DNA of 64,000 nucleotides from Gracilinanus agilis (taxonomy: Eukaryota): NCBI RefSeq assembly GCF_016433145.1, contig NC_058131.1:570491453-570555452 (forward strand). The letters are read 5' to 3'. The translations under genes were made by a program, and so were the position numbers. Position 1 is the first letter of the stretch; each line of letters starts with the position of its first letter. Of the stretch, positions 1-64,000 are shown piece after piece. The notes under the pieces are model-generated. The model was given only the letters and a program-made list of their open reading frames with translations. It made no database searches and was not told where the DNA came from.

Positions 1-23759: not shown

Positions 23760-24398
23760 CATCATAGATAAACAGATTTGTACAAAAATATTTATAGCCG
23801 CACTTTTTGTGGTGGCAAAAAACTGGAAAATGAAGGGATGCCCTCCAATTGGGGAATGGCTGAACAAATTGTGGTATATGCTGGTGATGGAATACTATTG
23901 TGCTCAAAGGAATAATAAGCTGGAGGAATTCCATGTGAACTGGAAAGACCTCCAGGAATTGATGCAGAGCGAAAGGAGCAGAGCCAGAAGAACATTGTAC
24001 ACAGAGACCGATACACTGTGGTAAAATAGAATATAATAGACTTCTGTACTAGCAGCAATGCAACGACCCAGGGCAATTCTGAGGGATTTATGGAAAAGAA
24101 TGCTTCCCACATTCAGAGGAAGAACTGCAGGAGTGGAAACACATAAGAAAAGCAACTGTTTGAACACATGGGTTGAGGTGGACATGATTGGGGATGTAGA
24201 CTTGAAACTACCACACCAATGCAACTATCAACAATTTGGAAATAGGTCTTGATCGATGACACATGTTAAAACCAGTGGAAATGCACACCAACTATGGGGG
24301 GGGGGGAGATTGGGGGAGGAGGGGAAAGCAAGAGCATGAATCATGTAACCATGTTAACTTTTCTAAAAAATAAATATTAAAAAATTAAAAATAAAAAT
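23760..24398 (+). mobile_element. Younger 5'-truncated opossum L1 (ORF2 C-terminus and 3'UTR) nested in the older L1
   Basis: MVAKNWKMKGCPPIGEWLNKLWYMLVMEYY... L1 ORF2 C-terminus, G-rich tract, AATAAA/A-rich tail. Confidence 0.92.
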
Positions 24399-24411
24399 AA
24401 AATGACTGTAG

Positions 24412-24620
24412 GGGGCAGCTGGGTGGCTCAGTGGATTGAGAGCCAGGCTTAGAGATGAGAGGTCATGGACTCAAATTTAGCCTCCAACACTTCCTAGCTG
24501 TGTGACCCTGAACAAGTCCCTTAACCCCCATTGCCTAGCCCTTACCACTCTTCTGCCTTAGAACCAATACTTAGTATTGATTCTAAGACAAAGGTAAGGG
24601 CTTAAAAAATAAAATAAAAT
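24412..24620 (+). mobile_element. SINE1_Mdo inserted after the young L1 tail
   Basis: Full copy with (aaaat)n tail. Confidence 0.92.
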
Positions 24621-24875
24621 AAAATAACTCTAAATAATATAAAATACCTGGGAGTCCACTTGCCAAGACAAATATAGTAACTGTATGAACACAATTAGAA
24701 AATATTGTTTCACACAGATAACATCAGATTTAAACAATTGGAAAAATATTAATTGCTCATGGATAGGCTGAGCCAATATAAATGACCATTCTGCCTAAAT
24801 TAATTTAGTTATTATGTCATAACAATCAAATGACCAAAAAATTATTTTACAGAGCTAGAAAAAATAATAACTGAT
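24621..24875 (+). mobile_element. Older L1 ORF2 fragment, continuation
   Basis: ataaaatacctgggagtccacttgccaagaca..ttaattgctcatggataggc continues L1 ORF2 directly after the sequence at 23759. Confidence 0.85.
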
Positions 24876-24959
24876 CCTACTCTGACATGGCTTCAAGGTT
24901 AAAAGTTGCACCACAAGGCTAGTCACCCTAATCTGGACACAATGTTCACACAGCTGGTG

Positions 24960-25195
24960 TTGTTCAATTATTTCAGCCCCGTCCCACTCTTCATGACCCC
25001 ACTTGTGGTTTTCTCAGCAGATACTGGAACAGTTTGCCATTTCATTCTCCAATTCATTTTACAAATGATGAAACTGAGACAGAGTTAAGCGACTTGCCCA
25101 GGGTCACACAGCTAGTTAAGTGTCTAAGGTCAGATTTGAACTCAAAAGTCTTCCTGACTTCAGGTCTGGTGCTCTATCCTAGCTGCCCCACACAG
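24960..25195 (-). mobile_element. MAR1 SINE
   Basis: Reverse copy with tttgccatttc..gacttgcccagggtcacacagctag..ctatcctagctgcccc. Confidence 0.85.
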
Positions 25196-28100
25196 CTGGT
25201 ATATAGGAGCAAAGTTAGGGCAAGAGCACAGATCTCTTGATCCGCCTCTTCCCCATTCTAATAGGCTCATTGTTTCTACCTTTCTCTGCACAGACTGATA
25301 ATCAGGATATGTGGCTGGAAAATACTAATGCTTTGTATTTGTAAAGTGCTTTCAAAGCTTATTAAGAACTTACACATAGGACAGCCTATGATCTTCACAA
25401 CAACCCTTTGTCATAGAAGACAGGTTTTTAAATCCTCATTTTACAGATAGGAAAGTAAAAGCTGAAACTTGTGTGGCGTTCTTCCAGCGAGTTAGCCACA
25501 GGAGGTGTGATTAGAAATTGGGTGACCTGGCTTTCAAAGCTGTGCTCTTTCCACTATTCTTCCTCCCAGTTGCTCATTATGGTTCCTAGTATAAGGCAGA
25601 AAAGCGGGGGAGGGCGTACTATTAATCAGAACTCTATGACTGAGAACAAAGAACACTTCCAAAGGTCAACTAGTCTATTCCCCTGCATTCAGGCAGGAAT
25701 GGAAGCAAAGGTGGTGGGGAGAAAAAGATTTCCTTTGTTCTCAAAGATGTCCACGTAGAGGGGTCTTCAGGCCTCCTAAATCACCACCTTCCTTTTTCCT
25801 GGGTCTTGTGCTCCCCAGAGCCAACAGTGGTCCTCTTCCTCTCTTCTCCATGTCCCCCCTCACCCATGAAACACAAGAAGCACTCTAAAAAACTGGAACA
25901 AATTGCGAGTTTCAGTGGCTGGATTTAATTTAATTGATGCATTCTTTACACACTCCCAGAGGCTGTAGGGAAATCAGCCCATTTTAAATAAATGCCATAA
26001 ATAAGGCAATACCTTACTAATGATATTATAAATATGGTCTTCCACAGAGATGCCTGAGTTATGACCAGTCTTCACCTTCTCATCATCCTTTCTCTACCTA
26101 GTGCACAAAGCTCTTGGGTCTTAATAGAGATATTTCCCCAATTCTTCCTTCCCAACCTCCCACCTCCACCCCTGGGAGCTGTCCAGTAAACCAGGCTTTG
26201 GGCTTCCTGCCACTTGTGACCAAGACCTCTTCCCACACCCAGTGGCTTCCTGGCTCAATCTCTCCTTCCAGCATCCTTCTCCAGCAACTCCCTCAAGCTC
26301 CTTTAACAGGAGGTTTTAATCCTTCAAGATATTCTCCACCAGCCGGACCATTTCCTGTGGCAGGAAATTAGGTTTCCTCCCATTGGCTCCAACTGGGACC
26401 TGTAAAGTGTCCCAAAATGGTGGTAGGACCAGCAGCCAAGGATGTGGAAACACTACACAGTCCAAAGCAGATGGTGAAGGTGGAGTCTACTGGGCTCTTC
26501 TCCAGGGGAATGGGGGGCAGGGGGAGAAAGAACAAGGATAAAGAACTGTCCTGCAAAGTTTTGTTTGGTTTCATCCTAAATACAGCTGGCCTATGCTATC
26601 AGTGATAAAATAAGGATCAGTAAGTTCCCCATAGTAGTTTTAAAGGTGATATAATACACTTCATGGGTTTAATATCATAAAAAGAAAAATGGAATCAGAG
26701 AACCTGTATTCAAATCCTACCTTTACCACTTATTACCTGTGTGACCAGTTGCCTGACATCTCTGGGCCTCAGTTTCCTTATCTGTGAATATTGAAGGAAG
26801 TGGACTAGATGAACTCTAGGGTCCATTTCAGCTTTAAATCTATAATCCTAAAATCCTTTGGTAATGGAGCTAACAGGAAGGGCTTAGAAGCAGCCTCAGG
26901 GTAGCTCTATCATCCTGGAAAATCAGTAATAGCTAAATGAATTATGATGTGTGACCATATCTCACTAACAAACATACTAGAATATTAATATTCTAACGAA
27001 ATTTATTCCCTTAAAAGCAGTCACCTAAGGAGTAAGGGCAGAAGAGAAAAAGCTTTGCACTTATTCCCCTAAACAGCCATTCCTAAATATTTTAGGAATA
27101 AATGCCTTTTTTTTGAAACACTGAACACAGACTTGGAGCTTGAAGGGGGCATAGAAGTCATCTAGTCCAAGTTCCTCATTTTGAAGGTGAGGAAATTAAG
27201 GCTTAATGAGAAATTTAAAATCTCAAGACAGCTAGGTAGTACAGTGGATAGAGCACTAGGCCTGGAGTCAGGAGGATCTGGGTTCAAATCTGGTCTCAGG
27301 TAATTCCAAACTACGTGATCCTGGGCAAGTCACTTAACCCCAATTGCCTTGCCCTTGCCACTTTTCTATCTTAGAATTAATACAGAAGGTAAGGGATATT
27401 TTTTAAAGAAGGAAGGAAGGAAGTGATTCAAGTAAGTCATTGAAAGAATAAAAAGTTCCTAAGTAGTGGCACCAAGATTCAAACCCAGGAGGCTTTCGGT
27501 ATTTTCTTAGGACTTTTTATTGTGTAGTTCTGCTTCTAGTGGTCCTATTCCTAATTTGCTATCCTCCAACTACTTTGGCATTCTACCATTATCCCTCCTA
27601 GAAGATGGGAAGCCCAGCCAGTGCTTATGAACAAGAGGGGCTAATGGGGATCCTGCCATATTATACTGAAAAATGTGACCCAAAATTGTAGTGTGACACC
27701 TGTAGCAGGTCAAAGTCAGACAAGGACATTTCTCCAAAAACCTTTAGCTTTGTTTAGAGTTTGCCAACCTTCCCAATGACCTGCTGACTGACAGGATGAG
27801 AGCTCTAGAGCTGGAGAGGACTTTAGGGGTCAGCAAGTCCAACCCTCTCCCTTTACAGAGAAGGAAACAAATCCACAAAAGGGAAATGATAGAGACTAAG
27901 GGAAAGAAAGAAATGGAAGAAAATAAAGATGGGGAAAAGGCTTTGGAAAGCAGCAGATGGAAGCAAGAATAATTCAAGAAGAAGATCTGGAAAAGGGGAC
28001 TGGGGTTGGGGGAGAAGCATCATTGAAATAAGTACGTAGCCTTCCATAGTGACTATTTTGAAGGACAACATTCGTTTGGATGCATATTATAGTATATTTG

Positions 28101-29029
28101 TTTTAAAAGAAAAAACATGTTTCAATCATTCATTCATCAACATAACATTATAGTCGTTTTCCTATATAGCACATTCTCCGTATTAGGGATTCTTCACCTT
28201 TCTGGTGTCATAGACCCTTTTGGCAGTTTGGTGAAGTCTATGGACTCTTCTCAAAACAATGTTAGTCAATTTTTTGCCCAAGGTTCCCAGCTAGTTAAAT
28301 GTTAGAGCTGGTTTTCAAGTGTATATCCTATAACTCCAAGTTACTCTTTCTACTATATCATTTCTTCTTGTCTAATAATTTTCTGGCACGTTCCATCCTT
28401 TGGGACACCATTTGGGTTTTCTTTCCAAAGATATGGAAGTGGTTTGTCACTTTCTTCTGCAACACATGGATGAGGAAACTGAAGCAAAAAGGGTTGTGAC
28501 TTACTCAGGGTCACTGAGCTAGGAAGCATCTAAGGCCAGATTTGAACTCAAGATCAGCACTTTATCCACTGTACCACCTAGCTGCCCCTCTACTATACTA
28601 TCCTTTTTTAAAATTAGTTTTCACTTCTTTGAAAATCAATAAATTAGCAATCAGGTAGCATTGCAGAGTGCTGAGCCTGAAACCAGAGAGACCCGAGTTC
28701 AAATGTGACCTGAGACATTTATTAGTTGTGTGACCTAGCAAGTCAGCTAAGCTCTATCTGGCTCAGACTCCTTAACTATAAAATGGCATAATAGTGGTAC
28801 CCATCTCCCCAAGAAGGGAGGATAAAATGAGATTACATTTCTAAAGTGCTTCTTAAACACAATATGCTATATGAACACTAACTATTCTTCTTAGCCCAGT
28901 AGACAGGGAGAAGACTACGGTGATAACTTTCAGTTTTGTAGTATTGACAAAAGCCCTCAGCTGCTAAGGTTTTCAGCCTTCAAGTTGGTCTTGCCTTCAA
29001 AGCCAGATGAGAAGCAAGTTATTTGGACA

Positions 29030-29177
29030 TATCAATAATATGAAAATAGGTCTTGATCAATGACACGTGTAAAACCCACTGGAATTGTGTGTTGGTTACA
29101 GGAGGAGGGGGAGGGGGAAGAAAGAACACGAATTATGTAAGCATGGGAAAAGTTTCTTAATTAATGAATTTTAAAAA
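29030..29177 (+). mobile_element. Very short 5'-truncated L1 3'UTR with 14-bp TSD
   Basis: Flanked by aagttatttggaca at 29016-29029 and 29178-29191; body matches the L1 3'UTR near 24230-24370. Confidence 0.9.
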
Positions 29178-30002
29178 AAGTTATTTGGACAGAGCCAGTC
29201 TGGTGATTGGACTAGGGAATTCTGCTTCGGGTCCCAAAACATAAAAGACAAGAAGACTACTTTCTTATGCAACTTATAAAGTCATGAATAAACAATGATT
29301 AAGTGCCTGCTGTATGCAAGGCACTGTTTTAAGTGATGGGGACAAAACCAAAAACCATTCCTCTCGGGGAGATTATTATCCGGCACCATAACCAGGTAAC
29401 TTTAATACAAGGTAGAATGACAAAGAAGGATTCCAGACAAGGAATGATTAATTGGGAGAAAAGGAGACCTTTGAAATAATCTAATTCCACTCTTTCCATT
29501 TCACAAGTGAGGATACTAAGGTTCAACAAGACTAACTTGCCCCAAATAAGACTGCTAATAAGAGCCTTGATTCCTGATCTAGGGCTTGTTCTTTTTCCTT
29601 AATCCCAAACACCTCTGAACCAAGATCAAGGGAATTTTTCCACTAAGTATACTTTCTTCAAATATTACAAGACATCTGCACTTTCATGATTGGGAGTAGC
29701 CTCTTAGCCCACATGGACCACAATCCCTTGATAACTTAATAGAACAGTTTTCATGGCCAGAAAATTTCTCTACTAGGAACAAGTGGGGAATCTCACTAAT
29801 GAGGTGCCTAAACTTCTAGTGACAAGCATCTTCATGCTTAGCTAGGTCGGTCCTTTTCTAGCAAACAACTGGGTACTTTTAAGGTCCATACTCAAGCTTT
29901 TATAGCTTGACAAGTCCTGACAAAATATGGACCCCAATGGTGTAGCTGTTGAGAGTCCAAAGTCATTTCCATGCCACAATAAGGCTTCAGATTAAGATTT
30001 TA

Positions 30003-30182
30003 GTGCAAGGGTTCTGAATCTTGGATCTGGGAATTTCTTGCATTTTTTAAATGTTTTGATAATTCCTTTGTAATTCTATGTAATTTATTTTATATGCACA
30101 TTAGAACCTTGTTCTGGGAAAGGGTTCATAGACCACTGAACTGCCAAAGGGAACTATGAGGAAATAAAGTTTAAGAACCCCT
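30003..30182 (-). mobile_element. Old hAT-Charlie-type element
   Basis: caagggttctgaatc...tttaagaacccct ends; reverse similarity to the 14575 copy. Confidence 0.55.
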
Positions 30183-31469
30183 CTTCATAGGTCAGCTAGG
30201 TAGCACAGTGGATAAAGTGCCAGACTTAGAATTGGGAAGACCTGGGTGCAAATCTGGACACAGGTGCTTCCTGATTGTGTGACCCCAGGCAAGCCACTTA
30301 ACCCCCACTGTTTAGCCTTTGCCACTCTTCTGTCTTAGAATTTATACTGAGACAGAGGTAAGGGTTAAAAAAAAAAATCTTGCTCCAGTGGAAGCCCATT
30401 TTTCAATTTAAAAATATTATCTGAAATACTTTCAAGAGATAACTTCCTTCAAGGAGCTGTGGCTTTAGGAAATATAGATCAATACTTGTGCCCTGTTCCA
30501 AACAAAAGCTGTGCAAATTCACAGAGCACAAAGAAAGCCATCTGTTCTAAAGGTAAGCGTATCACGATGGCACCTTCTATTCCCTCTGCTTTTCATCTAG
30601 AACTTCTGGCATCTTAATGAGGCTAACGTCTTTCCAGAAAAGGTGTCATTCTGAAGTTTGTAAAACCCCTTTTCACGGTTTGCTGACAGTGGCTCATATA
30701 AGGAGATTGCTAATTCTTTTCTTTCATTCTGTAAACCAAGTTTCAATTATTATTTTAAAAGAAATATCCCCCCAGCCCTTGCAGAAGGTTATTTGCATAA
30801 AGACAGAAACTGAAAACCAGAGTTAAGAACTTTAGAGTTCCTGAAAACGAGACTAGGGACTCGTCACCTCTGAGTCCCTCCTGTTATAGAGGAGGAAAGT
30901 AAAGTCCAGGGAGGTAGAGGGATTTGCCAAGAATAGAGTTCAGATCCCCTCCCTCTGAGGGCCAGAGCTCTTCCCATTAGGTTTTGCTCATGGATGTTTT
31001 ACCCAACTAAAATGAACTGGCGACTCATCATCGTTCATGAGTAATGCTAAGCTATGCGGCCCACATGCCCCTCTGGGCAACCAAAGTTCAATTCTTCCTG
31101 AGAGAAAACACGTCCGTCCTCTGTGACTCAGGCCATCAGGGAGGCTCTTAACTCTTTTAGACCAGCAAGGGACCATTTGATCAACAAATATTATGATAGG
31201 GGCATAAGAGCACAGGTTTAGAGCTGAGAGGGACCTCAGAAACCCTCTCGGTCAAACGACCTCACTTTAGAGCCCAGGAAACTGGGACCAAGCGAGGGGA
31301 GGTCAGACAGTCGATAAACATTTATTAAGCAACTACCCAGACCATTTCAAAGGATTCGTGATGAAACATGCTATCTCCCTCCAGAGGGAGAGCCAAGGAA
31401 CTCTTGAGTACAGATTGAAATTTTTTTCTCACTTCATTTTTCTTGCTCCCCTCCCGTTTTTGGCAATAT

Positions 31470-31822
31470 GGCTAATATAGAAATGTTTATGCCTATTTAT
31501 ACTTGTGTATGTTTATGTTTATATATTTATGTTTATGCATGTGTATGTGTTCATGTTTATGTATGTATTTCTATTTATACATTTATGTTTATGTGTGTTT
31601 GTGTAGGTATATGTGTTAATGTTTATTTGTGTGTTTATATTTATATGTTTAGGCTTCTTTATATGTGTTTATGTATGTTTTTGCATGTGTTCATGATTAT
31701 TTAAAGGTTCGCTTATTTATGTATGTGGTTATGCTTATTTATGCATACATGTGTATGTATATTTGTGTTTATATATATATGTGTGTTTGTGTTTATTTAT
31801 ATACATATTTTCAGTTAAAATA

Positions 31823-31864
<42 letters not shown>
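31470..31864. repeat. TG/TA low-complexity tract ending in perfect (TG)n (31824-31864)
   Basis: Direct inspection. Confidence 0.93.
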
Positions 31865-31866
<2 letters not shown>

Positions 31867-32379
31867 CATCTACTATGTGCCAGGCATTATGTAATGTCCT
31901 TTATAAATATTACCTACCGTGATCCTTATAACAACCCTGGGAAGTTGGTGCTATTATTATCCCCATTTCCCAGATAAAGAAACTGAGCTAGTCTTCAGTA
32001 GATAGATGACTTTCTCAGAATCATACAGCTTAGTGTCGACACATCTAAGGCTGGATTTCTACTTAGGTTTTCTGAGTCCAGGCCCAGAGCCTCATACATG
32101 AGAGCACCGGGTGGCCTCTAATGGGCCTCAATGCCCTCTGAGGTTCCTTCTGGGTCCAGACCTCTGACTGCTCCCGAGCCTGTGTCTGCTGGCTTTCCCC
32201 GCAAGCTTGTAGCTGGGGTCTGTAACCGCATGTGCTATGACACACACGCTAGGCTTCTCTAAATGCTCGATTTACTAAGGGGACAATTCACCCTGAAAAT
32301 ACAGAAATGTCCATTTCCAGCCCACAGAGCTTTTGGTAAAAGGGAATCTACGTCTGCACATACGCGTAAGTGTGTTTGT

Positions 32380-32381
<2 letters not shown>

Positions 32382-32422
<41 letters not shown>
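32382..32422. repeat. (CA)n microsatellite
   Basis: Perfect run. Confidence 0.97.
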
Positions 32423-32425
<3 letters not shown>

Positions 32426-32670
32426 CAATGGTGTGATAGTAAACATTCAACAACTAGCTCATGGGAGAGGTGGGAAGGAAAGGATGGGCATGTACTTGTG
32501 ACACGTGTTTAAGTTTAATCTAGATTATTAGCATTTTCTCCATCACTTTATTAAGTCTAGAAAAACAACAAAACCCGTTGAAGCCCTGATTTGTAGCATT
32601 TGCCCATTTCTGAAGTATAAATGCTCACTCTGAAAATGGAACAATTAATTGGTTCATAAACACTGGTTAT

Positions 32671-32858
32671 GGGGGCAGTTAGATGGAGAGCCAGCCCTGG
32701 AGACAGGAGGTCCTGGGTTCAAACTTGATCTCAGATACTTCCTAGCCATGTGACCTTGGGCAAGTCACTGAACCCCATTGCCTAGCCCTTACTGCTCTTC
32801 TGCCTTGGAACAATACCCAGTATTGATTCTAAGAGGGCAGGTAAGGGTTAAAAAAAAC
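32671..32858 (+). mobile_element. SINE1_Mdo
   Basis: Head, body and A tail. Confidence 0.88.
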
Positions 32859-33249
32859 TGCAATGAGCAAGCTCTAGCACACCCTTAGAAACATGTGTGT
32901 ATATATACGTGTAGGGCACATATTCCAAACACTTCTCAGCATTGAGGCTCCCTTCATCTCAAAGAGCGAGTTTCTCTTTGGCCATGCCCTCAAAGCAGTT
33001 ACTGGAACATAAAGTCCTTTGCTGACCCTGAACCTGAGGCAGTCAAGAAAGTAACTAGTGACCCTTGGGGAGCACCCTGGCAGAGTGTGTTTATCCCGAG
33101 GGAACATATCTCCAGGCCTTTGGAGACAATTTGGATAAAGCATGCACTTTCCTAGAATCCATGCCAGAGCTGGGTAAAAAAATGACCCTCTCATAGAACA
33201 AATTCAAAACTCAAAAGCTGCCACCCCAAGGGCTTGACATTTTTTTCTT

Positions 33250-33445
33250 TCTTAAAAAATTCTTACTTTCTGTGTTAGAATCAACACTAAGTGTCAGTTC
33301 CAAGGCAGAAGAATGGTAAGGGCTAGGCAATGGGGGTTAAGTGACTTGCCCAGGGTCACACAGCTAGAAGTGTCTGAGGTCAAATTTGAACCCAAGACCT
33401 CCTGTCCCTGGTCCTGCTCTCTAGTCCCTGTGCCACATGGCTGCC
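33250..33445 (-). mobile_element. SINE1_Mdo
   Basis: Full reverse copy. Confidence 0.9.
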
Positions 33446-33758
33446 CCTTGGCACTTCTTCATTTTTCAACACCTGTAACATTTAAGTTCAATTGCTCAAG
33501 GGACAGAAATAAGCCTCCAACAAATATCTGTACATGTGTACTTAAACACACACACATGAACTCTACAGAACATGTGCTGCTAACGACAATACCTCAGTCC
33601 AGACCTAGTATCGAATCCAGCATTTTGCCTCATGAATTGTTCACTCCCTAGTTTTCCTTCAGAGACAAAGTTTTCTTTTTTTCTATGATAAAGATTTAAA
33701 AAAAAAAACAATTACATCTAATAAATTTCCACTAAGTTCTCCAAAGTTATATGATCCA

Positions 33759-33961
33759 GGGGGCAGCTGGGTAGCTCAGTGGAGTGAGAGTCAGGCCTAG
33801 AGACAGGAGGTCCTAGGTTCAAACCCGGCCTCAGCCACTTCCCAGCTGTGTTACCCTGGGCAAGTCACTTGACCCCCATTGCCCACCCTTACCAATCTTC
33901 CATCTATAAGACAATACACCGAAGTACAAGGGTTTAAAACAAAAACAAAAACAAAAAAAAC
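33759..33961 (+). mobile_element. Young SINE1_Mdo subfamily copy with 14-bp TSD, inside a minus-strand L1 3'UTR remnant
   Basis: agttatatgatcca at 33745-33758 and 33962-33975. Confidence 0.93.
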
Positions 33962-35049
33962 AGTTATATGATCCAAATTGCCTCCCTTCCTCCATTCCCT
34001 TCCCCCTCCTAGTACTGGCAGGTAATTCACTCTGGGTTATGTATGTATTATTGTGCAAAACCTATTTCCATATTGCTCATTTTTGTAAGAGAATAATTAA
34101 ACAAAACCAAAACTCCCAAATAAACTAAAATGAAAAATCATATGCTTTGGTGTGCATTCCCACTTGCACTGGTTTTCCCTCTGGAGGTGGACAGCATTCC
34201 TTGGCCTAGATTATTTTATTGCCAAGAGTGTCTATCACAGATCCCCAGTTCTCCCAGAATTCCCCAACTTGCAAGATATTTGGGTTACTCTGCAATTTGT
34301 CACTCCTGAACTTAGTGCATTACTCTTTGTTTTTTCTGGTCAAGTCCAAAACAATGCTTAAGTGACTTGGGTTTGGATTTAGGGACTCATTACTCACTTT
34401 GCAGCCTTCTGGGATATATTCCCCAAGATGGCAGGTAATATGATATAGGCAGTATATGTGCTATTATCCTTCCCTTTTACACATGCACACACACACACAC
34501 ACCACCACCACCACCACCACCACTCCAAACCTCTAAAATGTGATTCTACATCCCCCAGCCCTACTTGAGTAAGTAAAATAATTTGAATATCATATAACAT
34601 TCCTTTGATAAGTCATTCTCAAGACTGACCATCATCTGAGCATTGAACCAAAATTCTCAAGATCTGGATTCTAGTTCTATCACCACAAATTACTAACAGT
34701 GTGACATTGGGCAAACGACTTAAACCTACTTGAGTCTGAGTTGTTTGTTTTTTACCTTTTACTTTCTGTCGTAGAATGGATACTAGAGCTAGGCAAATGG
34801 GGTGAAGTGACTGGCCCAGGGTCACACAGTTAGGAAGTGTTTGAGGTCTTATTTGAACCCAGGACCTCCTCTTCTCTATCCATGGAATCACTTAGCTGCC
34901 CCTGAGATTGCATTTTTTTTCATTTTTTCAAGCCTAGCTATTCTTGACCAGTCACCTGGCCCAGTCTGAACTACGTCCTTGAATATTGAAAGAACTATAA
35001 GAACTCAGCCACTGTCAATTATAGTTGAAAGATCATAGAGATCATACAA

Positions 35050-36800
35050 GAGCCTGCAGTTTTTTAAGCGCAGGTCATGCCAGATTAACTTTATTTGCTT
35101 TTGACAGGTCTATTAAATTGGTGGATCATGAAAAGGCTGAGGATATCATTTCCGTAGGTTTTTAGCAAAGCACCTTAGAGTGTATCTTATGCCATTCTTA
35201 CAGAAAAGATGAGACCATATGTGGGCTACACCAAAGAGGGACTGGAAAATGGTTGGATGCCTAAGAATAGTCTAAAAAAGATCTTGACAGGCTAGAACAC
35301 TGGTTTGAATCTAATAATATATTTAATAGAGATCAATGAAAAGTAATATACTTGAATCAAAAAACTGACAAATTGGGAAGGCATGGTTAGAAGGAAGAAT
35401 TTTAGTGGAATACAAACCCAGTGAGAGGGAAGCTAGGTGATGCGATGAATAGAGAGAGCACTAGGTCTGGAGTCAGAAAGTCAGGAAGACCTGAGTTCAA
35501 ATCTAGCCTCCAGCGTGTACTAGCTATATGACTCAAGAGCAAGCCACTTAACCCCATTTGCCTCAGTTTCTTCATCTATAAAATGAGGTGGAGAAGGAAA
35601 TGGCAAACCACTCCAGTATCTTTGCCAAGAAAATCCAAATGAGGTCACAAAGAGCAGACACAACTGAACAACAATAAATTCAATGAGTCATCAGTGTGAT
35701 TTGCTAACCAACCAGCTGATCAATCAATCAGTCATTCAAAAAAAGGCTAATGCAGTCTTGGGCTGCATAAAGAGAGGCATTGCTTACAGAAACATGATGA
35801 TAGTTCTGTTGTAGACAGATGGATGGATGGATGGATGGATGGATAGACAGATGGATGGACAGATGAGTGAGTGAGAGAGAGAGACGGATGGATAGATGGA
35901 TAGAAGATAGAAACAAAGTAAGCATTTATTAAGCACATGCCTGCCATATGTCAGGCACTGTGCTGACCACTGGAGATAAAAAACAAACAAACCCCAAAAC
36001 CCAAGAAAACAAGATGGTCCCTTGTCTTGAGGTGCTTATTTCTAGTAGGGAAAGATGAAACATAAAGGGAATCTGGAAAGGGAGAAATGGGGGAGGGAAG
36101 ACAGGTACATGAGCAGGGATCAAGTAGTGAATTAGGAGGCAGAGCAGCCCAGTGTGGTGTTAGAGCACCAGAGGACTGCTAAACTCTGCCTTGTCAGATC
36201 ATATCTGGAACACCACTTTCATTTTGGAAACCCAGTTTAGGAGGGATGTTGATAAGTTAAAAAATATCTAGAGCAAGGCAACCAGAGTGGTAATGCCCTC
36301 TACTTTTAATTCATGTCATATAAGAATTTGTAAAAGAAACTGAAGGAGGGGGCAATTAGGTGGCTAAGTAGAGAGAGAGCCTGGAGATGAGAAGTCCTGG
36401 ATTCAAATTTGACCTCAGACATTTCCTAGCTATGTGACCCTGGGTAAGTCATTTAACCATCATTGCTTATCCCTTATTGCTCTTCTGCCTTGGAACCAAT
36501 ACTTAGCATTGATTATAAGACAGAAGGTAAGGGTTTTTAAGAAAGAGAAACAGAGAGAGAGGGAAAGAGGGAGGGAGGGAAGGAGGAAGGAAGGCAGGCA
36601 GGAAGGAACAAATTGGAGTATTGGAGTTGTTTAGCCTAAAGAACAAAAAACTTAGGAAGATGGGGAGGGAGAGAAGAACTCAAAGAAAGGCTGTTATACA
36701 GAAGAGGGATTAGGCATGTCCTTTCTGGTCCTGGAAGTAAAATTTAAAAAGCCTGAGTAGATGTCCCAAAGAAGAAAATGTAGGCTCACCATCAAGAAAA
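35050..36800 (+). mobile_element. Fragmented L3/CR1 LINE (RT and 3' region) interrupted by MAR1, (GGAT)n, an L2 end and SINE1
   Basis: aggtcatgccagattaactttattt..tttgacagg..ttttagcaaagc (CR1 RT), caatgagtca..gctaatgcagtcttgggctgcataaagagaggcat, accactttcattttggaaaccc..ttgataagtt. Confidence 0.75.
35818..35900. repeat. (GGAT)n/(GA)n compound microsatellite
   Basis: Direct inspection. Confidence 0.93.
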
Positions 36801-37199
36801 ACCCAACTGACCAAGAAGCTTTGTTGGGAGAACCAAGGGAGCTATAACATCAAAGTGCTTTCAGAAACATAAGAAGCAAGACAACATACCCAGAATGGTC
36901 AGTGTAAAAACAGAGAAGGTGCTAATGTTAGTAGTAGTCATGGGTAGGAGATCCGTGGTATCCACACCCTTCTGCATTGGTCTAGGAGCTACTGCCACAA
37001 GGAAGTCTGAAAACAATTTTGGGAAATACATGGCAGCAACTTAAGGTCCAATGCCAATAACTACATTAGTTTAGCAGGAATTACCTGATGGCTGGGCCTA
37101 GAACCTTTGCTGTCTCAAAAACTACTTGTTTTCTCTTGATTCTCTGTGATTTTCTTCTCCTAAAGCCCATATATGGGGGATAGGGGGATTTTTTTATTT

Positions 37200-37710
37200 T
37201 GATTTTTTTATTCTTCAGTAATGTTTTGTTTTTCCCAAATTTTTAGCATTTGTTTTCTAATATCTTGAGTTCCAAATTCTCTCCCTCCCTACTCTATCTC
37301 CTCCCTGAGGTGGTAAGCAATTTGATATAAGTTATACATGTGCTATTATGCAAAACATATTTCTGTATATGTCATGTAGAAAAAATACACACCAAAAAAA
37401 TGAAGAAATAAAGTGAAAGATAGTATGTTTTTGTTTGTATTCAGTCTCCATCAGTTCTTTCCCTGGTGATGGATAGCACTTTTCATCCTAAGTCCTTCAA
37501 AGTTACCTTAGAAGTTATTGTATTGCTGAGTCTTTCATAGTTGATCACAGTTCAATATAGCTGTTACTATGTACAATGTTCTCCTGGTTCTGCTTACTTT
37601 ACTTTGTATCAGTTCATGTAAATCTTTCCAGGTTCTTCTGAAATCTTGTTGCTCATCATTTGTTATAACACAATATAGTATTCCATTACAATCATATAGC
37701 ACAACTTATT
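37200..37710 (-). mobile_element. Older marsupial L1 3' region
   Basis: Similar to the blocks at 48180-48870 and 58130-58300 (cagactccatcagttcttt..ctggaggtggatagca..tcctaagtccttc). Confidence 0.75.
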
Positions 37711-39209
37711 CAGCCATGGGGGGGGGGAGAGGGGGTGTCAGGTGGTAGGGAATCTTGTTAAAGTTTTTAGTTAAATGGATTTTCAGTTCATTTTGGTTTT
37801 ATTATATATTTCATTGATCTAAAACGGGAAGCACATACAGGGATGAAGTTTTCTTCAGAAACAGTAGCCATACTACAGGATAATATGCTTTAGAGCCTAA
37901 AGGAAATTTAGAGGTCATCTGGTCCGTTGCTCTCTTTTACTCATGAGGAAACTAAGGCCTCAGGAGATGAATTGATAAACTCAAGGTCTTTCATTGATAG
38001 AATCGTTGGTTTATATCTTGAAAGGATCCTGGAAGACATCTGGTTCAGCTTCATTTTAAAGATGGGGAAACAGACCTGAGGAAGTTAAAATGACTTACTC
38101 AAGGTCATATATGTAGCAAGCATCAGATGTGAAATTCAATTCTGGGTTCTCCAGCTCTAGAGTCAATAGTTTTATCATCACATCATTTCAATGGTACAGT
38201 GCAAAAAGCACTATACTTGGAGTTGGAGGGTTGATTTCAAATCTAGTCTTTGCTCCTTCCTACTTGTGTAACCTGGGCAGGTTACTTTGCCTTAGTGGGT
38301 CTCAATTTACTCATCCATAAAATGAAAGGATTTGACTAGAAGACAATGCAAGTTCATTCCAATTCAAAATCTTGTGACCCTAAGTCACAGATCTAGGATT
38401 CAAGCCCAGGTCTATGAGTACTAAAAACCTACAGAACATTATTTTGGTCCATTTGGCCCTTGAGAACTGTGTTCTAAACAAGTCTGTTAAGTGTTTTAAG
38501 CAAATTCTCCAATGCTTTAGTTTGGGCTCAGTCCACAAGAAACTGAAAATAGGATTCTGTAGAAGTTTAATACTGGTATTTAATTATATCTGCTGGAAAC
38601 AACTCAACTTTCACCATAGCCTCCTACTAACCTATAAAAACACAAAAACATAACACTCTAAACCAGAGTACTATCCAACTGGAAGTAAAATACACAGAAA
38701 ATTGAAAAAAAACTAGAGAACAAGTTTGAGATCACAACTATAGCCCACAAAGTCTGTCTCTAATACGCTGACCTCTTATCTGATGCAGAGACTTGGGGTT
38801 TAACTAATCCCACCAACTGCTCACATTCCTAGCTACCTGCTGGCCCAAGTCCATATGAATTGCACCTAGGTAGCTGCTGGGAGGGAGAAAAGGGAAAGAA
38901 AGGCAGCTGCCCCCTGAGGTTGTCTCAGCATATGCGACAGACACATATGCCTTTTTGGCCAGTTCTCTGTATTGCCAGCCAAAGAGGGTCATGCCGTCTC
39001 CCCCTCACCATGGGCTAACCCTGGTCTCTCAACACACTCATCTCAGATGAACTCAGAGTCTTCTCCCCTTCCAAGAAGGTGGAAGCAAGCAGCTCAAGCC
39101 TTCAAAAAGGTAACATGAAAAGAAAGATTCCACCTTGTTTGAAATCATCTACACACACACACACACACAGAACACTCAAGGGCTTTTCTAACATAAAGGC
39201 TATGAGCAA

Positions 39210-39475
39210 GTTGAGACAGCTAGATGGGTCAGTGGATAGAGAGCTGAGCCCAGAGTTAAGAAGACGAATCAAAATCCAACTTCAGCCACTTTCTAGCTCT
39301 GAACCTTGAGGAAATCACTTGCCCTGTTGGCCTCAGTTTCCTCATCTGCAAAATGAGCTGGAGAACTGGCAAACTGGCAAAATGGCAAATCACTCTAGGA
39401 TCTCTGCAAGAAAACCCCAAATGGGGTCATGAAAAGTCAGACACTAAACAAATGAATGACTGAATACCAACAACA
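39210..39475 (+). mobile_element. MAR1 SINE
   Basis: Head plus gaaaaccccaaatggggtcatgaaaagtcagaca tail. Confidence 0.88.
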
Positions 39476-39624
39476 ACAAAAAATGAGCAATGCTGAATCA
39501 GAGATCACTGAAGCATGGATCTGAAAGGGGCCTTAGGAATTATTTAGGCCAAACCCTGAAAACTACAGGTGAGAAACCTTGAGGTCTGGAAAGGGGAAAT
39601 AGCTTTGCCCAAGGTCATGTAGCT

Positions 39625-39870
39625 AGTTTGCTACAGTAGTAGCAGAGGTAATAGTAATACTAGTAGTGGTTGTAGTAGTAGTAGTAGTGGTGGTGGTGGT
39701 GGTGGTAGTAATAATGGCAGGAGTAATGGTAGAAGTGATAGTAGTAGTAGTCATCATCGTAGTTGTGATAGTAATGGCAGTAGTGGTAATGCTGGTGGTA
39801 GTAGTTGTAATAGTAGGATTAATAGTGGTAGTAATGGTGGTGGTGGTGGTGGTGGTAATGATGATGATGG
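39625..39870. repeat. (GTA/GTG/GAT)n trinucleotide low-complexity block
   Basis: Direct inspection; gives the poly-Thr and poly-Val ORFs. Confidence 0.95.
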
Positions 39871-41659
39871 CAACATTTCTACAGCACTTAAAGGTAAGAA
39901 AGACTTTCCTCGTAACAATCCTTTGAGTGTATATTCCAAATATTCTCTTCCTTTTATAGGGGAGAAAAATAAGTATCACTTTCCTCAAGCACCTTCACAC
40001 AGTTAATAACTAAGGGACTAAATCGGGGAGTTGAAGTGAGGTCTAGTAACACCAAATCCAATATTCTTTCTATTATACTATAGGATAGTAGCGAACTTGG
40101 GAGTCAGGAAGACCTGAATTCAAATCTTGCTTCACACATTTACTCAAGTGGGGCCCTGGGCAAGTCTCTTAGCCTCTCTGTAAAACCTCCTCCTTCTTCA
40201 TCTGTAAAGTGAAGAGTTTGGGCTCACTGGCCTTCCAGGTCCCTCGTGCCTCCGGGTCTGAGCTTCTAGGACGCTTTGGGCCTGGGGGTCTCTGTTTTGA
40301 AACCCAGTTCCACTGCCTGGCACAAGCCCAGACAAGATCTGTCCTCTATCTTGCCCTCAGGTTCCTCATCTATAAAAGAAGTTGGACTTGAGCGGTGTGG
40401 TATGGTGGAAAGAGAACTGGATTGGAAGCCATTTAGATAGACTCCCCAACCTGCCAGGCATCTGGGCTACCTGTATAAAAAATGCTACTTTCTTTCTTGG
40501 GTAAAAACAAAAACAAAAACAAAAGGCCATGGGGGCCCCAGGGCTGGAGTGCAAAGCTCTGACTAGCCTTGAGCTCCAAGATTTATGGGATTTCTCTACT
40601 TTCCCCATAGAGGGCCTCCCTTCCTATGCCTAACCCCCTCCACCCCCAATAAAAGAATTAATAAAATTCTCTGGCCACTAGTTTCAGGGGAGGGTGGAAG
40701 GACACTTTTATTGTGGCAATCCCAATACCACTGAGCCAAGTGGCCTTTTGGGCACTTAAAAATGTTTTTCTAATACTGCCAAGCAGTCAGGGGACAGAGT
40801 GAATCAGTGTGTAAAGCTAAAGGGAGAGCACATGGACGAGAGGGTCCAGTTCCACCACATTAATGGAAGAAGTGAACACATCACCCAGCCTCTTAGAGGC
40901 TCCTCCAATTCAGTGACTTCCTTCTACCGTGAACATTGGCTCCTTCTCGTTCCATCCTACAATTCTCCCGCAGTGGGGATGCCCTTCCATCTCTTCTGTA
41001 ACCATCTCTTGGGGACGGGTATTGTCTCAGGGCTGAAGCCTGCAGGGATGTCCTCATTCGTCTGGGGCAAATGCTTTTTGGCTGAGGCTTTTGTGGCATG
41101 ACCTAAAGGGTTCCACTTCACCCATCAGAAGTCGTAGGAAAAGCAGTCATGAAGTTTAGCTGGGGCAAAAATGGTCCTATTTCCTACCACGGATTCAGAT
41201 TTAATTCATCCCAAAGGCTGTGGCCCACAGAAGACACCTTACAGTTTTGTTGTTCAGAACAGGCTTTTGGAGAACTGGTGAGTTGCTCTACAACACTGCA
41301 CAAGGGCAGAGAAAGTTCTTTCTTTCCAGGTCAATATTATAGACTATGAGAAGGAATCAATGTGTAATTTCAGCCATAAAGTTCTCCCCAACCCTCAAAA
41401 AGTTTGAACAGAAAAAGTTGTCACTTTGAAGGGTAAAAACAGAGTGCTATGGAGAGGAAGAACATCTTATAGTTATTTTTTTAACCCTTACTTTCTGTCT
41501 TAATAAAAACTCTAAGACAGAAGGGCAAGAGCTAAGCAATGGGGGTTAGGGCACTTGCCCAGGGTCACACATCTAAGAAGTGTCTGAGGCCAGATTGGAA
41601 CTCAGGTCCTTCCAACAAGAGGCCTGGTGCACTATCCACTGTGCTACCCACCTATCCTG

Positions 41660-42080
41660 AAAGCACTAGCATTAGACTTCTTGTAGGTAGCAGGACTTTA
41701 GCTGAGAAGTGAAGGAAGCCAAGGAAGCTCAGGGGTGGAGAGGAGGAAGGAGAGAGCTCCAAGTCCAAAGGACAGCCAGTGAAAATGGGCCAGTCCAGAG
41801 GCGGAGTGTCTAGTCTGAAGACAAGGAGGCCAGTGTCCCTGGATCACACAGCCCATGGGAAGAAGACAAGCAAGGCTGGAAGAGGTCAGGTTATAAAAGG
41901 CTTTGAACATCAAACAGAAGCTTTTATATTTAATCCTGGAGGGAATTAGGGAGCTGCTGGAACTAACTGAATAGGAGAGGAAATGGTCAGATCTGGGCTT
42001 TAGAAAGACTAATCTGGACAGCTGAATGGAGCATGGACAAGAGTGGAGGGAAACTTAAAACAGGAAGATCAACCAGAGGA
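41660..42080 (-). mobile_element. L2 fragment
   Basis: aggtcaggttataaaaggctttgaacatcaaacagaag..tttaatcctggagg..ggtcagatctgggctttagaaaga reverse L2 pattern. Confidence 0.75.
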
Positions 42081-42419
42081 TCTGGGATTTTACGGATAGA
42101 TGGGAAATTCCCAAGCTGAAATTCCTTTCACTAATGCAGCTCAGCCATATGAATCACCTGGTAGGGAAAGAGTGCACTGAGAGATTAAATAACTTGGCCA
42201 TAGTCTCACTGTGAGTATGTAAATGAAACAGGACTTGAACCCAGGTCTTCCTGACTCCAAGGTCAGCTCTCTAGCTCCTAATAACTTATTTAGGACTTGG
42301 AGGTGTACAAAACACTTTATATACATTATTTCATTTGATTCTCACAACCACTTTGTAAAGAAAAAGATATTACTATCCCCATTTTACAGATGACAAAACT
42401 GAGGTTCAGAGATATTAAT

Positions 42420-42615
42420 TTTTTAACTCTTACCTTCCATCTTAGAACCAATACTGTGCATTAGTTCCAAGACAGAAGAGTGGTAAGGGATAGGCAATGG
42501 GGATTGAGTGACTTGCCCAGGGCCACACAGCTAGAAAGTGTCTGAGGCCAGATTTGAACCCAGAACCTCCCGTCTATAGGCTGACTCTCGATACACTGAG
42601 CTACCCAGCTGCTCC
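42420..42615 (-). mobile_element. SINE1_Mdo
   Basis: Full reverse copy. Confidence 0.9.
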
Positions 42616-42747
42616 CCAGAGATATTAATTTGCCTAGAGCGCACAGAGCTAGTTAGTGGGGGAGGAACTAAACCCAAGTCTCCCTAATTCCATATCCAGT
42701 GCCCTCACCATACCACACCGTGCTGCCTCTTGATATACATAGGATTT

Positions 42748-42940
42748 AGGGGCAGTTAAATAACATAATAGATAGAGCACCAGGCTTGGAGTAGAGAGGA
42801 CTTGGGCTCAAATGTGGCTTCAGATACTTACTAACTGTGTGGCCCTGGGCAAGTCACTTAACCCTCATTGGGTTAGCCCGTGCCACTCTTCTAACTCACA
42901 ATTGATACTAAGATGGAAGGAAAGGGTTAAAATAAAAGAG
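42748..42940 (+). mobile_element. SINE1_Mdo-related SINE
   Basis: ggggcagttaaa..gatagagcaccaggc..ccctgggcaagtcacttaaccc..gaaagggttaaaa. Confidence 0.82.
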
Positions 42941-43032
42941 CTATCTATGGGATTTAAATTCAGAGCTATTTTCCCCCCTAATGAATACTCCTCCCCTCCC
43001 CTGCCCCCAAACAAAAAAGTTCTCTTACTCAC

Positions 43033-43082
43033 CTAAAGAGAAATCTGGCAGAACCTGAAAAAATCATCTTCCTCACAACCAT
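43033..43082 (-). CDS. Candidate alternative first coding exon of SMAD3 (MVVRKMIFSGSARFLF-R)
   Basis: Strong-context ATG (atcATGG) at 43082, 16 codons plus AG, donor AG|GTGAGT at 43032-43027, phase matches exon 2. No expression evidence. Confidence 0.4.
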
Positions 43083-46000
43083 GATTTCACACAGTTTATC
43101 TGGTGAAGAACGTCAATATTTGTTCACTTCCCAATGTAAACATGTTTTATTACCAGCCTCTTAGTCATTCTGGTTTTTTGCTTTCTTCAACAAAGCAGAG
43201 ATGCTCCCTCTGGCCCTGAGCTGGCCCACTTGCCCTCCTTTTCCCAGGGTACGTTCCCAGCCTCTTGCCTCCCTGACCCTAATCAGGTTTTAATGAATCG
43301 GTAACGGGTGAATCACTTCCTGTGGACAGTTGCACGTTTGGGAAGTAGGCTTCTTTCTTTCTTTTTTCATACTCAAGAGTCTCACGGTGTTTCTGGGTTA
43401 GATAAATGGAACGGGGAAATGATGAGAAAGAGCAATCTCTTTCTATCAAAACAAACCTTGAAGTTTCCACAAAAGAATTAATAGAATATCATATTCCTAT
43501 GAAGGAGTTGGGGAGAAGGAGAAAAGAAGAGAGAGAAGAAAGAGATGAACAGGCGGCTGAGGAGTTTGTACATGAATCGTACTGCTCAGACTTTCTTAAT
43601 TATGAGTTACTTGCTGTAGCAGAGAAACCATTTCAGAAACATTATTAATGTAAAAGCAAACAGGTCACCTCGGTGCCTGGAGAGCTGAGACGTAATATTT
43701 GAGAATAAGAGTTCACTAAAGTTAATATTTTACAGCCCCAGAAGCTGATGAATTCTAGTGAAAAGGAGAATTCTGAGTCGACACCCATAGAGGAAATAAA
43801 AGTTTAATTCCTATTGGATGACCCTCTCTCATCACAGAGTGTTCCTGCAGCCTTCAGTGATCAAGAATTCTTTAGTTTAAATACAACCAATACTGAAATC
43901 CCTTGGATTGGTATGGCAAGGTGGAGGGACAGGACTTGGGCTCTGGAAGAACTGGGTCAGAAGCCCTGCCTGGGACACACACCGGCTATGGGATCATGGG
44001 CAAACCACACAGCATCCCTTATAACATGGTGATTGTATCATCTATTGGACCTACTTCACTAGCTCGGTGTCAGGTTATTTATATAAAGTATCATTGCTGC
44101 TGTTATTCCATTAGAATGTAAATCGCTTGGGGGCCAGAACAGCTTTTAAATGTTTTTTTTTTTCCTTTTTTAAAAAAACCCTTACCTTCTGTCCTAGAAT
44201 TGATACTAAGTATTGGTACCAAGGCAGAAGAGTGGTAAGGGCTGGGCAATGGGGATTAGGTGACTTGTCCAGGGTCACCCAGCTAGGAGGTGTCCAAGGC
44301 CACATTTTAACTCGGGTGGAATGGAAACCTAGATTTTGGCAAGGAGGTTGGCGGAGGGGAGGGAAAGATACCTGATGAGCACAAATAATTTCATTAGAGG
44401 TGAGGAGGATTGAAGCCCAGATAGTTGTATTACACATTGAACAAGTCATTTGATCTTTCTGGGCCTCCAATCCCATAGTGAGCTTTGAATATCTCAATGT
44501 CTATATCCATTGGTGTCAAACTCAGAACTGTATTATCTTTTTATTTATTTTGTTAAACATTCCAATAATATAACCTAGAACCAAAAACGCTAAGGAGTTT
44601 CGCTGGCTGTTGGAGTCAAGAATGATACCTCTCGTCCTAATCACTCATCTGTGACCTGGATTGCTGACTAACTTTTCATCCCAATTAGGTTTGAATTCTT
44701 GAAAGGCAAAGATGATTCTTGCCCACCTCTTTATACCCCCTCACAAGACCAGGACAGTACTTTGCACAGACAGGCTATTCAGTAACTATTTGTTCACTGG
44801 TTGCCTTAAATAGCCTTCTGGAAGGGACCTTAGTGGTAGAATAATTGTAAAGATAACTAAACATATGTATAGTGCTTTATAGTTCACAAAGTGCTTTCAC
44901 ATACATTGTCTGATGGTGGAAATAGCCTGGACTAGAAAATCAAGACACTAGGCTGCTGGAGCAACACGGTGTATCTCGTAGAGTGTTAGCCTTAGGGTCC
45001 TGGAACACCCAAGTTCAAGTCCTACCTTTGACATATACTAATCTGTTGAAAGTTAGAACCAGAGTCCAAAATTGTTCTCGTAGTCTGGAATAATGGGCAA
45101 AGCGTATGAATTCTTCAACTATTTGAAGGATTCAATTTATTCTGTATGACACAAGAAGGCAAAAAAAAAATTGCAATGGGAGGGGTTATAGAGAGACATA
45201 TTTTTGTATTATATGAGGAAATTTTTCCTAATAATGAAAGTTGCCCTAAAGTTAAATGGAATGTTTTGAGAAGTTGTGAGAGTTTAATAATAAGAACTAG
45301 CATTTTTATAGCACTTTTTAAGTTTGAAATATTATTTCATGGGCAACTGGGTGGCTCAGTGGATAGAGTACCAGGCCTGGAGTCAAGAGGAGCTGGATCC
45401 AAATCTGGCCTCTGACCCTTCCTAGCTGTGTGACCCTGGCCAAGTCAATTAAACCCCATTGCCTAGCCCTTGCCCTTCTGTCTTAGAGTTGTGTTTAGGA
45501 CAGAGAGTGGGAAGGAGGAAGGAAGGAAATATAGTTTCGGTTGATCCTCCTGACATCCATATGAGTTTCTCCATCACTTAGAAAGTGATAGTCTTCAAGT
45601 GTCTAAAAATGATCACTTGTTAGAGAGGCTAGAAAGGGAATAAGTATTTTTCAGGATAACCTCTGTAGCTCTTCCCCAACTCTGAGATTCAGTGAACTGT
45701 ATTAAATCATGACCTGAAGGGGATCTCAGAGGTCTTTGAGTCTAATTCCCTCATTTTACAGATAAGAAAACTGAGGCCAGATAAGTCAAGTGATTTGCCC
45801 AGGGTCACCCAGCTATTAAGTATCTGAGATAGGAGTCAAATCCAGGTCTTCCTGATGCCAATCCCAGTGCTCTACCCATTCAACTACATAGCCTCACAGA
45901 CAGGATAATTTGTTTCACAGAACAAGCCCCAGTCAGCAACATTTTATGGCAACAGGGGTGCTGGCCATGCCCCAGCCCCTCCCAATACCCACTCAGCAGA

Positions 46001-46752
46001 CAACAAAGAAGTTGTATACAACAGAAGCCACAAAGTGTTTCCAGGACCTAAAGATTCCCTCCATGCCACACTTGGGAGACATTCTCCTTCTTTCCATCCC
46101 AGGAACGCCCTCAGCTTTCTGCTCCTCTGTCCAGTGATGAGAAAGCCGTATACTGGCTAAGCTCCAGACAATAACACCCCCATTGTATGTTGCAATGTAA
46201 TAGTGCAGCTGGAACTGGAGTCAGGGGACTTAGATTCAAATGCCAGCTCTTCCTCCTTCCTTGCAGCCCGTGGGACCTTAGGAAAATCCTTTCATTTTTT
46301 TTCCTGGGTCTCAGTTTCCTCATCTGTAAAATCTGTAAAATTAACTCTGAGGTTCCTTCTAACTCTAAATTTCTGATTCAGGATGCAAGAGAAACACCAA
46401 TTCATTTTTCTGCTTTTTGTAATTCTTTTTGTATCTCTAGGAGAAAACTTGATTCTAATCTCTTTGACCAGTCATCCCACATCCCAAGGCATGCCATAAT
46501 CCTAGACCAGCCTTTCCCTCACCTCTCATAATTCTGTAAAAGAAGCCTTCTCACATACATGGTGAGGCTTGTCATCATTAGAACTTGTCACAGTAAGAAG
46601 GAACTTCAGGAGACATCTAAGACCATCATTTCACAGATGAAAAAACTGAGGCCCAGAGAAGTTGGGACTTGCTTTCTCCTCTGTAAAGCCTTCCCACATT
46701 ATTGTGAGAGACAGAGAGACAGACAGAGACAGAGGGGAAAGGGAGGAGGAAG

Positions 46753-47214
46753 NNNNNNNNNNNNNNNNNNNNNNNNNNNNNNNNNNNNNNNNNNNNNNNN
46801 NNNNNNNNNNNNNNNNNNNNNNNNNNNNNNNNNNNNNNNNNNNNNNNNNNNNNNNNNNNNNNNNNNNNNNNNNNNNNNNNNNNNNNNNNNNNNNNNNNNN
46901 NNNNNNNNNNNNNNNNNNNNNNNNNNNNNNNNNNNNNNNNNNNNNNNNNNNNNNNNNNNNNNNNNNNNNNNNNNNNNNNNNNNNNNNNNNNNNNNNNNNN
47001 NNNNNNNNNNNNNNNNNNNNNNNNNNNNNNNNNNNNNNNNNNNNNNNNNNNNNNNNNNNNNNNNNNNNNNNNNNNNNNNNNNNNNNNNNNNNNNNNNNNN
47101 NNNNNNNNNNNNNNNNNNNNNNNNNNNNNNNNNNNNNNNNNNNNNNNNNNNNNNNNNNNNNNNNNNNNNNNNNNNNNNNNNNNNNNNNNNNNNNNNNNNN
47201 NNNNNNNNNNNNNN
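46753..47214. other. Assembly gap (N run) in a purine-rich/(GA)n tract
   Basis: Run of n flanked by gaga repeats. Confidence 1.

Positions 47215-47304
<90 letters not shown>
47215..47304. repeat. (GA)n microsatellite
   Basis: Perfect run after the gap. Confidence 0.97.
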
Positions 47305-47307
<3 letters not shown>

Positions 47308-48179
47308 TCCTCTTTTCTTCGTCCTCTCCACTTAACAGCCAGGTGAGATAAGCATAGTTACTCTCTTCAACAATTTGCTCCCCAAATGCACTTCCTTTGA
47401 CAAAAATGAATCACACTTGAATTTACCTACTTATTTATTCCATAGATAACAGAACAAATTAATGTTAGAAAGCCTCCAGCACCTCAGATAGATTCTCTCC
47501 AGATGCTAGATAGAAAGTTCTGGATGAGAAATACATGGGAAGAAAAGCCATGAGGGGGTTGCCAGATGTACAGGTGAATAAAGTGCCCTATACTAGTGAA
47601 ATCCCAGATACAAAGAATATTAGGTGTTCACCACATGTTTGCTTCACAGGTCCCTGTGCCTGTTTACCCATGTCACTGTGATCCAACCTTGATGGTAAGT
47701 TGTAGGAGGCAAGGATCTCAGCTCTAAATGTCTGCAGCAGAATCTGAATCCCCCAACTCCCAATTTTAGCACTCGATCACTTCATCATATTGCCCCTCAA
47801 AGAAATAATGATCTCTATTAACCTCCCCTCATTGCAGCAGTGGGGGAAATCAACCTATACACATGCCCCCACCCCTACCCTCACATATACATATATTAAA
47901 TATACTTTTAAACTAGGATCTGAATGTATTGGTTAGTTTTGTTCAATCAATCAACAAGCATTTCTTGAGCATTTACTAGTTGTAGGACACTATGCTAAGC
48001 ACCTAGGATACAAAGACAAGCATGAAACAGTTCCTGCCCTCAAGAAGTTTGTTTTATAATAAGGGGGATACCATGTATATACAGAATATATGTAAAATAT
48101 ATATGCAAAATAGTCCTGGGTTCAAATCTGCCCTCAGATACTTCCTAGCTGTCTAGGCAAGTCATTTAACCCATGTTGT

Positions 48180-48870
48180 GAAAGAACACAGACTAAAAAC
48201 AAACAAAAAACCAAGAAAACAAGAAAAAGCCAAAATATTTTTAAAAGGAAGCTTCAATCTATGTTCAGACTCTACCAGTTCTTTCTCTGAAGGTGGCTAT
48301 AGCATTTTTCATGCTAAGTCCTTCAGAATTATCTTGAATCACTATATTTCTAAGAATAGAGAAGTAATTTACAATTGATCATGATACACTATTGCTGATA
48401 TGAGTACAATGTTTTCCTGGTTCTGTTCACTTCACTTTGCATCAGTGCATGAAAGTCTTTTCAGGCTTTTCTAAAACCATCCTGTTTGTCATTTCTTATA
48501 GCATAATAATATTCCATCATAATCATATGCCACAACTTGTTCAGTCATTCCCCAATGGGTGAGAATCCTCTCAATTTCTAAATCCTTCCCACCACAAAAA
48601 GAATTGCTATAAATATTCTTGTATAAATAAGTCCCTTTTCCCTGTTCTTTGCTCTCTTTGGAAGACAGACCTATTATTACCTAGTGGTAATGCTGGGTCA
48701 AAAAGCACATACAGTTTATGCCTTTTGGGCATAGTTCAAATTGCTCTCCCAGAATGATTCTATCAGTTCACAATGCCACAAACAGCACACAAATGTTACA
48801 ACTTTTCACATCCCCTCCAATCTTTGTCATTTTCCTTTTCTTTCATATTAGCCAATACTAGATTGTCAGA
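48180..48870 (-). mobile_element. Older marsupial L1 3' region
   Basis: ttctgttcacttcactttgcatcagt..attccatcataatcatatgccacaacttgttcagtcattcccc..tgggtcaaaaag. Confidence 0.8.
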
Positions 48871-50239
48871 AGACCTTGGTGCTAGTTCTGGCTAGCAATG
48901 GTGACTGGAGGCAGGCTATTTAGCCCCAACGTCCTAAGTGTACTCTTCTATAAAAGGAAGAAATAGGATGAGATCATCTTTAAGGTTCCTTCCGGCTCTA
49001 ACATTCTATGATTTTATGACAAAGCAGTAGAGTGGTATAGTAGAAAGAGTCGGAGGGTCCAGGTTCAAATCTTGCTTCTGACACTTATTACCTATTATAA
49101 TCTTAGGCAAGTCACAATCACCCTAGAACTCAGTTTCTCCAGCTGCAAAATGAAGGAGTTAGACTATACAACATCTACCATCCCTTCTAGCCCAGGTGCT
49201 TATGACCCTATAATGTTTACTGATACCTCCCTCATCTCCTTTCCTTTAACCTTTTCACCCTGAAGAAAGTTCAGTTGCCCTAACATTGTACCTTCAGCCC
49301 TTTGAGGGTACTCTGACTTCTGTTAAAAACTCAACAGTTAAAGGTCAATGAGGCTTCTAAGAAATGCAAGAACATTTTCTCAGCTTTTTTCCTCAGGCCA
49401 ATGTCACTAAAAATAAGGAAGAAAAAAAACAAAACTCCTATCACCAAAGAGACACCATATTGTATTCGGAGACTGTTTGGTCTGCTCCCTGCCACTCCTC
49501 TTGGCTGCCCCCAAATTTTCCAAGAAGTCGGCAATCATGAGGTACACTCAAGAAAAAAAAGAGACATGAAAAATGTAGTCACAGTTACCTGTTACACCAA
49601 CGCTTCCAATAAGTAACTGACGGAATCCTAAGAAACCCACACAAAACAATGACTGAAAAGTTTCCAAATGAACAAATTTAGTGCAGAGACCCTATCGTGG
49701 GAGAAGTGAACCCCCAGGAATTCCACCACTCAACCTTTAGACAGGTATTTTGTGAATGGCGGCTTTCCAAGAAGAGAGAGCATTGAAAACCACTGGGCTC
49801 TACTAATATAAAGAGTGCTAGAAGGCAGGAAACCCAAGTTCCCATCCCAGCTCCACCTCTAACTAACTGTGTGACTGAACAAATTGTGTCATCTCTTGGG
49901 GCCCTGGTTTTCAGACCTTTAAATGATGGAGCTGGAACAATGCCTTCCGAGTTCTCTTTCAGCCTTTTCTAGAAGATTCCATGGCAAAGGGGCAGTGTGG
50001 TACAGTGGAGAAAAGAGTCTGAGAATGCTCTTAGCCTCTCCATCTGCCTCAGCACAGCTGTCACCCTTAAGTTCACAGTGCCATTGCTGATAGCAATGCA
50101 AGCCATAACTCCGAAGAGTAGGAGGAGGAAAGGTCCAACAAAGAAAATGCAATCTGGACTTTGCCTTTTCTCCATCCATTCTCCACTCTGTATTTTGAAA
50201 AAATTAAATTAAACATAAGAACTTTCTATTTTCTGGAAC

Positions 50240-50500
50240 TCTGAGTGTGTGTACATGCACACATGTGTATATGGCATAAATTGCCATGTGCATGTGAAAT
50301 GTATGTATTGTGCACAGTGAGGGTAAATGTGGAGGTGAATATGTGTACAAGTAACAAAAGGGAATATATTGGTCATTGTGTATTTTACATGTATGTAAAT
50401 GTGCGTGTACACACATATGTGCATATACACATATGTATATGTGTATGCATACATATATAAAACATATATGAATGTGTACCTATATAAAACAAAAAGGAAC
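50240..50500. repeat. TG/TA low-complexity tract
   Basis: Direct inspection. Confidence 0.85.
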
Positions 50501-51029
50501 ATATAAAGTGACAGATAATATTTCAATAAAACAACTTTCTGCAAGTGAGATTATTCTCTAAGTCTTTAAAAAACAAAAGAAAAACTAAAAATGTTCTCAA
50601 CAATTTTGAAAAGTTCCCCAAATGATCATGAAAGTCTCTTCCAGCCTGAGATTTTTACTCTATTAGGTGCAACAAACTTCCAGTGAAGTCCTCTTTTATA
50701 CATTTTGGGCCTTTGGACAAGTTGCTTAACTTCTTTAGCCATTCTAGGTATCATCTTTGACATCTCACTCTCTTTTATGTCCCCGTATCTAATTCTTTGC
50801 CAAGTCCTGTTGTTTCTACTTTCAGAACATCTCTTGGGGCAGAGAGATGGCTCAACCAGGCTGGAGATGGGAGGATTTAAATATGGCTTTAGACACTACC
50901 AAGCTGTGTGACCTTGGGCAAGTCACTTAACCCTAATTGCCTTGCCTTACCACTTTTGCCTTGGAACTGATACTCAGCATGGAGTCTAAGACAGAAGGCA
51001 AGGGATTAAAAAACAGAAAGGAAGAACAT

Positions 51030-51690
51030 CTTTTGTGTCTACCCGTGTTCTTCCCCAGACATCTGCGATCACCTTAGTGCAGTCCCTCATCTCAGGCATG
51101 GACTACTACAATAGCCTAATGGTCAGTCTTCTTGCTGCATGTCTCTCTTTACTCCGTCCCATCTTCCAAGTGGTCTTTCTAAAGTGCCAGCCCTGCCTGG
51201 TCACTCCTCCTTTCTATTTGATCAGTTCCCACTCAACTCTCTGTTGCTTTCAGGATCAAATATCAAATCCAAACACTGGCCCCTGCCAGCCTTGCCAGTC
51301 TTCATGCAGCACCTTTTGCCCTCCCTGCAGAACTCTTGGGATGCTCCTTTGTGAACTAGGCAATCCATCTTCCATTTTCACTGGCTCCCTTCCATACCTA
51401 GAACTCTCTTCCTTCCTGCTTCCTAGATTCTCTGCCTTCTTTCAAGTCTCAAAGAACATCTCACCTTCCACAAGCAGCCTTTAATGCTAGTACCTTTCCT
51501 CTGAGGATTATCTCAATTCATCCTGCATATATCTTCTTTGTACATAATTATTTGCATGCTGTCTTCCTCCATTAGACTGTGAGTTCCGGGAGATAGGGAT
51601 TATTTTTTTCTTTTCTTTGTGTCATCAGGACACAGCATAGTGTCTGGCACATATTGGTACTTAATAAATGCTTGCTGACTGACCGACTGA
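51030..51690 (+). mobile_element. L2 3' region
   Basis: ttagtgcagtccctcatctca..ggactactacaatagcct..ttagactgtgagttcc..cacagcatagtgtctggcacat..cttaataaatgcttg. Confidence 0.85.
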
Positions 51691-54309
51691 CTAACTTGGG
51701 CCTCAGCTTCTTTATCTGTGGGGTGAGAGGGTTGGACTGGATGCCCTCTAAGGTTCCTTCCAATTCTTGTTCTGCAATCTGATGACACTAACTCCAGGGC
51801 CACTTCCCACAGTGACACTGGACTCCTGGCTGAGCATGGCAGCTGAGCAGAAGTTCTGACAGGTCCTTTTAAGGAGGAAAACCTTCAAGTATTTGCCTAG
51901 TGAGAGCTCATCTGTATCATCTGAAGACCAACCTTACAAAGGGCTCATTACAAGGGATAGCTAGGTGGTGCAGTGGATATGGAATACCAGGTCTGGAGTC
52001 AAGAAGACCTGACCTCGAATCTAGTCTCAGACACTAGCTGTGTGACTTTGGGCGAACCACTTAGCTGATGATTGCCTCCGTTTCCTTTAACATCTTAAAA
52101 AACGGGGATATAATACCTTTCAGCATTGTGGTGAACATCAAATGAGAAGATAATAGTAAAGCACTTTGCAAAGTGCCTAGCACACAGTAGGTGCTATATG
52201 CATATAACTGATTATTATTATAGAATTGGTCAGCAATTGGGAAGGTTTTCAGCCATAGTGACTCAAAAAGATCATCTGCTAGATTTGTATGGATAGAGGA
52301 ACTCAAGGCACTGATGTTGCCAAATCTGAAAAATTTTCATGTCTCATTTCCCATATAGATTAACAATTCAAATAAACAAAAACCAATGCTAACTTCACCC
52401 CTCCCCTTTGCTATTGTTATTCAATTGTTTTTTAAGTCCTGTCCAACTTTTGACCCCATTTGGGGTATTTGTGGCAAACATGGCTTGCCATTTCCTCCTT
52501 CAGCTCATTTTACAGATGAAGAAACCGAGGCAAACAAGGTTAAACGACTTACCCAACATCTCGAAGCTAGTGTCTGATGCCAGATTTGAGCTCAGGTCTT
52601 CCTGACTCCATCCATTGCACCAGCTAGCTGTCTCTACACATACCCTGTACATCCACATACAACAAAGGATGGGGGAATGCTTTTTGCTCCAACAGAAAGT
52701 TCTGAAGAGAACTCTCATCTCCCAAATCAACACAGCGGAGTTTTTCTTTGGGTAGGCCACTTCCTGATCAAACACTATATCAAGACCCAACTTCAGTTTT
52801 TCTACTCATCCATTATATTCTGTTCATGAGATGGGGCCATCCTGAAAGCTGTTCCTACCCAGCTGCACAAACCTCCCCCTCCCCAGGTCAGAGAAAAACA
52901 AAATACCAGGGGGGAGGAGAGGGGAGGGGATGGTGTGTTTGGTAGCAATTAATTCAAGGGACTTTAAACACAGCTTTTAGAGCAGGAAATGAATCACTAA
53001 TTTCTGAAGGAAGCAGAAAAGGTATGGAGGAGAGGGCTGGTAGGGAGAAGGGATAAAAAGAAAGGAGATGACAATGCTACTAGCTTAGAGGGGGTCTGGC
53101 AACAGTTGCTGATGGCAGAAAAACCCTCAAGGGATCTTTTAAGATGCCAACAAGTAATTATCCACATTATACTCCAAAGGAGCTCCCTACAATAACAAAA
53201 TACCAAGATAGTGACCCAGGAATGAGTCAGGAATCACCTACCTCCCTGAATCACCAAGGTAACTTCCAGCATTACCTGGGGTTTTCCCAAGAGGGGTCAG
53301 GAAGGGGAAGGAGGGGGAGTGTCTGTCTCCTCTCCTACTATGGAGCTAAACTCTGCCTTGCCAAAAGCAATGAACCAGCTGCTGGCTCTCCCAAAGGAAA
53401 GAGAATCCCTCAGTTTTTCCTCCCTGAGCCAGGCAAATGGTGACATTTCTTTAACCAAAAAACATTTAAAAATTAAAATACAATAGGAAAATACTATGGT
53501 GTGACTGAGTGACAAGATCCCAAACATTTGGGTGAAAGTCATAGAGGGTTCCCACCCTTTCCCTACCACCTGCCCCATGACTAAGCCTTCAGTCTGCACT
53601 CCCACTCAGCCTTCTGAAAGAGCATGCCAGGAAACTAACCATCTCACCCCAAGTCACACAAATACAACCATCACAACACCTCTAGGCAATGTCTATTTAC
53701 TAAAAGTCTGCACTGCCTGTCTGCTCTGTGGACAAAGAGAGACCATCCTGATTCTAATAATGTGACACAGCCCCTGTTTTCTAGCTTGGGTCCTTGAAGG
53801 CTTCCTGTGTAAACGAAGAGCCTTCCTGATCTCTCAGCTCTTCTTAATGAAGAGGTCGTTTCTTAGGTGTAAACTTTCCTGGCCCTACATGCTCTCTGCT
53901 GGAAGAAGGAGACTACAAGCTTGACTCTCTAGCAATTCCAAGGGCTTGCCCCTTTGACTGAAGGGGATGGTGTGTGTGGAGAAAGCCTGGACCCCGGGGT
54001 CATTGTCTGGAGGGTCTAAGAATTGTCTATAAGCAAAGAGGACTGTGTAGGTCCCTAGAGAAGTGGAGTCTACTAGAGAAGAGGGAGAACCACTCTAACA
54101 GTTAATGGCTTCAGGTGTGAAGTGTTTTGCCTTTTTTTTTTTTTGGTCTTATTAAATTAATTAAACATTCTAGATTTGATGTCTTGTTAGCCTCAGTGCT
54201 TGCATGGGAGCAGAGGGCCTTCCCTTTTATTGTCGAGACTTTGGCACATGTCAAATTCTTCTATTTCCAGGGAAAACATTGAAGAGAGCATATGAACCAA
54301 AGAGATCTT

Positions 54310-54560
54310 ATATGTTGTTGAGTTATTTCAGTCATGCCCAACCACTTGTGACCTCACTGAGGGTCTTCTTGGCAAAGATACCAGAGTCGTTTGCCATTTC
54401 CTTCTCCAGCTAATTTAATAGATGAGAAAACTGAGACAAACAGGATTAAGTGACTTGCCCAGGGTCACACAGCTAGTAAGTATTTGAGGCTAGATTCGAA
54501 CTCATGAAGATGAATCTTCCCGATTCCAGGGTTGGCCACCCCCTGCTCCACCTAGCTGTC
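54310..54560 (-). mobile_element. MAR1 SINE
   Basis: ttcttggcaaagataccagag..tttgccatttccttctccagct..gacttgcccagggtcacacagctag. Confidence 0.9.
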
Positions 54561-55580
54561 CCAAATCAATTTGAGGAGCCTCCAATTTGAATTCAACCCA
54601 CATAAATGCAATTTTGGTTCTGAACCACTGGTTTCATTTTTTTTTCTGTTTGATGTTTTTAAAGGGTGAGGTTGAAGGTGGTAGAGGTCCTGATGACATC
54701 TGATCAGGACTTTGACTGGCAGCCTTTTGATTGGCAGCTGCAGTTCCTTTAAAGGCAGCAGAAAGCCAAGGAACAGAAGCCAAAGTCATATTTTAGACTT
54801 GATGTATTCAAAGTTAAAAATCTGTCCCACAATACATCTGCTATCAGTTTATCTTCTGCTCTACATACATACTGCTTCATGCTCATGTCCCTCTGTGTGC
54901 TTCCTTATCTTTCATTTAATGCAATAAGCAACACTGGACTGCTGACCCAGTGTTCCCACCAAGACTGAAGTCATTGTTCCGGAGAAGGTTTGTGACCAGG
55001 ATCTGAGGTCAAGGCAAACCCCACTTTCTGACACCCATTCCCTCACCTCAAGTTGTTCACGATCTATGTACACTGCACCCCCACTCCATTACATTAGTTC
55101 AACATTCCTGCATATAGCCAGAAGAACATTTAAGAAACTCAACAGCTGGGGACAATTTATTTTACATCTATTTTAATTTAATGGTACAGGCTGCTCTGAG
55201 AGCATGCTGTGAGATTAAAAATTTCCTCCTTTGACCAGCTTCTGCCAAACACTCCCCCAAATCCACCTCTCTGATAGTGTTTTCTCAGAAATAGACAGGC
55301 ATCTCGGCAGTCCTGTAAGATGGCTCAAGTGCTTGCTTTCTCAATGAAAGGAAAAAAGAAGAAAAGGAAGAAAAAGAATTTGAAACTCAAAATTTTAAAA
55401 AAACAATTAAAAATAGTTTTTACATGTAACTGGAAAAAATAAAATAAAACGAAAAAATTTAAAGATGGCTCAAGTGATTCAAGAAGGCAGAGGAAAACCG
55501 AAATACATATGATTTAGCCAAAAAGCCCACCTTCTCCCACCCTGGGCTTTCCCTTTATCCATCTTTTGATAACTTTACTG

Positions 55581-55584
<4 letters not shown>

Positions 55585-55639
<55 letters not shown>
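55585..55639. repeat. (CA)n microsatellite
   Basis: Perfect run. Confidence 0.97.
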
Positions 55640-57049
55640 ATTTTTCCTGGAGACTGCCAGTCATCTGCTGGATTTTATTTAAACTTATCCACTTGTTAGT
55701 TATAAAACTTAAGTCTCAAAGCAACACCACCAGCCTTTAAGTTTGGGGTTGAGTGAAGAAGAGGGATTTCTATCGGTTAATTTTCTCCCCTATGAAAATG
55801 CACTGTCTTTTCCTATAAAGGGCAGGAGGGCTGCCATAATATAAACTACAAATCAGTGATTTCATCCTCATTTCCTGGCAATGGAGGAGTCAGGGAGAGA
55901 GTGGGGAGGGGAAACACAGCAATGTTTAGCCCACTCTCGGAAGATAGCATCAGGCTTCAAGCAGCAACAGCGGCAAAGGCGAAGACGGGGCCCCACAGTT
56001 TCTGCAAAGACAGTATGCTATCTGATTCTATAAACATTATGGCTGGGTCATGTGTAGAATGAGCTGTTACTATTTAACTGCTGGTGGGGCCTCATAAACA
56101 ATCAGTTATTAGATGAAGCATGAAATATTTCAGCAAAAATTTAGGGCCAAATATGCTCTAGACAAACATTTCATTTTATTGGCAATTTTTTTTAAAAAAA
56201 TGAACTTAGAGGTTTAGGAGGAAAAACCAGCAATGTCAAGCAAAAACAATGTCAACGACAACACACATGCATCTACACAAGACCCTCATTAACAAAGCCC
56301 ACATTTTAGCCGATAATCCCACAAGTCCAACTGCTCGCTGAACATCTCCACTTGGATGTCCTGCTGCCACCTCCAATGCCATATGTGTAAAACTCTCTCT
56401 CATCTTCCCTACTAAACCTGCCTCTCCTTCCAAGCTTTATTTCTCTGAAAAGCACCGATCATTCATGCCTATGTAAATACTAAATAAATGCTTATTTCCT
56501 TTCTTCCTTTAACTTTTCTACATCCCCATGCATCCAATCAATCACCTGCCAGGTTATGCTGACTGACATGGCAGCTAAATGGCGCACTGGACTGGAGACA
56601 GGGAGTTGTTGTTGGGTCATTTCTCAGTTGGGTTCGACTGTTCATGACTCCATTTGGGTATTTCTCGGCAAAATTACTGGAGCAGTTCTTCAGATCATTT
56701 GAATGAGGGGCAAACAGGATAAAGTGACTTGTCCAGGGTCACACAGCTTAAGTGTCTAAGACCAGATTTGAAATCAAGAAGATGAGCCTTTTTGACTCCG
56801 AGCCCAGCCTTCTATCCATTGTGCCACATAATTGCCAGAATCAGGGATACAAGTTCAAATCCAGTCTCAGACAGTCTTAGTAACTGGACATATTATTTAA
56901 TCACTGTATTCCTCAGTTTCCTCACCTGTAAAATGAGGGTAATAGTAATAACACCTACCTCCTGGGACTGTTGTGAAGCTCAAATGAGATAATAAAGTGA
57001 GGATCAAATGAGATAATATTTACAAAGCATTTTCCCTAGAAGTTCAGGC

Positions 57050-58060
57050 TCTCATTACCTCTTACCTAAACACCTGGAATAGCCTCTTAACTGGTCTCAC
57101 TCCCTCCAGTCTCTCTAACCCTTCTAGTCCTTTTTTCACACAATCTTCCAAAAAAGAAAAAAAATCACAGTATGCACAGATATAATCTCAGCTCAAATAA
57201 CCTTCAATAGCTGCCTATTAGAGAAGAAAAATAGGTTCAAGTGCAAAAAGCACTGGATTTGTAGTTAGAAGTCTTGGGGTTAAATCCCAGCGATGCCACT
57301 TATTGCCTGGGTAAGTAACTTTGGGCAAACTGTCTTACTTCTCTGTGTCTTGGTTTCCAATGATCTCTGGGTCTACTGGATAAAATTCAAAACTATCTGC
57401 ATCTAAAGCCCTCCATAATCTGGTTTCACACTCCCTTTCTAGTCTTACTTCACTTTATTCCCTGCTTCTTACACACTATGTTCTCACAATATTAGACTCC
57501 AAGTCATTTCCTGATCTTGTACTGTCTTCCTATGTTGCTGGCTATCTCCACAGGTCATCCTTCATGCCAGCACTTGATCACGTTTGGCTTTTTCTCAGTC
57601 TTTGCCTTCCTCCAGAGACTTCTCCCAGAAGAGAACACTGAAGCACACGTGTTCTTTCTCAAAGCTGGAAGCCAGAGGACCTCAAGATCTCCTCCATACT
57701 TTCATCAACTGCCTGATTCACAGAGGTACCATCTTAATCAAATGAATATGAGGCCCAAGTTATAATCTCTTTCTCACTTTTCCCTCTTGAAATCTTTTCC
57801 TCCTTTCACGACCCAGATCAAATGCCACCATAAAGCCCTCCCCAATCCTCTCCAAGTAAAAGTAGGATCTAATTCCTCAAATTCTTCTATTGTATTTTGC
57901 CTCATTCTTCTCATCTCTACCACAGTATTCAACAGCTGTATCCCAGGTCTAATCCACCTCATAGATTATTCTAAGTTCCTTAAGGATGGATTGGTTTTAT
58001 CTTCTTATATTTAGCACCTTGCTCTATCCTTTGCCCAATGTGAGTGAGTCTGCTGAACTG
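57050..58060 (+). mobile_element. L2 fragment interrupted by MIR
   Basis: gaatagcctcttaactggtctc..aaagccctccataatctgg..cagatcaaatgccacc..cttcctgaagg-like L2 3' motifs. Confidence 0.7.
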
Positions 58061-58369
58061 AATTTATTGAATTTAAAATGTAGCATTTCTTTTTTTTCCT
58101 ATTTTATTCATGGTATTAAAAAATATATAATCCCCAAACCCAAGAAAAATAAAGTATAAAAAAAGTATGTTTCAATTGTGTTCAGACTCCATCAGTTCCT
58201 TCCCTGGAGGTAGATAACATATTTCATCCTAAGTCCTTCAGAATTGTCTTAAATCACTGTATCGCTGAGAATAGCTATGTCATTCACAGTTGATCATCGT
58301 AAAGCGTACCATTTATTTCTAATATATTACATATAATTCTACAGCAAACCACATCTTGACAGTCACCCA

Positions 58370-59330
58370 ATTTACTGGAAATTATAAAGACTACAAAATC
58401 CCTTTGGCTTATTGTTTGTTGACTTAAAAAGCATTTGATTCAGCAGAGCAAGATGTCACCTTAAAGACTCCAATGAAGTATCTCTCATGCCTATATCAAA
58501 ATCATATAGGATTCCACAAAAGACGTGACAATACAAATAACTATGTTCAATGACCTCATTGTTCACAAAGTTTAGGCATAAAGCAAGATGGAGATGTTTT
58601 TGCCATTATCATGAAGAAAGTCCAGCCCAGAGTCCAAATGGGAGAAAGATAATAATGCTTACAGATGACATTGTGGTCACTTCATAGAGCCCTGGAACAG
58701 GGAAAAGCCTCCCAAATGATAGCCCTAATTACACAAAAGATTTCTGCCTCGCTATCCATATGGGGAAAATCAAGTGGATGAAGAATACGATTGTCTAGAC
58801 CAGTGATGGGCAAACTACAGCCCGCAGGCCAGATGCAGCCCCCTGAAATGTTCTATCAGGCCACACAGAAATTATTCCTAATCAGACGAATACACTGAGT
58901 AGGATACAATACAATGAAACTTCAAAAGATTTGCCTTAGAAACAAACTGACAGATGAGCATTTCCTTCCCTTTGGCCCCCTCTTTAAAAAGTTTGCCCAT
59001 CACTGGTCTAGACCATAATAAGTAGTAGGATAAACAACCCATAGAGTTTGTTCACTAGTATACATATTTTGGATAGATATTAAAAATGCGCAGTGAATTG
59101 GGCCTAGGACTAAATGGATTGCCTTTGAAAACGTGCACCATCTTTGTAATCACCCTAAGTATCTTCCTAAAACAAAGGCCTCTCTTTTAAACATCAATAT
59201 CTAAGTGATGCTACATGTTTGGGAGTCAACGAAATCCAGAGTCTCCAAAGAATTACAGCTGTGGGTCACCCAAAAAGCAGGGAAGAAACATGTGGTCAAT
59301 ATGAGCAGACTGCAGTTTATTGCCAACACA
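58370..59330 (+). mobile_element. RTE-clade LINE RT remnant, interrupted by a hAT MITE
   Basis: gactacaaaatccc..ttattgtttgttgact..aaaagcatttgattca (EYKIPL..FVDYKKAFDS-like) and atgcttacagatgacattgt (.ADDIV-like); many frameshifts. Confidence 0.75.
58801..59005 (+). mobile_element. hAT-Charlie-type MITE, 205 bp, perfect 16-bp TIRs, 8-bp TSD GTCTAGAC
   Basis: TIR cagtgatgggcaaact (58801-58816) / agtttgcccatcactg (58990-59005); TSD at 58793-58800 and 59006-59013. Confidence 0.95.
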
Positions 59331-59734
59331 ATACTGAATTGGATTTCTTTTAAATGAGAGAGTTTTTTGTTTTTGTTGGGTTTTTTTTTTTTTGCTTTAG
59401 GAAGGGGGAGGTATTAAGCAATATAACAAAAGGAGGGAGAGGAAATCTAGAAAACACTTTTTAAAAGAACAAAAAAAGATGCCTGGAAGACGCAGGGGAA
59501 AGGACTCGATACTCCAGCCATTGCTGCTCTCCCCCTTCAGACTTCCACTCAACACTCCAGATCCTGCCTGGGGCTCTGCATTCAAGACTAGAAATAGTTC
59601 ACCATTTCTAGATGTCCAGGACACACCGTATGCCACCCTCCTACCCATCATCTCGCCCCAATCTTGCTTTTTACCTCTTGCTCTGGAAACGAATGCAATA
59701 GTATCATTCCCAAAAAAGTTATATTAATTAGTCA

Positions 59735-59930
59735 GGGACAGCTAGGTGGCTCAGTGGCTAGAGAGCCAGACCTTTAGACAGGAGGTCCTGGGTTCAAATA
59801 TGACCTTAATCACTTCTTAGCTATGTGACCCTAAGCAAGTCACTTAACCTCAATTGTCTAACCCTTACCTATTTTATGCCTTGAAATTAATACTTAGTAT
59901 TAGTTATAAGATGGAAGCTAAGAATTTTTT
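59735..59930 (+). mobile_element. SINE1_Mdo-type SINE
   Basis: gggacagctaggtggctcagtgg..cctgggttcaaat..aagtcacttaacc. Confidence 0.85.
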
Positions 59931-62325
59931 TAAAGGTAAGTGCATGCACTTACATGCAGTGACTTGTATACTGCTTTTTGCATTTCATCTCCAGTGACTA
60001 CTTAGTAAATGTTCATTCAAAGGATGTAATCAGAAATACAGAACTGGGAACAGAAGGAAGGCTGCCCGTTAACAGGGAAGCAAATAATAACCAACGGAGA
60101 GCCTATGTCTTCCATTAGCATCCAGGAAATGTCACAAGATATTTAGAGGAAGAGTCCCAGAATACTGACTGATCTCCTGTGGAGAATTTATGAGGGAGGG
60201 CATAAGGACATAGTCTCAAAGGATGAGAAGGTAAGGATTAGTTGTAATCAACAGGGCTGGAGAGGCACCCTCCTCAGTGGAACTGAAGTACTCTACCCAA
60301 TCATTTAATATCTTTAATATCTGGAGGTAAAATTCTGATGTAAATTATCAAATGAACAATTTAAAAAAGCAAACTAGATAATATAGCTACATATCAGGTG
60401 GACTAATCCCAGGGGGTTTTGTCATGGGTTTAAAAAAATAATAATAACACATACTTTCTGTCTTTTACCAAAGCAGTGGAGTGGTAAAGGCTAGGCAATG
60501 GGGATTAAATGACTTGCCTAGGGATACACAGCTGAGGTCACAGCTGAACTCAGGACCTCTTGACTCCAGGTCTGGCTCTCTATCCTTTGAGCCATTTAGC
60601 TGCTCCAGACCTGTAGGTTTAAAATCAAAAGTGCTATTCATGTTAGTAGCATGACTAACTGAAATTTACTTGAAAATTTAAAAAATTTGAGTTCTAAGCA
60701 AGCATGGCAAATATACATGCTAAAAAAAACCTCTGTGAAAGAGTAGTAATGGCAAATTTTTTATCTTAATAGCTTAAGTTTTTATTTATATTAAAAAATT
60801 TATATTTTTGGAATAATGACTGACTGTACTATGCAACTGATGCTGCTAACAACAAAACTGTATACTGGCATAGAGACTCAAGAGTCACATTATCCCAAAG
60901 TACTCTTTACCAAATCTGAAATTAAAATCAATACACAAATGGCAAGTAGAGGACACTTTCCAGGGCTTCCTCCTCCCCCCAGCTGTCTTGGGGTAAGACA
61001 CAACAGCTGTCACACAGCTGCCTAATGTGCCTGCAGGAGGGGCCCAAGCCCTGCCAGTAACAGTACCTCAGCTGCAGAGGGAAGTTCCAAATGAGGCAGG
61101 ATGTCCCTCCACAAGTTCATATCCCAGAAAGGATAAGCAAACCCTTAATTTGGTTGAGTTTAGTTCAAACACGAAGCATCTGTAGTTCACAGAGCTCTTT
61201 GCTAGATGGCCAGGAAATGGTTTTGATAAGATGGGTTCTTACTATCCGGGTACTAGATATACAAATTAACCATAACATAATATACAAATAACTATGAAAG
61301 GTGCAAAGTGCTTGTTACATGAAGTCCTATGAGAAAAGGTCTCGTAGGCTTCAGACATGAAGTTTGAATCTGGTCATTCTCCAGGCTGGCGAGCTTTTAG
61401 CTCGCATATAAGCTTTCTGTTTGTTGATTTGAAATTCTTCCCTTCTGTCTGAGTTGATACTGAGTTCTAAGGCAAAAGAATGGTAAGGGAAATTGGGGCC
61501 AAGTAATTTGATCAGGGTCATGAAGAGTGTTTGAGATCAAATTTGAATCCAGAACCTCCTGTCTCTAGAGCTGATGCTCTATCCACTGAGCTACCAACAT
61601 GCCCCCTTTGCATATTAGCTTACCATGTTCCCTTTGAACATTTACACGGAACATCTTCAATCCATATAAGCCCACTGGAGACCACTATGACTAGTCCACT
61701 CTTCCTGTGCCCATGTCTCTTTTTCTTTACTTACTAGTATATAATTGCCATAAATTCAAGATTTAAAAAAATTTTTTTCTTGCTTGAGAGTAATTTCAAC
61801 ATAAGAGGCGAGCTAACTTCCCGAGTCGACAAAGTGAACTGTTTGGAGAAGGCGCTATGGGGAAGCCTGCAGAAACTATACACTGCATCAAGAGATAGAG
61901 AGTGAACTTTGGAATATAGTGAATTGAACTGAAGGGGGTTGAACACATTTATTTTGATTGCAAACTTTTATTCCAAAGAGGATTGCCCCTAATTGGCTTT
62001 TGTCAATGTGCCTACCAATCATTGGTTTTGTTCTCTTTCTCTTTTATTTCTCTCATATCTCCAATTGTTGTAATTTCCCTTAGATAGTGCAATATTGTGT
62101 GCACCTTTTGTAAGAGATATAAACTGGTTATTTGTAATGATTCACTGGGGAGACTAGGCAGGTAAATCTGGGAGATTTCAGCATGCTCGCCTCCCAATAG
62201 AATTACAGGGGGGATTGTGATGATAGAAACCACTCCCTAAGTTTGTCCTGCCCTGCACCCCATTTTTGCATGCCTATGTTGAGGGAGGTACAGGACATGG
62301 AGGATAAAAAGTGTGGAGTGGAGTG

Positions 62326-62402
<77 letters not shown>
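62326..62402. repeat. (CT)n microsatellite
   Basis: Near-perfect run. Confidence 0.97.
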
Positions 62403-62404
<2 letters not shown>

Positions 62405-64000
62405 CACTCAAAGGCTGGGTGGGCTAAGTGGCTTGTCAGGCTTCAGATTTCAGCTTAGTTATTTTTTTAGATAGGTGAGATTTTTCTGTCCCCTTCCTAC
62501 ATTTTCCTTTTTTCATATATTTCCATTTTAATTAAAATTACATTGTTAAGAGCTACTAAAAAGACTCCTGACTTGAGTTAATTTTATAATGGCAACCACA
62601 TTATTTTAATTAATATTACCCTTAATAATTTTACTTTCATTTATTACACTAGTTAACTGGGATGTCATGCTTGTCCATTACAGGGTCTTTGAGGTTGAAC
62701 CCTCCAAAATGTTTCTTACATCTCCAGAGCTTACCTCACAATATCCATATGTTTGAAATCCTTCCCCATTCTTTAAGGATTTAATATTTCCAATACCAGC
62801 TCCTTGCCGAAACCTTCTCTCTTCTCCTCACTTAGCTCCTTCTTTATCCCTTCTCATCCTGAGTAAGTACATCTCCTAAGCACTTATCAGATTCTAATTT
62901 ATATGATTTATAATTTATATAATTCATAATCTAATTTATATAATTTTTAAATATTCTCATTCATGTTGTGGTGATTTGTGTCCCTGTCTTGTCCCTAATA
63001 AGTGCCATGATAGGGAGGACGGTTTTATTCATCTCATAATTCCCAGGACACAGCACAGAAACTTATTTAGGGTGCTCCATAAACCTGGTTAATGGAACTG
63101 AATTAGACTGAATCCCAGGTACAGTAGTAGGGCAGGACCTAGAGCAAATACAGGTAAAAAAAACAGGCTGCTACCAAGACTACCGATTCATTTCATAAAG
63201 CCTCTAAGAGATAATATGTAGAAGTCAGAGAGAGAACACACTGAAGGGGGAGGAGGGAACCTATCATTCAGGTTAATGTAAGAGGAAAAGGTATGAAATT
63301 GAGTAAAGGGGTTAGCAAAAGACCACCAAAAACAAAACAAAACATGAAAATTAGGCAGATTCATTCCTGAAGGAAAAATGCATTTCAACCCATTCACTAA
63401 CATAGCCTTAAAAATCATGTAGAAGCATCAAATCTGGCATTATGAAAAACAAAAAACAACAACAAAAACCATACCTCATAACAAATTGTTGTGAAAATAA
63501 ATACTATCATAGTAGCAAGGAGTATTTTTTCTCCTACAGCTTTCCTTTGCTCACTTAGCTCTGCATCAATTTGCTTGAGAGGCTTTCTACAACCAGATTT
63601 CTAAAGACTTCTGAAAGATGGTCAATAATTAGCTCTGCCTAAATTCGCCACATTGATGGATTTGCATAAGATCAGCATGAGAGGAAGTACAGTGTAGAAG
63701 AGAAAGCCAGTCTTGATGCCAAGAAGGCCTGGGCCAACTCTTGCCTTTAACCCAAGATGACCATCTGACCTCAGACAAGCCATTTCACTCTCAATGCTCT
63801 AGGCAACTCTCTAAGACTATAAACTGTGAAGGAGGTATCCATCTGCATTAATGGGGTGATTTTCCATTGACTTGGGAGTTTCCTATACCAATAAAATTAT
63901 AAGTCTAACAAGGCTCATAAGGCATAGAGGTGGCTGAGTGGATAGAATGCTGGGCCTTGACTCAGAGTTCAAATTCAACCTCAGGCACTTACTTGCTTTG

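What the first reader, a model, noticed from the sequence alone, without database searches (positions are those of the whole stretch)
43027..43330. Candidate alternative promoter and first coding exon giving SMAD3 a new 17-residue N-terminus
Seen on the minus strand: in-frame TGA (43115-43113), then gaaatcATGG (A at -3, G at +4; 43082) and ATG GTT GTG AGG AAG ATG ATT TTT TCA GGT TCT GCC AGA TTT CTC TTT AG|GTGAGT. The split codon AG|A joins exon 2 in frame: [27 protein letters not shown]... A second good-context ATG is at 43067; a 15-codon uORF (43143-43096) lies just upstream. Further upstream is non-repeat sequence with TTAGTCA and an overlapping TGAATCA/CACTTCCTGT (AP-1-like/ETS, 43309-43323). 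Recalled: human SMAD3 has an isoform with a short alternative N-terminus from an intron-1 exon joined to exon 2. Inference: the product would lack the exon-1 basic NLS and one MH1 zinc-ligand Cys but keep the DNA-contacting beta-hairpin. The peptide does not resemble the human alternative N-terminus as I recall it, so it may be lineage-specific.
Basis: partly seen in the sequence, partly recalled or inferred. Interest (0 to 1): 0.7.

Follow-up and report, generated by a model that had tools for sequence, protein, structure and literature searches.

The report
Unproven alternative SMAD3 first exon
Inside the first intron of an opossum's SMAD3 gene there is a start codon, a short open frame and a strong splice signal that could give the protein a new beginning, but such an arrangement is expected by chance fairly often and I could get no evidence that it is used.

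Summary
On the minus strand there is an in-frame TGA, then ATG 43082 (A at -3, G at +4), 16 codons, AG|GTGAGT (last exon base 43033), and phase-compatible joining to SMAD3 exon 2 (18014-17821, MH1 residues 70-133).

The arrangement is not beyond chance. The same 46 kb of intron holds 11 phase-compatible ATG-plus-donor candidates, and 14.5% of simulated 46 kb sequences give one as good. There is no CpG island and no canonical TATA box. The AP-1-like and ETS motifs occur at background frequency. Two uORFs precede the ATG.

Expression could not be tested. The run index shows only that three small runs of unknown kind, from the study of the full holder, hold 24-30% of the words of 42900-43400. That fits an exon of about 150 nt, but also a repeat or reduced-representation DNA. 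Protein, contig, metagenome and Rfam searches were blank but insensitive.

My reading is that this is most likely a silent pseudo-exon (about 0.55). A real alternative first exon of the human variant-2 type has about 0.2.

The parts
43309..43323 (-). Overlapping ETS consensus (ACAGGAAGTG) and imperfect AP-1-like heptamer (TGATTCA)
   Evidence: CAGGAAGT occurs 3 times in the window and TGATTCA 26 times on both strands, which is background frequency.
43161..43167 (-). Imperfect AP-1-like heptamer TGACTAA
   Evidence: It occurs 7 times in the window on both strands.
43124..43168 (-).
43145..43151 (-). AATAAAA, the only TATA-like string near the candidate. It is equally a poly(A)-signal hexamer.
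   Evidence: AATAAA occurs 107 times in the window, so this is weak evidence.
43096..43143 (-). Upstream ORF of 15 codons plus stop (MFTLGSEQILTFFTR*)
43100..43101 (-). AG of a possible 3' splice site (ttcttcaccAG|A) that would make a 67-nt internal exon at 43099-43033
   Evidence: The pyrimidine tract is weak (10 of 18, against 15 of 18 at exon 2). Joining after exon 1 would read AGA TAA, an immediate stop.
43113..43115 (-). In-frame TGA upstream of the ATG
43033..43082 (-). Candidate coding part: ATG (A at -3, G at +4), second ATG at 43067, 16 codons plus the first two bases (AG) of a split codon
43027..43032 (-). GTGAGT donor. The full site is TAG|GTGAGT.
   Evidence: Approximate PWM score 10.86, against 4.81 for the real exon 2 donor.
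42989..43008 (-). Cluster of G runs 25-45 nt into the would-be intron, a type of sequence known to help nearby donors
   Evidence: The sequence is. The enhancer role is inference from general knowledge and was not tested.
42750..42960 (-). Marsupial SINE copy just downstream of the donor. Its head lies inside the stretch used for the run search.
   Evidence: There are more than 20 related copies in the window at 68-86% identity.
17821..18014 (-). SMAD3 exon 2 (R|[10 protein letters not shown]...VETP), MH1 residues 70-133. The acceptor cag is at 18017-18015.
   Evidence: Pfam MH1, 1.1e-28; SMAD3 MH1 chains 1OZJ and 5OD6, about 2e-43.

Best explanation
This is most likely a pseudo-exon. A start codon in good context, a 16-codon open frame and a consensus 5' splice site happen to lie together in SMAD3 intron 1 in the phase that fits exon 2. 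They are not used to make a stable coding mRNA or a protein. The letters are shown. The absence of use is inferred from base rates and from the lack of promoter signals, and was not observed directly.
For: The same 46 kb of intron holds 11 ATG-plus-donor (score >=8) arrangements in the right phase, including 62735 (GAG|GTAAGC with AnnATGG) and 46523 (GAG|GTGAGG). In simulations, 14.5% of composition-matched 46 kb sequences give one at least as good. One AGGTRAGT per strand is what chance gives. There is no CpG island within 39 kb: CpG o/e is 0.09-0.51 around the site, and the only island is at 2651-3050. There is no TATAAA, only AATAAAA. ETS and AP-1-like strings occur at background counts. 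Two uORFs lie in front of the ATG unless transcription starts within 60 nt of it. No short public protein joins this peptide to exon 2. From general knowledge, intronic pseudo-exons far outnumber real exons in long mammalian introns.
Against: Three small runs of the study that holds the whole stretch carry 24-30% of its sampled words. That is far more than the roughly 2% a random DNA sample of that size would hold, and it fits an exon of about 150 nt. The donor is much stronger than the real exon 2 donor and is followed by G runs. Human and cattle SMAD3 do use alternative first exons (and my own knowledge of RefSeq). None of my negative searches was sensitive enough to count as absence.
Confidence: 0.55

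Rival explanations
1. It is a real alternative first exon with its own non-CpG promoter, spliced from 43033 to exon 2 at 18014. Translation from ATG 43082 (or 43067) would give a SMAD3 of about 374 aa. It would begin MVVRKMIFSGSARFLFR and lack residues 1-68: MH1 helices 1-3, the KKLKK import signal and the zinc ligand Cys64. Such a protein would probably have no folded MH1 and would behave as a linker-plus-MH2 SMAD3, like the short human isoforms.
For: Frame, Kozak context and consensus donor are all present. AATAAAA at 43151 would place a start near 43120, downstream of both uORF ATGs. There are G runs after the donor. Three small same-study runs hold 24-30% of the words. There is precedent: human variant NM_001145102 (the accession is seen; its structure is from my memory of RefSeq) and a cattle alternative-first-exon isoform.
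Against: The arrangement is at chance level. There is no CpG island or canonical core promoter. The word shares imply about 150 nt, which would put the start upstream of both uORFs. The kind of runs X22-X24 is unknown, and a repeat or RAD-type locus explains the shares equally well. No gene model or protein was found, though the search was insensitive.
Confidence: 0.2
2. It is an internal cryptic or poison exon, or part of a non-coding transcript. The donor at 43033 would be paired with the acceptor at 43101/43100 (67 nt) or at 43321/43320, and included now and then between exon 1 and exon 2. Inclusion stops the frame at once (AGA TAA) and sends the mRNA to decay. Alternatively, the stretch belongs to an intronic lncRNA on either strand.
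For: An acceptor-like ttcttcaccAG with a branch-like ttgac lies upstream. Inclusion gives an immediate stop. The word shares in X22-X24 would also fit some other transcript.
Against: The pyrimidine tract is weak (10 of 18). A 67-nt exon would hold only 3-4 sampled words, not 11-14. There is no Rfam family here. There is no direct RNA evidence.
Confidence: 0.1
3. The upstream motifs mark an intronic ETS/AP-1 enhancer of SMAD3 rather than a promoter, and the ATG and donor nearby are coincidental.
For: ACAGGAAGTG is a full ETS consensus that overlaps an AP-1-like site. From my own knowledge, human SMAD3 intron 1 holds AP-1-dependent enhancers. Open-chromatin libraries would also explain the small runs.
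Against: Both AP-1-like heptamers are imperfect, and all the motifs occur at background frequency. No conservation or chromatin data were available.
Confidence: 0.08

Closest known systems
Human SMAD3 transcript variant 2 (NM_001145102), isoform 2
   Same: It has an alternative 5' exon inside intron 1 that joins exon 2 and replaces the exon 1 residues with a short unrelated N-terminus. This architecture is from my memory of RefSeq. Only the accession's link to SMAD3 was seen here.
   Different: No homology was tested, because no human sequence was brought in. The human exon is supported by transcripts, and this one has no expression evidence.
Cattle SMAD3 alternative-first-exon isoform (novelIsoform.4948.1; bioRxiv 10.64898/2026.06.04.730050)
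   Same: It is an alternative first exon event at SMAD3, seen with long reads and under genetic control.
   Different: Its position and coding effect are not given in the text I read. It is a different lineage, and it is shown by reads whereas this one is not.
Intronic pseudo-exons and decoy splice sites
   Same: A consensus donor and an open frame lie in a long intron without promoter or conservation evidence. Eleven comparable arrangements lie in the same intron part.
   Different: This donor is unusually strong, and three small runs hold part of the stretch.
SMAD2 and SMAD3 exon 3-skipping splice variants
   Same: They are SMAD isoforms that alter the MH1 domain or the linker.
   Different: They arise by cassette-exon skipping from the normal promoter, not from a new first exon.

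Membership tests
Alternative first coding exon of SMAD3 (human variant 2 type) | ATG in an open frame that joins exon 2 in phase | tested here: met
   AG|A gives R before [10 protein letters not shown].
Alternative first coding exon of SMAD3 (human variant 2 type) | Usable 5' splice site | tested here: met
   The site is TAG|GTGAGT, with an approximate PWM score of 10.86, fifth best on the strand. This shows sequence competence only.
Alternative first coding exon of SMAD3 (human variant 2 type) | Transcripts that start here and are spliced 43033 to 18014 | not testable with these tools
The run index gives only word shares from runs of unknown kind.
Alternative first coding exon of SMAD3 (human variant 2 type) | Recognisable promoter (CpG island, or TATA box plus initiator) | tested here: inconclusive
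   There is no CpG island. Only AATAAAA at 43151 and an initiator-like TTACATT at 43139 were found.
Alternative first coding exon of SMAD3 (human variant 2 type) | Conservation of ATG, frame and donor in related species, or homology to the human exon | not testable with these tools
   No marsupial genome collection is on hand. The SMAD3 gene range exceeds what look-up of encoding contigs returns. The metagenome scan was blank.
Alternative first coding exon of SMAD3 (human variant 2 type) | A public protein or gene model with this N-terminus | tested here: inconclusive
   None of 112 short exon 2-containing proteins has ...ARFLFR before SLDGR. Only proteins of 35-112 aa could be seen.
Poison or cryptic cassette exon | Acceptor and donor flanking a short exon whose inclusion introduces a stop | tested here: inconclusive
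   There is a weak acceptor at 43101/43100. Inclusion of the 67-nt exon reads AGA TAA. No RNA evidence was available.
Intronic pseudo-exon (chance arrangement) | Frequency no higher than expected from composition | tested here: met
   Simulations give an expected 0.165 per 46 kb and 14.5% of sequences with at least one. Eleven weaker or equal candidates lie in the same intron part.

The most novel reading that the evidence does not exclude
Opossums evolved their own intron 1 promoter and 17-residue leader, unrelated in sequence to the human one. It yields an MH1-crippled SMAD3 that lacks the import signal and one zinc ligand. That would be an independent reinvention of the short-N-terminus SMAD3 isoform known from human, and would suggest that such isoforms are selected for rather than noise.
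Probability: 0.15. Interest if true: 0.4.

Novelty: not a real feature. Interest (0 to 1): 0.15.

Why it matters
If it were real, it would be one more lineage-specific alternative first exon of a TGF-beta signal transducer. The kind is already known from human and cattle SMAD3. The modest added point would be that MH1-truncated SMAD3 isoforms arose more than once. As it stands, the useful result is a calibration. In a long intron, an in-frame ATG with a consensus donor is expected by chance about once per seven such stretches. It should not be read as an exon without junction reads.

Tried and rejected
The single call was counted, so no reads were seen.
2. The look-up of encoding contigs was run with four local ORFs flanking the candidate, in the hope of fetching public contigs that cover it. 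None is on record.
3. The word search with exon 2 gave 112 short proteins. Nearly all are gene calls that read from an intron into exon 2 in other animals, and none carries the candidate N-terminus. The length window of 35-112 aa makes this insensitive.
4. A full-length SMAD3 query could only have come from the big representative search. I left that out as not justified tonight and unlikely to expose one isoform among thousands of near-identical SMAD3 entries.
5. An exact 28-mer across the donor found nothing in metagenome contigs.
6. Rfam found nothing in 42300-44500.
7. The earlier-findings search by sequence was blank.
8. I considered an LTR or other transposon origin of the promoter region. 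There is no second copy in the window and no transposon-like ORF. A family absent from this window cannot be excluded.
9. I considered reading the small shares in organisms A-D (0.04-0.13) as conservation. I rejected this as evidence. The shares are the same in runs of 27 to 2756 million letters, which points to high-copy words, probably from the SINE head at 42900-42960.

Full report
**What is in the sequence**

- An in-frame TGA lies at 43115-43113.
- ATG lies at 43082 in gaaatcATGg, and a second ATG lies at 43067.
- The frame reads MVVRKMIFSGSARFLF and is followed by AG|GTGAGT, with the last exon base at 43033.
- If the intron is not removed, the frame reads AGG TGA. The unspliced RNA therefore carries a closed 17-codon ORF.
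- The 15-codon uORF at 43143-43096 is there.

**Gene context**

The window carries SMAD3 on the minus strand.
- Exon 2 is 18014-17821 (cag|A ... CCAG|gtactg).
- Its 64 residues match Pfam MH1 at 1.1e-28.
- They match residues 70-133 of solved SMAD3 MH1 chains at about 2e-43.
- Further exons lie at 17665-17531, 15247-15173, 9642-9592 and from 179 to the window's edge.
- Exon 1 is outside the window, so 18015-64000 is part of intron 1.
- The split codon AG|A gives arginine, so the candidate joins exon 2 in phase.
- Earlier notes on this genome call it an opossum. I did not check that myself.

**Is it more than chance?** No.
- AGGTRAGT occurs once on the minus strand and twice on the plus strand. 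That is about what 64 kb gives by chance.
The site scores 10.86, fifth best on its strand. The real exon 2 donor scores 4.81.
- In 18015-64000 there are 46 donors scoring 8 or more. Eleven of them have an upstream ATG in the phase that fits exon 2, several with a good Kozak context. Examples are those ending at 62735, 55531 and 46523.
- First-order Markov simulations of the same 46 kb give a mean of 0.165 arrangements as good as this one. At least one appears in 14.5% of runs.
- A reader scanning very many windows will meet such arrangements often.

**Promoter**
- CpG o/e is 0.09-0.51 around the site. The only CpG island of the window is at 2651-3050, far downstream.
- There is no TATAAA. AATAAAA at 43151 is the only TATA-like string, and AATAAA occurs 107 times in the window.
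- The ETS consensus and the two imperfect AP-1-like heptamers occur at background counts.
- If transcription started about 30 nt below AATAAAA, near 43120, the leader would be free of upstream ATGs. Any start above 43168 would put two uORFs in front of the ATG.
- The G runs at 43008-42989, just inside the would-be intron, are of a type known to help donors. That is inference only.

**Expression**
- The run index found one run that holds all sampled words of 42900-43400. This is X21, with 3224 million letters, likely a genome data set and possibly the source of the assembly.
- Three small runs of the same study hold 0.30, 0.28 and 0.24 of the words (X22-X24, 49-83 million letters, kind unknown).
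- A random DNA sample of that size would hold about 2%. So the stretch is enriched in them.
- About 11-14 of 46 words correspond to roughly 150 nt. That would fit an exon from about 43190 to 43033.
- It would fit equally well a restriction-site or capture locus, an open-chromatin peak, or a repeat of moderate copy number.
- Runs of four other organisms hold 0.04-0.13. The share is the same in runs of 27 and of 2756 million letters. That points to high-copy words, probably from the SINE head at 42900-42960. I do not count it as conservation.
No reads were seen.
Later calls started at 42300 or higher.

**Other searches**
- Four ORFs next to the candidate are not on record as gene products in the contig collection.
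- The word search with exon 2 returned 112 proteins of 63-112 aa. Almost all are reads from an intron into exon 2 in other animals, and none has the candidate leader.
- That search cannot see a 374-aa isoform, so the blank says little.
- A 28-mer across the donor is absent from metagenome contigs.
- Rfam finds nothing in 42300-44500.
- The stretch 42940-44176 has no other copy in the window. No transposon-like ORF lies nearby.

**A further reading**
- The site ttcttcaccAG|A at 43101/43100 could serve as an acceptor for a 67-nt internal exon.
- Joined after exon 1, it would read AGA TAA, an immediate stop.
- The pyrimidine tract is weak: 10 of 18, against 15 of 18 at exon 2.

**What the protein would be**
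- The following comes from established knowledge of SMAD3 MH1 (structures 1MHD, 1OZJ and 5OD6, which are listed).
- Exon 1 encodes residues 1-68, with helices 1-3, the KKLKK import signal (40-44) and Cys64.
- Cys64 is one of the four zinc ligands, together with Cys109, Cys121 and His126.
- The hairpin residues Arg74, Gln76 and Lys81 are in exon 2.
- A domain missing half its core and a zinc ligand is unlikely to fold. The product would act as a linker-plus-MH2 SMAD3 rather than as a DNA binder.

**Comparison with what is known**
- Alternative first exons at SMAD3 are a known kind.
- Human RefSeq lists variants 2-4. The accession NM_001145102 is tied to SMAD3. Their structure is from my memory.
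- A cattle long-read study reports an alternative-first-exon isoform under genetic control.
- Known SMAD splice variants otherwise concern exon 3.
- Even if real, this would be a new member of a known kind.

**Verdict**
Its use as an exon is untested.
- My probabilities are: silent pseudo-exon about 0.55; real alternative first exon about 0.2; other transcript or cassette exon about 0.1; enhancer about 0.08.

Noticed in passing
window 2651-3050: This is the only CpG island of the window (GC 0.52-0.69, CpG o/e up to 0.96). It lies inside the SMAD3 intron between the exon at 9642-9592 and the exon that starts at 179. It could be an internal or antisense promoter.
   Followed up: no
window 62735-62769, 46523-46578, 55531-55562 (minus strand): Three further ATG-plus-strong-donor arrangements lie in the phase that fits exon 2. 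They read MGKDFKHMDIV with GAG|GTAAGC, MMTSLTMYVRRLLLQNYE with GAG|GTGAGG, and MDKGKAQGGR with AAG|GTGGGC. They are as plausible on sequence grounds as the reported one.
   Followed up: partly
window 46700-47330: The N run at 46753-47214 is flanked on both sides by a GA/TC dinucleotide repeat (the ORFs read ERERER and SLSLSL). The gap or mask therefore sits in a microsatellite. It was left untouched.
   Followed up: no
window 17821-18013 (minus strand): Opossum exon 2 reads RAMEMCEF, where the other vertebrate SMAD3 fragments returned read RAMELCEF. This is a single Leu-to-Met change in an otherwise identical MH1 segment (98% identity to the best hit).
   Followed up: partly
I worked beside them and did not examine them further.
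   Followed up: no
window 43343-43366 (minus strand): An A-rich (GAAA)n-like run could be the tail of an old retroposon just upstream of the ETS/AP-1-like motifs.
   Followed up: no
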